From Candidatus Bathyarchaeia archaeon (GTDB lineage Archaea > Thermoproteota > Bathyarchaeia > Bathyarchaeales > Bathycorpusculaceae), in assembly GCA_050010755.1 (NCBI GenBank), contig JBEKKK010000001.1, forward strand, positions 480,001 through 544,000: a stretch of DNA of 64,000 bases, written 5' to 3'. The notes beneath the pieces are model-generated. The model was not told where the DNA came from and did not search any database. It was given only the letters and a program-made list of their open reading frames with translations. Both the position numbers and the translations under genes were made by a program. Positions 1-64,000 of this stretch are shown piece by piece. The first letter of the stretch is position 1. Every line of letters starts with the position of its first letter.

Positions 1-759
1 CACCAAAGCTACACTGAAATCAAAAACTTCGTAAAAGGAACAGTCGCCCAAGACGCCCCGATAATACCAATCTCTGCACAAAGAGGAGTAAACATAGACA
101 TCCTCCTCCAAGCCATGGAAGAACTCATGCCGACACCCAAAAGAGACGAAACAAAACCTCCATTCATGTACGTCGTCCGTTCATTCGACATAAACAAACC
201 AGGCACCACCATCGACAAACTCGAAGGCGGAATCGTCGGAGGCACCATACTTGAGGGAAAACTCAAGATCGGAGACGAACTCGAAATCCGCCCCGGCATA
301 GCGGCCGAAGGAAAAAACACGTACGTGCCCTTGACCAGCGAAATAGTCAGTCTGCAAGCCGGAGGAAAAAGAGTTGAAGAAGCCCACTGCGGAGGCCTGG
401 TAGGCGTAGGCACGCTCCTAGACCCTTCGTACTCGAAAGCAGACGGACTGACAGGAAACATCGCTGGAAAAACAGGCATGCTCCCGCCGAACCTCACAGA
501 GTTGACGCTAGAAACACAAATCCTCGACCGTGCAGTCGGAACAAAAGAACTCATGAAAATAGAAGAAATATCCATGAACGAAACCCTACTCCTGCACGTT
601 GGCGCAGCCATAACCGTTGGAAAAGTGGCTTCAATAAGAAAAGACACCGTTCTCATCAAACTCACACGCCCAGTCTGCGCACAAACCGCCTCAAGAGTCG
701 CACTGAGCAGAAAAATCGCCGGCAGATGGAGACTCATAGGCTACGGAAAGATACACTAG
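1..759 (+). CDS. eif2g: Translation initiation factor aIF2 gamma subunit (5' partial)
   Basis: Frame open from base 1 (HQSYTEIKNFVKGTVAQDAPIIPISA); RSFDINKPG, GGIVGG, GGLVGVGTLLDP and WRLIGYG motifs. Confidence 0.97.
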   Translation, partial: HQSYTEIKNFVKGTVAQDAPIIPISAQRGVNIDILLQAMEELMPTPKRDETKPPFMYVVRSFDINKPGTTIDKLEGGIVGGTILEGKLKIGDELEIRPGIAAEGKNTYVPLTSEIVSLQAGGKRVEEAHCGGLVGVGTLLDPSYSKADGLTGNIAGKTGMLPPNLTELTLETQILDRAVGTKELMKIEEISMNETLLLHVGAAITVGKVASIRKDTVLIKLTRPVCAQTASRVALSRKIAGRWRLIGYGKIH

Positions 760-760
760 C

Positions 761-1183
761 ATGACAACGAAACCCACACCGACAAAAAGAACCACAAGAG
801 TAATTCTAGACTCAAACGCACTGTTCGTTCCAATTCAACTTAAGATAGATATTTTTCAAGAGTTGAAAACACTGCTTAACAGAAACTTTGAGCCTGTGCT
901 TCTCAAACCGATTCAAAAGGAGTTAGAAAGACTCGCGAGGGAAGGCTCTCCCCAAACGAGGAAAACAGCATCATACGCTCTCAAGCTCGCTGAAAAATGC
1001 ATGATAGTCGCCGTAAAAGAAGAAGCAGCTTCGCCGGACGACATAATCTTTCAAACAGCCCGCAGATGGAACTGCCCAGTTTTCACCAACGACAAAGAAC
1101 TCAGAGAGAAGCTAAGAAATATAAATGTGCCAGTTATCTATGTGAGGCAAAAGTCACGTCTGGAAATTGACGGGAGGCTATAA
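761..1183 (+). CDS. PIN-domain ribonuclease (Fcf1/Utp24-like)
   Basis: VILDSNAL, DDII, VFTNDKELREKL motifs; conserved position between aIF2-gamma and rpoE. Confidence 0.9.
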   Translation: MTTKPTPTKRTTRVILDSNALFVPIQLKIDIFQELKTLLNRNFEPVLLKPIQKELERLAREGSPQTRKTASYALKLAEKCMIVAVKEEAASPDDIIFQTARRWNCPVFTNDKELREKLRNINVPVIYVRQKSRLEIDGRL

Positions 1184-1186
1184 CCC

Positions 1187-1804
1187 CTGTTTAAACTTAT
1201 AACCCTAGAAGACACAATTCGAATTCCGCCCGAAACATTCGGCAACCCACTTGAAGCAGTGGGCCTTCAACAAGTCAAAACAAAATACGAAGGAAACGTA
1301 GACGAAGAACTGGGCTACGTCATCGCCGTAGTCGACGTAAAAGTTAGCCCAATAGGGAAAATAATCCCAGGAGACGGCGCCACATTTCACAAAGTCAACT
1401 TTTCACTGCTAACATTCTACCCCAAGATTCAGGAAGTCGTAGAAGGCGAAGTTGTGGAAATAGCCGATTTTGGCGCCTTCGTCCGCATAGGACCCATCGA
1501 CGCCCTGCTTCACGTTTCCCAGTTAATGGATGACTTCATCTCATACGACGAGAAACAAGGCGTCCTGCTGGGCAAAGAATCCCGGCGAAAACTCATGAGC
1601 GGCGACCAAGTTCGAGTCCGCATAACGGCAGTTTCACTCGGCAAAGCAGGAAGCTCCGGAAAAATAGGCGTAACAGCCAGACAGCCCTTCCTAGGCAAAC
1701 TGGACTGGATTGAATACGATTTGCAGAAGAACAAAGAGGCCGCGGAGAAGAAGCCCGCACAGAAACAGGAAATTACAGCCCCTAAGAAAGGCGAAACTAA
1801 ATGA
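1187..1804 (+). CDS. rpoE1: RNA polymerase subunit E' (Rpo7); probable CTG start
   Basis: (M)FKLITLEDTIRIPP N-terminus read from CTG at 1187; IIPGDGA and S1 domain FGAFVRIGPIDALLHVSQ. Confidence 0.95.
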   Translation: MFKLITLEDTIRIPPETFGNPLEAVGLQQVKTKYEGNVDEELGYVIAVVDVKVSPIGKIIPGDGATFHKVNFSLLTFYPKIQEVVEGEVVEIADFGAFVRIGPIDALLHVSQLMDDFISYDEKQGVLLGKESRRKLMSGDQVRVRITAVSLGKAGSSGKIGVTARQPFLGKLDWIEYDLQKNKEAAEKKPAQKQEITAPKKGETK

Positions 1805-1986
1805 GCGAAAAAGCATGCGCCACGTGCCACTTTCTGACGAAAGAAAACACTTGCCCCAAATGCAAAACGGCAACCCTAAGCGACGATTTCGGTGGGCTGG
1901 TCATAGTTTTCGACCCGGAGAACTCGGCGATTGCAAAAGCCATGGGGATCAAAGAGAAAGGACGTTACGCCCTAAAGGTTAGATAA
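1801..1986 (+). CDS. spt4: Transcription elongation factor Spt4 (RpoE'')
   Basis: ACATC...CPKC zinc ribbon, SAIAKAMGI, GRYALKVR; overlaps rpoE1 stop. Confidence 0.96.
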   Translation: MSEKACATCHFLTKENTCPKCKTATLSDDFGGLVIVFDPENSAIAKAMGIKEKGRYALKVR

Positions 1987-2517
1987 ATGCCCATTAAATA
2001 CAACTTGACGCCGGAACTGCGCGCAAAACTCAAACAACCGTTGGGCACACTTATTCGGGGCTCATTCACTGAAACTACAAATAGGTTCATTGAGATGGTG
2101 AATGCGGAGCACCCACCCAGCATTATAGCCGTCGGAGACACTGTCTCAGAAAACCTGGCCAAAAGTCATATTCTCGTGAAATTGTCAATAATAGACAATA
2201 AATGTATGAGGAAGAATGTTCAACCGAAGCCGCTTGGGATAGAAAAAGCCTTCCACGTCAAGAATCCGCAGGGAACGATAACTGAAGAAGCGATTGCAGC
2301 AATTCAAGAAGCTTTGCAGAGTAGTCAGCCCACGAAGATAGTTGTTGAAGGTGAAGAAGACTTGCTGACGCTGATCGCTATCATGAATGCCACACAAGAC
2401 TCGTTCGTCCTTTACGGTCAACCCCACGAAGGAATCGTAGTCGTCAAAGTCACACAGGACAAGAAGACAAAGATATCAGAACTCCTCAAAGCCATGGAAA
2501 AAGGTTCGAAAAACTAA
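1987..2517 (+). CDS. GTP-dependent dephospho-CoA kinase (DUF359)
   Basis: LKQPLG, VGD, NPQGTIT, VEGEEDLL, YGQPHEG motifs; conserved context. Confidence 0.92.
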   Translation: MPIKYNLTPELRAKLKQPLGTLIRGSFTETTNRFIEMVNAEHPPSIIAVGDTVSENLAKSHILVKLSIIDNKCMRKNVQPKPLGIEKAFHVKNPQGTITEEAIAAIQEALQSSQPTKIVVEGEEDLLTLIAIMNATQDSFVLYGQPHEGIVVVKVTQDKKTKISELLKAMEKGSKN

Positions 2518-2560
2518 ATAAGAGGCATCGCATCAAGTCAACACCGCACGAGGAAAACTC

Positions 2561-2875
2561 ATGGAAATCAAGATAACATCACAGAAAGAAAACCCGCTGC
2601 TGAAAAGGAAGGAGATACAATTTGATGTGGACCACTCCACCGGGAGCACTCCGCCCAGACTTGAAGTAAGAAGAGCAGTGGCCACCGCCTTGAAATCGAA
2701 CGTCGAGTTGGTTTTCATAAAAAAGTTCGAGACCAAAACGGGCACACATACAGCAGCAGGAGCCGCAAACCTCTACGAATCCATTGAGCAAGCAAAGCTT
2801 ATTGAACCTGAATACATTGTAAAAAGGAACGTACCGCCTGAAAAGCCCAAAGAAGAAGCAAAGGAGCAGAAGTAG
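2561..2875 (+). CDS. rps24e: 30S ribosomal protein S24e
   Basis: ENPLLKRKEI, STPPRLEVR, IEPEYIVKRN. Confidence 0.96.
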   Translation: MEIKITSQKENPLLKRKEIQFDVDHSTGSTPPRLEVRRAVATALKSNVELVFIKKFETKTGTHTAAGAANLYESIEQAKLIEPEYIVKRNVPPEKPKEEAKEQK

Positions 2876-2878
2876 ACC

Positions 2879-3235
2879 ATGTCCAAGAAAGCCGAGAAGA
2901 AAGAGGCACCAAAGAAAGAGGAACCGAAGAAGGGAGAAGAGCCCAAGAAAGGAGAACCGCCTAAGAAGGAGACCAAAAAGGTAGCGGTAGAAGCGCCCGT
3001 GGCAGCGCCGAAGGAAGAGCCAAAGCCAGCAAAGGTTGAAAAGGCACCGAAACCTGAGAAAAAGAAGAAAGAAGAGAAGGGTGTCTTCAAGCTGTACAAA
3101 GTTGAGAGCGACAAGGTCACCAGGCTTCGTCCCACGTGCGAACGTTGTGGACCGGGCTACTTCATGGCCGATCATGGCAACAGGTACACATGCGGACACT
3201 GTGGATTTACAAAGTACAAACCTGCTAAAGAATGA
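2879..3235 (+). CDS. rps27ae: 30S ribosomal protein S27ae (eS31) with long K/E/P-rich N-terminal extension
   Basis: C-terminal CERCGPGYFMADH...CGHCGFT zinc finger; follows rps24e. Confidence 0.93.
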   Translation: MSKKAEKKEAPKKEEPKKGEEPKKGEPPKKETKKVAVEAPVAAPKEEPKPAKVEKAPKPEKKKKEEKGVFKLYKVESDKVTRLRPTCERCGPGYFMADHGNRYTCGHCGFTKYKPAKE

Positions 3236-3272
3236 ACAGCTTTAAATCAACCGAAGGCTTGAATGTTCTCCG

Positions 3273-3707
3273 TTGATGAGTAAGATGATCCGCGTGAACG
3301 TTTCCATATCGAACGTTTCTGCAGAACGTTTTCTGGACATAAGAAAACCCATGCCAGCCGTGCAGATAAACACCAACCTTAACTTAACAGGTATGGAGAA
3401 GAAACCAGATGATTCTCTTGAGGTCCCCTTTGTGCTTACAATTAATTACAATCCTTCGGTAGCACAGATAAACCTGAAGGGAAAGGCTTACGTGATGGGC
3501 GACAAGACTGAGATTGACAAAATATACAAGGACTTCGAAGAAAAGAAACCTCCTCCGCCAACTATCGTACAATCAGTTTCAAACGTCGCGTTCATCGAAT
3601 CCGTGTTGATTTCCAGAACAATAAGCATCCCGCCGCCTATCCCACTGCCGCAGATAACTGAAACAAAAGCTGCCGAAAAACCCTCTGGCAGAGACTACAG
3701 CGCTTAA
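3273..3707 (+). CDS. Archaeal hypothetical protein
   Basis: 144-aa ORF with upstream TTTAAA box; Pro-rich C-terminal motif (IPPPIPLPQ). Confidence 0.75.
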   Translation: MMSKMIRVNVSISNVSAERFLDIRKPMPAVQINTNLNLTGMEKKPDDSLEVPFVLTINYNPSVAQINLKGKAYVMGDKTEIDKIYKDFEEKKPPPPTIVQSVSNVAFIESVLISRTISIPPPIPLPQITETKAAEKPSGRDYSA

Positions 3708-3734
3708 TGCAATGGAAGGACAAAGTCATTAAAG

Positions 3735-4139
3735 TTATTTCAGGGGTACGTACATCGAAGAACGCGAGGCTCCGATGCCCGGGGTTCCATGTCTGACAGG
3801 TTTGTTCGTGACCGCAAACTCCCCGAGATAGTGTCCAATCATGTCCGGCTTTATCTCCACTTGAACGAATTCCTTTCCGTTATGCACATGTATCGCAATG
3901 CCCACCATTTCAGGGAGGATAATCATGTTTCTAACGTGTGTCTTGACGGTTGGGCTTCCTCCCTTTCTGAGTTCTTCCATCGACCTCCTCACTTTTTCAA
4001 GCAGTATCCTCTGTTCTGGCTGCAGGCCGCGATGGAGGCTTCTCCTCTGCCTTGAAGGGAGCAGATTGATGAACTCGTCCATCGACATACTCTGCAACTG
4101 ATTGAGCGTCAACCCGCGATACATAAAATCTTTGGGCAT
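3735..4139 (-). CDS. rps19p: 30S ribosomal protein S19 (uS19)
   Basis: [36 protein letters not shown]. Confidence 0.97.
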
Positions 4140-4169
4140 TCTTCTTCACCTGATCCGTGGTTCTTAATG

Positions 4170-4946
4170 CTATAAATCTTCTGCTTGTCTACTCATCTTT
4201 TCTTTTTCACGTGCACTCTTTGCTTTCCTTCCTGTTCCTCTAGCCGCAATCAGCCCGACCTTCTGGCCTGGTGGAGCGCCGTGAGAGGTCGTCGTCGCTT
4301 TCCGCGAGCTTCTCTTGCTGCTCCCGTAAGGATGCACTGCAGCAACCATTTTTCTACCGCTCGTCCTCGGATATTTGCGCCCTCGTGCCCTCATTAAATG
4401 GAATTTTGCACCTGCCTTCAGAAAAGGTTTATCTGTTCTTCCGGACGCTGAAACTATGCCGATTGTCGCTCTGCAGTGGTCAGCAATGTATTTTGCTCTT
4501 CCAGACGGAAGCTTCACCATAGTTCCCTGCGGAGTATGGTTCACCACCGTTGCGTATGCTCCTGAAGATCGCGAGAGTTTGCCACCGTCTCCCGGGCGCA
4601 GTTCAATGTTGCATATCATGGTGCCCTCCGGCACTTTTCCAACCGGAAGGATGTTGCCAACGTCAACAGGGGCTCTTCCGCCAATCTGGATTTGTAAGCC
4701 TGTGTAAACCCCTTCAGGAACGACGGTGTAACATGTTTCGCCGTTCTCGAACCTTATTAGAGCAAGAGGTGCGCCCCTTCCCGGATCATGCACAAGCTCT
4801 TCAATCACGCCTTTGATTGCTGCCTCAAAGTTTTCCTTCGGCCCGATTTTTGAAGGGTACCTCGCCGGAGCAACTCTCTTGTGAGTTGAAGCGCGGAACG
4901 TGGAACCGCCGCGCCCGCGTCTTTGAACACGAATTCTTTTTCCCAT
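4170..4946 (-). CDS. rpl2: 50S ribosomal protein L2
   Basis: MGKRIRVQRRGRG, HDPGRGAP, PPGQKVGLIAARGTG. Confidence 0.98.
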   Translation of the reverse strand: MGKRIRVQRRGRGGSTFRASTHKRVAPARYPSKIGPKENFEAAIKGVIEELVHDPGRGAPLALIRFENGETCYTVVPEGVYTGLQIQIGGRAPVDVGNILPVGKVPEGTMICNIELRPGDGGKLSRSSGAYATVVNHTPQGTMVKLPSGRAKYIADHCRATIGIVSASGRTDKPFLKAGAKFHLMRARGRKYPRTSGRKMVAAVHPYGSSKRSSRKATTTSHGAPPGQKVGLIAARGTGRKAKSAREKEKMSRQAEDL

Positions 4947-4967
4947 CAGTCAACCCGCCATGCAAGG

Positions 4968-5228
4968 TTAGAGTATTCCAAGCTTAATCGCCACATCAGC
5001 CGCCTTGTAATCTGGGTGAAGCTTAACGAAGGCCTTCTTTTCTCCACTCGGAGTTACCAGAGTGTTAACGCTTTCAACCTTCACTTCGTACAATTCTTCA
5101 ACGGCCCTCTTAACATCGGCTTTAGTCGCTTTCAAACTGACTGCGAAGGCCAGCTTGTTCTCTTTCTCAACCCTCAGACTCGCGGACTCAGTCATCAACG
5201 GGTAGAGAACAACTTCATAAGGATCCAT
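4968..5228 (-). CDS. rpl23: 50S ribosomal protein L23
   Basis: YPLMTESA, ENKLAF, KKAFVKL. Confidence 0.97.
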   Translation of the reverse strand: MDPYEVVLYPLMTESASLRVEKENKLAFAVSLKATKADVKRAVEELYEVKVESVNTLVTPSGEKKAFVKLHPDYKAADVAIKLGIL

Positions 5229-6019
5229 TATTCCCGTTCTCCTTTACCGTAAATCTCGCCAAGTCTCTCAATCGCATTGCTCGTCCACACTGTTAACCGT
5301 CCAGGATGCGTGCCCGGAGCAAGCAGTTCAACGTTCAGATCAGCAACAGTCACAACATCCACACCAGGGACGTTCCTTGCGGCCTCAAGTATCCCCTTGT
5401 TCTCAGCCACCACCACGAGAGGTCCGACAGCCCTCTTCAGTTTCCTCCCTCTGCTCTTGCCTCTTCCGGCACGGACTCTCCTGCCCTCCCTTGCCCTGAA
5501 GATTTCGGACAAGATTCCTAAGTGTATGAAAGCTGCCTCTGCATCCTTCGTCTTGGTGAGACTCTCAAAATCGTTGGTCACTACCAACGGTATCTCTGCG
5601 ACATCCTCAATATGATGACCCCGTGAAGCAACAACCTCTTTTGACGCTGTTGCAGCTATCGCCGAAAGCAGAGCCAGGCGCTTTTCCTTTTTCGAGATCT
5701 TCTTGATAATGTTCTTCTCTGACTTCGGTGGATGAGCTTGTCTACCGCTGACGGTTCCCGGAGCGAAAGCTGCCTCTCCTCCCGGGCCTTTGCGCCTTGG
5801 AATACGAGCAATCCCTCCACCCGTACCGCGCGATTCTGCCGAAGTTCTTTTCCCAGCCATAGGATCCCTGCCCTGTCGTTGGATCCTGTTCGACTGCAAA
5901 GCTAGAACCGCTCGTTTTATGACGTCAGGCCTCAACGGTGTTGCAAAAACCTTCGGAAGCTCAACCTTCCCAGTTGCTTTCCCTTCCAGGCTCAGAACCT
6001 TCGCCACTCTTTTCACCAC
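5228..6019 (-). CDS. rpl4: 50S ribosomal protein L4
   Basis: RPDVIKRA, AGKRTSAES, LLAPGTHPGRLTVWT. Confidence 0.97.
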   Translation of the reverse strand: MVKRVAKVLSLEGKATGKVELPKVFATPLRPDVIKRAVLALQSNRIQRQGRDPMAGKRTSAESRGTGGGIARIPRRKGPGGEAAFAPGTVSGRQAHPPKSEKNIIKKISKKEKRLALLSAIAATASKEVVASRGHHIEDVAEIPLVVTNDFESLTKTKDAEAAFIHLGILSEIFRAREGRRVRAGRGKSRGRKLKRAVGPLVVVAENKGILEAARNVPGVDVVTVADLNVELLAPGTHPGRLTVWTSNAIERLGEIYGKGERE

Positions 6020-6032
6020 TAGATCTCACCTT

Positions 6033-7046
6033 TCATCTTCCTTGTGGCGACTCGAGTGAAACGTACGTGATTTGCGGCGGTTCTCCAGCGACATTCGTCG
6101 GTGGGCGAGCCGGAAAGCGCAACCGTATTGGACGTTTCTCAGTGCCTGCTATGCTCCCCGCAAGTATGACGTACGACCCGCGGACAAGACCGTACCTCAA
6201 AAAACCGCCCTTCGGCGTCACTTCCTTGCCATCCTTGCCGATCTTGAGGATGCGCTTGTTGTACTCCGTTCTTTGGTGATAGCCCATCTGTCCAGCTCTT
6301 GCGACGCTGTACATCACATGATGTGGATTCCACGGACCAAGCGTTGCAATGCCTCTTTTGGTTTTTCTTCCCTTCGCCTGAAGTATCGTGACGCCCCAAC
6401 GCTTCACTGGACCCTGCCATCCCTTCCCTGTCGACACGGAAGCTACGTCCACGTATTGGCCTTCCTTGAAGATCTCGGCACTGGTAACAGCCTTGCCCAT
6501 AAGGTTCTTCGCAAACTCGAATTGTTGCTGAACTGTTCCTCCGCCCAGCTCTATCTCCGCAACGTCGGGTTTTTTCTTTGAGAGTCTAGTCTCTTGAGGT
6601 TGAGTGACTGCGACAACGCGTATCTTCGCCACTTTGGCCAGGTCTTGTTCAATCCTCTTCAGGCCTTCTTCGGCCTTGAAGTTTTCGGGCAACGTGAACA
6701 CTCGTTCGAGGCTTTCTGGTGGATTTTTGACCCATGCTTCGGTGAGACTGCGCAAACCGTCCACGTTTCGGGTGTACGCCCTAGTGGCGCATATGAGGAG
6801 CGGTGGGGTTTCCAGAACCGTGGCGGCGCGGATAACTTCCTTTCCAAAGTCGGGTGATCGCTTGCTGTCCTCGATGGCGAACACGTGAGTCATTCCCGCC
6901 TTGTAAGCTATGAAGCCTAGAAGTCTCGGCGTTTCCGCCTCTGTCGGCGGCCAAAAGTTCATTCTTGCCAACAGATGCTCGGCGCGTTTCCTAGGCAAAT
7001 ATGCGAGCGAACCATGTCTGGGAGCGTGTGTTTTCCTGTGGCCCAT
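6033..7046 (-). CDS. rpl3: 50S ribosomal protein L3
   Basis: PRHGSLAYLPRKRA, YKAGMTH, GQMGYHQRTEYNKRI. Confidence 0.98.
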   Translation of the reverse strand: MGHRKTHAPRHGSLAYLPRKRAEHLLARMNFWPPTEAETPRLLGFIAYKAGMTHVFAIEDSKRSPDFGKEVIRAATVLETPPLLICATRAYTRNVDGLRSLTEAWVKNPPESLERVFTLPENFKAEEGLKRIEQDLAKVAKIRVVAVTQPQETRLSKKKPDVAEIELGGGTVQQQFEFAKNLMGKAVTSAEIFKEGQYVDVASVSTGKGWQGPVKRWGVTILQAKGRKTKRGIATLGPWNPHHVMYSVARAGQMGYHQRTEYNKRILKIGKDGKEVTPKGGFLRYGLVRGSYVILAGSIAGTEKRPIRLRFPARPPTNVAGEPPQITYVSLESPQGR

Positions 7047-7190
7047 CGGTTTCCCACTTTGGTGTCTGTTTGGAATGAGAACAGCAAATCAGTGATGCTA
7101 CCTGAGTAGGCAGCATTTGGCTTGGTGTTTCACCCGTTTTTTAATGTGCTTTAACACAGAAGACGGGAGAGTATTTATGTCTTTTTCGGT
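7047..7190 (-). promoter_or_regulatory. Promoter (BRE/TATA-like) and structured ~100-nt 5' leader of the rpl3 operon
   Basis: Minus strand GAAAAAGACATAAATA at ~7172-7187; hairpin ATGCTGCCT-ACTC-AGGTAGCAT at 7095-7116. Confidence 0.55.
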
Positions 7191-7279
7191 TCGTCTGCCG
7201 TTCTGTGCCGGTTTTGTTTTTGGATGATGGTGTTTTGGGCTGTTTTTTTGTTTTCAGGCGTGGATTAGGCTTGGTCCAC

Positions 7280-7359
7280 GACTTGTTTCGACTTGTTTCG
7301 ACTTGAAATGACTCTGTTCGACTTGTTTCGACTGGATTCGTCTTGAAAAGACTTGATTC
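7280..7359. repeat. Tandem array of eight 10-bp units, consensus GACTTGTTTC
   Basis: gacttgtttc gacttgtttc gacttgaaat gactctgttc gacttgtttc gactggattc gtcttgaaaa gacttgattc. Confidence 0.9.
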
Positions 7360-7588
7360 GTCGTAGGCTTGTTTGGCACAGGTGGTTTTGCAGAGACTCC
7401 CGCATTGGAGTTTGCTCCCTCGGAAAAACCTGTTTTATCGTGTTGCGTCATTGAAGTGAGCTGAAAGAGATAGTGTTACTTAGTAAGGATTCAAATAGCC
7501 AACGCGTACAACAAACTCGTGAAAAAAAGGCGATGTTCCTGGCAAGAGGATTGTTCCTTTGCCTTTCCTCATTATACATTACAGAAAA

Positions 7589-8191
7589 TCAGTCTGTGTA
7601 TCGTTTTTTTGAAATGGCGGCTTTGAGGGATAGAGTACGGTCTTCTTGTTCTTCCCGTTCGATTTCCTCAAGGGCAGCTTCCATGAGTCTTCTCATTCTG
7701 CGGTTTTCGATTCGTTTCAGAATTTCCTCGCGGGTCAGGTATCGAGATTGTGAATTTGTACCTGAGACGCCGTCGAACCATTCTCCTCCGAGGTCTAGTT
7801 TTTGCTCTGCGATCATCACTCGCGAGTCAGCGTTCTCTCGACTTGTCTTGATGTGGTAGTCATCGACACTCTTTACGCCGATCAGAATGCCTCTTGTATC
7901 ATAAATTTCAATGGAATTCAGACTCTTCTTGGGGTGTATTATGTGGAAGGAAGTTTCGAAGCCGCAGTCTGGACAATAGAACCGGATATTCTCAAACTTC
8001 TTGTCGTGTCTGAGCCTAAAGTTTTTTCCGCCACAGTGTTGGCAGCCCGAATGTGCACGCTCAGCTAATGCGGGGTTATTAACACTTGCCCACCTCAAGT
8101 ATTGAGCTTCAGAAGAGACATCATTCTCAAGATTCTGGAATTCGATCCAACTGTGTTTCCGACTCCTCCCACGCTTGTGTGCAGTCACCAA
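7589..8191 (-). CDS. Hypothetical zinc-ribbon protein
   Basis: CQHC-x19-CPDC; charged helical C-terminus; GGTGA SD-like site upstream. Confidence 0.7.
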   Translation of the reverse strand: MVTAHKRGRSRKHSWIEFQNLENDVSSEAQYLRWASVNNPALAERAHSGCQHCGGKNFRLRHDKKFENIRFYCPDCGFETSFHIIHPKKSLNSIEIYDTRGILIGVKSVDDYHIKTSRENADSRVMIAEQKLDLGGEWFDGVSGTNSQSRYLTREEILKRIENRRMRRLMEAALEEIEREEQEDRTLSLKAAISKKRYTD

Positions 8192-8409
8192 CGCTCACCA
8201 TCCTAACAGTTCAGCCGCTGAGATTCAAACCCATACTGCCTTTTGGCAAACACCAACTAACCATGAACTGATTCGGGATATAAAACTCTATTCGGGTTCA
8301 CAACTACGCCAGCAAGATTCCTCTCTCGTCTAGCCAGATTTAGGCGCTTCACTATGAGCTTTCGGAAAATTGTTAAATTCCAGCATGCCTACGCTTCTGA
8401 GGGGATGAC

Positions 8410-9024
8410 ATGTCCGACGTCGCGCCTGAAATTGGGAATGCTCTTTACAGGTCGGGCTGCTTGAAGTTTGGCAGTTTTCGCATCAAGTCCGGGGCTCTTA
8501 GCCCGTACTACATTGACTTGGCATGCCTACTTGCATCTCCGGAGGATCTCTGCACCGTCGCGGATATCGCCTCGAATACCGTGAAGCGACTTGCAGCCTC
8601 AACCAGAATAGACAAGCTTGCCTCGATTGAGCTTAAAGGTGCCCTGCTCTTGGGAAGCATAGGCTGCCGAACAGGTTTACCATGCATCGTGGTGAGGAAA
8701 GAAGAGAAGACTTACGGAGCGACTGGAAGAATTGCTGGCGCAGAAGTTGTGAGAGATGATCACGTGCTGTTCTTTGATGACGTTGTCAGCGAGGGGTTGT
8801 CCAAGCTGGAGGGAATCAAACCCCTCGAACAGTTGGGGGCCAAAGTTGAAAACATCTTGGTCGTCGTCGACAGGGAGCAAGGCGGAAGAGAAAATCTTGA
8901 GAAAGCAGGCTATAGAGTCCATGCGCTCGCAAGGATATCTGAAATTGTCAACTCTCTTTTGGGAAGCAAGCGAATTTCAAAAGAACAGGCGGAAGCCGTT
9001 CTCAACTATGTCAAGCATTCGTGA
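8410..9024 (+). CDS. pyrE: Orotate phosphoribosyltransferase
   Basis: FGSFRIKSGALSPYYID, RKEEKTYG, PRPP motif FFDDVVSEG. Confidence 0.93.
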   Translation: MSDVAPEIGNALYRSGCLKFGSFRIKSGALSPYYIDLACLLASPEDLCTVADIASNTVKRLAASTRIDKLASIELKGALLLGSIGCRTGLPCIVVRKEEKTYGATGRIAGAEVVRDDHVLFFDDVVSEGLSKLEGIKPLEQLGAKVENILVVVDREQGGRENLEKAGYRVHALARISEIVNSLLGSKRISKEQAEAVLNYVKHS

Positions 9025-9048
9025 CTGGGCAAGCTCTGTCCGTCAGCT

Positions 9049-10008
9049 TCAGCTCTGTAGTATCTTCTCCAAAACTTTCCGGGCAGATTCAAGAGGCGGA
9101 TATTTCGTCGTTTCTAAGGTTATCTCAGGGTCGGGCGGCGGCTCGTATGGTTGTCCCAATCCCGGCACGGTCGGCGCTTTGCCCTTTCTAGCTTGCTCAT
9201 AGATTCGCCTCGGCGCGTTGTAAGTTCCAGTCCTTGCGCCTTCGCGCTGCACGCAAGTCTCTAATGGACATTCCAGATAAACCTCGACGAACGATGAAAT
9301 TCTCTTTCTAGCGTGGTCGCGGTAGCGCCTTAGATTGCCAGTCGCATCGATCACCACGTTGACGCCGTTTTGCGTTAGAAGCTCGGCGATGTACGCCAGC
9401 GTGGAATAGACCGAGTCTCGCTCTTCAAGCGAATACGTCGGTTTCGGAGTCATGACCTTGCGCAGAGCGTCGGAGGATAGCAGTTGAGCGTGCAAGCCCT
9501 TCTTCTCTAGAAGTTTAAGCAACGCCCTCGAAACAGTGGATTTGCCGCTGCCGGGGAGGCCGGTAATCCAAACGCACCAGCCGGTCTTCGCCATCAGTAT
9601 CATCCTGTTGAGAGGCTTTAACCCTATTTTACTCGTGAACTCATTTAAGTTATCGTGAGTTTCTATTCTGAAAAGATGGCTTTTGCACGCACAGTCTGAT
9701 GAGCCGAAGCTGCTTATCGGAGTAGCCACTTCAAAAAGTCTCTTTGCAACTCTGCACTCCTCAAACTTCCCAGCTTCTTTGTAGAAGACTTCTATCACTC
9801 TTGCATGTCGGCTGCCCAGCAGATAGTCGATGTGCCAAAACTTTGGCTTTGTCTTTTTGATGTGCCGCTTTACTCTCTTCTCTAGGTTGTTCTGCGCTGA
9901 GCCAACATAGACGTAGAGGCCTTCTTGAAAGCTCCTGCTGCCAAGCGAGCCGATGCTTACGCTAGTGCTTTTGGCGATCGATATCAGGAGAACGTAGATT
10001 CCTTTCAT
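9049..10008 (-). CDS. GIY-YIG (DUF123/Uri) nuclease domain fused to adenylylsulfate-kinase-like P-loop kinase
   Basis: N-terminal KGIYVL..GLYVYVGSA..WHIDYLL..FGSSDCACKSHL; C-terminal WITGLPGSGKST, YLECPLE, PYEPP. Confidence 0.85.
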   Translation of the reverse strand: MKGIYVLLISIAKSTSVSIGSLGSRSFQEGLYVYVGSAQNNLEKRVKRHIKKTKPKFWHIDYLLGSRHARVIEVFYKEAGKFEECRVAKRLFEVATPISSFGSSDCACKSHLFRIETHDNLNEFTSKIGLKPLNRMILMAKTGWCVWITGLPGSGKSTVSRALLKLLEKKGLHAQLLSSDALRKVMTPKPTYSLEERDSVYSTLAYIAELLTQNGVNVVIDATGNLRRYRDHARKRISSFVEVYLECPLETCVQREGARTGTYNAPRRIYEQARKGKAPTVPGLGQPYEPPPDPEITLETTKYPPLESARKVLEKILQS

Positions 10009-10130
10009 GTCTTCTTATCGTTGTTTTTCTTGTACCATTTTAGAATTTCGTCAACCGCGGATTCAGAGTAGCCATTCTCTCTGAGCTTTTTTTGGAGATC
10101 ATCGGGAGCCTCAACCTTCAAGCTGGACAC
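10005..10130 (-). CDS. Small hypothetical protein (41 aa), below ORF-track cutoff
   Basis: GTG start; MSSLKVEAPDDLQKKLRENGYSESAVDEILKWYKKNNDKKT; stop overlaps next ATG (ATGA); TTAAATA box upstream. Confidence 0.65.
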   Translation of the reverse strand: MSSLKVEAPDDLQKKLRENGYSESAVDEILKWYKKNNDKKT

Positions 10131-10220
10131 ATCCTACAAAAAGGGTATGCGGCAAACAATATTTAATCTTTAGTACCGCAGCCGATATATCCTGCAGGTT
10201 TTTCCATCCATACACGTAAG

Positions 10221-11312
10221 CTATGTCAGATAGGACTCAACGTTTTCGATGTCGATGCTTTCGGAGTCGAGTACTCTGGTTGCAAACTTTAGAATCTTTT
10301 TGCGCACTTTTGTCGGCAATTGCGGGTACCAGAGGGGCGATGCTAGAACTAGGCTGCGCCAAGCATAGAATGGTTGGACCGCCTTCAGGATTTCTCGGTC
10401 GCCCGTCTTGTTCAGGTAGTTTCTCCAGAAGAGCGTGAACAGGTTCTTGAATGGCCCGGTAATCTCCCCAAAGGACTGCAGCGAGTAGAAGAGGTAGTTT
10501 ATGGTCATGGCGCTCACGTCGTCCGCGGGTTCACCCCACTCGCCCCTGCTACGGTCAAACACGGTGAAGTCTATTCCCTGGCGGAACATGATGTTCCAAG
10601 GGTGAAAGTCCCCGTGCACCTGCGACAGCCTGTGAGTCATGTGTTTGAGACGCCATCGCCATTCCACGCACGTTTTCTCAAACTTGATGAAGAATTTTTC
10701 GTCGACATAATCCAACCCGGCCGGATAGCTGTCCGTCAGACCGAAGATTTCCTCGCCGTGGCCGAGCAGATCACGCACACACCTAACGTAGAGTCCTGGC
10801 GAATTCCTCTTCTTCACCGAGTGAATCCCTACAAGATAATCGGACAGGGCCAAACAGCGCTCCTCGTCCAAGCTGCTGATAGCGTTAGTGGCCTTAATCC
10901 TATCCAAGTCGGTGTGGTACAGTGCTCCATCGATGAAATCTGTTAAGATGAAGAACTCACAACAATCGCCAAGCGACCTGAGCGTCTCACAGTCGCTGGC
11001 GAAAGAGCCCACGTCAACAGAATGCACGTGTCGGGGCAGCCTGTTAAACGTTGAATGCTGCATCAACAGAACTCCCGCACGGTCAGCAAAATTATCATGC
11101 CCAAAACCGCCGGGCTTGACTGTTTCCAAAACCACCCGCCTAGCGGACCCGCCGACGATGAACTCTATCAAGTAGGGTACGCCATAACCGAACCCCTTCA
11201 ATTGCGCCGAACCCACGGTTCCGGCCATTGCAACGATTCGAGAAACCTCAACTGGCCCTTTGTAAACGTCTGAAAGATACTGCCGCACACGCTCAACCTT
11301 CAATTCAAGCAA
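10221..11312 (-). CDS. Aminoglycoside phosphotransferase (APH/choline kinase-like) family protein
   Basis: HGDFHPWNI catalytic loop and VFDRS; probable TTG start ~11312 after GGTGG. Confidence 0.85.
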   Translation of the reverse strand: MLELKVERVRQYLSDVYKGPVEVSRIVAMAGTVGSAQLKGFGYGVPYLIEFIVGGSARRVVLETVKPGGFGHDNFADRAGVLLMQHSTFNRLPRHVHSVDVGSFASDCETLRSLGDCCEFFILTDFIDGALYHTDLDRIKATNAISSLDEERCLALSDYLVGIHSVKKRNSPGLYVRCVRDLLGHGEEIFGLTDSYPAGLDYVDEKFFIKFEKTCVEWRWRLKHMTHRLSQVHGDFHPWNIMFRQGIDFTVFDRSRGEWGEPADDVSAMTINYLFYSLQSFGEITGPFKNLFTLFWRNYLNKTGDREILKAVQPFYAWRSLVLASPLWYPQLPTKVRKKILKFATRVLDSESIDIENVESYLT

Positions 11313-11500
11313 GAAACCCACCGAACAAAGAGGAGTCGCACACAGGTTAAAAACATAGCGACAAACCGAGATATCCATGCAACACTGAGTTCTTGAAGCC
11401 AACACGACGTCGAACCAAGAAAGGCGTCGAGGCAGCAAGCCTCCCATCGCTGTGAGGGCGCAAAAGACTCCGAATGCCACGACGTCTAGTTTTATAAGGT

Positions 11501-12793
11501 ATGCAGCAGATGGACATAGAGGAAGTGAAGACGCCGATGCAAGATTTCAAGATTAAGGACGCAGGTCTGGCGCCGCAGGGACGCTTACAAATCGAGTGGG
11601 CTTCGAAGCACATGCCCGTTCTCGCACAAATAAAGAACAGGTTCGCCAAAGAAAAACCTCTCAAGGGCCTTTCGTTGGCCGCTTGCCTACATGTAACCAA
11701 AGAAACTGGTTTCCTCATCGAAACCTTCCTTTCAGCCGGAGCAAACGTTGCACTTTGTGGATCCAACCCTCTCTCAACGCAGGACGATGTTGCAGCTGCC
11801 CTTGCCCAGGAAGGTGCCAAAGTCTTCGCATGGCGCGTCCAAACTACCGAAGAATATTACTCATGTGTTCAAAAAGTGCTGGACTCCCAACCAAACATCA
11901 CGCTGGACGACGGCGCTGACCTAGTGGGCACAATGCACAGCAAGAGACCAAAACTCTTGAAAACCGTCAAGGGAGGCACCGAGGAAACCACAACGGGCGT
12001 ACTAAGACTTAGGGCCATGGAAAAACATGGAGCCCTCAAATACCCTATAATCGCCGTCAACGACGCTTACACGAAATACCTGTTTGACAATCGGTACGGA
12101 ACTGGCCAAAGCACCCTGGACGGCATACTCAGGGCCACCAACGTACTTTTCGCTGGAAAAAATTTGGTCGTCTGCGGTTATGGATGGTGCGGAAGAGGAA
12201 TAGCGATGAGAGCGCAGGGAATGGGCGCGAACGTAATAGTCACCGAAGTCAACCCCACGAGGGCCCTCGAAGCAGCCATGAACGGCCTCCGCGTGATGCC
12301 CCTAGCAGATGCCGCGGCCGTGGGCGACATATTCATCACGGCGACAGGCGATACGAGCGTAATCAGGATTGAGCACATGAAGCGCATGAAGGACGGGGCA
12401 CTGCTGGCCAACAGCGGACACTTCAACGTCGAGGTTAACCCTCAATATCTTGAAGAGCTCGCAACATCGAAGAGAAACATAAGACCCAACTTAGATGAAT
12501 ATACTCTCAAGAACGGAAGAAGGCTTTACCTTCTGGCGGAGGGTAGACTCGTCAACTTAGCCGCTGCGGAGGGACATCCGTCTGAGGTAATGGACATGTC
12601 ATTTGCAGACCAAGCCCTCTGCGTCGAACACCTAGCCAAAACGGAAAAGATGGAACCACGAGTTTACTCGGTACCCAAAGAAATCGACGAAAAAGTGGCC
12701 AAGCTTAAGCTCGATGCCATGGGAATCAAAATAGACCAGTTGACGAAAGAACAGAAACAGTACCTGGTGGCATGGGAGACAGGAACCACTTAA
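11501..12793 (+). CDS. ahcY: S-adenosylhomocysteine hydrolase
   Basis: [43 protein letters not shown]. Confidence 0.98.
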
Positions 12794-12866
12794 CAATCCC
12801 TAACCAGCACGGTAAACCTTAAAAGGTCTGAAGGCGTAAAAAGGGCTAACATGTGGTGACAATATA

Positions 12867-13259
12867 ATGGTCAGCAAAGATCAAGGTATCGGTGGACTAA
12901 TCTGCTTAGTCTGTGTGGTTGTAGGCGTACTCTATGCTCTAGGACTCTTCTATTGGGGATATTGGAACGCTGGCCGCTACTGGGCTTTGTCGTTTACGCT
13001 CGTTGCAATCCCAGTGTTCGTAGCGTTCATCGCAATACTTGCAATAGGCGCCTGGATAGGTTGGACGATGGCCACGACACCGCCTCCAAAACCAATTGAA
13101 GACATCACAAGTGAAATGGAAACAGAAAAGACCACGACTGAAGAGAAGAAAGCTCCAGAGGAAGCAAAGCCGATGACAGAGGAAAAACAAACCTCTGAAG
13201 GAACTCCCCCAGAACAGCCAGAAGAAAAGAAATCAACACGCATGCGCTCTAAATCGTAG
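12867..13259 (+). CDS. Small membrane protein, 2 TM helices and charged tail
   Basis: Two hydrophobic stretches then WIGWTMATTPPPKPIE; GGTGA SD. Confidence 0.8.
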   Translation: MVSKDQGIGGLICLVCVVVGVLYALGLFYWGYWNAGRYWALSFTLVAIPVFVAFIAILAIGAWIGWTMATTPPPKPIEDITSEMETEKTTTEEKKAPEEAKPMTEEKQTSEGTPPEQPEEKKSTRMRSKS

Positions 13260-13492
13260 CAACAACTGCTTCTCAACCATCCATTTTCCCCAGAATACTT
13301 TTTCACTTCATTTATCTCGAAAATTAGTTCACGCCAAGCAAAACTTGCCCACCAAAAAACACGTCCTTTTAAAGCCCAACGATAAACAGCGACGATTCTT
13401 TTCTATGGAAAAATCCTGACCGCACTGAAAATCGGAGTTCTCATCCAGCTCGATTCGAGACTTCATCAAGCTTGAAAGAAATTCCTAATTGC

Positions 13493-13894
13493 CTAGCTGT
13501 TTGTGCTGCTTTTTACGGCCTTCAACATGCAATTTACTATTTCCGCGCAGTTCATGCACTCTTCAGGTATTCCTTCCTTGCTTGAGCGTTCGCTCAAGTA
13601 ACCGAAGTGATGGGTGCACCCCGGCCTTGCCGAACGTGGTGCTGCATTTTCTTCTTCTAGACTTTCTTTTGAGGCTTTGAGGGCTTCGGCCTCCGAGCCT
13701 AGATTAGGTTCTGCAACCAACGGTTTTTCTTGAAGCGTGACTTCTGTAAGGCAATTCGGGCATGCAAGGTATGGTTCAAGATTCTCGGTCGAGAGATTTA
13801 CAGCTTTCAATGGTTTTGCGAACGGTTTGCCGCATGAAGGGTTTGAACAGGTGTAGCTTTGAACATCCGCTGCTCTTTCTTTATGCTTTGTGAT
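13493..13894 (-). CDS. Double zinc-finger hypothetical protein; probable ATC start
   Basis: Frame extends upstream of ORF-track start to include CSNPSC partnering CPNC; second site CTHHFGYL..CMNC..C; GAGGGA SD before ATC at 13894. Confidence 0.75.
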   Translation of the reverse strand: MTKHKERAADVQSYTCSNPSCGKPFAKPLKAVNLSTENLEPYLACPNCLTEVTLQEKPLVAEPNLGSEAEALKASKESLEEENAAPRSARPGCTHHFGYLSERSSKEGIPEECMNCAEIVNCMLKAVKSSTNS

Positions 13895-13986
13895 GACTAA
13901 TCCCTCAGTTGATATGAGGGCGAGCCGAGTTTATAGTGTTAGTGCATTCGAAATATGTAGTCTGGGTACGGAATGGAGAAGGCGGG

Positions 13987-14565
13987 TCATCGCTTTGACA
14001 GTTTTTTTAGGTCTTCCACCCCTTCAGCGTAGCCAGAGGCTATTAGAACATCTCCAACCTCGATTTTGGTGTCAGGCTTTGGTCTGACGGATTTGTTGCC
14101 TCGTCTTATGGCAAGTATCCACATGCCAGTTTCTTCTGGAATTCGTGCTTCTGCGAGAGTCTTGTTCGCTAATGGAGAGTCCTTGGCGACAGTGACGTAG
14201 GCAACTGTTTCTTCAGCCTCTCTTATGCTGAGCTGCAACACTGGGTGCGGTTCGATGCCTCTCAAAACGACCTCGGATATCTGGGCAGCTGCGTCTGCAA
14301 TTTTTTCCGTTGCAACCCCCAGTCGTATCAGCCCCAAAAAACCCTTTGCCTCCTCCTTCTTGAACTCGCTTTGAAGAACGAGCAGTTCAAAATCTGTGTG
14401 CAACTTGTCCATGTGTTCTTCAAGCCTCTGAACTTCTTCAGCCAGCTCTCTGCTCTTCAGAAACAACGAAGAGTAGGCTAAGTCAATCATGAGTTCAGAA
14501 GTGTCCTTAAGCTCAACCAACCGTTCCACAATTTCCTCGAATCTTGCCTGGCTCCCCTGTGACAT
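13987..14565 (-). CDS. PhoU-like + TrkA-C (RCK_C) domain protein
   Basis: LKDTSELMIDLAYSS, ATEKIADAA, ILAIRRG..P.PDTKIEVGDVL. Confidence 0.88.
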   Translation of the reverse strand: MSQGSQARFEEIVERLVELKDTSELMIDLAYSSLFLKSRELAEEVQRLEEHMDKLHTDFELLVLQSEFKKEEAKGFLGLIRLGVATEKIADAAAQISEVVLRGIEPHPVLQLSIREAEETVAYVTVAKDSPLANKTLAEARIPEETGMWILAIRRGNKSVRPKPDTKIEVGDVLIASGYAEGVEDLKKLSKR

Positions 14566-14576
14566 TTCAGTCTCTC

Positions 14577-15173
14577 CTACTTCGATTTCTGTTCCGCCAT
14601 CTCTTTGAATTCTTTGATTCCGGAATGAACACCGCGGACGATCAGCACGTCTCCACTCCTTATTTGTTCATTCTTCTGCGGGTTAATAATCCAGTCCTTG
14701 TCCCTCCGAAGGGCGATTATGTCAACTCCCATCCTAGCAGCCAAATCAAGCTCACCCACTCGCTTTCTCACAAGCGAAGAGTCAACACTCACTTTTGCCT
14801 GCATCAAACGTTCCTCTACCTTCTCAAAAACCTGACTAACTATCGGATGCACACCTATGTTTTGGGTAACTATAGCGGCTATATCTGCTGCGGCGTCCGA
14901 AATCTTGTCGGCTGCAGAAGCCACTGCGGACACTCCGGCCAGTGCTTCCGCATCGTGGGCGTCTCTTGCGGCGATCATGATTGTCATCTCTAGCAGATAA
15001 TCCAGTGTGTCAACACGGTTCTCAAGCTCAAGAATATCTTCGGCGAGTTCTCGATCATTGAAAAGGGCTGCCGAATAGGCCAAGTCAATCATCAACTCGG
15101 ACAAGTTTTTCATTTCCAAGAAGAGATCACGAACAGGTACGGGCCTGTATTTCACTTTTTCTAACGCTGGCAT
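14577..15173 (-). CDS. PhoU-like + TrkA-C (RCK_C) domain protein (paralog)
   Basis: MKNLSELMIDLAYSA, ADKISDAAADIA, IIALRR..GDVLIVRG. Confidence 0.88.
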   Translation of the reverse strand: MPALEKVKYRPVPVRDLFLEMKNLSELMIDLAYSAALFNDRELAEDILELENRVDTLDYLLEMTIMIAARDAHDAEALAGVSAVASAADKISDAAADIAAIVTQNIGVHPIVSQVFEKVEERLMQAKVSVDSSLVRKRVGELDLAARMGVDIIALRRDKDWIINPQKNEQIRSGDVLIVRGVHSGIKEFKEMAEQKSK

Positions 15174-15224
15174 GTGCTTGATGTCGCTCCGACTAGGAGA
15201 CTAGAGTGTGGAGATATTTTAATT

Positions 15225-16469
15225 CTATCCTCCTGCGTGAGTAAGCAAGAACAGTGCGGCAAGCAAAGCCGTCGACGCTATGGTCCCGGCAAGTGCACTT
15301 TCTATGGGAATAACCAGATGGTCAGGGTCCAAACCTTTCTGGAAAGTCAATATTGCAAACGCGTAAGATATTAGGGTGATGGCGATGATTGCGAATACGT
15401 TCGTGACAAGCAACACGGAAGTCAGAAAGCCCAAAGCCAGAAGCCCAAAAGTGCGGGTCAGGAAAAGAGATGCCGCCGAAAGAGGGATAAACGCAACCGC
15501 CGATGCGGCCCAGGCGCCTAGGATCTGCCGAGCGTGGTTCTTCATGGCAAGAAACGAGGGTTCGAGCAATCCCAGCACGAGCCTCGTTGTTGCAGTGGAT
15601 CCTATCACCAGTGCAGCGTCGCCAACCAGCTCTATCAGAGCGGGATAGGCAGCAAAAACCGAGGCTGGATAAACAGCGCTACTTCCTTTCCAAAGAGGCA
15701 GACCGATGTTAATTTCCTGCAAAATGGTTCCCGTGACACTGGCAATCACAGCCACGGTCATCATGGTCAATATTGAGGTTTTGATGGTTTTGGAGAAGCC
15801 TATTTCATGGACGCCTCGCGATAACGAATAAAGAATCAGGAAAACGGGGATAATCGCGACTAAGATAACTGCGGATTTTCCCGCAGAACCGAACCTGAAG
15901 TAGAGATTGATTGCCACAGCATAGCAGACCGTTATGAAAACATCTGCAATCGTAGCAATAATTGGGTATACAACACCGTCCAAGTCCAAACCCCTCCTGA
16001 AGGCCGCAAACGTGATGGATAACGTGAAAAAGTAAAGAGTCAATCCAAGACTCATCGTCGCCACAACAACCGCCAAAATAACGGGAAAGTTACTGGGCGT
16101 AATTCCCCAGAACAAGCTGACGAAAATTGTTGAAACTGCACTCATCACAACACTCGTCACTAAGGTCAAAATTAGTATGCGCTGAAACATTCGACCTACG
16201 AAGCCTATATTTCCAGAGAGTCTCGGGGAAAGAGTTCCAATGTGCAAAGCAGTGTTTAAACGTCCACTGAAGGTTCCACTCATCACGGCTTTAGCCGTCA
16301 ATACAGTCGGATAAACGGCTATAACCCAGCCGCTGACACTATTAAATATGCCAAGCTGCCAAGCAACAATTAGGCCGGCAATTAGGCCTCCAACGCCAGC
16401 AAAGTGTCCAAACAGTGTCTCCTTAAACGACGTGGAGAACGTCCTCGGACTTGTCTGAGAAGCTATCAA
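15225..16469 (-). CDS. MgtE-family divalent cation transporter (duplicated membrane domain)
   Basis: SGRLNTALHIG, GLDLDGVVYPIIATIAD, GLDPDHLVIPI; ~10 TM helices. Confidence 0.85.
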   Translation of the reverse strand: MIASQTSPRTFSTSFKETLFGHFAGVGGLIAGLIVAWQLGIFNSVSGWVIAVYPTVLTAKAVMSGTFSGRLNTALHIGTLSPRLSGNIGFVGRMFQRILILTLVTSVVMSAVSTIFVSLFWGITPSNFPVILAVVVATMSLGLTLYFFTLSITFAAFRRGLDLDGVVYPIIATIADVFITVCYAVAINLYFRFGSAGKSAVILVAIIPVFLILYSLSRGVHEIGFSKTIKTSILTMMTVAVIASVTGTILQEINIGLPLWKGSSAVYPASVFAAYPALIELVGDAALVIGSTATTRLVLGLLEPSFLAMKNHARQILGAWAASAVAFIPLSAASLFLTRTFGLLALGFLTSVLLVTNVFAIIAITLISYAFAILTFQKGLDPDHLVIPIESALAGTIASTALLAALFLLTHAGG

Positions 16470-17176
16470 GCGTTAGCCTCCATGAAAAAGCGTTCAGAAG
16501 CAAAATGGAAAACGCAAAACTCGCGAATAAACCTGCTGTTTGTTTCAGGATTTTTCTCTGACCGTGAAAAGCGGATGGAAGAACGATCTGCGCTGTCGAT
16601 TCGCTTCATTTTGCTTACCCTCTCGGATTCTTTCTTTTCTGTCCATCCATAGGCACCGCTTCAAACGGCCAGTCTTTATTGCCGCAGCTGGGCTTTGCCC
16701 TTGTGTCTCTCCTAAACTCTAGGACGTGAGTGAATATCGCTTAAATAAGTTTCTCAGAGGGATCTTAACCCTAGATAATTATTCAGAATTCATAACAGTT
16801 TTAGTCGTCAGGCATCCAATGTTTTTGTCAAGTGGTTGAGAACTTGCACACCATATGGATAAAGATTGATGAATCGCTGCCGTGGATCGAGCTTAAAGGA
16901 ACATACGAAACTCGCAAAGACGCTAACAAAGCAGCGAAGAACCGTATACGTAGAACCCAAGTCAAGATAGTTGCAATATCGCAGAGCAGAAGCAGCTGAT
17001 TTCAATATTCAGCGCGCGCTATAGCAAGGCAAGAATAGTGTTGCTATTGTGTTAGAAGGGGCATTGAATCTCTCGCATCAGTGTATGCTGACGCGGATGT
17101 TTTAGGAATCCATATAAGTGTGTAGCGAAGGCTAACAATTTCTGTTGTTAAGGTCATTTCGTGGGAGAAGAAGGAT

Positions 17177-17683
17177 ATGATGGATGTCTTTGAAACTATA
17201 AGGACAAGAAGAAGCATCAGAAAGTACCTACGGGAACCAATTCCAGACGACAAACTGGAAATGATTTTCGAGGCCGCGCGTCTAGCGCCTTCAGCCGCCA
17301 ATCGGCAGCCTTGGCGCTTCGTAGTGGTTCAGGATGTAAATCGTAAAAAGGCTCTGGCGACAGCGGCGAATAGTCAAACATTTCTGAGCGACGCTGCTGC
17401 CGTCGTAGCCGCAGTTGGTGATCCTGACGTGTCGGCAAGGTGGCATGAAAGAGATCCGATGATAGCAATTGAACACATGGCCTTGGCAGCTGCTGCCCTA
17501 GGCTATGGGACATGCTGGATAGGTGCGTTCGACGAAGACGCGGTGAAGCATCTGCTCAAGATTCCTGCAAGAATGCGAGTCATCGCCTTGTTACCAATCG
17601 GCATACCTGATGAAGCACCGGCTCCCAGACCGAGGAGAAAGCTCGCGGAAATCTTTTTCAAAGAAGAATGGCAAACATCTTAG
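17177..17683 (+). CDS. Nitroreductase family protein
   Basis: RRSIRKY, APSAANRQPWRF, GYGTCWIGAF. Confidence 0.95.
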   Translation: MMDVFETIRTRRSIRKYLREPIPDDKLEMIFEAARLAPSAANRQPWRFVVVQDVNRKKALATAANSQTFLSDAAAVVAAVGDPDVSARWHERDPMIAIEHMALAAAALGYGTCWIGAFDEDAVKHLLKIPARMRVIALLPIGIPDEAPAPRPRRKLAEIFFKEEWQTS

Positions 17684-18008
17684 GCCGTGATACTCTCCTC
17701 ACCTCTAGACGTTTGAGCCGAGGAGTAAGAAAGGAAAGGTGCAACGTCCGCGCTCGCCTGTTCTTAAGTTCTGGGATGCGATATTTTGCGATTGCTTTCG
17801 AGTTTGGGCTCTGATTTGCGCAGTACTTTCAGGAAAAAGCGGGGACTTACGCGATCGGCCCCCTCCCTCTTTTTCTTTATGTCTGCCGTAATGTTGCAGC
17901 CTAAAGTTCAATGTCCGCGTGCGTGATTTCTGAATTCTGTGTTTTGCCGGTGCAAGCCTCGGTACGCGCGCGCTAAGAACTAGTCAAGCGTCCACTCCTG
18001 GTCCAAGG

Positions 18009-18938
18009 TTACTTGGAAAGGAGTCTCCAGGAGAGGACGATTCCGATTAAAGATAATATAACCGCGAATGCGAACAAGACTGCAAAGTCCACCCAGAGGC
18101 TGGCCAGATGCACGGTCGCGCCTATTAACAGTTGTCTCACTGCATCGTTGGCGTAACTGACTGGGTTAACCTTGACGATGTCCTGAAGCCAGGTGGGCAT
18201 TATTTTTGTTGGGAACAGTGCGTTGCTTGCGAAGAGCAGTGGCAGGTTGATGAGGTTGATTAGGGCCACCTGTGTCTGCCAATCACTCGATCTCAACGCT
18301 AGCATGGTGAATAATGCTGAGAGCCCTGTGGCCATGAGGAAGATTATGACGAATGCGCCCGCGATTCCGACGACGTTGAAATGAGTCGTGTCCATTCCGA
18401 GTATTACCGCAATCACGAGAACTATGGCCGCTTGAATCAATGACCTGCCTACACTTTGGAGGACTTTGCCCATCACAACAGCTCCGCGCGCCACGGGCGT
18501 GCTCAGAGCCTTGTTCAGGAAACCGAACCTTCGGTCAAACACGACCGACATTCCGCTGAACGCGGAAGTGAACAGGACGACGAAGGCAAGCATTCCGCAG
18601 GCTAGGAAGGAAAAGTAGCTGGTTGTACCGAAAAAGCCCTGCAAGATTACGTTTTGCTGCTCAACCGAGGCTCCTGACCCGGAAATGAATGTTCCAAAGT
18701 TTAGGGCTTTGCCGAACAGGGCGAGCCAGACTACCGGTTGGATTAGTGATGTGAACAGTTGGATTGGGTTCGTGTACCACTTTCTCAGGTCTCTGTTTGT
18801 TAATGCCCACAATCCGTGCAGGGGGCTCCTGCTCAGTTTTGGGGAGGCCCTGACTACTGTGTGCTTCTCTTCGGAGACCTCTTCAGGCGTTTGTTGTTCT
18901 TCTGTTTTCTTGGTTGTTGTCGGTTTGTTTTTTTCCAT
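18009..18938 (-). CDS. ABC-2 type exporter permease (DrrB-like)
   Basis: DRRFGFLNKALSTPV, SNALFP, NPVSYANDAVR; 6 TM. Confidence 0.92.
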   Translation of the reverse strand: MEKNKPTTTKKTEEQQTPEEVSEEKHTVVRASPKLSRSPLHGLWALTNRDLRKWYTNPIQLFTSLIQPVVWLALFGKALNFGTFISGSGASVEQQNVILQGFFGTTSYFSFLACGMLAFVVLFTSAFSGMSVVFDRRFGFLNKALSTPVARGAVVMGKVLQSVGRSLIQAAIVLVIAVILGMDTTHFNVVGIAGAFVIIFLMATGLSALFTMLALRSSDWQTQVALINLINLPLLFASNALFPTKIMPTWLQDIVKVNPVSYANDAVRQLLIGATVHLASLWVDFAVLFAFAVILSLIGIVLSWRLLSK

Positions 18939-18953
18939 TCTCAGTCCCTCATT

Positions 18954-19982
18954 TTAGGATCTTGCTCTTCTCACGGTTACGCGTTGTCTGAACATCTGCA
19001 TCTTGTCGCCTTCTTCTTCTCTCAAGGTGCGGCCAGTGAATTCTAGGTATGCTTCGTCCAGAGTTGGTTTGGTCAGAGATATTTTCGTTACGTGAAGTCC
19101 TTTGGATCTGATTACGTCCATGATTTGCGGTGAGGCTTCTTCTCCGAGGTCGACCTTTATGCGATAGTTGTTATCCGTCTTCTGAACGTTTTTCACTAGT
19201 TTGACGCTGGCGATGTCGGATGATATGTCCGGTTCGCTCTCTCTGAGTGTGACGGCGATGACGTCTCCGCCGATGCTTTCTTTCAGTTCTTCGGGTGTGC
19301 CGATTCTTATGATGTGGCCGTGATCGATTATGGCTATTCTGTCGCAGAGTGAGTCGGCTTCTTCGAGGTAGTGGGTTGTGAGAAAGAGGGTCATGTGGTA
19401 TTCGTCTTTTAGCATTTTGATGTATTTCCATACCACGGTGCGGGTTTGAACGTCGAGGCCGAGGGTTGGTTCATCCAAGAACAGCAATTTTGGATAATTG
19501 ATCAAGCCGCAGGCGAGCTCCAGTCTTCTGCGCATTCCTCCTGAGTAGGTGCTCACCTTTCTCTTTGCAGCGTCTTGAAGCTCTACCAGTTTCAATAGTT
19601 CTTGTGCGTGTGGTTTCGAATCGCTTCTCGGTATGCCGTAGAGATCAGCACAGAGGAGGACGTTGTTGATTCCGCTCATGTCCTCGTCTGCGGTATACTC
19701 TTGCGGTACGACTCCGACATTTCTTCGCACCTCGTTCGGATCCTTGAATATGTCGTAGCCGCAGACCATCGCGTTTCCTGATGAAGGTTTCATCAAGGTT
19801 GTTAGAATGTTGATGGTGGTGGTTTTGCCAGCGCCGTTAGGACCGACGAACCCGAAAATCTCCCCCATTTTCACTTCAAAGCTCACGTTATCCACGGCCT
19901 TCAACTTGCCGAAGACTTTTGAAAGGTTCTTGACGGTCACAATAATCGAAGACTGTGTAGTTTCAGCTTGCGTTGTAGACAC
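18954..19982 (-). CDS. ABC exporter ATP-binding subunit (DrrA-like)
   Basis: GPNGAGKTT, YSGGMRRR, LFLDEPT, TTHYLEEA. Confidence 0.95.
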   Translation of the reverse strand: MSTTQAETTQSSIIVTVKNLSKVFGKLKAVDNVSFEVKMGEIFGFVGPNGAGKTTTINILTTLMKPSSGNAMVCGYDIFKDPNEVRRNVGVVPQEYTADEDMSGINNVLLCADLYGIPRSDSKPHAQELLKLVELQDAAKRKVSTYSGGMRRRLELACGLINYPKLLFLDEPTLGLDVQTRTVVWKYIKMLKDEYHMTLFLTTHYLEEADSLCDRIAIIDHGHIIRIGTPEELKESIGGDVIAVTLRESEPDISSDIASVKLVKNVQKTDNNYRIKVDLGEEASPQIMDVIRSKGLHVTKISLTKPTLDEAYLEFTGRTLREEEGDKMQMFRQRVTVRRARS

Positions 19983-20105
19983 GTTTACTCACTCCTGATT
20001 TTAATGAATTACGAGTTCTTCATTCGATAGATATGCGATATAAAAACATAGCGCGCATTCGGGGGAGAAGCGACTTATTCTTGAGGATCGACCCCCTCCT
20101 TTCTC

Positions 20106-20237
20106 TATTGGTAACAACCGTGGTAATGTTGTTTGGTAACAAATCATGAAGAGATTTCAAGGAGACTTCTTTTCTTTGAATTTGTCCTGTTCATAGGTAA
20201 CAACATTGGTAACAATGATTGGTAACAAGTCGTGAAG
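20106..20237. repeat. Two clusters of three (T)GGTAACAA-type motifs at 11-13-bp spacing
   Basis: tattggtaacaac-cgtggtaatgtt-gtttggtaacaaatcatgaag and ataggtaacaac-attggtaacaat-gattggtaacaagtcgtgaag. Confidence 0.85.
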
Positions 20238-20374
20238 CACGCGCTCCAACTGGGAAACAAGTTTCAAGTGACAAGATGGCCTGGGGAAGGGATTTCAGCA
20301 CCAGTTTTGTCAGTAACCGAATGCTCTAATCTCTCCCGGCTACTAAGGTTAATAGGACTCGCCTTTATCTGCCT

Positions 20375-22345
20375 ATGAAAACGCGACTATGCAAGAGGGA
20401 GACGGATTTGTTTGCCGAGCCAAAGAAAGCGACGAGTGTCATAAGGACTGTGTGTCAGAGGGATTGTCCGGATACGTGTTTTGTTGACACCGTTGTCCAA
20501 GATGGCCGCATCTTATCCACGAGGGGGAGTACAGAAAACCCGATAACTCAGGGATTTCTATGTCCACGAGGGGTGGGAGATCCAAAGCGAGTATACAGCG
20601 AAGAACGCGTACTTTTTCCTCATATCAAGAATGGGGACAAGTTCAAAAGAGTTTCTTGGTCGGAAGCCCTAGAACTAGTTGCCTACAAATTGGCTAGTGT
20701 CTTGGAGAATTGCGGAAATGAGTCCATTTTGCTGTATGATTATCTGGGCAACCAGGGATGTCTCAGCTTGCAGTATTCTCAAAGATTGTGGCGGGCAATT
20801 GGCGCGACTGTTACGGACGGTGCTCTCTGCAGCACATCTGGGCATACCGGAATCGGACTTCACTATGGGCTTGCGTATGGTCTCGGATTTGAGGAAGTTC
20901 TTAATTGCCAAACCATCGTGTTTTGGGGAAACAACGCGAAGGTTAGTTCTCCTCATCTTTGGGCCCTTTCATTAAGGGCAAGAAAAGAGAAAGGCACCAC
21001 GCTAATATCTGTGGACCCTAGGAAAAGCGAGACGTCAGAGAGTTCCGATCTCTGGGTTACCCCTCGCCCAGGCAGTGACGTAGCACTATTTTACGGGATA
21101 GCGCGATACCTAATCGAACGCAGCAAAGTCGCCGAGAAATTCATCGAGAAATGGACTACCGGCTATGACAAATTAAGAGAAGAGGTTAGGGACTGGACAC
21201 CGAAGCGAGTGCAAAAGGCCACAGGTCTCACGGGGGAAAAGGTTGAGGAGTTGTGCCAAGTACTCGTTGAGAAGGGTCCTGTATGCTTTATGATAGGCTT
21301 GGGGTTAAACAAGTCGAGCCATGGGGCAGAGGCCTCGAGGGCTGTGAGTCTATTGCCAGCTTTGCTTGGACAGCATCGTGGTTTTCACTACAGCGACTCG
21401 AAGGGTCGGTTTGTTGATTGGAGTTATATCAACGGAAGCAAGATGAGCAGTAACAAGTCAAAGGTCGTTGAGCAGGTTTCTTTGGGGGAAAGGTTAGACT
21501 CGGGTGAGTTCAAGTTTGTTTTCATCAAAGGTTCCAACCCCGCTTTAACGCTTCCAAACCAAGTCGCCGTGAGGGCAGGTCTCTCAAGAGAAGACGTGTT
21601 CGTAGTTGTTAATGAAACACATTGGACCGAGACCGTGAAGCTCGCCGATGTTGTTCTGCCTGCCGCAACGTATCTGGAGAAATCGGATGTGAATTTCTCC
21701 GATCATCACCCGTACACACGTTTATCAATGAAGGCGATTGAGCCCTTAGGAGAGTGCAAGCACGAATTCTGGGTCATGCAAAAGCTTGCCGAGAGACTGA
21801 GCTGCAAGGAACCTTGGGTGTTTGAGGATCCTTGGAAAGCCCTTGAAAAAGCTGTGGCGGAAGCATTTGAAAACGGAAGCTTTGATGACCTACTCAAGGG
21901 CGCTGTTCTGAAACTGAGGCAAAGGTCCACTAATGAGTACCAGACGCCTTCTGGCAAGATCGAGTTATACTCTTCAAAAGCCCTCGAAATAGGTGCAAGC
22001 CCCCTCCCAACACAATTGCCACTCTATGAAGAGGAGCACTGGTTTACTCTACTGAACAGTGCTCTCCCAAATTGGACCCACAGCCAATTCAGAGACGTTT
22101 ATGGCCCTATCCCACAAGTTGTATGGATCAATCCTGTTGACGCGGACAATCACGGAGTAAAGAACGGAGCCGATGTCACCCTTTTCAACGAGCAAGGAGC
22201 ACTGATTATCGAAGCGGTACTAACCGAAAGAGTCTCCAAGGGAGTCTTGTGGTCGCCGAGACCCTTGACCGGCAAAAACGGTGTTCCGTTGAATAGTTTG
22301 GCAGAGGGAAATCCGCAGTCTCTGGGCGCAGGCCCCACGGTTTAA
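20375..22345 (+). CDS. Molybdopterin (DMSO reductase family) oxidoreductase, YdeP/YoaE-like; apparent frameshift near 3' end
   Basis: CQRDCPDTC..GFLC Fe-S motif, PRPGSD, ADVVLPAATYLEK, TPSGKIEL. Confidence 0.9.
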   Translation: MKTRLCKRETDLFAEPKKATSVIRTVCQRDCPDTCFVDTVVQDGRILSTRGSTENPITQGFLCPRGVGDPKRVYSEERVLFPHIKNGDKFKRVSWSEALELVAYKLASVLENCGNESILLYDYLGNQGCLSLQYSQRLWRAIGATVTDGALCSTSGHTGIGLHYGLAYGLGFEEVLNCQTIVFWGNNAKVSSPHLWALSLRARKEKGTTLISVDPRKSETSESSDLWVTPRPGSDVALFYGIARYLIERSKVAEKFIEKWTTGYDKLREEVRDWTPKRVQKATGLTGEKVEELCQVLVEKGPVCFMIGLGLNKSSHGAEASRAVSLLPALLGQHRGFHYSDSKGRFVDWSYINGSKMSSNKSKVVEQVSLGERLDSGEFKFVFIKGSNPALTLPNQVAVRAGLSREDVFVVVNETHWTETVKLADVVLPAATYLEKSDVNFSDHHPYTRLSMKAIEPLGECKHEFWVMQKLAERLSCKEPWVFEDPWKALEKAVAEAFENGSFDDLLKGAVLKLRQRSTNEYQTPSGKIELYSSKALEIGASPLPTQLPLYEEEHWFTLLNSALPNWTHSQFRDVYGPIPQVVWINPVDADNHGVKNGADVTLFNEQGALIIEAVLTERVSKGVLWSPRPLTGKNGVPLNSLAEGNPQSLGAGPTV

Positions 22346-22412
22346 CTCAATTAGAGTCAGAATAAAACCAGTTTGAAGAAAATAGCTTAGAAACAAACCT
22401 TAACTGGCAAAA

Positions 22413-22539
22413 TGGCGCCGGGGAAGGGACTCGAACCCCTGCGAGCCAAAGGCCCACTGGCTTGCTTGTCCTTGAATCTAGGCCCTCTTTTTCAGATTCG
22501 ATCTCGAGGCCAGCGCGATAACCACTCCGCCACCCCGGC
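22413..22539 (-). tRNA. tRNA-Ser(CGA) with 40-nt intron at 37/38 (22463-22502) and encoded CCA
   Basis: GCCGGGG/CCCCGGC acceptor stem, CTGGC-CT-CGA-G|intron|A-GCCAG, long variable arm GGGCC-TTT-GGCTC, GGTTCGAGTCCC T arm; BHB-like junction. Confidence 0.95.
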
Positions 22540-22652
22540 ACTGTCTTAAGGATTCTGAACAGAGGCTTTTAGCTTTATCCTGTAGAGATATTTGATGTTC
22601 CGTTTGTCCGGTACGGAAGTGTCTATTGATACTTGAGGTGTTAGGTGGACAT

Positions 22653-23492
22653 TTATGCCCGAAGTCTTTTCGGTTTCGGTGTGTGCATTAGCGAGGGGAA
22701 CAACCACTGTCTATTTCTTCTTAACTTCACGGCATCCCATTCGTGGAGTATTTTCACAGCTTCGTTCGCCGTTTTTATGGCGTTTTCTTCGCCCTCGCCT
22801 GGTTTGAACTCGTTTACGCAGCGGTTGGCGTAAACTGCGAAGACGGAGCCCGCCCTCAGCCCGTAGAGGCCGGCTATAGTGTACAGCGTGGCCGTTTCCA
22901 TGTCAAAACTCAGCACTCCGGCCTTCTGTAACGTGGGCAGCAGGTTTTCCGTGTTGGATGAGCGTGTTTGGCCGATTGGCCGGTTTTGTCCAGCATAGAA
23001 GTCTGACGTTGTCGCTGTCACGCCGACGTGATATGTGCCGATGTCTAGGCTTTCAGCAGCTTCGATCAAGGCTAACAGGACCTCGTAGTTTGCTGCTGCG
23101 GGATACTCGGGCATGACGTAACAGTTGCTCGTGCAGTCCAGGCGTACGGCGGCGCTGGAAATTATGAGGTCGCCACAGGCAATGTTTTTTTGGATTGCCC
23201 CTGTGCTTCCGACGCGGATGAAAGTGTTCACTCCGATGTTTGAAGATTCGTTCACTGCGATAGCCATGCAGGCGGGACCGATGCCGCTTGACAGGGCCGA
23301 GATGGGCACGCCCTTGTACTTGCCCGTGTAGCTGCGAAATTCACGATGACTGGACACTTCTCTCGCTGAATCCCAGAACTTGGCGATTTTTGGAACACGA
23401 TCAGGATCGCCAGGAACGAGCAGGGTTTCAGCCAAATCACCAGGTCCACAAGCGATGTGGTATTGCTTGCGACCAGACTCTGTCGAGTGCAC
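22653..23492 (-). CDS. udp: Uridine/nucleoside phosphorylase
   Basis: QYHI, PGDPDRV, HREF, SSGIG, IRVGSTG, DMETA. Confidence 0.92.
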   Translation of the reverse strand: MHSTESGRKQYHIACGPGDLAETLLVPGDPDRVPKIAKFWDSAREVSSHREFRSYTGKYKGVPISALSSGIGPACMAIAVNESSNIGVNTFIRVGSTGAIQKNIACGDLIISSAAVRLDCTSNCYVMPEYPAAANYEVLLALIEAAESLDIGTYHVGVTATTSDFYAGQNRPIGQTRSSNTENLLPTLQKAGVLSFDMETATLYTIAGLYGLRAGSVFAVYANRCVNEFKPGEGEENAIKTANEAVKILHEWDAVKLRRNRQWLFPSLMHTPKPKRLRA

Positions 23493-23568
23493 CTCGTCTC
23501 ACCGCAACTAAGATTAAATGCAGGGCATTTAATAATAATGTAGATATTTTGTTTCATTATTTGATTAA

Positions 23569-23910
23569 TTACCAGTCTTCAACTGGAACAAATTTTGTTT
23601 TGTCCTTGTATTTCTCTGGAATCCAATCCAGAAAACCATTTAGAGCATCAAAAAGTGCTTCTTCAACATTATCACGTTGATAAATGCTCATGTAAGGAGT
23701 TCCTTGTTTTGGGTTTTGGATTTGGTAATTTGCTATTCCCATAAATTTGCCTTGTGGCATCACATAAACAACTTCCATTTTTAGTCTAACTGGAAGGTCG
23801 GTAATCTCAAAAGCCCATTCTCCTATTATCTCCTCTATTTCACCTAGTCCTTTATCATCGTAACTCAGCAATACCTTTTCAAGATTAACCTTGCCACTCA
23901 TCAAGTTCAC
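23569..23910 (-). CDS. Hypothetical protein (AT-rich island)
   Basis: 113-aa ORF with AT-rich codons; no recognised motif. Confidence 0.65.
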   Translation of the reverse strand: MNLMSGKVNLEKVLLSYDDKGLGEIEEIIGEWAFEITDLPVRLKMEVVYVMPQGKFMGIANYQIQNPKQGTPYMSIYQRDNVEEALFDALNGFLDWIPEKYKDKTKFVPVEDW

Positions 23911-24033
23911 CTTGTGATATGTTCGAAATTACACTTCTGAATAGCTATAACCCTTTCCGCAAGACCGAAACTCGCTTAGAAGAAATATGTCGAAAGTGCA
24001 GAACAGGAAAAGCAATTAATCCCTGCAAGCCAG

Positions 24034-24825
24034 TCATATAAAAGGAGTTGCTTCTCGCCATCTTTTGTCAAACATTTCTTCTATGGCATATCTTACTTCA
24101 TCTTCCAGTTTCGTTATTGTGGTGTCTCTATTCCCTAAATCCTTCAAACTTGAACCAATCGACCAACAATTACCGTCAGATATTATGTATCTGTCGTGTA
24201 AGTTCTTACCATTGAAGACTCTAACCTCAATTTTTAGGTGTTGGAACTCTTTTGCGAAATCTTTCAGTTCCCTTTTGAAAGTTGCTTCTTGCTCGACCAG
24301 TTGCGTCAACAGAGAAATTGTACACTTCTGCTTGATTTCACTTATCAAATCGAGAATTCTGGTTCCACAATATGGGTCACAGATTTTGGCTGAAGACGCA
24401 ATCTTCGACATCACTATTTCTTGGAAGAGTTTCTTTCCACTATAAACCTTTCCAGATTCAATAAGCCATGTTTTGGCACCAATGCTTTCTCCAAGCATAT
24501 CTTTCACGGTTTTTAAACCCTTAATCTTTAGACTCAGTGATTTCACGTTTCGTTCTTCTTTCTCATTCACAAGTTCTTCGTCCTTAGCATTATGCAGATT
24601 CTGGGGGAAATTTACTTCTTTTCTGCCCAACGCTACAAATAGGTTTTTGACCTCGCTGGTTTTTATTTCAGGTGTCTTGTTCTTATTAGAGCACATATAG
24701 AGTGACAGCAACAGTGCAGTTTTGTCGCTTGGCTTCTCATCAAGAAGCATTTTGTCATGAAATTCGTGGATTATGTACTTGGCGTTTTCGACTTCTTCTT
24801 TAGGGAAATAATGTTCTAGTTCCAC
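24034..24825 (-). CDS. N-terminal wHTH-like + C-terminal PLD-like (HDR) nuclease domain protein
   Basis: ICDPY..., LHDRYIISDG, WSIGSSLKDLG. Confidence 0.7.
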   Translation of the reverse strand: MELEHYFPKEEVENAKYIIHEFHDKMLLDEKPSDKTALLLSLYMCSNKNKTPEIKTSEVKNLFVALGRKEVNFPQNLHNAKDEELVNEKEERNVKSLSLKIKGLKTVKDMLGESIGAKTWLIESGKVYSGKKLFQEIVMSKIASSAKICDPYCGTRILDLISEIKQKCTISLLTQLVEQEATFKRELKDFAKEFQHLKIEVRVFNGKNLHDRYIISDGNCWSIGSSLKDLGNRDTTITKLEDEVRYAIEEMFDKRWREATPFI

Positions 24826-25262
24826 TAGGGTTTCTCCGTTTTCTTGGGGAGATTCTCCAATTCTGTCAAAAATCTTTCAATTTGGAGAGGATTTACTTGA
24901 TGCATACCTCTTTTCAGAGGAATTGCAAATTTATCTTTTCTTAGTTCCATCATTCTGGCCGCAATCTGGTCTTCTGGAATATTCAGGGAGTTGCTTAATT
25001 CCTCGCTACTCATCCCAGCAGATATGTTCTTGTCAAGACGGTTGGCTAGAAACCTTGCTACCAAAGCCAATTGGACTTGTTGCAATTTTTTCGAACTCTT
25101 GTTCTCAACGATTACCATACCATCTTTTGTTACTTTGCAAAAAGGAAGAATTCTTTCAACATAGTTAGCGATCCTTTTTTCATCAAATTTCTCTTCCACT
25201 ATGAACTTCTTCTTCAGTTCTTCCAAGCAATCACAGAAAAATTGTATATTGTATTTCAGCAT
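24825..25262 (-). CDS. Winged-helix protein, translationally coupled to the PLD-like gene
   Basis: MSSEELSNSLNIPEDQIAARMMELRKDKF helix-turn-helix; stop/start share base 24825. Confidence 0.7.
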   Translation of the reverse strand: MLKYNIQFFCDCLEELKKKFIVEEKFDEKRIANYVERILPFCKVTKDGMVIVENKSSKKLQQVQLALVARFLANRLDKNISAGMSSEELSNSLNIPEDQIAARMMELRKDKFAIPLKRGMHQVNPLQIERFLTELENLPKKTEKP

Positions 25263-25374
25263 TTAACTATTATGATAGAGATACAAACCATTCTTGAAGA
25301 ACCTAAAACATAGAAGTCGTATGCCAGCACGGCAACAGAAAAGCTAATCATAATCGTTCACGCTAGGGCTACTC

Positions 25375-25764
25375 ATGGAAATGACAGAAAAAGAAAGATT
25401 AATGCTCAACGAGAAAAGGGACCATATTTGCGAATTGACTAAGAAGATTCTGGACTTAGCACAAAAACCCGAAAATTCGTTGGAAATCAAGAAAAATATG
25501 ACAAACATACTGTCAGATTTGAATGCGATAGCTTCTTACGCAGATTCTAATAAGAGTAGCCTAAACCAGTTTACAATTGCCGTGACTCAGTTATTTCTAG
25601 AGATGGACGAAGAAAGAAGTAGAGAAAGCTGGATAGCTTCTCCGATTGATATTGAGGTTGTTTGCAACTGGGCTAATTCCGTTAGATTCAATTTCACCAA
25701 GAAAAGTTTCAAGTTGATTTTGCCTAAGAATCTCAATCTTGGCATACATTTTCACAATAGATAA
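25375..25764 (+). CDS. Hypothetical helical protein (AT-rich island)
   Basis: 129-aa ORF; no recognised motif. Confidence 0.6.
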   Translation: MEMTEKERLMLNEKRDHICELTKKILDLAQKPENSLEIKKNMTNILSDLNAIASYADSNKSSLNQFTIAVTQLFLEMDEERSRESWIASPIDIEVVCNWANSVRFNFTKKSFKLILPKNLNLGIHFHNR

Positions 25765-25790
25765 GCGATGCAAGAGCAAGAGGTTCAAAA

Positions 25791-25958
25791 ATGGAACCAG
25801 AAGTTCACATCCTCGAGAAGTATTTTCAGGAAGTCTTACTTTGTTTCACCATGACAAACATTCAACTTAAAGGAAAGAAGGAGATTGACCTTCTAGCTGG
25901 ACTTCGAAAATGTAGCTATTCACTGACAACATTTGAAGGTTTGGATAAATCATGTTGA
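25791..25958 (+). pseudogene. Probable truncated PD-(D/E)XK nuclease fragment
   Basis: GAGGT SD; MEPEVHILEKYFQ..FTMTNIQLKGKKEIDLLA, then no (D/E)xK strand before stop at 55 aa. Confidence 0.45.
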
Positions 25959-26284
25959 ACACAATGCAAAAAGAGACTACGTAACTTTTCCATAGCTTTC
26001 ATGGAAATTGGAAAGTGTTCAATTAGCATTATACAAACCTTCGAAAGTTGCCAATGGATAGCTGGGTTTTCGAAATTCCCATGCTTTTTCCATGCGGAAA
26101 ACATGACCATCCGCTGGGAACTTTCGAACTATTGGTGAAATCATATTGAGCACTTACAACAATACGGAAAACGTACTTAAACGTAGAAATACGTACACGA
26201 AAAATGAGAGTATGGTTCAATCAACATGTTTTCGATTGTAATACGAAAATATTATAAGCACAGACAGACTTTATAGAATAGGAA

Positions 26285-26357
26285 GGGCTGGTAGCTCAGA
26301 AGATAGAGCAATCCCGTGCTAAAGGATATGTCGTCGGTGCGAATCCGACCCAGCCCG
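26285..26357 (+). tRNA. Atypical tRNA / tRNA-like RNA, anticodon GCT, short variable arm
   Basis: GGGCTGG/CCAGCCC, GCTC/GAGC, ATCCC/AGGAT, GTCGG/CCGAC stems; TTATAAG box ~30 nt upstream and T-tract downstream. Confidence 0.75.
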
Positions 26358-26965
26358 TCCATTTTACACTAACAAACTAACATGTCCATCGTAATAAGCA
26401 TTTACCTATAAGTAAAGCCGTACCACCGCAACAACCTAACAAACCTGTTACCGCATTAGAGCCTAATTTGCATGTGTGCATACCGTGCGGTACGCTAGAA
26501 ATTTGAAGGTACAAGTTAAAAGAAGCAACATCCCATGACCATGTAGTACACATAATCAGTTGATTAAAAAGGGATTTGTGAATGTTTCCACGGGAACACT
26601 CATGAAGATAGGTGAAAGGCGTGAAGACATATCGAAGTTCGGTATATCCTTTCGATGGCGGAATTTCGCTTTTATATTGGTCTTTAGTTTATGACAATAA
26701 TAGACGACAAAGAAAAAAGGGCATATCCAAGGACATCCTTCATCACAGGGTACCACCATGGATGGTTCGGGATGTCCTTGAGGCAACATTGCCAATATTC
26801 CATAGTTTAAACCAGTATTAAAGCGGTCTTTCAAAATCTGCTATATGCGATAACCTGATAACAATCTTCTGTGAAGCAAATTAGTTTAAACCATGCCGTA
26901 CAGAAATCTTAAATCTGCACTGCAACAGAAGACAAACTAATAGTGGAACGCGGAGACACCGTTTT

Positions 26966-27241
26966 TTGTCGACCGAACAGAGAAGAACCAAGTATGACAT
27001 CTATGCTGACATAGTAGAAATAGTCGCCAAGAAAGGGCTCTGCTCTTTGACAAGGGTCTCCTATGGAGCCAACATGCCCGTAGACCGAACGAAGAAGGAA
27101 CTGAATTTTCTAGTTGCTCACGGCTTCATAAACGAAGTCAACTTCGAAAACTCGAAGAAATACAGAGCAACCAAGTGGGGACTAGAATACCTCGAAACAT
27201 TCAAGCGCATGCGAAAGTTCTTTGCCGCACTGGAAGAATAG
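26966..27241 (+). CDS. Archaeal winged-helix transcriptional regulator
   Basis: RRTKYDIYADI..TRVSYGANM..L..L...GFI..YRATKWG. Confidence 0.85.
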   Translation: MSTEQRRTKYDIYADIVEIVAKKGLCSLTRVSYGANMPVDRTKKELNFLVAHGFINEVNFENSKKYRATKWGLEYLETFKRMRKFFAALEE

Positions 27242-27427
27242 AAGACATCAGCGCTTTTAGCCCGCGCTATTTTCGGTTTTCCAGCTTGAAACTTATGAAC
27301 TTAATTTTCACAATCTTTTTGATTGCGCATCTAGGTTTAGACTTGCTTCGGCACATGCACTTCGATCGACGGAACGCAAAATTTATGATGAACAAACAAC
27401 TACATTGTACAACAAGGCGATTTCTGA

Positions 27428-29605
<2,178 letters not shown>

Positions 29606-29949
29606 GCGCGCGCGATATCTTCAAACCTACAACTAAGAACCATAATGCAAAAAAACTTGGCATACGAGAACCAGGATCGGTCCGATTAGCCTCGCTTTGT
29701 CTCTATTAGCGCGCGCCTCTGGCAAAGCCCATTGCAAAGCCGTCTGTTCCGCGGAATATATCAATAACTGCCGTATTTTCCTCCGTTAAGTATCGGTGTC
29801 TGCTTTTCACGCTTTTCTTTGTGCGCAGGCAGGACATGTAAGTCGCGGTCAGACAGTTTGTAACTACGAAACGTGTTTTCTTCATGTGCGTCGCCTTTTA
29901 AGGGATCCGATGGCTTACCGATTCTCAGCAAAGGAATGAGGTGGTAATA

Positions 29950-30183
29950 ATGGCAAGACATGTCAGAACTAAAACGGGTTGGAGTGAAGGAAGCGAGCAC
30001 AAATTCGCTGGAGGGAATCGACTCCTAGGTTTCATTCACAAGGTCTTAGGATCCCACCAATGCGTGCCCGAATCAGCATATTGCATCACACATGAACGTG
30101 TTGAGGATTTTCGGGAACCCATTGGCTTCGCATCGGATAAAGAAGCTGAAACGCTGTTAAGAAGAGCCCGGATGTTTCAGTGA
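29950..30183 (+). CDS. Possible small hypothetical protein
   Basis: GAGGTGG SD before ATG; TTTTAAG box upstream; no motif. Confidence 0.35.
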   Translation: MARHVRTKTGWSEGSEHKFAGGNRLLGFIHKVLGSHQCVPESAYCITHERVEDFREPIGFASDKEAETLLRRARMFQ

Positions 30184-30254
30184 ATGGATACCAGTCACGA
30201 AATGTGAGTCCCCCTTTTAAAGTGGTGCGTCATGTTCAACGTGGAGGGTGTGAA

Positions 30255-31478
30255 ATGAGCGGTAGAACATCGGTTCCATCGAGGAGCACAATTACACTCA
30301 GCAACGTGAACGGAGACCTAGAGGTCGGACGGCATGCGACCGTGAAGGGATCTTCGTCACCGCCCAAGGTAACGGTTTCAGGCACCGTTCACTGCGAAGG
30401 AGACGATACTTTCGAATGCAGCCTTTCTGCAGAAAGTCTTGAAGCCGAAGACAGTGTAATCGTTCACGGAGACCTCGACATAAGGGACAAGGTTGAAGTT
30501 GAAGACGGCAGCTTGGAAATCAAAGGAAACATGACCGCAACGAAAGCTGACGTTGACAACAGGCTGTGCGTAAATAAGAATCTCACTGTTAAGGAAGTTG
30601 AGGTAGGAGGAAGCTTGAGGGTTGACGGAAACGTGAAGGCTGAGGACGCAGATGTCGGGGGAACGTTTGAAGCCCAAGGCGAAACTGTTGCCGACCGCAT
30701 CGAAGTAGGAGGCAGCCTCAGGATACAGTCCAAAAGTGACATCAACAGCCTAGAAGTAGGCGGCACCGCAAGAGTCGCGGGAGGAAAAATCCGCGAAATA
30801 GACGTGGGAGGAACTTTCGAGTCAATGAGCTCTCTGGAATTTCAAAAAATAGACGTAGGTGGCACGGTGAGACTTGCAGGAAAAAGCAAAGGAGGCGTTA
30901 TAGAAGTCGGAGGTTCCTTCAGAGCCGAAGGCGACTTGGAATTTGAAGAAATCGAAGTAGGCGGCACGGTCGATATAGCAGGTTTGACTCAAGGTCGCCA
31001 CATGGAAGTCGGCGGCAAGATTGACATCCAAGGCTCCCTAAAACTCTCGGAAAGGCTAGAGGTCGGAGGAACAGCAAATGTGAGCGACGAAATCGCAGCG
31101 AGCAACATAGAGATCGGTGGAACAGTGCGCGCACGCAAAATTGCAGCCGAAGAACGCGTGGAAGTAGGCGGTTCAATCACAACCGACGAAGGTGTAACTG
31201 CACGCATCATTGAAATAGGAAAAAGAGGCGAAGTGCACGGGCCCATGAGAGCAGACAAGATCTTTATCGATAGGGATGCCCACGTAGAAAATGTCTACGG
31301 AAAGGAAATCCTCCTCCTGCGAGCTGGCGCAAGCGCGAATAACATCTACGGCCAGAAGATTACAATCGAATCCTACTGCAATGTGTCCGGCGAAGTGCAA
31401 TATACCGACGAATTGAGGATAGGAGAGAATGTGTCGCTTTCAAAGCAGCCACAAAAAGTGGACAAGCTTCCATTTTAG
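30255..31478 (+). CDS. Bactofilin-like / polymer-forming beta-helix repeat protein
   Basis: More than a dozen (I/V/L)(E/D)VGG repeats at 16-18-aa spacing; GGAGG SD before ATG at 30255. Confidence 0.8.
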   Translation: MSGRTSVPSRSTITLSNVNGDLEVGRHATVKGSSSPPKVTVSGTVHCEGDDTFECSLSAESLEAEDSVIVHGDLDIRDKVEVEDGSLEIKGNMTATKADVDNRLCVNKNLTVKEVEVGGSLRVDGNVKAEDADVGGTFEAQGETVADRIEVGGSLRIQSKSDINSLEVGGTARVAGGKIREIDVGGTFESMSSLEFQKIDVGGTVRLAGKSKGGVIEVGGSFRAEGDLEFEEIEVGGTVDIAGLTQGRHMEVGGKIDIQGSLKLSERLEVGGTANVSDEIAASNIEIGGTVRARKIAAEERVEVGGSITTDEGVTARIIEIGKRGEVHGPMRADKIFIDRDAHVENVYGKEILLLRAGASANNIYGQKITIESYCNVSGEVQYTDELRIGENVSLSKQPQKVDKLPF

Positions 31479-31489
31479 AGAATGAACCC

Positions 31490-32473
31490 TCAGGGTTCTT
31501 TGGGAACGGTTAGGTCGGCAATGTCCACGCTATGTTCGTAGATTTGTCTCAAGAATGATGCTGCCGAGAGAATTTCAGCAACGATGTCAAGTGACTGTGC
31601 CCTGGCAACCTCCTCGATTTTAGCAAACTCTTTCTCAACCTTATCTCGCATCCCCCGTACCTTCTCAGCCAAATCTATAGCGCCTGTCAAGAAAGCCGTC
31701 AGGGCGCCTTCCTGAGCTTCAAAGCAAATCGAATGAAGAGCCAAGAACTGTTTTCTCAGGGCCTCGTCCAATTTTTCACCATCTAATTCAACCGTCTTCA
31801 TGGAAATGCGCACGCACTCGTCGCCAATGGCTTCCACGAGACTTGCGGCCAACCGATAATCCAAACATTCAATCGGCCCAACCCCCAGCTTTTCACTCAG
31901 ACCCGGGTTCTGAATTATCGTGCGAAGAATACGAACAAGCAGGAAATAGAGCCTATTTCCTTCATCGTCCCGTGCCATCACACTCTTCGCCAACGCAACA
32001 TCACCATCACCGAAGGCCTTGGCAACGTCCCGATGCATACTTGCAGCGATTGTGTAACCGCGACGCAGAATCTTTTCAGGCGGAAAACCCGATGGTTCCA
32101 ACAAACACTGCAGAACAATGCTGGCATAATCCTCCTCAACTATCTCCAGCCCGACTAGATGACTAACAGTGTTTTTGACGATATCTCGCATCTCAACGCT
32201 AATGCGATCCTTTCCTTCAACGCGGATGGCATCAAAACCAAGCAGGTAAGTTCCAATGATTTCACGACCCAAGTAAGGCCCAGGTTTCAACGTGGCAACA
32301 CGCGGCGAAGGCTCAACACCGTGTCTTGCGTCTATGAGCATTTTCCCCTCACTCGTTTCGCTCAGAGCGAGTATCGAACCTTTCCTTAAGCCGTACTGTT
32401 CAGCCCAAGGTTTCGGCAGGCACACAAAAAAGGTACCGCCCGGAGTGCGTTGCACCTTGCGCAGTTCACTCAT
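31490..32473 (-). CDS. phoU: AbrB-PhoU phosphate uptake regulator
   Basis: ELRKVQRTPGGTFFVCLPKPW AbrB domain plus two PhoU bundles; GGTGA SD before ATG 32473. Confidence 0.88.
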   Translation of the reverse strand: MSELRKVQRTPGGTFFVCLPKPWAEQYGLRKGSILALSETSEGKMLIDARHGVEPSPRVATLKPGPYLGREIIGTYLLGFDAIRVEGKDRISVEMRDIVKNTVSHLVGLEIVEEDYASIVLQCLLEPSGFPPEKILRRGYTIAASMHRDVAKAFGDGDVALAKSVMARDDEGNRLYFLLVRILRTIIQNPGLSEKLGVGPIECLDYRLAASLVEAIGDECVRISMKTVELDGEKLDEALRKQFLALHSICFEAQEGALTAFLTGAIDLAEKVRGMRDKVEKEFAKIEEVARAQSLDIVAEILSAASFLRQIYEHSVDIADLTVPKEP

Positions 32474-32875
32474 CACATCACCAAGCATGTGACTATTGAT
32501 AACGTCATACAACAAGAAACATCCCGTATAGATTAGCATATTGTTGTTAGAACCAATAGGTCGAAATATGATCAGCATATGTGCCGCTGAGAAACCAAGG
32601 ACTAGAATCGGTCTAAGAAAACGAAGAGGCCAGCCATGCATTCAACGCTACGTACCATTGAGGCACCAAGCAAAGGTTTGTCAAGCGCTGCTGTGGACTA
32701 AACACGTTAATAGAGGAAGAAGGATACAGAACAATAGAAGGGAGTTCCGCCTCGGCTAGAGTATGCTATCTCAATTGAGAGAGACTTCGGAATAGTTGAG
32801 GGGGGATGTATTCCACGTCCGAACCAAGAAGAGGCTATCGGGAAAAGGGAGAAGCCTTCACAGTCGCCATGAAGG

Positions 32876-34459
32876 ATGAATGGAGAACTCGTGATGAGTG
32901 ATGGAGAAAAACTGCAAAAAGCCGTAGAATTGACCCTTGCGGCAGGGTATCAGCTGGATAAGGGAGCTTTCGAGTTCTTGAACATAATAATGGCGACGGA
33001 AGACCCAGCGGAAGTCATGAGCAAGGCAATCAAACGGCTAGAAGAGCTCGGGCAGAGACCGTTCTTCATTGAAAGGAACTTCTTGGAACGAACTGTAGAA
33101 TTGGAGAAACCGGCAGAAGAAATTGTGAGCGAACCCCTTGAAGACCGGTCAATCCCACTGATAGAACCGCAAACGCCGCAGATTACAGAGAACAAGACGC
33201 CCTTCCACCCTTACGCAAAAGACGTTGAGGCAAGCATCGCCATAATCGACGATCCGAGCACCAAGCTCAGCTCGAGCGGAACTATCGAAGATTACCTGGA
33301 GTATTTTCAAGACCGATTCAAACAGACAGAGAGACTGCTCAGGCAAAGAATGGATGTGAAGAGCGCAGCGTCAGTTATGGACGCCTTGCGGTCCCAATCG
33401 GGGACGAGGCTCAAGATAATTGGTATGATAACCGAGAAGAGAGAGTCGAAACAGAAGACGATACTCACGGTCGAGGATTTGACAGCGAACATGACCGTGC
33501 TTGTGCCCCAGGGTGCATCGTCTGATCTTCAGAAGAAGGCGCGGTTCCTCATGCTCGATCAGGTTGTCTGTCTGGGCGTTGTGAAGACGAGAAGCAATCT
33601 GCTGATCGCAGAAGACATTGTCCTGCCAGACGTGCCTCAAAAGGCACCTCGCAAAGCTCCAGTTCCAGTCTATGCGGTACTCACCTCAGACATGCATGTC
33701 GGTAGCACCAAATTCACGCGAGAAGCCTTCGACCGCTTCATATTGTGGCTGAACGGCAAGTACGGCGATGATAAGTCACGGGAAATTGCAAGTCACGTCA
33801 AGTATGTCCTTGTGGCAGGCGACATAGTCGACGGCGTGGGAGTGTACCCTAACCAAGTGAGGGAACTAGCCATCAAAGACGTACACAAACAGTATAGACT
33901 CGCCGCAAAGTACCTCGAACAAATCCCAGATTACATAGAAGTTATAGTAACACCCGGAAACCACGATGCTCCCAGAAAAGCCCTGCCCCAGCCAGCTATA
34001 GCAGACACTTTCCTCGAAACTCTGCAGGACTCAAGAAAAGTCCGTTCGCTAGGCAGCCCATGCACTCTCAGCTTGCACGGTGTAGAGATACTGGTTTTCC
34101 ATGGACGAAGCTTGGACGATGTGATTTCAACAGTGCCAGACATGAGTCACAGTCACCCCGAAAAAGCGATGAGACTCTTGATGCAGAGCCGGCATTTGGC
34201 ACCTGTATATGGCGGAAAAACACCACTGTCCCCCGAGAACAGAGATCCGCTAGTCATTCAGCGAGTCCCAGACATTTTCCACGCCGGACACGTGCATGCG
34301 TTAGAATACGCTAACTACCGCGGGGTCTTAATCGTGAATTCGGGATGCTGGCAAGAACAAACGGACTACATGCGAAGAAACGGTTTCATGCCAACACCCG
34401 CCAAAGTCCCCGTTGTAAACCTTCAATCCACTGAAGTCACAGTCATTCCGTTCGCATGA
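32876..34459 (+). CDS. polB: DNA polymerase D small subunit DP1 (proofreading exonuclease)
   Basis: OB fold, SDMHVGS, AGDIVDG, PGNHD, FHGRS, HLAP, GHVH, NSGCWQ. Confidence 0.97.
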   Translation: MNGELVMSDGEKLQKAVELTLAAGYQLDKGAFEFLNIIMATEDPAEVMSKAIKRLEELGQRPFFIERNFLERTVELEKPAEEIVSEPLEDRSIPLIEPQTPQITENKTPFHPYAKDVEASIAIIDDPSTKLSSSGTIEDYLEYFQDRFKQTERLLRQRMDVKSAASVMDALRSQSGTRLKIIGMITEKRESKQKTILTVEDLTANMTVLVPQGASSDLQKKARFLMLDQVVCLGVVKTRSNLLIAEDIVLPDVPQKAPRKAPVPVYAVLTSDMHVGSTKFTREAFDRFILWLNGKYGDDKSREIASHVKYVLVAGDIVDGVGVYPNQVRELAIKDVHKQYRLAAKYLEQIPDYIEVIVTPGNHDAPRKALPQPAIADTFLETLQDSRKVRSLGSPCTLSLHGVEILVFHGRSLDDVISTVPDMSHSHPEKAMRLLMQSRHLAPVYGGKTPLSPENRDPLVIQRVPDIFHAGHVHALEYANYRGVLIVNSGCWQEQTDYMRRNGFMPTPAKVPVVNLQSTEVTVIPFA

Positions 34460-34586
34460 CAAGCCAGACTCTTTGGCTCTCGCCTTGCCTGACGCATAGC
34501 AAGAGACTGCGTACGAAGAAGAAGCCTGCGTTCTAGGCGAAAGATTTTAGTCCTCAGCCATTCCAGAAGAAACCAGAGGTGACACA

Positions 34587-34775
34587 ATGCCAGTAGTAAT
34601 CGTGGAGATGTGGCAAGGAAGAAACGAGGAACAGAAGGCAAAGCTAATCAAAGGCGTCACAAAGGCTTTTGAGGACATCGGTGTCCCAGCCGATCGGCTG
34701 CACATAATAATCCACGACGTGCCAAAATGCAACTGGGGCACATGCGGAGAGCCAGCATCCAAGACAAACCCATAA
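34587..34775 (+). CDS. 4-oxalocrotonate tautomerase family protein
   Basis: N-terminal catalytic Pro (MPVV), GRNEEQK, NWG..G. Confidence 0.93.
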   Translation: MPVVIVEMWQGRNEEQKAKLIKGVTKAFEDIGVPADRLHIIIHDVPKCNWGTCGEPASKTNP

Positions 34776-34869
34776 ACATAGGCCAATATCCTCAGCTTTC
34801 CAGACATGAACACCCCCGTTTGCAACACGAATCGCGAAATATGTTTCCATTTCAGTTCGGTTTCGTGCT

Positions 34870-36111
34870 TCAGTTGGAGTGTTTCATGAGGCATCTGGGG
34901 CTATAATCGGTTAGACGACCGAGCCTGGTGTCGCCAGCGAACACGTCCTTGATGACGCTGCGTTGGATCTCCAAACGTATCTTTTTTGTGCGGCCATACC
35001 TTCCCATGCTTACAACCTTCGCATTGACCAATCCCATGGCATCAAGCTCGTTCACCAACGTACTCAAACGACGTTGAGTCAGAGGCGTTACACCCAGCTC
35101 AGCACAGAGTTCATCATATATTTCAGAAATCTCACCAGTAATCGCGCCCTTAGCGTTTATCCTAGTTAAGTGGTAAACGCTCAAAACGACCAGCTTAGAA
35201 TGCAGAGTAAGATTCTGAAGACCCTCGAAAACACGGTTATGTTCAATATGTTTCTCAGCGTCACGCACATGCTCCTCAACAACGATTCCCGCCCCCTTCC
35301 GTTCCGCAACTTCGCCAGCCACACGCAGGAGATCCAAGGCGCGCCTCGCATCTCCGTGTTCAGCAGCGGCCAACGCCGCGCAGAGACCCAGAGCAGCCTC
35401 AGACAGCGCGTTGTCGCAGAAAGCAGCCTTCGAACGTTCCGAAAGGATATTCCTCAGTTCGCTCGCGTCGTAAGGCCTGAAGACAATCTCCTCTTCACTC
35501 AGCGAGCTGAGAACACGTGGGTCGAGAAACTCCTTGAACCTAAGATCGTTCGAGATGCCAATGATGGTTACCTTGCTCTTGCTCAAGGTCTCATTTATTC
35601 TCGTCAGCTCATAGAGAAGGCGATCGCCGCGTGATTTCACGAGAGCATCGGCCTCATCTAGCACGATGATGAAGATTACCCTTGAAACGTCGAGCCCAGC
35701 CCTCAGTCTGTCAAAGACTTCCCCTACAGACAACCCCGTGAAAGGAATAGACACGCCCATGCTTTGACACAGACTGGCGAAGACGCGGTACTCGGACCCA
35801 GCCATGCGACAATTGACGTAGCAGAACTTTACAGGAGCGTTGAACTCCTTAGCCCTGAACTCAAGGTGACTTAGCACATACCTCGTCACGGCTGTCTTCC
35901 CCGTGCCGGTTTTTCCGTAAATAAAGAGGTTTGAACTCCTGGCACCTTTGAGCACGGGAGCTACAGTTTCGCCAAGTCGTTTGATCTGTTCGCCCCTGTG
36001 TGGTAGCCTGTCAGGAATATAGTCGTGGCGCAGCACTTCACGATCCTTGAAAATCCGTACGTTACTTACAAACCTCTCAAAAACATCGTCTAGTGCATCA
36101 ATATCACTCAT
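34870..36111 (-). CDS. cdc6: Orc1/Cdc6 replication initiator
   Basis: YIPDRLPHR, GKTGTGKT, VLDEAD, HGDARRALDLLR, GRYGRT wing. Confidence 0.97.
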   Translation of the reverse strand: MSDIDALDDVFERFVSNVRIFKDREVLRHDYIPDRLPHRGEQIKRLGETVAPVLKGARSSNLFIYGKTGTGKTAVTRYVLSHLEFRAKEFNAPVKFCYVNCRMAGSEYRVFASLCQSMGVSIPFTGLSVGEVFDRLRAGLDVSRVIFIIVLDEADALVKSRGDRLLYELTRINETLSKSKVTIIGISNDLRFKEFLDPRVLSSLSEEEIVFRPYDASELRNILSERSKAAFCDNALSEAALGLCAALAAAEHGDARRALDLLRVAGEVAERKGAGIVVEEHVRDAEKHIEHNRVFEGLQNLTLHSKLVVLSVYHLTRINAKGAITGEISEIYDELCAELGVTPLTQRRLSTLVNELDAMGLVNAKVVSMGRYGRTKKIRLEIQRSVIKDVFAGDTRLGRLTDYSPRCLMKHSN

Positions 36112-36900
36112 TTCAACCCCCCCTCGAAATTCAAAGGCAATACCCCCCTTTCCTGTGCAGAGGGATAAGCTATGCCGTACAGAAAACTAAATGGACAACA
36201 CCATAATCCTAAAAGAAGAGTAGGCTCACCATGACGTTACCCGTTTCAAACATACACAGGCCCCATGATTTCCGCTGGAACTCTGTATTAATTCACAAAA
36301 TAATGCTGATTCCTTCTTCTGTAAGGAATATACTCTGAACGGTAACTACCTCTGAACTATTATAATGATCACTGTTAAAGATTTTAGATACACAACTAGA
36401 AAAGTTGCTGAAACAAGCGCATGTAAAAAGCTAATACCTCATTCCAATGGAAACAAAGGGGTGCCTGTCACCTGAAACTCAATAAGATCGACCATTACTC
36501 CCCCTGAAGAACTAGTTTCGGTTTTAAAGATACGCTAAGGTCCTTCAGCAAAGACATGATCACGGTGACAACAGACATGCCTTTCCCATTACGCGCTTCA
36601 CTTTTTGTGAAGGTATTGTGAACTTGATTTGGCAATGTCTCTTTTCAAGCTTTATTGGCTAAGTTATTGATTCGTTTGTGGCCTTTTCTTGTGAATAAAC
36701 CACCCCACAGTTTCTACTGCAGAACGGCATCAAAGCCAAGCCCGGCCAGTTCTAGCACTTCCACCACTCAGTGAAGTGTGTAATTCAAAAAGAACTGCAA
36801 ATAATACCCTATTTCCTTTTTCCTCCCCTGCTACTGATTCTCATTATTGTGAGCTTCACCGTAACACCTATAACTTGTGAACTGTAAAGTTGTGAACACC
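36112..36900. other. Replication origin (oriC) with ORB elements and AT-rich unwinding region
   Basis: ORB ATTCCAATGGAAACAAAGGGG 36441-36461 (+); GTTCCAGCGGAAATCATGGGG 36261-36281 (-); ORB-like GTTCTGCAGTAGAAACTGTGGGG ~36703-36725 (-); directly upstream of cdc6. Confidence 0.9.
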
Positions 36901-36921
36901 ACCTAAAGGTACAGACTGCCC

Positions 36922-37350
36922 ATGCCGGCGAGAAAAGTACGCGTCGATTTATTCGATACCGAGGGCAACCGTTACTCGATAAGTTTCGAGGGACAAGTGA
37001 CAAGAGAGAAAGCTTTGCGCCTCTTGGATATGGTGGAACTGCTAGGTGGGATGCCCGGCGGCGGCAATCCAGGGACAGGGCCTATAACACCTGTGAGCCA
37101 GCTGTCGAAGTACGACAAGGTGCGGGGTCTCGTCCAGAGTAACTTTCCAGTTGTCTGGTTCTCCTCGCGGGAGGTTCAATCCGTGTATGAACAGGAGCTC
37201 AAAGAACCAATAAGTCTCAGCACAGTGGCCACATATCTTTCAAGAATGTCAGCCAAGGGCTTCGTTCAGAAAACGGGATCATCAAACAACCTGAGATACA
37301 AAGCGGTTCAAGGCGTTCCGCAAGCAACCCTAAAACAAAAAGTCGCCTGA
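36922..37350 (+). CDS. Winged-helix DNA-binding protein next to oriC
   Basis: FSSREVQSVYEQ..PISLSTVATYLSRM...GFV wHTH; small N-terminal beta domain. Confidence 0.85.
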   Translation: MPARKVRVDLFDTEGNRYSISFEGQVTREKALRLLDMVELLGGMPGGGNPGTGPITPVSQLSKYDKVRGLVQSNFPVVWFSSREVQSVYEQELKEPISLSTVATYLSRMSAKGFVQKTGSSNNLRYKAVQGVPQATLKQKVA

Positions 37351-37391
37351 CTCGCCGTATCCAAAGAAATTGCTTCATAACGCATTGCCAA

Positions 37392-38105
37392 TCATGTTGG
37401 TTGGGTTTCGGTTTTCTTCAAGAGGCTCTCCATCTCTTTCTTGACGCTGTACTTGAAAGGAATCTTTCCTGTTTCTCTCTCCAAATATCCTTCTTCGTAA
37501 AGTTTTTTCATCAGTCTGGCAGTGTGTTCGCGACTGAGTTTGACTCTCTCCTTGATTTCGGGCGCAGTCTTGGCCCCCTCCGAAACTAGCAGTTCAAGCA
37601 CCCCAACTTCAGTGTCGGTCAGCTGAGCCATTGCCTTATCTCTCTTCAGTGGTATTACGCCTTCAAAATGTGTTTCAGGGGCGATTTTAAGCTGATTAGC
37701 CTGTTCCTCCAAGGTTGCAATCTTGGATGTAATCGTTTCTCGCGACGCAACTAAATCAGATGTTCTTTTATCAAGCTCGACGAGGCGCGTAGAAACACTT
37801 TTTCTGTCCTCTGAATCTACAGCAACCTTACTTTCGAGGGCTCTCATCATTCCGTCAAGTCCTTCTGCCTTCCGCGTAGCCCCATCGGTCCTCGACGCCG
37901 CTGCCTCGACCCTGTATCCAAGAGCTTCGATCTTGCTGGCTTCATGTTTGAGTTGCCTGTTAAAGCTCAATACTATGTCCTCAACTGCCCCCCTCGCCTT
38001 CTCGTACTCTCTTTGCGCCTTTCGAAGCTGTCTATAGTACTCGACGGCCGCAACGACGGTGGTGCCCAGCAATACTCCTAGCAAGGCGAGCAGTGGATCT
38101 AGCAA
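37392..38105 (-). CDS. Membrane-anchored coiled-coil protein with C-terminal MarR-like wHTH
   Basis: TTG start after GGAGG; hydrophobic LLALLGVLLGTTVVAAV; long heptad region; LTDTEVGVL..TAPEIKERVKLSREHTARLMKKLYEEGYL. Confidence 0.85.
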   Translation of the reverse strand: MLDPLLALLGVLLGTTVVAAVEYYRQLRKAQREYEKARGAVEDIVLSFNRQLKHEASKIEALGYRVEAAASRTDGATRKAEGLDGMMRALESKVAVDSEDRKSVSTRLVELDKRTSDLVASRETITSKIATLEEQANQLKIAPETHFEGVIPLKRDKAMAQLTDTEVGVLELLVSEGAKTAPEIKERVKLSREHTARLMKKLYEEGYLERETGKIPFKYSVKKEMESLLKKTETQPT

Positions 38106-38118
38106 ATAGCAGGCCTCC

Positions 38119-38404
38119 GTGATTCCTGTGTGATTACTCGTGATGCATACATGTTGCGTCACACATCACAAGTTTGCCATTCAGAATTTAAATATTATGG
38201 TAATCAACATCAGGAGAGTCGATATGACGTCACACGTCACAGTTTAGATGGAAAGCGTCGGAGAATGTTACTCTCAGATATGGGTGGAAATAGAAGCCGA
38301 TTTTGAAGTCCTTTTCGGATTTGCGAGCTTCTGTTGTTCCTGAGCTTATCTATTTTTGCTTGCTCTGCAGAACCGCGTTTGGAAGTGTGACTTGTGACGT
38401 CACA
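38119..38404. repeat. GTCACA/TGTGAC motif cluster including perfect palindrome TGTGACGTCACA (38393-38404)
   Basis: GTCACA at 38158, 38229, 38236, 38399; TGTGAC at 38386, 38393; further GTGAT/ATCAC copies. Confidence 0.75.
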
Positions 38405-38879
38405 GAGGCGTTTCTGATGGACTTGAGAGCTGTTTTAGGCTTGTTTCGAGCTGTTCCCTTATCATTTCTATGACTTTTAGATGGTTGCCTAACTCGTCAC
38501 CCTTGTTCGGGATGTCCTTGTAAGCGTCGAGGTACTGGTGCAGTTTGTTCGCGATTTCGAGATAGGGGTCGAGTGTTGTGCTTTCGAAGACTCCTAAGTA
38601 CCCTAGTAGTAGCACCGTGTAGATGGACTTTATGACGTTTTCTTTGGCCTGTCGTAGAGTCCTGTTAAAGGCGCCGCGGCTTATTTTGGCCTTTGTTAGC
38701 CTCAAGCTGGCCTTTTCGTCGTATTTCAACGGTTTGCCCGCGAGATTTTCGGACAAGATGTCTATTAGCAGGGTTTCGAGCTGGGTTCTCGTTAAATGGC
38801 TGTTCTTGGCGATTATTTTGACAATGGGGTCGTTTATGGAACCCGTTAGCCAAGATTGTACGCTATCTTTTAGCTTCAA
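38400..38879 (-). CDS. Hypothetical protein with HTH-like segment
   Basis: SHLTRTQLETLLID..ISRGAFNRTLRQAKEN. Confidence 0.8.
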   Translation of the reverse strand: MKLKDSVQSWLTGSINDPIVKIIAKNSHLTRTQLETLLIDILSENLAGKPLKYDEKASLRLTKAKISRGAFNRTLRQAKENVIKSIYTVLLLGYLGVFESTTLDPYLEIANKLHQYLDAYKDIPNKGDELGNHLKVIEMIREQLETSLKQLSSPSETPL

Positions 38880-39005
38880 AGTCTTACCTCTGGAACCTTG
38901 CGCAATGGATACGCTTTTGTATACTGGGTGCGCATTTAAATGTGCCGCTTTAGGCGAGTCTAGGGGGTCTTCCGAAGATGCAAGATTTTTATGCGGGTCG
39001 GCACA

Positions 39006-40196
39006 ATGAACATTGAGGAATGCGGATTGGTTTCACATGCGGAGCCGGCAGAGCGCTTGAAATTGATAAAACCCTCTGGAATACGGCGCTTTTTCGCTTT
39101 GGCCCAAGAAATGCCTGAATGCTTCAATTTGAGCGTAGGCGAGCCCGATTTTAGTGTCCCTCCACACGCATTGGATGGAGGCTGGCAAGCCGTCAAAGAA
39201 GGCAGAACCCACTATGCACCGACGAATGGAATTCCTGAATTGCGGGATGCCCTGGCGCAAAAAGCATTCCGAGACTACGGACTCAATTATGACCCAAACT
39301 GTGAGGTACTTGTCACAGTGGGTGGGACGCAAGCCATTTTCCTAGCTCTGATGGGATTGTTGAACCCCGGCGACGAGGTCCTGATTTCAGATCCCGGGTT
39401 TGTCACATATGAGCCAGGGGTCTTGTTGGCCGGAGGAGTTCCAGTTCACGTCCCCCTGCGTGAAGACAACGATTTCAGGCCTTCCATGAACGATGTGACG
39501 TCACTCATCACGGACAAGTCACGTGTGATGATACTGAATTACCCAAATAATCCAACAGGCTCCGTTCTTTCCTATGATGAAGTCGCTGCGCTATCAAAAG
39601 TTGCTGTCGACTGTGACATGGTTGTGATATCTGATGAAGTATACGAAAAAATGGTCTACGACGGGGCTAACCACTACTGCCTCGCAACATTTCCTGGAAT
39701 GCGTGAACGCACCTTGGTTATCAACTCTTTTTCAAAGACCTACGCCATGACTGGGCTTCGAGTTGGATGCGTGTACGGTCCCAAAGACCTTGTTTCGCCC
39801 CTTTGGCTGGTGAACCAGTATACCGTCGCCTGCGTGGACACTTTTTCGCAGTACGTTGCCTTGGCCGCTTTGAAGGGTCCACAGGATTGCGTCGAAGAAA
39901 TGGTGAGGGAATTCGACAGAAGACGTCACCTTATACATACGAGACTCAATGAGATTGAAGGTTTCAAATGCCAACTTCCGAAAGGTGCTTTCTACGCTTT
40001 TCCAAACATCAGAGATTCAGGCCTCTCCTCGGAGCGGCTAGCAGATCTGCTTGCGAGAGAAGCTAGTGTTCTAACGGTTCCAGGCTCCGCTTTCGGTGCT
40101 TACGGTGAAGGCTATCTTAGGTTGTCTTACGCCTCTGCCTATGAAAACTTGGAAGAAGCATTGAATAGGATGGAAATGGCCCTCAGAAAGCGCTGA
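39006..40196 (+). CDS. Class I/II PLP-dependent aminotransferase (AspC-like)
   Basis: GEPDF, NYPNNPTG, ISDEVY, SFSKTYAMTGLRVG. Confidence 0.95.
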   Translation: MNIEECGLVSHAEPAERLKLIKPSGIRRFFALAQEMPECFNLSVGEPDFSVPPHALDGGWQAVKEGRTHYAPTNGIPELRDALAQKAFRDYGLNYDPNCEVLVTVGGTQAIFLALMGLLNPGDEVLISDPGFVTYEPGVLLAGGVPVHVPLREDNDFRPSMNDVTSLITDKSRVMILNYPNNPTGSVLSYDEVAALSKVAVDCDMVVISDEVYEKMVYDGANHYCLATFPGMRERTLVINSFSKTYAMTGLRVGCVYGPKDLVSPLWLVNQYTVACVDTFSQYVALAALKGPQDCVEEMVREFDRRRHLIHTRLNEIEGFKCQLPKGAFYAFPNIRDSGLSSERLADLLAREASVLTVPGSAFGAYGEGYLRLSYASAYENLEEALNRMEMALRKR

Positions 40197-40206
40197 TAAG
40201 ATTCTG

Positions 40207-41040
40207 CTAGAGTTCTTCTGCCTTCTTCTTCAATTGCTCAAACAGTTCTGGCCTAAGGTCTCGTAGCGTAGGGACGAAGGCTTCGACGGATCTCATGTCA
40301 GGATAGTTAACTTCACCTATGACAAAGTCATCCTCGTCGTACTTGGCTTGAACAAGAATTCTACCGCTGGGTCCTATAAGCCGGCTCCCTCCCCAGAACT
40401 GCAGTCCGTCTTGAATTCCAGCTAGGTTCACGAAAGCTAAGAAGGCCGTGTTTTCAATTGCCCTGGCAACCGTGAGCACTTCGAAGAACGATCGTCTGAC
40501 CCCTGGTGAAGCAGAAATGCAGACAATCAACTCGGCCCCCTCGAGACGCGTCAGCCGAGTCACTTCTGGGAAATATATGTCATAGCAAATGATGAGGCCC
40601 AGTCGTCCAAGCTCAGTGTCAAACACTGCTGTTTGATAGCCTGGACGGAAGTATCTTTTCTCCTCAAAAATACTGTGTGTCGGAAGATACATCTTATTGT
40701 ATTTTCCGATGAAACCCTCTGGCCCTATGAGCACAGCACTGTTGCGGAGCGTGGCTTCTGTCTTGTCGCTTATCTCTGGCATTCCAAAAACAATGTGAAT
40801 TTGGTTCTTCTTCGCCATGTCTTCCATCATTTTTGTTGATTGTCCGGGTATTCTCTCTGCTAATTCGTAAATTTCATCTCTGACAACATAGCCCGTGAGT
40901 GAAAGCTCCGGGAAAATGACCAGTTCTGCTCCCAGCTTCTTGGCCTTTGCCACGATTTTGCTGATTTTCGTCAGGTTCTTTGCTTTGTCTGCTTGCTGGC
41001 AGCTTATCTGGGCAAGCGCTACGTTGAATACTTCCTTCAT
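40207..41040 (-). CDS. Carbon-nitrogen hydrolase (nitrilase superfamily)
   Basis: Glu-Lys-Cys triad: FPEL, YNKMYL, IICYD. Confidence 0.93.
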   Translation of the reverse strand: MKEVFNVALAQISCQQADKAKNLTKISKIVAKAKKLGAELVIFPELSLTGYVVRDEIYELAERIPGQSTKMMEDMAKKNQIHIVFGMPEISDKTEATLRNSAVLIGPEGFIGKYNKMYLPTHSIFEEKRYFRPGYQTAVFDTELGRLGLIICYDIYFPEVTRLTRLEGAELIVCISASPGVRRSFFEVLTVARAIENTAFLAFVNLAGIQDGLQFWGGSRLIGPSGRILVQAKYDEDDFVIGEVNYPDMRSVEAFVPTLRDLRPELFEQLKKKAEEL

Positions 41041-41054
41041 GTTATCCCCTTCAT

Positions 41055-41897
41055 CTAAAGCGGATTCCGCTGGAGCCTAAAGTCAGCCCCAATGGTTCGA
41101 TATTCAAGCTTAGCGGTTAATAACATTCGCCTCTTGTGCTCTGCGGACAGCCATCTATGTTTAACCTCGTCGATCAAATCCTTCTTCATACGAAGTTGAA
41201 CTGCTATCTCCTCGGTTCTCATGAAACGTTCTAGTCCAAAGAGGATGAGGTCGAGTTGCTCGTATTTTATGCCGAGCTCACTCTCTGCGAGTTGACCTGG
41301 CCACAAGGCTGGAGTCGATGGCTTTTCAACTATCTCCTCTGGAATGCCGATGTGTTGAGCCAGTTTTCGGACTTGTGTCTTGTACAAATCCATTATCGGC
41401 GAAATGTCTGCCGCAACATCTCCCCACTTGGTGAAGTAGCCCATCATCGTTTCCGACTTGTCCGAGCTCCCACACACGATCAAATGGCACCTGTTTGCGT
41501 AGTAATATACGTAAATCATTCGCGTTCTCGCCTTTACGTTGCCTTTGCTGAGTTTATCGCTCGGTTTGAAGATTGGCGCTGAGCCGTAAAAGGACTCCAA
41601 TGTAGGCGTGATGTCAACCGCTGCTGTTTTAAACGCGAACTCTTTAGCGACAAGCTCGGCATGTTTGACATCTTCGGTTCTGCGCGTCTCTTTCTCGAAA
41701 AGCATGAGCCCTAGAACGTTGTCGCCACCGAGGGCACGTGCGGAAAGGGCTGCTATGGTGCAACTGTCGACGCCGCCTGAAAGCCCTAAGACCACGCCTT
41801 TGGCTTTGGATCTTTCAACATAGTCTTTGATGAAACGGCAAATCCTCCTGTCAACTTCTGGCCAGTCTAGGTTCAGAGCCTGGGCGGTCAGCTTCAA
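41055..41897 (-). CDS. nadE: NAD+ synthetase
   Basis: GLSGGVDS, GNVKARTRM, GYFTKWGD, LYKTQV; TTG start ~41897. Confidence 0.95.
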   Translation of the reverse strand: MKLTAQALNLDWPEVDRRICRFIKDYVERSKAKGVVLGLSGGVDSCTIAALSARALGGDNVLGLMLFEKETRRTEDVKHAELVAKEFAFKTAAVDITPTLESFYGSAPIFKPSDKLSKGNVKARTRMIYVYYYANRCHLIVCGSSDKSETMMGYFTKWGDVAADISPIMDLYKTQVRKLAQHIGIPEEIVEKPSTPALWPGQLAESELGIKYEQLDLILFGLERFMRTEEIAVQLRMKKDLIDEVKHRWLSAEHKRRMLLTAKLEYRTIGADFRLQRNPL

Positions 41898-41990
41898 CCG
41901 TTGCACCTTCAACGTGTATGGTTGTAGGCAACTATTTAAGGACAAACGTAAATATGGGAGTGACTGCATCGGGCTGAGCAGAAGGATCTG

Positions 41991-42260
41991 ATGATGGGAA
42001 GAAGAAGGAAAAAGGTTGTTCGCATTCCCAAGAAGCATTTGCCGAAACTCTTCTCGTGTCCCAGATGCGGGAAGGAGTCAATCAGAGTGGAGATATCGCG
42101 GGACCAGGGGCGTGCATTGGTGGCCTGTGGCAGTTGCGGCCTGAAGGATGAGTTCCCGATCAAACCCGCGCAAGGCGAGATTGACGTTTACTGCATGTTT
42201 ACTGACAAGGTTTACGGTGGTTCCAGAACCTCTCCAACATCCGCGATTAAGAGTACTTGA
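41991..42260 (+). CDS. elf1: Transcription elongation factor Elf1
   Basis: MGRRRKK, LPKLFSCPRC..CGSC, IDVYCMFTD. Confidence 0.93.
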   Translation: MMGRRRKKVVRIPKKHLPKLFSCPRCGKESIRVEISRDQGRALVACGSCGLKDEFPIKPAQGEIDVYCMFTDKVYGGSRTSPTSAIKST

Positions 42261-43030
42261 TGAGGCCTTTTGGTATGTTGTTTGGAAATGTTGAGAAATA
42301 CCTCCTTGACAAAATCGAGTCCGAAGGCTCAATCCACATAACCCTCATAGATCCTGAAGAAGTGACTCCTCCACAGGCTTCCAGAATCGTGAACAAGGCG
42401 AAACTGAGCGACACCTCAGCGATAATGATCGGTGGTTCAACGTTCGTTTCCTCGGCGCATCTTGATGACGTGGTCAAGGCTGTGAAGCGGACCGTGAAGA
42501 TTCCGATAATTCTCTTTCCGAACAACGTGACGGGGATAAGCCGTTACGCCGATGCCATTTGGTTCATGTCTCTCCTAAACTCTGTTGATCCATATTTTCT
42601 GATTGGGGCCCAGATTCTGGGGGCGCCTTTAGTCAAGAAGTTTGGTATAGAACCCATCCCCCTCGGCTACCTGATAGTCGGTGAAGGCGGCACAGCGGGT
42701 GTCGTGGGCAAGGCAATTCCAATCCCTTACAACAAGCCTGAACTCGCCGCGGCACATGCGCTCGCTGGGCAGTACCTCGGGATGCGCTTCATTTACTTGG
42801 AAGCAGGTTCAGGAGCGAAGAATCCGGTTCCCCCGGAAATGATTAGGGCTGTTAGGCACTACGTTGACGTTCCCATGATTGTGGGCGGCGGCATAAGATC
42901 ACGAGAGCAAGCTTTGGCAGCTGCCTCGGCAGGTGCGGATATCATAGTTACAGGAAACGTCGTGGAAGAATCTGGCATGAGACGCCGAGTTTCAGAGATT
43001 ATTGAGGGCATAAAGCGCGGCAGAGCGTGA
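42257..43030 (+). CDS. Geranylgeranylglyceryl phosphate synthase
   Basis: TLIDP, IMIGGS, ILFP, YLEAGSGA, VGGGIRS, VTGN. Confidence 0.95.
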   Translation: MMRPFGMLFGNVEKYLLDKIESEGSIHITLIDPEEVTPPQASRIVNKAKLSDTSAIMIGGSTFVSSAHLDDVVKAVKRTVKIPIILFPNNVTGISRYADAIWFMSLLNSVDPYFLIGAQILGAPLVKKFGIEPIPLGYLIVGEGGTAGVVGKAIPIPYNKPELAAAHALAGQYLGMRFIYLEAGSGAKNPVPPEMIRAVRHYVDVPMIVGGGIRSREQALAAASAGADIIVTGNVVEESGMRRRVSEIIEGIKRGRA

Positions 43031-43136
43031 AAGTGCCCCTGTTTTTGTGTAGAATCCGCACGGAATAGATCTCCTTTGACGGCTGGCTTTTGTCTTTTTT
43101 CTGTGAGAAAGCAGAAATAAGCTCTCCTCTAACAGA

Positions 43137-46100
43137 ATGGATTGCGAGGGGGAGAATTTGAACGAGCAGATGAGCGAGGGTTACAAACAGTACGTGGAGT
43201 CATTGGAAGCCAGGCTTGAACAGCTTTATGCAATAAGCAATGAGGCTAGAGAGAAAGGACTCGATCCCTCGTTGAAGACTGAGTGCATAGTCGCCAAGGA
43301 CTTGGCCGATCTAGTGGAGGGACTCGTAGGGCCAGAAGGCGTTGCCACGAGCATTCGGGATCTGAGCTCCAAGCTTCCTCGAGAGGAACTCGCCTTCAAA
43401 GTAACTGAAGAGATAATCTACGGCAAATTCGGCCATTTGGAAGCCGAAGCCGCCGCTGAACAAGCCATACGAACGGCTTTGGCAATTTTCACGGAGGGAC
43501 TGACCGCTGCTCCAATTCAGGGAGTGGCAAAAGTCTGCATCAAAACGAACAGCGATCACACACGCTATCTTGCCATCTACTTTGCCGGGCCCATACGATC
43601 AGCGGGCGGGACCGATCAGGCCCTGACACTGGTTGTAGGAGACTTCATTCGAAAGCAGCTGGGGCTTGACCGCTACAAGCCGACTGAAGAGGAGATATCA
43701 CGATTCATTGAAGAACTGAGAGTCTACGAGCGATCCGTGACGGGTTTCCAATACCACATTCCCGACGACGAGCTACGGAAAGCGCTACAGTGGATTCCCG
43801 TAGAAGTAACCGGCACCGAATCTGACCCTATTGAAGTTTCTTCTTACCGAAACCTCCCGCGCATAGAGACGAATCGTGTCAGAGGAGGGGCTCTCAGAGT
43901 AGTGAACGACGGCATTGTGGGAAGAGCGCAGAAGGTTCTTAACATTATTGGAAAACTCGGTTTCCAAGGATGGGATTGGCTCACAGAGCTTCACGTTAAA
44001 TCTGAGAAGAAATCTGCAGGCTTCATGGACGACGTTATCGCTGGCAGGCCAGTGTTTTCGTTTCCCTCTAGACGCGGTGGTTTTCGCTTGAGGTATGGTA
44101 GGTCGCGTAACACCGGGCTAACTGCCGTTGGCATAAGCCCAACAACTATGCTTGTGCTGCAAGGTTTTCTTGCCGCAGGAACCCAGCTGAGGATGGAGCT
44201 TCCTGGAAAAGGAGGAATCGCCATCCCTGTCGACGCATTGGAGGGCCCAGTGGTTCGTGTGAACGACGGATCCGTCTATCGAGTCAGCAGTGAAAATTTT
44301 GGCGTGATAAAAGACAAGATTAAGAAGATTCTGTTCTTGGGGGACATCCTCATCAGCGTTGGAGACTTCCTATACAGTGGTAAACTGCTCGAGCCTTCGG
44401 GATACGTTGAAGAATGGTGGGCTGAAGATATCAACAAAAGTATTGTTGAGAAATACGCTGGAAACCTTGAAGATGCTGGCAAGGCCACCAAGATCCCCCC
44501 GGATAAACTGAAACTCTTCATAGAGAACCCCTTCATCAACAAGCCTAATTTCGCAGAAGCCGTGACCCTTGCACTCACTTTGAAAGTGCCTCTGCATCCC
44601 TCTTTCACCTTCTTCTGGGCGAATCTCACTTCGGTTGACGACATCACACTGTTAAGAAAATGGCTCCTCAACTCCGAGGCCCAGACTGAAAATGGCTTCG
44701 TGTGCAAGATAACTGGAGAGACAGACCCCAACGTCAAACATTCTTTAGAATTAATTTGCTTACCCCACAGAGTAACCGCCGGCAAGATAGTCATCGCTGA
44801 CGAAGATGCACAAGCACTCGCATTTTGCTTGGGCTACGCGTCTTCGTGCATGCCAGATCTGTCTTCGGCCAAATCCGTTCTTCAAGCTATTCACACGCTT
44901 TCAAGCGTCGAGATAAGGGATAAAGCTCCAACTTTCGTGGGCGCCCGAATGGGGAGACCGGAGAAGGCAAAGAGAAGGGAGATGAAACCGCTCGTTCACG
45001 TTCTATTTCCCGTGGGTCTGCAGGGGGGTTCCCAGCGAGACTTGGTTGATGCTGCAAAAAAGGCGCCAGCGTTCGTGGAAGTCGTCAGGCGAAAGTGTCC
45101 CAACTGTAAGACCTTCACCTTTCGCATCAAGTGTCCCATCTGCGGGGCGGAGACGGTATTCGAGAAGAGTTGTCCAAGATGTGGAAAAATCCTGAAGGAA
45201 AAGGAATGCCCAATCTGCAGGGTGCCTGCCAAGCAGTTTCAGAGGCAGGTTGTTAACTTCAAGGAATCGCTTGAAACTACGTGTGGTTGCTTAGGCGTTT
45301 CTATGCCGAAGATCCTTAAGGGGGTCAAGGGTCTTAGCAATGAGACGAAGACGCCTGAAATGCTCGAGAAGGGGGTGCTGCGTGCAAAACACGGTCTGTC
45401 TGTCTATAAAGATGGGACAATCAGGTTCGATGCCACTAATGCACCGCTGACGCATTTCAAGCCTCGCGAAATCGGGGTTTCAATTGAGAAGCTCAGGGTG
45501 ATGGGGTATAATTGTGATATTTCTGGCGCAAGTTTGACTGATGAGAATCAGATTTGCGAGTTGAAAATTCAGGACGTAGTTATTCCTGCGGCAGGTGCAG
45601 AATATTTTCTGGAGATAGCGAGCTTTACAGACGAACTTTTGGCAAAGGTCTACGGACTTTCGCCTTACTACAACGTCAAACGTGAAGAGGACCTTGTGGG
45701 GCACGTCATCGTCGGTCTAGCCCCTCACACCTGCGTCGGCATATTGGGGCGTATAGTGGGTTTCACAAGCCTGAGCATCTGCTATGCTCATCCGGTTTGG
45801 CATTCTGCCAAGCGTAGAGACTGTGACGGAGACGAAGATACTCTGATGCTCGCGATGGACACTCTGCTCAACTTTTCAAGAGAGTACTTACCCGCCCAAA
45901 TCGGCGGCATAATGGATGCTCCATTGCTCCTGATTCCGGTCGTCAAAACGAAAGATGTACAGAGACAGGCACACGACTTTGATGTTGCGCGCGCTTACCC
46001 CATCGAGTTTTACGAAAAGACATGGGAAGGAGTTGAGGCCAAACAGGCTGGTTCTTACGTAGATCTTATCGGACATCGCCTCGGCAGCGAAGCCCAGTTT

Positions 46101-46574
46101 GAAGGTTTCAACTTCACGACTCCAGTGTCAAACATCAACATGGGAAACTCCAGAAGTGCCTACAAACAGTTTAAAACGATGGTTGAAAAGCTGGACAGCC
46201 AGCTTGAACTAGCAGATAAAATTGAGGCTGTGGACGCGAGGAAAGTGGCCTTGAAGGTCCTGACCAAACACTTCATGCGAGACATTGCCGGAAACCTGCG
46301 GGCCTTCTCAACGCAAGCCTTCAGGTGCAAAGCCTGCAACAGGCACTTCCGACGGCTGCCGCTGCGTGGCAAGTGTCCCTCCTGCGGAGGACAATTGACC
46401 CTGACCGTCTATCGCGGCGGAATCGAGAAGTACTTGGAGGCGGCTCAAAGCTTGATTGACAGATACGATCTGCCAAAGTATTACACGCAGAGAATTTCTC
46501 TTATCAAAGAAGAGATCAAGGCCCTGTTCGATAGCAAGAAGCAAAAACAGATTTGTCTAACAGACTTTGCTTAA
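43137..46574 (+). CDS. polC: DNA polymerase D large subunit DP2 (no intein)
   Basis: FAGPIRSAGGT, GFRLRYGRSRN, GARMGRPEKA, KRRDCDGDED, C-terminal Zn finger and PIP-like QICLTDF. Confidence 0.98.
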   Translation: MDCEGENLNEQMSEGYKQYVESLEARLEQLYAISNEAREKGLDPSLKTECIVAKDLADLVEGLVGPEGVATSIRDLSSKLPREELAFKVTEEIIYGKFGHLEAEAAAEQAIRTALAIFTEGLTAAPIQGVAKVCIKTNSDHTRYLAIYFAGPIRSAGGTDQALTLVVGDFIRKQLGLDRYKPTEEEISRFIEELRVYERSVTGFQYHIPDDELRKALQWIPVEVTGTESDPIEVSSYRNLPRIETNRVRGGALRVVNDGIVGRAQKVLNIIGKLGFQGWDWLTELHVKSEKKSAGFMDDVIAGRPVFSFPSRRGGFRLRYGRSRNTGLTAVGISPTTMLVLQGFLAAGTQLRMELPGKGGIAIPVDALEGPVVRVNDGSVYRVSSENFGVIKDKIKKILFLGDILISVGDFLYSGKLLEPSGYVEEWWAEDINKSIVEKYAGNLEDAGKATKIPPDKLKLFIENPFINKPNFAEAVTLALTLKVPLHPSFTFFWANLTSVDDITLLRKWLLNSEAQTENGFVCKITGETDPNVKHSLELICLPHRVTAGKIVIADEDAQALAFCLGYASSCMPDLSSAKSVLQAIHTLSSVEIRDKAPTFVGARMGRPEKAKRREMKPLVHVLFPVGLQGGSQRDLVDAAKKAPAFVEVVRRKCPNCKTFTFRIKCPICGAETVFEKSCPRCGKILKEKECPICRVPAKQFQRQVVNFKESLETTCGCLGVSMPKILKGVKGLSNETKTPEMLEKGVLRAKHGLSVYKDGTIRFDATNAPLTHFKPREIGVSIEKLRVMGYNCDISGASLTDENQICELKIQDVVIPAAGAEYFLEIASFTDELLAKVYGLSPYYNVKREEDLVGHVIVGLAPHTCVGILGRIVGFTSLSICYAHPVWHSAKRRDCDGDEDTLMLAMDTLLNFSREYLPAQIGGIMDAPLLLIPVVKTKDVQRQAHDFDVARAYPIEFYEKTWEGVEAKQAGSYVDLIGHRLGSEAQFEGFNFTTPVSNINMGNSRSAYKQFKTMVEKLDSQLELADKIEAVDARKVALKVLTKHFMRDIAGNLRAFSTQAFRCKACNRHFRRLPLRGKCPSCGGQLTLTVYRGGIEKYLEAAQSLIDRYDLPKYYTQRISLIKEEIKALFDSKKQKQICLTDFA

Positions 46575-46617
46575 CAAGGCTTTTCTACGCAGAGTTATAC
46601 AATATCTATGAGCATGC

Positions 46618-46890
46618 ATGTTGAAGGAGACTTACCATCCGAACGCTTACTTGACAAACGTGAGGAATGTTCGCCTCGGGCTCAGGGCTCGAACCAAGAT
46701 ATTGAACGCCCTAGAAAGAGGCTCTGGCAACACAAGAGAAATTGCAAATGAAGCTGCGATTCACTACGGTGTTGCCATGCACCATTTGAAGCTTCTTCAA
46801 TCCGAAGGCATAGTGCGGCGCGCAGGTGGAAAAAACGCTGTTTGGACGATTACGGGAACTGGACAGAAACGCCTCGCAAACGCGGCCTAG
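46618..46890 (+). CDS. ArsR-like winged-helix protein
   Basis: RTKILNAL..TREIA..YGVAMHHLKLL..EGIV. Confidence 0.85.
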   Translation: MLKETYHPNAYLTNVRNVRLGLRARTKILNALERGSGNTREIANEAAIHYGVAMHHLKLLQSEGIVRRAGGKNAVWTITGTGQKRLANAA

Positions 46891-47174
46891 AAAGTGCACT
46901 TGCATGGTGAGTATCCACATTTTGGACATTTATGGTTGTATTTTGCGAGGGCTGCAATCTCAAGGTTCACCCCAGTGATATTTGCCAAAGAAGCCAGCCA
47001 TGCAATAACATCAGCAAACTCCTTCTGTAACTCTTCCTTGTCGTTTCCGTTCAATGCTTCGCCGAGTTCCTCAACTTCATCCACGAGCCATTCGTAGGTT
47101 CCAGCCACTCCGCGCTCTGAGTCTCGGTGCAGGTACAATTGTTTCATCATTTCCTGGAATTCCCTAATGTGCAA
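46887..47174 (-). CDS. MazG-like NTP pyrophosphohydrolase
   Basis: WLVDEVEEL, KEFADVIAWLASLAN, CPKC tail. Confidence 0.9.
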   Translation of the reverse strand: MHIREFQEMMKQLYLHRDSERGVAGTYEWLVDEVEELGEALNGNDKEELQKEFADVIAWLASLANITGVNLEIAALAKYNHKCPKCGYSPCKCTF

Positions 47175-47285
47175 GTTTCCATTTCCTCCTCTTTGTTTGA
47201 GAAGAGAGGGCCAAAATCAAAGATAACCGCTTCGGCCGGCAGACAGCTGAGCGATTCTGTGCTTCTTTGAAAGGTTCGTTTATGC

Positions 47286-48602
47286 TTACCGGATTTTGAT
47301 GTACTTGTAGGCTTCTGTGGCGTTCTCGAAACAGTAGCGTACTTTCTGGTATTCTTTTCTGAATTCAGCAACGTCCGCGCGCACTTTCTCCAAGGGCTCT
47401 TTGTTGATTATCACACGTTTGACGAACTCCGCGATTTCCACCATCTCGCTCTCTTTCATTCCGAGCCTCGTAACTTCTGAAACGCCCATTCTTATGCCGC
47501 CTGGGTGCATGAAGTGTCTTCCTTCCTTGATGTCGTATGGCAGCAGGTTTCTGTTTATGATTACGTTCGCCTTTTCCAGAGTCTCTTCGATTGTGCCACC
47601 GTCACCGTGTTTAACTATGTCAATTAGAATGACGTGAGACTGCGTGAACCCCTTGTGCTCAGCGAGAACGTTGAAGCCCCTTTCGTAGAGCGCTTGTGCC
47701 AAGGCCTTGGCGTTCTTGACCACCTGGGCTGCATATTCGTTTCCGAATTCAATCATTTCTGCGCATGCAACTGTCAGCCCTGCGACTGCATGCAAATGAT
47801 GATTGCTCACCATTCCTGGAAACGTTGCTTTCTTTATCTTCTCGGCATTCTTCTCCCAGGACAGTATTCCCCCGTGCTGGGGTCCGAAGAATGTCTTGTG
47901 TGTGCTTAAGCTCACAACGTCGGCGCCCTCTCTTAGAGGGTCTTGGAATTTGCCGCCCGCAATCAACCCTGCCACGTGTGCTGCGTCGTAGCCCGCCGTG
48001 GCGCCTGCTGCATGGACGGTTTCGGCCAGTTCTTTGACTGGGTGCGGAAATGGAAAGACGCTCGCGCCGAACATGACGAACTTGGGCGGCTTGCCTTTTG
48101 CCGTGAGCTCCTTAATCTTCTCCTTGGCCTTGTCAACATCTATGTTCAACTCCTTATAGTCCAATGGAAGGTATTCGACGATTAAGCCTTTAACTGCGCC
48201 TGCTGTGCCTCCAAGCTCCTTCTTGCCTGAAGTTATGTGACCGCCGCTTGGAATGGACAAGGCAAGCAGCGTGTCTCCAGGTTCGGTGAAGGCCGTGTAA
48301 ACGGCCAAATTCGCTACAACACCTGAAACAGGCCTGACGTCCACAAATTCGGCGGTGAAAAGCTTTTTCATGAGTTCGATGCACTTGAACTCCACTTGGT
48401 CGATGAAGCGGCATCCTGCGTAAACTCTTTCTCCCGGCCAGCCTTCGGCGTAACGGTTTCCAAAATCCGTCATCAGAGTCTCCCGCACGGCAGGACTCGG
48501 GATATTTTCGCTTGCTATCAGTGGAATGCTCTCTTGAAACCACTTGTGATGCTGCTGAAGTAGGTCAAAAACGTGGTCGTATTCATCTCTAGGAGACGGC
48601 AT
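47286..48602 (-). CDS. glyA: Serine hydroxymethyltransferase
   Basis: LIASEN, YAEGWPG, YDAAHV, STHKTFFGP, GIRMG. Confidence 0.97.
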   Translation of the reverse strand: MPSPRDEYDHVFDLLQQHHKWFQESIPLIASENIPSPAVRETLMTDFGNRYAEGWPGERVYAGCRFIDQVEFKCIELMKKLFTAEFVDVRPVSGVVANLAVYTAFTEPGDTLLALSIPSGGHITSGKKELGGTAGAVKGLIVEYLPLDYKELNIDVDKAKEKIKELTAKGKPPKFVMFGASVFPFPHPVKELAETVHAAGATAGYDAAHVAGLIAGGKFQDPLREGADVVSLSTHKTFFGPQHGGILSWEKNAEKIKKATFPGMVSNHHLHAVAGLTVACAEMIEFGNEYAAQVVKNAKALAQALYERGFNVLAEHKGFTQSHVILIDIVKHGDGGTIEETLEKANVIINRNLLPYDIKEGRHFMHPGGIRMGVSEVTRLGMKESEMVEIAEFVKRVIINKEPLEKVRADVAEFRKEYQKVRYCFENATEAYKYIKIR

Positions 48603-48719
48603 CTTAACACCTTGTTGCAGTTGATTATCCGCTCCTCAGAAATAAAAAGTCTTTGAAGCGACACAACGTTAATAATGGAGAAACAACACAAATTAACCAA
48701 AGAATATTGAGGATTGATC

Positions 48720-48890
48720 ATGAGCGGCAAGAAGAAGAAAGACAAAAAGAAGGCGCCAATGCCCGCTGCTAGCGCTGGGCTGCTCAGGTTTTTTGAAGAG
48801 GAAACTGAGGGCATAAAGGTCAGACCAGAACTCCTGATCGTGATGACAATCTCTTTGATAGTTGTCGTAGCCTTAGCGCACTCGATCTAG
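48720..48890 (+). CDS. secG: Preprotein translocase subunit Sec61beta (56 aa, below ORF-track cutoff)
   Basis: MSGKKKKDKKKAPMPAASAGLLRFFEEETEGIKVRPE followed by one TM helix. Confidence 0.92.
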   Translation: MSGKKKKDKKKAPMPAASAGLLRFFEEETEGIKVRPELLIVMTISLIVVVALAHSI

Positions 48891-48899
48891 ATGCACTTC

Positions 48900-49196
48900 T
48901 TATCGGTGAGAAGGTCCGTGTATTACTTCTATCCGCTGCACTGAATTGAGGTGCACGAATATCTCGCTTCTCTCTTCTCTGCTTGCGACCTGCGGTATAG
49001 GCTGAGCGATGGTTGCGCGCATGATGACTGCCTCCGCGTCTGAGAGCCATATTCCAGCAGGTTCACGGGTCACGGCGGCCAAGGTGCCCTCAAAACCGTA
49101 GGATGCATCCAATATCACCCGTATCTGTTTTCCTACGTTCTTCTCGAGCATGTGAAATATCGTTAAGGGCAAGTCTTGATCCGTCATTGTTTTCAC
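48900..49196 (-). CDS. Divergent Sm/LSm-like domain protein
   Basis: VGKQIRVIL...FEGTL...IWLSDAE (Sm1-like) and EIFVHLNSVQRI (Sm2-like). Confidence 0.6.
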   Translation of the reverse strand: MKTMTDQDLPLTIFHMLEKNVGKQIRVILDASYGFEGTLAAVTREPAGIWLSDAEAVIMRATIAQPIPQVASREERSEIFVHLNSVQRIEVIHGPSHR

Positions 49197-49430
49197 AAAA
49201 CCCTGAGATACGCTTAAACACTAAAGCTGTTCCTCTATAAATATACGCTGTTCAGGTAACACTCTCAATTACCCTAGAAATGCTCAGCTCCAAAGTTCAC
49301 TTCAAATCCAGCTCATAACACTGCCAATTGTTCTTGAACGGCGCTTGAATAGTGATTTGGAACCGCGGTTTCGCTACAGTTTAATATCCTTCGGATATTC
49401 TCTTAGGAACGTCACCGCAGAGGCATTTGA

Positions 49431-51275
49431 GTGGAAGCTGAGGATTCGCTGAAACAGTCCATGGATGTTGCCGTTGAACGCTATTCGTCACTGTTCAAGC
49501 TACCCTCAGCGCGAAAAGTGCCACTACTACTCTTGCTTCTGTGTGTTGGAGGTGGTCTACTTTCAACAGCGATTCTCTCCTCCCTTCTCAAGGGTCTGGA
49601 AAACGGCTTGGAGGACGGTCTGTTCCTAGGCCTAAGTATTTTCTTCGCAAGTCTTTTTGCTGATTACATCATCAGCGCGCTGCTCCTGAAGAAGGACGCA
49701 GTCTTTGATCTGAGGAGAACCATGGCGCTTTCGATTTTCTGCTGGGCCGTGTGGCTTTTGTTCCTGTTTATCGGCGCTGCAATTAGTGCGGCAACGTCTG
49801 ATTTGAGATGGTGGATGCGACTCAGTCTCTTAGGGTTCTCGGCGGCGCTGATTCTTCGTTTCATAGTTTTCAATGCAGTTTCTTCAGCGAGTCGCAAGAG
49901 GCAGTTCGCGGCTTCTTTTCTTCAACCTTTTCTGAGCGTGGTTCCGTTTCTTGTTTTCTGGACGAGAATAGGTCCTCCCGTCGCTGTCACCGTCAACATG
50001 GTTGCCTTCCTGTGTTCTTCTGTCGTCATCGGTTTTGCGGCGAGTTTCAGCTTTCTCTTTCTTCTGAACCAAGTAAGTAAGCAAGCCGTTGGGCTTCAAT
50101 CTTTAGCGCTTTTCAGAGCGTTCATGCTTAGCTGGGTGTCGAACCTGAACCCACCGTTCGAAGAACTCCTTGAGGAGCTGGGCGAAGAACGGGAAGTTGA
50201 GGTTTCTCTGATGAAGTTTAGTTCTTCCCGACCAAAGGCAATAATGGTCGTTCCTTTAGTGCACCCGGGACCCTTCAAGAACATTGGAAGCAGCCTCATG
50301 CCGGCTATGCTCAAGACTTGCTTGGAAAAGGAACTCGGATGCGTGGCATGCGTCCCTCACGGGTTGTTTGGTCATGAATACGATTTGGCCTCGCAAGTTC
50401 AAAACATGAAGGTCATTTCCGATGTCGTAGCATCCGCGAAAAGCTTGGAAACTCAATACAAGAGTGCCTCTGCGTTTCTGACGGTCAGCAACGGTCTGGC
50501 CACTTCTTGCTGCCAAGTCTTCGGAAAATCCGCGTTCATATCTTTCACGCTTGCACCAAAAACCATCGAGGACCTGCCAGGGGAGTTGGAGAAATTTGTG
50601 CGCGAAGAAGCTGAGAAGCGCGGTCTGGGTCTCTGCGCGGTCGTAAACGCGCACAACAGCATCGATGGAACAGAGGAAGTGCAGGAATCTTTAGCTTCAT
50701 TAAAGGATGTGGCAACCAGATGCTTGGACAGCGCACTGTTGCTTAAGCAATCGCCGTTCGAAGTCGGCGCGGCCTCTGTGTTGCCCAAGGAGTTCAGTCT
50801 TGAAGACGGGATGGGATCCGGCGGGATCACCGTTACCGTGCTAAAGACTGATCAGCAAAAGGCTGCGTTCGTCGTCATCGACGGTAACAACATGGTCTCT
50901 GGGCTGCGCGAACGAATTCTTTCATCGCTACGTTCGATGGGAATCGATGAGGGCGAGGTATTCACGACCGATACGCACGAGGTGAACGCTTTGGTATTGA
51001 CTTCACACGGTTATCACCCTGTCGGCGAGGCCATAGAAAACGAAAAACTCATAGCTTACATCAGAGACGCGACCAGCTCCGCATTGGCCAACCTGGAGTT
51101 TGTGGGGGTCTCATTTTGCAACGTTAAGATTCCTAACGTGAAGGTCGTCGGAGCAAAACAGCTTGAGACGTTGTGCCTTTTGATAGATAAAACGCTTCGA
51201 AGAGCTAAGAGAGCAGCTGTCCCAATCTTCGGTATCAGCGGGCTGCTTCTTATGTTGCTTTTGTTGTTTGTTTGA
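49431..51275 (+). CDS. DUF2070 family membrane protein
   Basis: N-terminal TMs; VHPGPF, PHG, NAHN, IDGNN, TTDTH motifs. Confidence 0.9.
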   Translation: MEAEDSLKQSMDVAVERYSSLFKLPSARKVPLLLLLLCVGGGLLSTAILSSLLKGLENGLEDGLFLGLSIFFASLFADYIISALLLKKDAVFDLRRTMALSIFCWAVWLLFLFIGAAISAATSDLRWWMRLSLLGFSAALILRFIVFNAVSSASRKRQFAASFLQPFLSVVPFLVFWTRIGPPVAVTVNMVAFLCSSVVIGFAASFSFLFLLNQVSKQAVGLQSLALFRAFMLSWVSNLNPPFEELLEELGEEREVEVSLMKFSSSRPKAIMVVPLVHPGPFKNIGSSLMPAMLKTCLEKELGCVACVPHGLFGHEYDLASQVQNMKVISDVVASAKSLETQYKSASAFLTVSNGLATSCCQVFGKSAFISFTLAPKTIEDLPGELEKFVREEAEKRGLGLCAVVNAHNSIDGTEEVQESLASLKDVATRCLDSALLLKQSPFEVGAASVLPKEFSLEDGMGSGGITVTVLKTDQQKAAFVVIDGNNMVSGLRERILSSLRSMGIDEGEVFTTDTHEVNALVLTSHGYHPVGEAIENEKLIAYIRDATSSALANLEFVGVSFCNVKIPNVKVVGAKQLETLCLLIDKTLRRAKRAAVPIFGISGLLLMLLLLFV

Positions 51276-51333
51276 GCCAAGGCTAATAAGGTTGAAGTTT
51301 TTCATGTTTAATTTCTCACCGGAGGGGTAAGCA

Positions 51334-51903
51334 GTGATTAAAGAAGTGAGAATACATGGCCGTGGTGGACAAGGAAGCGTCACTGCCGCTGAGGTTTTGG
51401 CTCATGCCGCTTTTTTCGAGGGCAAGTGTGTTCAGGCTTTTCCGTATTTTGGGGCGGAGCGGCGAGGGGCGCCTGTTAAGGCCTTCGCGCGGATAAGTGA
51501 TGGACGGATGCTTGTGCACAGTCAGGTTTACACTCCGGACTATGTAATAGTGCTTGACCCTTACATCTACAAGGTCGTAGACGTTACAGAAGGCTTGAAG
51601 GAGAACGGGATTATCGTTATCAACACCAAGAAGAAGCCTGAAGAGATCGGGTTGAAGGGTTGGCGGGTTGCCACTGTCGATGCGACTGGCATCGCCTTGG
51701 AGCTAGGTCTGCTCGTCGCTGGTCTGCCCGTCGTTAACACCTCGATTCTTGGGGCTTTCGCCAAGGCTACCGACGAGGTGAAACTCGAGAGTGTTTTGAA
51801 AGCCGTAAGAGAAACGTGGTCCGGCGTTGCAGGAGAAAAGAACTCGAGGGCGACGGAACTAGCTTATGAACGGCTGACCAAATGGTGGGATGGTGAAGCC
51901 TGA
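51334..51903 (+). CDS. porG: 2-oxoacid (pyruvate/ketoisovalerate):ferredoxin oxidoreductase gamma subunit
   Basis: EVRIHGRGGQG, FGAERRGAPV. Confidence 0.93.
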   Translation: MIKEVRIHGRGGQGSVTAAEVLAHAAFFEGKCVQAFPYFGAERRGAPVKAFARISDGRMLVHSQVYTPDYVIVLDPYIYKVVDVTEGLKENGIIVINTKKKPEEIGLKGWRVATVDATGIALELGLLVAGLPVVNTSILGAFAKATDEVKLESVLKAVRETWSGVAGEKNSRATELAYERLTKWWDGEA

Positions 51904-52187
51904 TGAGCAAAGTCCCGAAGAAACGCAAAGAGCTTCCAATTACTCCGCTATCTCTGCCAACAGTTGGAAGCATGGGAAAGACAGGGTCTTGGAGAACTTT
52001 TCGCCCTGAAATTAACTTTTCTAAATGTACACGGTGTACCTTGTGCTGGGTTTACTGTCCAGACGCGGCAATTACGAGAGGGGAGGATGACTCTCCGAAA
52101 ATAGATTACGATTACTGCAAAGGCTGCGGGATATGTGCTAACGAGTGCCCGACCAAGGCCATTACGATGAAGAGGGAGGAAGAATAG
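51903..52187 (+). CDS. porD: 2-oxoacid:ferredoxin oxidoreductase delta subunit (2x[4Fe-4S])
   Basis: TGSWR, CTRCTLCWVYCP, CKGCGICANECP. Confidence 0.93.
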   Translation: MSKVPKKRKELPITPLSLPTVGSMGKTGSWRTFRPEINFSKCTRCTLCWVYCPDAAITRGEDDSPKIDYDYCKGCGICANECPTKAITMKREEE

Positions 52188-53366
52188 TTGGTACAAACAG
52201 TTATTGATACGGCAAACCACATCGCCGGCTACGCGGCGAGAGCAGCCCGGGTTAAAGTCGTAGCGGCATATCCGATTACTCCTCAGACAACTATAGTTGA
52301 GAAGATCGCCGAGTTTGTTGAAAATCATGAGATGGACGCGGAGTACATCCGCGTGGAATCTGAGCACAGCGCTATGGTGGCTTGCATAGGCGCCGCCGCA
52401 ACCGGGGTCAGAACGTTCACGGCAACGTCTGCGCACGGTTTGGCTCTTATGCATGAGGCTTTGCACTGGGCGTCCGGCTCACGTCTGCCGATAGTGATGC
52501 CTGTTGTCAACCGCGCGATGGGGGCGCCTTGGAGCATATGGCCGGATCTGAGCGATTCGCTTTCTCAGCGGGACACCGGTTGGATCCAGTTCTACTGTGC
52601 TGACAACCAAGAAGTGTTCGACACGATAATTCAAGCTTACAAACTCTGTGAAGATGAGCGTGTTTTTCTCCCTGCGATGGTGTGCCTCGAAGGTTTCATT
52701 CTTTCACACACTTACACCGCTGCAAATATTCCGGATCAGGAAAAAATCGATGCCTACCTGCCACCTTACAAATCCGGCTGGACCCTCGACATTGACAATC
52801 CCTGCTCTCACGCAAACCTGGTCTCGCCTGAATGGTACATGGAGTTTCGCTACATGATTCAAGAAGCGATGGACAACGCGAAGAAACTCATTCCACAAAT
52901 CGACAAAGAGTATGGAAAACGCTTCGGCTTCGAGTACGGAGGTCTCGTTGAGAAATACCGTTGCGAGGATGCAGACTTGGTGATGGTGACGATGGGAACC
53001 ATCGGGAGCGAGGCCAAACTCGCCGTGGACAAGTTGCGCAGAGAGGGGCTGAAGGTCGGGTCGGCAAGAGTCCGCGTTTACCGTCCATTCCCTGAAGAAG
53101 AAATGGTGAAGCTTGCAGAAAACGTGCCCATGATCGCCACGATAGACCGGCACATATCCTTCGGCATGGAAGGGTTTCTAGCCTCAGAAACCAAAGCCTC
53201 CCTGTTCAACCAGAAAGATCGTCCCATGCTCGCGGGCTTTATCGCTGGCTTGGGAGGAAGAGACGTAACGTCTGAAACAGTCGAAAAGATAGCTAAGAAA
53301 TCGCTGAAGTCGCTGAAGGACGGCAAGGTGGAAAACGAAACCGAATGGATAGACTTGAGGGAGTGA
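52188..53366 (+). CDS. porA: 2-oxoacid:ferredoxin oxidoreductase alpha subunit
   Basis: AYPITPQT, ESEHSA, GLGGRD. Confidence 0.93.
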   Translation: MVQTVIDTANHIAGYAARAARVKVVAAYPITPQTTIVEKIAEFVENHEMDAEYIRVESEHSAMVACIGAAATGVRTFTATSAHGLALMHEALHWASGSRLPIVMPVVNRAMGAPWSIWPDLSDSLSQRDTGWIQFYCADNQEVFDTIIQAYKLCEDERVFLPAMVCLEGFILSHTYTAANIPDQEKIDAYLPPYKSGWTLDIDNPCSHANLVSPEWYMEFRYMIQEAMDNAKKLIPQIDKEYGKRFGFEYGGLVEKYRCEDADLVMVTMGTIGSEAKLAVDKLRREGLKVGSARVRVYRPFPEEEMVKLAENVPMIATIDRHISFGMEGFLASETKASLFNQKDRPMLAGFIAGLGGRDVTSETVEKIAKKSLKSLKDGKVENETEWIDLRE

Positions 53367-54298
53367 ACAAGATGGTGACCGTGAAAGAACTTCCGAGAGA
53401 GGAATACTTGCTCAAGGGACACGCTGCCTGCGCAGGCTGCGGCCCAGCCATTTCGCTTCGACTGCTTTTCAAGGCGTTGGGCAACAAGATAATTCTGGTC
53501 GTACCCGCGTGCTGCACTACTGTGATACAGGGGCCGTACCCGTACACTTCATCGGCTGTTCCGCTTCAGAACATCTTGTTCGAGGCCACAGGTGCCGCGG
53601 CCTCTGGGATCGCCGCTGCCCTTCGCATGAGAAAACTCGAGGACATAACAGTCGTCGGCTGGGCAGGAGACGGCGGAACCGCTGACATCGGGATCCAAGC
53701 GCTGTCAGGAGCGGCTGAAAGAGAAACCAACTTCATATACATCTGCTACGACAACGAAGCTTACGGAAACACTGGAATGCAGCGTAGCGGAGCGACACCT
53801 TACGGTGCATGGACAACCACGACGCCGTTTGGCAAAAAGGAACGCAAGAAAGACATGCCCTTTATCATGGCGGCACACAGGATACCCTACGTTGCCACAG
53901 CCTGCACATCCTATCCGGTAGACTTTGTGAGCAAGCTCAGAAAGGCCAGGGGCATCAAGGGTACGAAGTATATTCATCTTCTTGCGCCGTGCCCGACTGG
54001 CTGGCGGTACGATACGAGCAAGACCGTTGAAATGGGTCGACTTGCGGTGCAGACTGGCTTGTGGGTTCTTTACGAAATCGAAGACGGAAAGTTCATGCTT
54101 AACCCCCCGAGTGACCGCCTCGTTGACAAGTCTAGGCGTAAGCCCCTTAAGGAATATTTTGTCTCGCAGGGGCGCTTTCGTGGTCTAGGCGAGGATGATT
54201 TGGGGAAGATTCAGAAGTGGGTCGACGAAGACTGGGAGAAGTACGGTAAGCTCGCCTCAAACTGTGTGTCTGATCCAGCTTTGTACGGAAAAATATAA
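53345..54298 (+). CDS. porB: 2-oxoacid:ferredoxin oxidoreductase beta subunit (TPP-binding); true start probably ATG at 53372
   Basis: GHAACAGC, GDGGTADIG, YDNEAYGNTG, PCPTGW. Confidence 0.93.
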   Translation: MDRLEGVNKMVTVKELPREEYLLKGHAACAGCGPAISLRLLFKALGNKIILVVPACCTTVIQGPYPYTSSAVPLQNILFEATGAAASGIAAALRMRKLEDITVVGWAGDGGTADIGIQALSGAAERETNFIYICYDNEAYGNTGMQRSGATPYGAWTTTTPFGKKERKKDMPFIMAAHRIPYVATACTSYPVDFVSKLRKARGIKGTKYIHLLAPCPTGWRYDTSKTVEMGRLAVQTGLWVLYEIEDGKFMLNPPSDRLVDKSRRKPLKEYFVSQGRFRGLGEDDLGKIQKWVDEDWEKYGKLASNCVSDPALYGKI

Positions 54299-54362
54299 GG
54301 CAGGGCCCACGATATAGGCTTCCTTGCGACATGAACCGCTGAGAATCAATGGAGAAGAGTGA

Positions 54363-54728
54363 TTGAAAATGACGGAACAAAAGCCTAACAGCACCGAGAG
54401 AAAAGAGAGGGCAAAAAGAGCCCCGCGAACTGCTTCGCCGAGTAACCCGCAGATCGACGTCGAAAGCGTCGTGTTCGTCGGAAACAAACCTGTGATGAAC
54501 TACGTGCTTGCCTGCATGATGCACCTCAACTCTGGCTCAAAAAAGATCGTCGTTAAAGCCAGGGGGCGTGCAATTCCGAGGGCTGTGGACACCGTGGAAG
54601 TGCTAAGGCGCTCGTTTGCAAAAGGCGTGGAACTGGAGGGCATAAACCTGTCCACTGAAGAAGTCGACAGGGAGCAGGGTCGAAAGTCAAAGGTTTCAGC
54701 CATTGAAATATCGGTAAGCAAGCAATAG
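54363..54728 (+). CDS. albA: DNA/RNA-binding protein Alba with N-terminal extension
   Basis: VFVGNKPVMNYV, KARGRAI..AVD, VSAIEI. Confidence 0.93.
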   Translation: MKMTEQKPNSTERKERAKRAPRTASPSNPQIDVESVVFVGNKPVMNYVLACMMHLNSGSKKIVVKARGRAIPRAVDTVEVLRRSFAKGVELEGINLSTEEVDREQGRKSKVSAIEISVSKQ

Positions 54729-54871
54729 GCGGCTTCCCTTTCCTGCAGAACTAACGGGCATCTAGAAGTCAGTGTTGGCTGTTGATAAGAAACGTTTCTT
54801 TTCTCTGCGGGAGTATAGATAGCTATATAAAACCTCTTTTCTAACTTTTAGTTCCAAACTGGTGGTTTGCA

Positions 54872-56209
54872 ATGGCCGATTATCCGAAGATAGTTGTTAG
54901 TCCTCCTGGTCCGAAGGCGAGAGAACTCGTCAAGAAAGATGAGAAGTTCATTTCGCCTTCGTACGGCAGGTTTTATCCTCTTGTCGTTGAATCCGGCAAG
55001 GGCTGTATCGTGAAGGATGTTGACGGAAACGAGTTCATAGACTTCAACTCGGGCTTGGTGTGTATGGCCGTTGGCCACAATCATCCCAAGGTCGTTGCGG
55101 CCATAAAGAACCAGTGTGACCGTTTCCTGCACTATTCGAACACGGACTTCTTTTATCGAGAGGTTGTTGACCTGGCTGAGAAGCTGGCCCAAATCACGCC
55201 TGGAGGTCCTGAGAAGAAGGTCTACTTTGGCAACAGCGGTGCCGAGGCAATTGAAGCAGCCGTTAAGCTTGCGAAGTGGCACAGCCGAAGACAATTGTTC
55301 ATTGCGTTCACGAGCGCTTTTCACGGACGCACGATAGGAGCGTTGTCCTTTACGGCGAGCAAGCCGACTCAAAAGCGTTACTTCTTTCCGCTCATGCCTG
55401 GAGTAACTCACGTTCCGTACGCGTACTGTTACCGTTGTGCTTACAAACTGACGTATCCTGATTGTCACTACTGGTGCGTGGACTTTATCGATGAGCAGGT
55501 CCTGCAGAAGTACGTCCCTCCCGAAGACACTGCGGCGATTGTCTTCGAGTCCATTCAGGGTGAGGGCGGATACGTAGTTCCTCCCCCAGAGTATTTCCAG
55601 CGGATAAAGAAGCTGGCCGACAAGTATGGTCTGCTACTCATCGACGATGAAGTGCAGTCAGGCATGGGTAGGACGGGAAAATGGTTTGCAATCGAACACT
55701 GGGGGATAGAGCCTGACATAGTGTGCACTGCGAAGGCCTTAGCATCAGGCTTGCCATTGGGAGCAACGATTGCCAAGGCGAAAATCATGGACTGGGTTCC
55801 AGGCTCGCACGCGAGCACGTTCGGCGGTAACCCCTTGTCGTGTGTTGCCGCGAGCGCGGTCATCGACGTTGTGAAGGATGAGAAGCTTCTGGAGAACGCG
55901 AACAAGCAGGGTACATACATTATGAAGAGGCTTGAGGATTTGAAAGAGAACTGCGAAATCGTCGGCGACGTGAGAGGCAAGGGATTGATGATAGGCATGG
56001 AAATCGTCGAGGACAAGGAAAGCAGGAAACCAGCCCCTGAGAAAGTTACGGAGATCATGATGCGTTCATGGAAGCGCGGCATCAACGTCATCAGCTGCGG
56101 AGCCTCAACCATCAGGATTGCACCGCCGCTAATCATAACGAGAGACCTCGTTGACTCAGCGTTGGACATAATTGAAGATGTAACAAAAGAAGTCGAAAAA
56201 GAAAAGTGA
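54872..56209 (+). CDS. Class III PLP aminotransferase (acetylornithine/4-aminobutyrate type)
   Basis: NSGAEA, FHGRT, ESIQGEGG, DEVQSGMGRTG, AKALASG, STFGGN. Confidence 0.95.
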   Translation: MADYPKIVVSPPGPKARELVKKDEKFISPSYGRFYPLVVESGKGCIVKDVDGNEFIDFNSGLVCMAVGHNHPKVVAAIKNQCDRFLHYSNTDFFYREVVDLAEKLAQITPGGPEKKVYFGNSGAEAIEAAVKLAKWHSRRQLFIAFTSAFHGRTIGALSFTASKPTQKRYFFPLMPGVTHVPYAYCYRCAYKLTYPDCHYWCVDFIDEQVLQKYVPPEDTAAIVFESIQGEGGYVVPPPEYFQRIKKLADKYGLLLIDDEVQSGMGRTGKWFAIEHWGIEPDIVCTAKALASGLPLGATIAKAKIMDWVPGSHASTFGGNPLSCVAASAVIDVVKDEKLLENANKQGTYIMKRLEDLKENCEIVGDVRGKGLMIGMEIVEDKESRKPAPEKVTEIMMRSWKRGINVISCGASTIRIAPPLIITRDLVDSALDIIEDVTKEVEKEK

Positions 56210-56261
56210 TGTCCGTTTACGCCGACATCTTCTGCTTCACCAAGCGCGACAGTGAAGCAAT

Positions 56262-57098
56262 CTAGCCTTGTTTTTTGCCGACGAGAAGGAAGTGTTCAGC
56301 GCTTCCCACGACTGACGGGTGAGCGCATGTGTCAAGCAATATTTCTACCCACATGCTCCATTTTTCCCGATCCTTGTAAAGCCTGTTGGTCTCCTTCTGT
56401 AGATGAGAGGAGAGCCCTTCTAAACCCGCCATCTCCAAAACTTGTACATCTCGCCGTTCGAAAAGCTCACGTAGCTCTTCAGGCAAGAACCAGTGCGCCG
56501 CAGTGAAGCCTTCCCCCTGCAGGCCTGGCACGTAGTCTCCGACTTCCAAGTGATGCTTCGCATACCGCATCTCGTGGGGGAAATTGGCCAGAATGGTTTT
56601 CAGCAGTCCAATGCGGCTTATGACTGAGACAAAAATCGGGGCATTCTTCTTTGCGACGCGTACGAGTTCTTCTGCGGCCTTTTCTCTCTGTTTGGCCTCG
56701 AGCAGATGGTTCAGGGGCGCACCCAAACATAAAACGGCATCGAACGATCCGTTGGAAAACGCTGAGAGATCCTCTACGGAGCCCTGCACGAACTGTCTGA
56801 CTTTTCGCAGGACTCCTGCTCGTCTCATTTTCTTTCTTGCTGTTTCCAGCATTTCAGGAACAAGATCCTGGAGAACGATGCTGTAGCCCTGCCTCGCCAG
56901 TTCAATGGAGTATCTGCCAGGCCCTCCGCCTGCGTCCAAGATTGTGCCGCGCTTTGGCAGGTATTTTTTGAGGAAGTGATTGGTGATGATGAACTCTATT
57001 CGGTGGTATGGATCCTTCTGGAGACGGTGCCACTCAGCGCTGGCGTGGCTTGAGTACCAGTCTTTAACGATTTTATCGTGTTTACCAGTGTCTTTCAT
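56262..57098 (-). CDS. Class I SAM-dependent methyltransferase
   Basis: ILDAGGGPG, FDAVLCLG. Confidence 0.92.
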   Translation of the reverse strand: MKDTGKHDKIVKDWYSSHASAEWHRLQKDPYHRIEFIITNHFLKKYLPKRGTILDAGGGPGRYSIELARQGYSIVLQDLVPEMLETARKKMRRAGVLRKVRQFVQGSVEDLSAFSNGSFDAVLCLGAPLNHLLEAKQREKAAEELVRVAKKNAPIFVSVISRIGLLKTILANFPHEMRYAKHHLEVGDYVPGLQGEGFTAAHWFLPEELRELFERRDVQVLEMAGLEGLSSHLQKETNRLYKDREKWSMWVEILLDTCAHPSVVGSAEHFLLVGKKQG

Positions 57099-57108
57099 GA
57101 CGTTTTCT

Positions 57109-57645
57109 TCAGCCCTTTTTCAATGGTTTCCTCTTCAATGCTGTTCCGCAGATTTGACAGTCTCTTGATTTGTAGTTTGCTGGGTATTTTTTGTGGCAGG
57201 CTGGGCAGTATCTCATCCACTGCAGTCTGCGGCGAATTCCAAATGTTGTGAGGGGAGCGAATTCGAATTTCATTTCGGTTGCGACGTTCTGGATGGAGTA
57301 GTCGTCCGTGGCGATTAATGGAGAATAGCCTTCTGTCTTGAGTTCCAGAGCTAAGGCCAGTACTTGAAGGTCGGTTTCTGAAAGAAAGAATGAGTCTCCC
57401 ATGCTGGAGGCGAAGGCTTTGGCCCTCTCTAAGAAGGTTTTCTGTGGGTTCTTGACTGTGACTCTTCCGTTTTCTATGGCGGTTCTGAATCTTTGGCCGG
57501 GCATGGTGTCTTCGGTTGTTTCTTCTCTGACTTTTGGGGTGGTGTACTGTTCCTCCTTGATTGTGAAAGGGTCGAAGCCGGCGACGATAGCGGACGTGTC
57601 TATGATTATTGCCCTTTTGCCTATTTTGTCCGAAGCGGTTTTCAC
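57109..57645 (-). CDS. nob1: Nob1-like rRNA maturation endonuclease (PIN + Zn ribbon)
   Basis: IIDTSA, LSETD, ATDDYSIQN, CPAC..CQICG; GTG start overlaps NAD kinase stop. Confidence 0.92.
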   Translation of the reverse strand: MKTASDKIGKRAIIIDTSAIVAGFDPFTIKEEQYTTPKVREETTEDTMPGQRFRTAIENGRVTVKNPQKTFLERAKAFASSMGDSFFLSETDLQVLALALELKTEGYSPLIATDDYSIQNVATEMKFEFAPLTTFGIRRRLQWMRYCPACHKKYPANYKSRDCQICGTALKRKPLKKG

Positions 57646-58481
57646 TGCATCCCTCTGAAGAGCAGCCTGCTCCTCAATCGGTGGTAAAAGTTTTCTCCGA
57701 GTCTTATGAAGGATGTTTGGTTGTTGGAGCGCGTGATCGTTAGGCTGGGTTGTTTGCGGCTTATGAGTTGGCGGCTGCGGCCGTCGATGAGTATGTGGGT
57801 TTTCTCTGGCTTGACAACTTCGATGGTTAGTATTGAATCTGCTGGGAAGACGATGGGGCGGAAGATGCTGAGTGGGCAGATGGGTGTTAGCACGAAGGCG
57901 TCTACGTCGGGGTCGAGGACGGGTCCGCCAGCTGAGAGTGAGTAGCCTGTGGAGCCGGTTTGTGTGGCTACTATGAGGCCGTCTGATTGGCAGTTTATGA
58001 TGGGTTCTTTGTTTCTGAGGATGCGTGTGTAAAGGAGTTTTGCGGGTTCGTCTGTTGTTACAACGACTTCGTTGAGGGCGTCGGGGAGCTTCGTCCCGTC
58101 TGCTGTTGTGGCGAGTTTCATGCATTTTTCGATTTTATATTCGCCGGCTAGGATTTTGTCGACGGCTGTGAGGGCGTGTTTAGGGTCGACTTCGGTGAGG
58201 AAGCCTCGGACTCCCATGTTTACTGCGAGTATTGGCGGTTCAGGTTTGGGGATGGAGAGGCATGTTCTGAGGATGGTTCCGTCGCCGCCGATGGTGATTA
58301 TAAAGTCGGTCTTCATTTTTTCTAGGGGAACCGTTTCTTGTCTTGTGCTGAGCCTTCCGGCCAGCGTATCTTCGACGACTATTGCTAGGCCGTTTGTTTT
58401 CAGATGGTGGGCTAGGTCGTCGGCGAGTTTCAAGGCGTTTTTCTTGTCATAACGCACTACCAAGCCTACGGTTTTGAACAG
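57642..58481 (-). CDS. nadK: NAD+ kinase; probable CTG start
   Basis: GGDGT, GFL, ALNE, DGLIVATQTGSTGYSLSAGGP; CTG 6 nt after GGTGA gives (M)FKTVGLVVR. Confidence 0.95.
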   Translation of the reverse strand: MFKTVGLVVRYDKKNALKLADDLAHHLKTNGLAIVVEDTLAGRLSTRQETVPLEKMKTDFIITIGGDGTILRTCLSIPKPEPPILAVNMGVRGFLTEVDPKHALTAVDKILAGEYKIEKCMKLATTADGTKLPDALNEVVVTTDEPAKLLYTRILRNKEPIINCQSDGLIVATQTGSTGYSLSAGGPVLDPDVDAFVLTPICPLSIFRPIVFPADSILTIEVVKPEKTHILIDGRSRQLISRKQPSLTITRSNNQTSFIRLGENFYHRLRSRLLFRGMQ

Positions 58482-58690
58482 GTTGCTTCACCTTCAAGCT
58501 GCTGTCGACAATTTGCGCGGGGTCAAGAGAGACTTTTCCAGTTTAGACCTCGCTTGCATGAGTTGGACCGCGTCTAGTTAACTCAGAATCGTGTATTTGA
58601 ATCTATTTCCATTGCCGCCCTGTTAGAACGTCTTGGCTAATTTATTGCTTAATGTACGCATCGTTGTGGTTACCCCTCCCCTTTTTTTCT

Positions 58691-58731
58691 TTACATCAGA
58701 TGTAATGTTGCTTTGTAATGTTGCAATGTAA
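58691..58731. repeat. Palindrome TTACATC-A-GATGTAA plus direct repeat TGTAATGTTGC x2
   Basis: ttacatcagatgtaatgttgctttgtaatgttgcaatgtaa. Confidence 0.65.
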
Positions 58732-58921
58732 GTCTCTATGTTGGCGAGCAGACTGTGTTCCGAAAGGTCAGGAATGGTTGCGAACGTGCAATAATGGCCT
58801 ATTTCTTAGCGGGTCTATGGGCGTAAAAAACAATGTTCCCAAACATGCCTTTAACACGCGATTCAGAGAGAGGGTCAGACAAGGCCAGTGCGTTGAATAG
58901 AGAAAGAAGGGGGATTGGTGG

Positions 58922-60247
58922 CTACCAGCTGTGTTGCCACTCGTAGTATATTGTTGCGGTGCCGTTGACGTCCACGTTTGTGATCCATGAGAGTGTGGAG
59001 CCGACTATGGTGGCCTGAGGCGTGGTTGATACTAGGTCGTAGCCGTTGGTGTCTTGTTGGATTAGGATTTGGATGCTTGTGGGTTTGTAGTTTTGGATTG
59101 TTATGTTTATTCCTTGATCCTGGTAGTTGTTCTGGTTTATCGACTTCGTCACTGTTGAGATCACTTTGATGTCGTAGGCGTAGTTGACTACTGCGATGCT
59201 TTCCGCGTTGACGGGTGTGTATCCGATGCTGTCTTCGCCCACCCATGTGGTGCCTCGGTAGAATTCTACTGTTCCGGATGCTAGGGGCTGGTCTAAGGTG
59301 TTGTTGATGTGGTACCGGTTCTGCACTTCGCCGCCGTTCCAGAAGTATTCCTGCCGAAGACTGACAGTGCCGTTAAGCAGGGGCACCTTGACCGTGGTGC
59401 CTTCTTGGAACGACAACTTGGAGTCATAAGTGTATTCGTGATATTCGTCCGTCGTGCTTGGTGTAAAGTCTACTGAGACAGAATAGGCCTGCGCGACTAG
59501 TGGGTTAACAACGGCGAAAGGCTGCAAGATTGGGCCGTTATAGACTATGTGGGGGCCTCCGCTTACGAGGACTAGTGTGAAGTTGTTCCAGCTTTCCACG
59601 TTTTGTATCGTTGCCCAGCATTGAAGTTGGGATGTGTCAAGATCGATGAAGTATGTGGGTGTCCATTGTGGGCCTCGCATCAGATAGGAGACGTTGAGCT
59701 GGTAGTCTCCTGGCGGCGAATCCGTCGTGATCTGCACGAGTATTTTGGGTCCTTGCACCTGGACTACCTGGTTTAGAACGATTCGGGTGATGCTTGTTTC
59801 TGGGATCATTATGGTTCCGTTGTCGGCATCAAGAAGCAGCATCGTGTCCCAGCTGATGAATTTGCCCGTGTAGCTGCCATCGGTCGTATAGACGGTTATC
59901 ATGTCGCCGCTCTCGATTATCGGTTGGCTTTCTTCGCTTGTTGCGATTGTGGCAACGTCGATTCCTGAAACCGTGAGCGTGTCGGTTAACGCGCCAGATG
60001 GAAGATAAAACTGAACGGTGTTGGTGCCGTTCTCAAGCGTAATCGCTTCTTGATACTCTACGAAAGTGACACCGTTTCCGTAAACCATGACCTTGTCCGC
60101 CCTTGTTTCATCGCTCTGACTCAGGGAGTTGTCCGTGAGTGCATTATTCGTGAACTTCATAGCAAACGCGACGCCTACCGTGCAGACCGCTACGATTAGC
60201 AGGAGAGCCACCAATTTCTTTGATGAAAAACGCATAGAATTCCTCAT
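58922..60247 (-). CDS. Secreted DUF4139-like protein
   Basis: Signal peptide, VMVYGNG, VSYLMRGPQWTPTY, LTLVLVSG-like strand, PLASGTVEFY. Confidence 0.8.
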   Translation of the reverse strand: MRNSMRFSSKKLVALLLIVAVCTVGVAFAMKFTNNALTDNSLSQSDETRADKVMVYGNGVTFVEYQEAITLENGTNTVQFYLPSGALTDTLTVSGIDVATIATSEESQPIIESGDMITVYTTDGSYTGKFISWDTMLLLDADNGTIMIPETSITRIVLNQVVQVQGPKILVQITTDSPPGDYQLNVSYLMRGPQWTPTYFIDLDTSQLQCWATIQNVESWNNFTLVLVSGGPHIVYNGPILQPFAVVNPLVAQAYSVSVDFTPSTTDEYHEYTYDSKLSFQEGTTVKVPLLNGTVSLRQEYFWNGGEVQNRYHINNTLDQPLASGTVEFYRGTTWVGEDSIGYTPVNAESIAVVNYAYDIKVISTVTKSINQNNYQDQGINITIQNYKPTSIQILIQQDTNGYDLVSTTPQATIVGSTLSWITNVDVNGTATIYYEWQHSW

Positions 60248-60390
60248 TTTCGAATCCTTCCTGATTCCTCTATGCACAATGAATGAGCGTTCTATTTTAT
60301 CCTAATCTCTAGTACAGCTCAGTCTAGAAACTGGAACGGTTCCAAAAGTTACGGACGCGCGATTGTTCTGCCTCGTTCGCGCCACGATTG

Positions 60391-63300
60391 TCAGCGAAGT
60401 TTCTTTCTCTGTTTGACAGCTGCGATGGCTATGGCGATTAAAGGTATCGCGAAGGCTATCGGTAGGATGTTAGGTTGAAACTCTGGAAGGAGCTGGGTGC
60501 CTTTGATAATTATCTGATGTTCTGAATGCGTGTAATTCAGGTAGATGAACACGTACTGGGCATTTTCTGTTATGCTGAATTCTCCCTGACTCAAAGTTCT
60601 TCCATCAAAGATGACGGTCCAATCGCTGAGTGCGCCAGCGTTGAGAAGGCTTCTAGGAACGGTCACGTTGCAGAACCCTGTGCTGCTGGTTGGCCCTCCG
60701 ACGTTGAAGGCTACTTGCAGGGCGTTGGGATCGAAGGCGAAGTTGGTCACGGTTGAGTTTGTCAGTATGGGCACGTTGTACGTTCCTCCTTGATAGCTGA
60801 CTTGTTGGTTGAAGGCCGTTAGAAACGTCAAGTCCTGGAGGCTGCTCAGAGACATGTTGTTCCACGTCATGGTTGTGCTGTCCAAGGATGTTTGGTCTGG
60901 AGCAGGTACGTCGGATGGTGCCGAGAGGAGAACGGTCTGGTTGCTGCTTGATTCTCCTGTGACTGTGACAGTGAATTTCTCAAAGTCAGTTGGCGGCGTA
61001 AGATCCGATGTTGTGCTCAGCCAACTCTTCAGTTTGAACGTTATCGAGTCAACATTGTCCGCTTGGGGTTTAAGAATCAACCCGCTGAAGTTCGCGTATG
61101 CCCAATCCTGGCCGAGTTCGAATTGAGCTTGGAAGTTGTCAATGTTTATATCAGTCTCGTTGAGCAATCGCAGTTCCCACGGTAACGTGGCACCCGGTGG
61201 CAAGCGTGCCGTGGCGTTGATCTCATCTATATAGATGCTCTTCTCTCGGTTGAGTTCGGCTTCGAAGTCACCTTGAATAGTCTCTGTGGAAGCGAACGTC
61301 ATCCTCCCGTTGACCAAGTCGAACGTCGTTGTCGAAGAGTTGACGGTCGTATAAGTCGTGTTGAGGTAGGACTCGTAAAGGTATTGCAAATAGCTGGAAT
61401 TTTGGGGCGCCAAGTCTGGCAGGATAGAAACTAGGTCGTTTTGTAGTTGACTGTCATTGCTTACGAGCCACGCGTTATAAGACGTTTCACCGTTCGCGCT
61501 AGAATAGGAAGCGTTTAATCCCGCGTCCTTCACGGCGTACGATGTCGCGTTGACGATCTTGAGCAACGCTGCCATCTGGGTTTCTGTCAAGACTGACGAC
61601 CAAGAAGTAGGCGTCGTGGGCGGCACTAACGTGATGAGGTTGTCATACAGTGTCTGTGAATCGCAGGTCAGATGCAAATTCACTTGGGCAATCTGCGACT
61701 CGTAATAATAGCTGAGTACTAGAGAAGCGTTTCTTACCGAAGCATCGGCAGATTCCAGCGTGGCGTGGACGAGTTGCTGCAGATAATCGTCTGTGTATCC
61801 TGACGGAAGCATTAGCGCGGCTAGGGCTCCCGTAAAATCGCCAGTGATCGTGCCGTTGTACATGACGTCTTGACCGAGCGTTGGGTCAGACCACGGGATC
61901 TGTGTTAGGTTCAAATAGTTGCATGTTGAGTAGCCTGAGGTTTCATTATAGAGCGAGTTAGGTCCTTGTCCTGTGAAGTTGGCATTCAGGTTAGCGACGA
62001 ACTGGTTGACGTTGGTCTCATTTACCTGTAGGTCATCGAAGCTTGAATACGTGACGTTCACGTTGCCGTTGAATTGGAGGCTGGTTCGGTTGCCGCTGAA
62101 GTTCACGGTCACGTCGCCAAACGGGAATCCTGCGATAGTGTGGAAGGTGATGTTTCCCTCCACCGTTGTTTCGTCGAAATTTGCGATAATCGTGGCGTCC
62201 GACATGTTGAACGGAAAAACTGTGTTTAGAGCGGTTGTCGGCAGGGTCGTTTGGCCGGTGATGTCTACGTTAAACAGTCCTCCTGAGTACGCGGCGTCAA
62301 GATTGAAGTCCGTGGTGTTGTAGGGGTAAACCGAAGCTTCTTCCTGGGGCAATGTTGTTGAGGCGCTTATTGTGTCGTCCTGGATTCCGTTCTCGTAAAC
62401 CTCGCTTGCATGAATCTCGGTTGCGTTTAGGCTCGAATAGGGGCTTCCTGAGAAAACAACAGTGCCGTTAGAAGTTTCGGTCGTCGTGTTTCCTGTCGTT
62501 TCGAAACCTATACTAGCGTTCATTGGGGGCACGTACGTGTTTTCCGGGTACATGTTCGTGAAATTGAGTGCTCCGTCCACAGCGACGGTGGCGTCGGGAT
62601 AGACTTTGAAGTTGACCTGTATCTTGTTCGAAGGAGCGTCGAAAAGCGTGTAGTTATATTGCATTGAGAGAGGCAGGTTGTCCAGCTCGTTTATGTTGCC
62701 ACCAGGGTAAGACAGGAGTATGGAGCTCACGTTCGTGGGATTAAAGTGGTAATAAGCAATTTCAGGGCCTGAAAAATTCAAGTAAGCCCAACAAATGCCT
62801 ATGCTAAAGTTTTCCTGCTCATACTCATAATCATCTACGATGTTTCCCCAGATTGTTTGTCCCTCTCCCAGCAAACCCATAGCGCTCACCCGGAACTGTC
62901 CAGCTACGGTTACATTGAATTCTATTCCGACTTCAAGATAATTGAAAAGACCGTCGTTGTCAGTGTCGACGCCTCGGTCCGAGATGCGCCCGGTCAGGAA
63001 TGCGTAAACATCGAATTCGGTGTAACGGTAGACCCTTGACAGGGCGACCCAAGATTTGACGTCCAAATACATACCGTTGTCGAGAGAGTAAAGAGAGATC
63101 TCGCCGATGTGTTGGATATTTACGCCAGAGCTAAAAATGGTGGGGCCGCTGAAGGTTACGTTCAGATACTGAATGCCCGTGTCGAGAAAGCCTTGTTGGT
63201 AACCGACGGGGCTTAGCGGGATGCTTTCGTTGATATATGCGCCAAAGAGGTTGGAAGCTAAGACTTCAAAGTTTCCGGCGACTGTCACGTTGATTTGAAC

Positions 63301-63477
63301 GTCGATTTCCAAGTAATCGTACAAACCGTTGCCGTTAGTGTCAACACCATGATCGAGAATGTTGCCCAGAGTTGCCTCAGGATACTGAGCAACAGCAGAT
63401 AACCTGTATGACATCGACAACGTTGAGATTAAAAGAAGAATAACTGCCACCATAGTCAAAAACTTTCGGCCTTCCAT
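60391..63477 (-). CDS. Large surface glycoprotein with PEF-type C-terminal sorting signal
   Basis: Signal peptide; two D.GVDT..GL..YLE repeats; many N-x-S/T sequons; C-terminal LPEF + TM + KQRKKLR. Confidence 0.85.
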   Translation of the reverse strand: MEGRKFLTMVAVILLLISTLSMSYRLSAVAQYPEATLGNILDHGVDTNGNGLYDYLEIDVQINVTVAGNFEVLASNLFGAYINESIPLSPVGYQQGFLDTGIQYLNVTFSGPTIFSSGVNIQHIGEISLYSLDNGMYLDVKSWVALSRVYRYTEFDVYAFLTGRISDRGVDTDNDGLFNYLEVGIEFNVTVAGQFRVSAMGLLGEGQTIWGNIVDDYEYEQENFSIGICWAYLNFSGPEIAYYHFNPTNVSSILLSYPGGNINELDNLPLSMQYNYTLFDAPSNKIQVNFKVYPDATVAVDGALNFTNMYPENTYVPPMNASIGFETTGNTTTETSNGTVVFSGSPYSSLNATEIHASEVYENGIQDDTISASTTLPQEEASVYPYNTTDFNLDAAYSGGLFNVDITGQTTLPTTALNTVFPFNMSDATIIANFDETTVEGNITFHTIAGFPFGDVTVNFSGNRTSLQFNGNVNVTYSSFDDLQVNETNVNQFVANLNANFTGQGPNSLYNETSGYSTCNYLNLTQIPWSDPTLGQDVMYNGTITGDFTGALAALMLPSGYTDDYLQQLVHATLESADASVRNASLVLSYYYESQIAQVNLHLTCDSQTLYDNLITLVPPTTPTSWSSVLTETQMAALLKIVNATSYAVKDAGLNASYSSANGETSYNAWLVSNDSQLQNDLVSILPDLAPQNSSYLQYLYESYLNTTYTTVNSSTTTFDLVNGRMTFASTETIQGDFEAELNREKSIYIDEINATARLPPGATLPWELRLLNETDINIDNFQAQFELGQDWAYANFSGLILKPQADNVDSITFKLKSWLSTTSDLTPPTDFEKFTVTVTGESSSNQTVLLSAPSDVPAPDQTSLDSTTMTWNNMSLSSLQDLTFLTAFNQQVSYQGGTYNVPILTNSTVTNFAFDPNALQVAFNVGGPTSSTGFCNVTVPRSLLNAGALSDWTVIFDGRTLSQGEFSITENAQYVFIYLNYTHSEHQIIIKGTQLLPEFQPNILPIAFAIPLIAIAIAAVKQRKKLR

Positions 63478-63568
63478 CTTTCCCCGCCCTCTTCAATGCA
63501 ACTAGCTGTTATACTAACATGTTGTCAAGGCTTAAATAGTTTTCACGCAAGAACAACCGATTGGGGAA

Positions 63569-64000
63569 TTGCTGACGAGGCTACTCACGTTCTGTTTCAG
63601 AAATCTTCTTCGTAGGAGGATGAGAACGTTCCTTTGCATTCTGGGAGTGGCTATCGCGGCGACCTTTGTCGTTGCCATAGGCGCCACCAGCATGAGGTAC
63701 ACGACAGTCGTGCGACAGGTGAACGTGCTCTTCAATGGACAAGTGACCGTGGTGAGCAAGGACGCGATTGTAATCCAAGCTATTCCGGTAGGTGGCGGTA
63801 TGCTGCCGGAAGGTTCGACGGTGGAAAAAATATTTGCAGTTCCAGGTGTCAGTTCAGTCACTCCTATTCTTTTTCTCCTGCCAGTGGGCCCCCAAGGCGT
63901 TGTCCAAGCTCTGCCAGTAAATTTTACGATGGGCTTGCCTGTTGAGGATTGGTGGTCTATCCTTGGACCTGTGTCCATGAGGAAAAATGGGCAGCTTCCG
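63569..64000 (+). CDS. ABC transporter permease, MacB/FtsX family (3' partial)
   Basis: FRNLLRRRMRTFLCILGVAIAATFVVAI N-terminus; frame runs off window end. Confidence 0.85.
   Translation, partial: MLTRLLTFCFRNLLRRRMRTFLCILGVAIAATFVVAIGATSMRYTTVVRQVNVLFNGQVTVVSKDAIVIQAIPVGGGMLPEGSTVEKIFAVPGVSSVTPILFLLPVGPQGVVQALPVNFTMGLPVEDWWSILGPVSMRKNGQLP

Follow-up and report, generated by a model that had tools for sequence, protein, structure and literature searches.

A tRNA gene of arginine-type build with a serine anticodon on a strain-specific insertion in a Bathyarchaeia genome

Bacterial mistranslating tRNAs form conserved families, some of which are reported with a dedicated synthetase, and staphylococci possess a non-proteinogenic tRNA-Gly with a T-loop other than TTC that serves cell-wall synthesis. 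One family of natural mistranslating tRNAs is derived from bacterial tRNAPro (PMC10404621). For serine, the long variable arm is the main SerRS determinant, and animal mitochondria have a tRNA-Ser(GCU) devoid of it (both in the cited section of PMC9976931). In phages, tRNAs have been proposed to evade host anticodon nucleases through changes in the anticodon loop (cited passage of PMC10264068). Presented here is a tRNA gene at 26285-26357 of a 64,000-nt stretch of a Candidatus Bathyarchaeia archaeon genome (the window), which is compared below with these systems. The features of the locus are collected in Table 1.

Table 1. Features of the insertion, of the tRNA gene that it carries and of its surroundings (window coordinates).
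Feature	Position	Strand	Basis or remark
tRNA-Ser(CGA), native, long variable arm, G73, encoded CCA, 40-nt intron	22416..22539	-	Rfam, 46.4 bits
Left flanking direct repeat, imperfect, TAATAATG	23533..23540		8-bp alignment overlap; junction sequences
Strain-specific insertion carrying the tRNA, 3,397 bp	23541..26937		composition; empty sites in relatives; metagenome contig
Island ORF, 113 aa	23569..23910	-	no family found
PLD-like gene, 263 aa, matching candidate defence family PDC-S05	24034..24825	-	PADLOC, 1.7e-21
Island ORF, 145 aa, overlapping the start of the PLD-like gene	24825..25262	-	no family found
Island ORF, 129 aa	25375..25764	+	no family found
BRE/TATA-like element GAAAATATTATAAG	26245..26258 (-40 to -27 relative to mature 5' end)	+	sequence; resemblance to consensus
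tRNA gene, 73 nt	26285..26357	+	ARAGORN; Rfam RF00005; cloverleaf MFE
A18 G19 A20 (within tRNA gene)	26301-26303
C31.A39 mismatch (within tRNA gene)	26315/26323
G32 (within tRNA gene)	26316
Anticodon GCT (within tRNA gene)	26318-26320
G55 (within tRNA gene)	26339
G73 (within tRNA gene)	26357
T-tract TTTT, possible archaeal terminator	26362..26365	+	5 nt past discriminator; inferred from sequence
Island ORF, 92 aa, may not be a gene	26556..26834	-	no family found
40-bp dispersed repeat forming the right end of the insertion	26900..26939	+	13 further genome copies
Right flanking direct repeat TAATAGTG	26938..26945		alignment overlap; junction sequences

The locus is a genuine tRNA gene. ARAGORN called it as a 73-nt tRNA-Ser(gct), while an Rfam search of the whole window matched it to RF00005 at 54.7 bits, the gathering score being 29 (E-value = 5e-09), the Infernal match spanning model positions 1-71 without truncation. 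Its minimum free energy structure is a cloverleaf of -28.8 kcal/mol (z = -3.71), and none of 200 shuffled sequences did as well. The intact cloverleaf claimed by the first-pass annotation of this DNA is borne out by all three. In the sequence, the acceptor (7/7), D (4/4) and T (5/5) stems are fully paired and the anticodon stem has four of its five pairs, the exception being C31.A39. U8, A14, G15/C48, G53-C61, T54/A58, U33, A37 and A38 are kept, the variable loop has 5 nt, the discriminator is G73 and CCA is not encoded. Within the conserved tertiary set only three positions deviate, namely G18 (A), U55 (G) and Y32 (G); the D-loop, AGAAGATA, has no GG and the T-loop reads TGCGAAT. Alignment to the D-loops of host and viral tRNA-Arg gives the order A14 G15 A16 A18 G19 A20 U20a A21. 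Infernal aligns the same letters as G18 A19, by which A20 would become U20; we prefer A18 G19 because it keeps the G19-C56 pair and the Arg-type GAUA (G19 A20 U20a A21), and because covariation of AG with G55 recurs in other tRNAs. The rarest of the gene's anomalies is G32, the sole purine at that position among the 56 tRNAs compared; five of the 56 have a mismatch at 31-39. This G32 had been overlooked in the first reading of the sequence. In the ViennaRNA fold C31 and A39 stay unpaired, leaving 4 bp in the anticodon stem and 9 nt in its loop; a frameshift-suppressor reading of that loop was considered, and ARAGORN gives a normal anticodon loop of 7 nt. The oddities G34, G32 and C31.A39 are thus all confined to the anticodon arm, the remaining stems and tertiary positions being undamaged and the 18/55 change being a paired swap.

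Upstream of the gene, GAAAATATTATAAG resembles a CGAAAGCTCTAAAT-type element that precedes several host tRNA genes by about 35 to 50 nt (-50 to -35), as judged from 26 host upstream regions, which agrees with the promoter-like element proposed earlier for this site. On the same strand, 200 nt ahead of the tRNA, is a very stable hairpin of 190 nt (25895-26085; -69.8 kcal/mol, z = -7.98).

Positions 18 and 55 place the gene in a class that we define here by AG replacing G18 G19 together with T54 G55 C56, and which its D-loop and T-loop both fit. The 286 tRNAs parsed from 80 viral loci comprised 224 with T55 and GG, none with T55 and no GG, 49 with G55 and AG, and 11 with G55 and GG. GG was likewise missing from 64 of 69 unique viral G55 sequences, and in one phage contig with 15 tRNAs the only two with a TGC T-loop are the only two without GG. 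The G55 pattern was present in at least 117 viral stretches and in none of 400 other genomes of the phylum; a TTC control pattern was recovered in 53 of 60. The A18/G55 exchange is therefore a recurrent covariation of virus-encoded tRNAs. This vindicates the paired 18/55 change read from the present gene (49 cases against 0), but not the selection that had been deduced from it: as an inherited trait of a viral class, A18/G55 is uninformative on selection acting on the present copy. A single whole-word literature query returned nothing on the exchange, which could serve as a mark of virus-derived tRNA genes and merits structural study.

The gene lies on an insertion that appears to be foreign to its surroundings, recently acquired and dispensable. 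G+C content is 0.37-0.40 in the insertion (0.366-0.398 over 24000-26999) against 0.477 genome-wide. All four same-genus genomes lack the insertion, and there the flanking PNP and wHTH genes abut; a 7,477-nt metagenome contig of a related strain (run X7) likewise joins 23473 to 26938. The foreign island to which the first-pass annotation had linked the tRNA is supported by this low G+C and this absence. The insertion is single-copy in the genome and was detected in eight peat or wetland runs. The empty site of the relatives reads catttaataatagtggaac, and direct repeats flank the occupied one (Table 1). The dispersed repeat at its right end has many copies in 4/4 same-genus genomes and a weaker copy at 25312-25340, and in metagenome contigs the positions 26900 and 26939 form loose ends. 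A search for terminal inverted repeats bounding the insertion found none. Comparison of the island proteins with Pfam, PADLOC, PHROGs, NCBIfam, PDB sequences and the ESM Atlas gave only the PLD-like domain and a faint HTH lead; for the PLD-like protein, Pfam PLDc_2 (9.7e-05) and NCBIfam VPA1262_N_dom (1.8e-13) both scored below cut-off, and for the 145-aa ORF the nearest ESM Atlas cluster consists of archaeal hypothetical proteins. Profile searches recognised no integrase, transposase, reverse transcriptase, tRNA nuclease of known family, synthetase, regulator or virus gene in the island. The native tRNA-Ser(CGA) stands 1 kb to the left of the insertion and is conserved in same-genus genomes (homology from 22371 onward); the Ala(cgc) label that ARAGORN gives it is a mis-splice and was rejected.

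Several observations indicate that the body of the tRNA is of arginine type. Apart from the gene itself, all five tRNAs sharing its exact D-arm and TGC T-loop are tRNA-Arg: scans of the metagenome and genome collections gave four (CCT, TCT, TCT and TCG), and the one viral tRNA called by ARAGORN that has this D-arm is an Arg(tcg). Sources of such Arg tRNAs are a TARA contig, a 7-tRNA array, an IMG/VR contig and a contig of 20 kb that also encodes thymidylate synthase and dCMP deaminase. Of the 26 viral Arg tRNAs, 24 have A20, compared with 27 of the 258 others; some Lys(UUU) tRNAs of the phylum have it too. Among 14 intron-less host tRNAs the nearest is Arg(TCT), with 54 of 76 aligned columns. 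An earlier description of the body as Lys/Ala-like does not hold against this neighbour and the five Arg matches. The Arg identity set is given as A20, C35, U/G36 and A/G73, although archaeal ArgRS determinants are described as poorly known (cited section of PMC9976931). The present gene has A20, C35, U36 and G73. Beyond the parts fixed by the search pattern, similarity to other A18/G55 Arg tRNAs is low (49-52 of 73-75 columns), and over the full length the best viral Arg(tct) (73%) comes no closer than a viral Gly(gcc) (74%). Since overall homology is not close, the assignment rests on A20/U20a, C35, U36, G73 and the co-occurrence counts. An Arg anticodon (NCG or YCU) is absent; because GCU reads AGY, that is serine codons, the gene is classed as Arg-built and cannot count as a working tRNA-Arg.

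On balance we favour, if with a modest degree of confidence, an acquired and redundant Arg(UCU)-type tRNA of viral or mobile-element origin whose anticodon arm has drifted. A virus- or mobile-element-type tRNA of the A18.G55 class with an Arg build (G19-A20-U20a-A21, C35, U36, G73 and a 5-nt variable loop) would have arrived on the 3.4-kb low-G+C cassette between two conserved host genes. It would have been redundant on arrival, the host's own set including two tRNA-Arg(UCU) genes (C1:958509-958583 and C1:1147603-1147713, the latter with two introns). A change of U34 (or C34) to G would then have created the 'Ser' anticodon GCU, C32 would have become G and pair 31-39 a C.A mismatch, leaving, most likely, a poorly decoding or non-decoding relic that is drifting. 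Judged from the sequence, ancestry from Arg(UCU) is most likely; the collections scanned yielded neither an ancestor nor a sister copy bearing UCU, so that the direction of the anticodon change is inferred, not observed. Loss of decoding function is likewise most likely. Among synthetases, ArgRS alone has a known identity set that the tRNA carries, and it would be the probable charging enzyme; if transcribed and charged, the tRNA would insert Arg at AGC/AGU. As a counterpoint, there is no damage outside the anticodon arm, and a plausible promoter and terminator are kept. A neutral relic would be expected to show damage elsewhere too, so that damage limited to the arm points either to selection on tRNA shape or to a very young relic; if independent and random, three changes would all fall in the 17-nt arm with a chance of ~(17/73)^3, or ~1%. 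If the gene is indeed a relic, it shows that a tRNA acquired in excess of need is hit first in its anticodon arm.

A BLAST search with the tRNA found no ortholog in 60 relatives, only three of which gave any match: the best is a tRNA-Ile(GAT) at 74% and the other two are T-arm pieces of 21-23 nt. The first-pass annotation had named a lack of orthologs as evidence against its own proposal, and this lack is what the searched genomes and contigs show. Viral scans with an anticodon-loop plus T-loop pattern and with a D-loop plus GCT pattern gave only chance or coding matches that are not tRNAs. An origin as a duplicated host tRNA, or as the half-copy of an attachment site, was rejected, there being one BLAST match in the genome and 71% identity to the nearest host tRNA.

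An alternative that we consider unlikely is a working mis-sense ('recoding') tRNA, with an archaeal-type promoter and charged by the ArgRS of the host on the strength of A20/C35/U36/G73, that causes low-level AGC/AGU to Arg replacement as a stress, conflict or abortive-infection device. It would account for a full Arg identity set (PMC9976931) combined with a Ser anticodon, for undamaged stems and tertiary contacts outside the anticodon arm next to a promoter-like element and a T-tract, and for the adjoining PLD-like gene of a candidate defence family, and bacteria do have natural mistranslating tRNA families (PMC10404621). G32 and the C31.A39 mismatch would then tune decoding down. Against it, no orthologs exist among the genomes and contigs searched, so that nothing shows selection keeping GCU, and the three of 60 relatives with a PLD-like homologue carry no such tRNA. 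The island's own ORFs, with 20 AGY codons in 742, would suffer mistranslation too, and the island has no recognised partner synthetase or regulator. G32 is nearly never seen in working tRNAs (1 of the 56 compared). Finally, AGY still stands for Ser: over 104 codon-by-ortholog comparisons in two flanking genes, AGY codons face Ser in 80 and Arg in none; on the same two genes, genome-wide AGY recoding was rejected. The full scenario, in which a mobile cassette carries a working identity-switched tRNA with an archaeal promoter that deliberately places Arg at AGC/AGU, throttled by G32 and C31.A39, appears to us more doubtful again. If true, its purpose would be that of a conflict or stress device, e.g., abortive infection or proteome diversification, and Archaea as well as mobile elements would thereby gain their first natural mistranslating tRNA. 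In any case, a gene that joins Arg identity elements to a Ser anticodon is a ready test case for whether cells tolerate, silence or use such tRNAs.

We attach an equally low probability to a tRNA-shaped RNA with a non-decoding job, such as a nuclease decoy or spare, RNase P/tRNase Z punctuation of an adjoining transcript (the upstream hairpin, for example), or a primer or attachment site of the element. Damage limited to the anticodon arm with the L-shape determinants kept would suit such a role, as would the hairpin upstream on the same strand and the anticodon-loop changes that have been proposed to let phage tRNAs escape the anticodon nucleases of their hosts (PMC10264068). However, the island yielded neither a tRNA-cutting nuclease of known family nor an integrase or reverse transcriptase, a second copy or half-copy marking an attachment site was not found in the genome, and the evasion described in that passage concerns tRNAs that keep their anticodon, whereas the present one is changed.

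The serine label itself fares worst. The variable loop of 5 nt means that the long variable arm of class II tRNAs is absent and SerRS should not recognise the tRNA, in accordance with the first-pass annotation, which had considered this short-arm tRNA unsuited to SerRS. GCU is a serine anticodon and G73 is shared with canonical archaeal tRNA-Ser, but host tRNAs for Arg, Lys and Asp have G73 at this position as well. ARAGORN with introns, Rfam (E<=10), BLAST and T-arm and acceptor scans found no canonical tRNA-Ser(GCU) with a long arm in the assembly, in a genome that is 93% complete and intron-rich in its tRNA genes and where Asn, Cys, Phe, Thr-UGU/CGU and Pro-UGG/CGG were missed as well. With Ser(CGA) and Ser(GGA) as queries, BLAST returned Ser(TGA) and no Ser(GCU), and an ARAGORN 'Ser(gct)' at C1:205626 was rejected, being really a Leu(TAG) with A73. 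A true short-arm tRNA-Ser(GCU), charged by SerRS and possibly the AGY decoder of the strain, would fit the anticodon, G73, the missing canonical gene (several other essential tRNAs being missed too) and the short-arm mitochondrial precedent (PMC9976931), but is very improbable, given that all three host Ser tRNAs found are long-armed, that the gene is missing in 4/4 same-genus genomes, where AGY must be decoded some other way, and that AGC, which at 17.1 per 1000 is used more than any other Ser codon in the genome, is ill-suited to a lone foreign gene with a mismatched anticodon stem. tRNA finders will nonetheless label the gene tRNA-Ser(GCU), which is wrong but for the anticodon and could hide the absence of a true AGY decoder from the assembly.

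Compared with the known systems, the staphylococcal tRNA-Gly has no sequence or context link to the gene. Mitochondrial tRNA-Ser(GCU) shares with it the anticodon and the absent long arm, but lacks a D arm, has its own SerRS and has no link in sequence or context either. The host Ser(CGA), Ser(GGA) and Ser(UGA) have variable arms of 13-16 nt and acceptor stems reading GCCGGGR, against 5 nt and GGGCUGG here. As in the bacterial mistranslating tRNAs, identity elements and anticodon name different amino acids; unlike them, the gene is an orphan with no partner and with an impaired-looking anticodon arm. The nuclease-evading phage tRNAs keep their anticodon in the published passage (PMC10264068), while here the loop is altered (G32), GCU is unlike any Arg anticodon and no tRNA nuclease was identified. 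The host tRNA-Arg(UCU) shares with the gene the 3' half of the D-loop (GATAGAGCA), the D stem GCTC/GAGC, A37 A38, G73 and the variable-loop length; it differs in its G18 G19, TTC T-loop, C32, U34 and fully paired anticodon stem. The phage-type tRNA-Arg (TCT), (CCT) and (TCG) have a D-arm GCTCAGAAGATAGAGC and a T-loop TGCGAAT(CC) identical to those of the gene, with an overall identity of 66-73%; the short variable loop is shared too, and A18/G55 is common to the gene and to 49 viral tRNAs. They keep C32 and YCU/UCG, with A or T at position 73 in those read to the discriminator, whereas the gene has G32, G34, C31.A39 and G73, the last being the discriminator of all host Arg tRNAs. And while phage tRNAs stand in arrays, this one is solitary in an archaeal chromosome, behind an archaeal-type promoter element.

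The gene at 26285-26357 (+) appears from its sequence to encode a tRNA of virus type that is carried on an element and whose anticodon has shifted. On re-reading, the 73 nt match the first-pass description exactly, and the observation as a whole is confirmed. It is the sole intron-less tRNA that ARAGORN finds in the window, labelled tRNA-Ser(gct), and the Rfam tRNA model covers it at full length, untruncated, with 54.7 bits (gathering score 29; E-value for the window = 5e-09). The isolated fold is a cloverleaf of -28.8 kcal/mol (z = -3.71), equalled by 0 of 200 shuffles, in which C31 and A39 are predicted to be unpaired. In Infernal's alignment the two D-loop purines become G18 A19, against A18 G19 in the first-pass annotation; the latter numbering keeps G19-C56 and fits the covariation and the arginine evidence. 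The rarest feature, absent from that annotation, is G32: position 32 is a pyrimidine in 55 of 56 intron-less tRNAs (from the genome under study and the fetched phage and metagenome loci), this gene being the only exception.

The body of the tRNA seems to be arginine-built. When 241 million metagenome records were scanned for the combination of this D-arm and T-loop, the only matches were the identical self copy and three tRNA-Arg genes unrelated to it; the one match in species-representative genomes was a tRNA-Arg within a 7-tRNA array. By anticodon, the four non-self tRNAs that combine the D-arm with a TGC T-loop are one Arg(CCT), two Arg(TCT) and one Arg(TCG). One contig bearing such an Arg tRNA also encodes thymidylate synthase and dCMP deaminase, which are carried by large phages. 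The exact D-arm is present in six IMG/VR contigs; at the matching place ARAGORN called a tRNA in one of them, Arg(tcg), and none in the other five. The common GAUA after A18 corresponds to G19 A20 U20a A21, and A20 occurs in 24/26 viral Arg tRNAs versus 27/258 others; as a caveat, certain Lys(UUU) genes from the archaeal phylum have it too. Both host Arg(TCT) genes carry AGCATGGATA, and the nearest of 14 host tRNAs compared is the intron-less Arg(TCT) (54/76). Two further caveats are that the gene shares only moderate identity with the other Arg tRNAs outside the pattern-fixed parts (49-52 of 73-75), and that a viral Gly tRNA is as similar to it overall (74%) as the best viral Arg(tct) (73%). 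A 2023 identity review gives the arginine identity set as A20, C35, U/G36 and A/G73 (PMC9976931); all four elements are present (4/4) and the long variable arm of Ser tRNAs is absent. Compared with its Arg relatives, which have C32-U33-Y34-C35-U/G36-A37-A38 and a paired stem, the gene deviates at G32, G34 (giving GCU) and C31.A39, the rest being intact.

Coordinates of the features discussed (window positions, or contig positions in the genome under study [C1, the contig holding the window at 480001-544000] and in a same-genus genome [G002])
Feature	Position	Strand	Remarks
Host tRNA gene with intron	22416-22539	-	
Phosphorylase gene	22653-23492		
Insertion	23541-26937		3,397 bp; flanked by TAATAATG and TAATAGTG; empty site in same-genus genomes catttaataatagtggaac
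40-bp repeat, weaker copy	25312-25340		
Hairpin	25895-26085	+	190 nt, imperfect, 67-nt arms; 200 nt upstream of the tRNA gene
Upstream element	-40 to -27 of tRNA gene		GAAAATATTATAAG
tRNA gene	26285-26357	+	D-loop AGAAGATA; T-loop TGCGAAT; variable loop 5 nt; discriminator G; TTTT 5 nt 3'
40-bp repeat	26900-26939		right end of insertion; upstream of genes; dispersed across genus
Small winged-helix (wHTH) gene	26966-27241		
Catalase-peroxidase gene	27428-29605		
Host tRNA gene with intron	C1:596648-596774	+	
Host tRNA-Arg(TCT)	C1:958509-958583	-	intron-less; no encoded CCA; A6.C67 mismatch
Host tRNA gene with intron	C1:~978745-978877	+	
Host tRNA-Arg(TCT)	C1:1147603-1147713	+	encoded CCA; introns at D-loop 21/22 and within anticodon-stem 3' strand
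PLD-like homologue	G002:C6:103510-106419		29% identity; amid several 40-bp repeat copies

The host's tRNA genes are rich in introns: one interrupts the D-loop of Arg(CCT), Ser(TGA) carries two, directly behind position 8 and in the anticodon loop, and Ser(CGA), at 22416-22539, contains one of 40 nt. In intron mode ARAGORN mislabels several of them (for example, Leu(TAG) as Ser(gct) and Ser(CGA) as Ala(cgc)), and it wrongly labelled the intron-containing Arg(TCT) tRNA-Pyl(cta). Codon comparison indicates that the host decodes AGY as Ser, since AGY codons of two flanking genes correspond to Ser in 80/104 comparisons with same-genus orthologs and to Arg in 0/104; AGC is the commonest Ser codon of the genome. 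A Ser(GCU) gene was sought in this genome (2.19 Mb, 8 contigs, 93% complete, 47.7% G+C) and not found, but several other essential tRNAs were likewise missed, so this carries little weight. The four same-genus relatives lack the insertion and therefore decode AGY without this gene.

We lean towards the following account. A tRNA of the Arg(UCU) type, derived from a virus or a mobile element, would have been acquired horizontally, the copy would have been redundant in the host, and its anticodon arm would have drifted, leaving a poor decoder or a non-decoder. All three changes are confined to the 17-nt anticodon arm, with stems, tertiary contacts, T-tract and a promoter-like element resembling the host's retained, a pattern that speaks against a plain relic and leaves room for mis-sense or non-decoding roles. 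A working mis-sense tRNA placing Arg at AGY would fit such limited damage; set beside the absence of Arg among the AGY comparisons, we regard it as unlikely. The same survival of the remaining tRNA would suit a tRNA-shaped RNA acting outside decoding, as a decoy or processing signal, which we rate as quite improbable; no tRNA nuclease, integrase, transposase or virus gene was recognised in the insertion. A true short-arm Ser tRNA, despite the GCT anticodon, is very improbable, since the host genes for Ser(CGA), Ser(GGA) and Ser(UGA) all carry a long arm; these three also have G73 and introns. The first-pass interpretation is upheld in part.

Concerning the insertion, the phosphorylase gene is followed directly by the winged-helix gene in all four same-genus genomes, whose homology ends at 23540 and restarts at 26938 with an 8-bp overlap between both alignments. 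Both junctions are spanned without differences by contigs of metagenome run X4, not flagged as a possible source, while a 7,477-nt contig of run X7, from a ~86%-identical strain, connects 23473 to 26938 and lacks the insertion. Over 26025-30414 the window is matched at 100% identity by a metagenome contig of 630 kb, which may come from the same source as this genome. The insertion is single-copy, and G+C drops to 0.366-0.398 over 24000-26999. Apart from the tRNA gene, it contains a PLD-like gene (PDC-S05, a candidate defence family), four short ORFs that matched no family and the hairpin (-69.8 kcal/mol, z = -7.98, 0/200 shuffles as good), which is single-copy and has no Rfam match. The 40-bp repeat occurs 13 further times in the genome, at 87-96% identity, and numerous copies are present in each of the four same-genus genomes, frequently clustered within a few kb; it may serve for recombination, as the end of a cassette or as a promoter/operator shared between genes, and the setting of the G002 homologue hints that it marks variable cassette regions. 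BLAST of the tRNA gene against 60 relatives revealed no ortholog, the matches in 3/60 being a tRNA-Ile(GAT) with 74% identity and, in the other two, fragments of a T-arm; PLD-like homologues occur in 3/60 (29-38% identity), all without the tRNA gene. A 5,609-nt X7 contig (depth 24), aligned to 24040-25111, carries a copy of the PLD-like and 145-aa genes at ~85% identity. The tRNA region lies outside this contig, so the two-gene module occurs either at another place that lacks the tRNA or in a different organism. The adjoining catalase-peroxidase gene (KatG-type, ~60% G+C, Pfam peroxidase 1.7e-75) represents another insertion specific to the strain. Sequence equivalent to 29837 onward begins ~110-140 bp after the wHTH gene in G002 and G004, and a downstream match was seen neither for G001 nor in the stretch of G003 that was compared.

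The paired change at 18 and 55 (D-loop AG for GG, T-loop TGC for TTC) recurs in viruses. In L009 (15 tRNAs), one of the six IMG/VR contigs with the exact D-arm, the same two tRNAs, and no others, have a TGC T-loop and lack the D-loop GG. With a wider pattern (D stem GCTC/GAGC plus GGTGCRA), at least 117 viral stretches matched; the matches listed include 69 unique sequences, 64 without GG (nearly all AG), and represent isoacceptors of many kinds, among them Met, Phe, Arg, Thr and Gly. Eighty loci from the listed matches, chosen for one G55 tRNA each, the T55 tRNAs being unselected neighbours, yielded 392 unique tRNAs (ARAGORN). Among the 286 parsable, T55 was accompanied by GG in 224 and never lacked it, G55 had AG in 49 and GG in 11, and another base at 55 had GG in two. 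The G55 pattern matched 0/400 other genomes of the archaeal phylum, versus 53/60 for the TTC control. These counts show the paired change noted in the first pass to be genuine covariation, yet make it a mark of origin and not a sign of selection on the present copy. A keyword search of the literature found nothing relevant on an A18/G55 exchange. Several viral G55-type tRNAs (loci L035-L114 and L010) were given four-letter anticodons by ARAGORN (tggt three times, atgc once, cgca in L010), possibly representing 8-nt-loop frameshift-type tRNAs in phage arrays. As a side result, the A18.G55 covariation may prove useful beyond this gene; judged from these comparisons, the swap appears to be a class trait of virus tRNAs and to mark the gene's origin among them.
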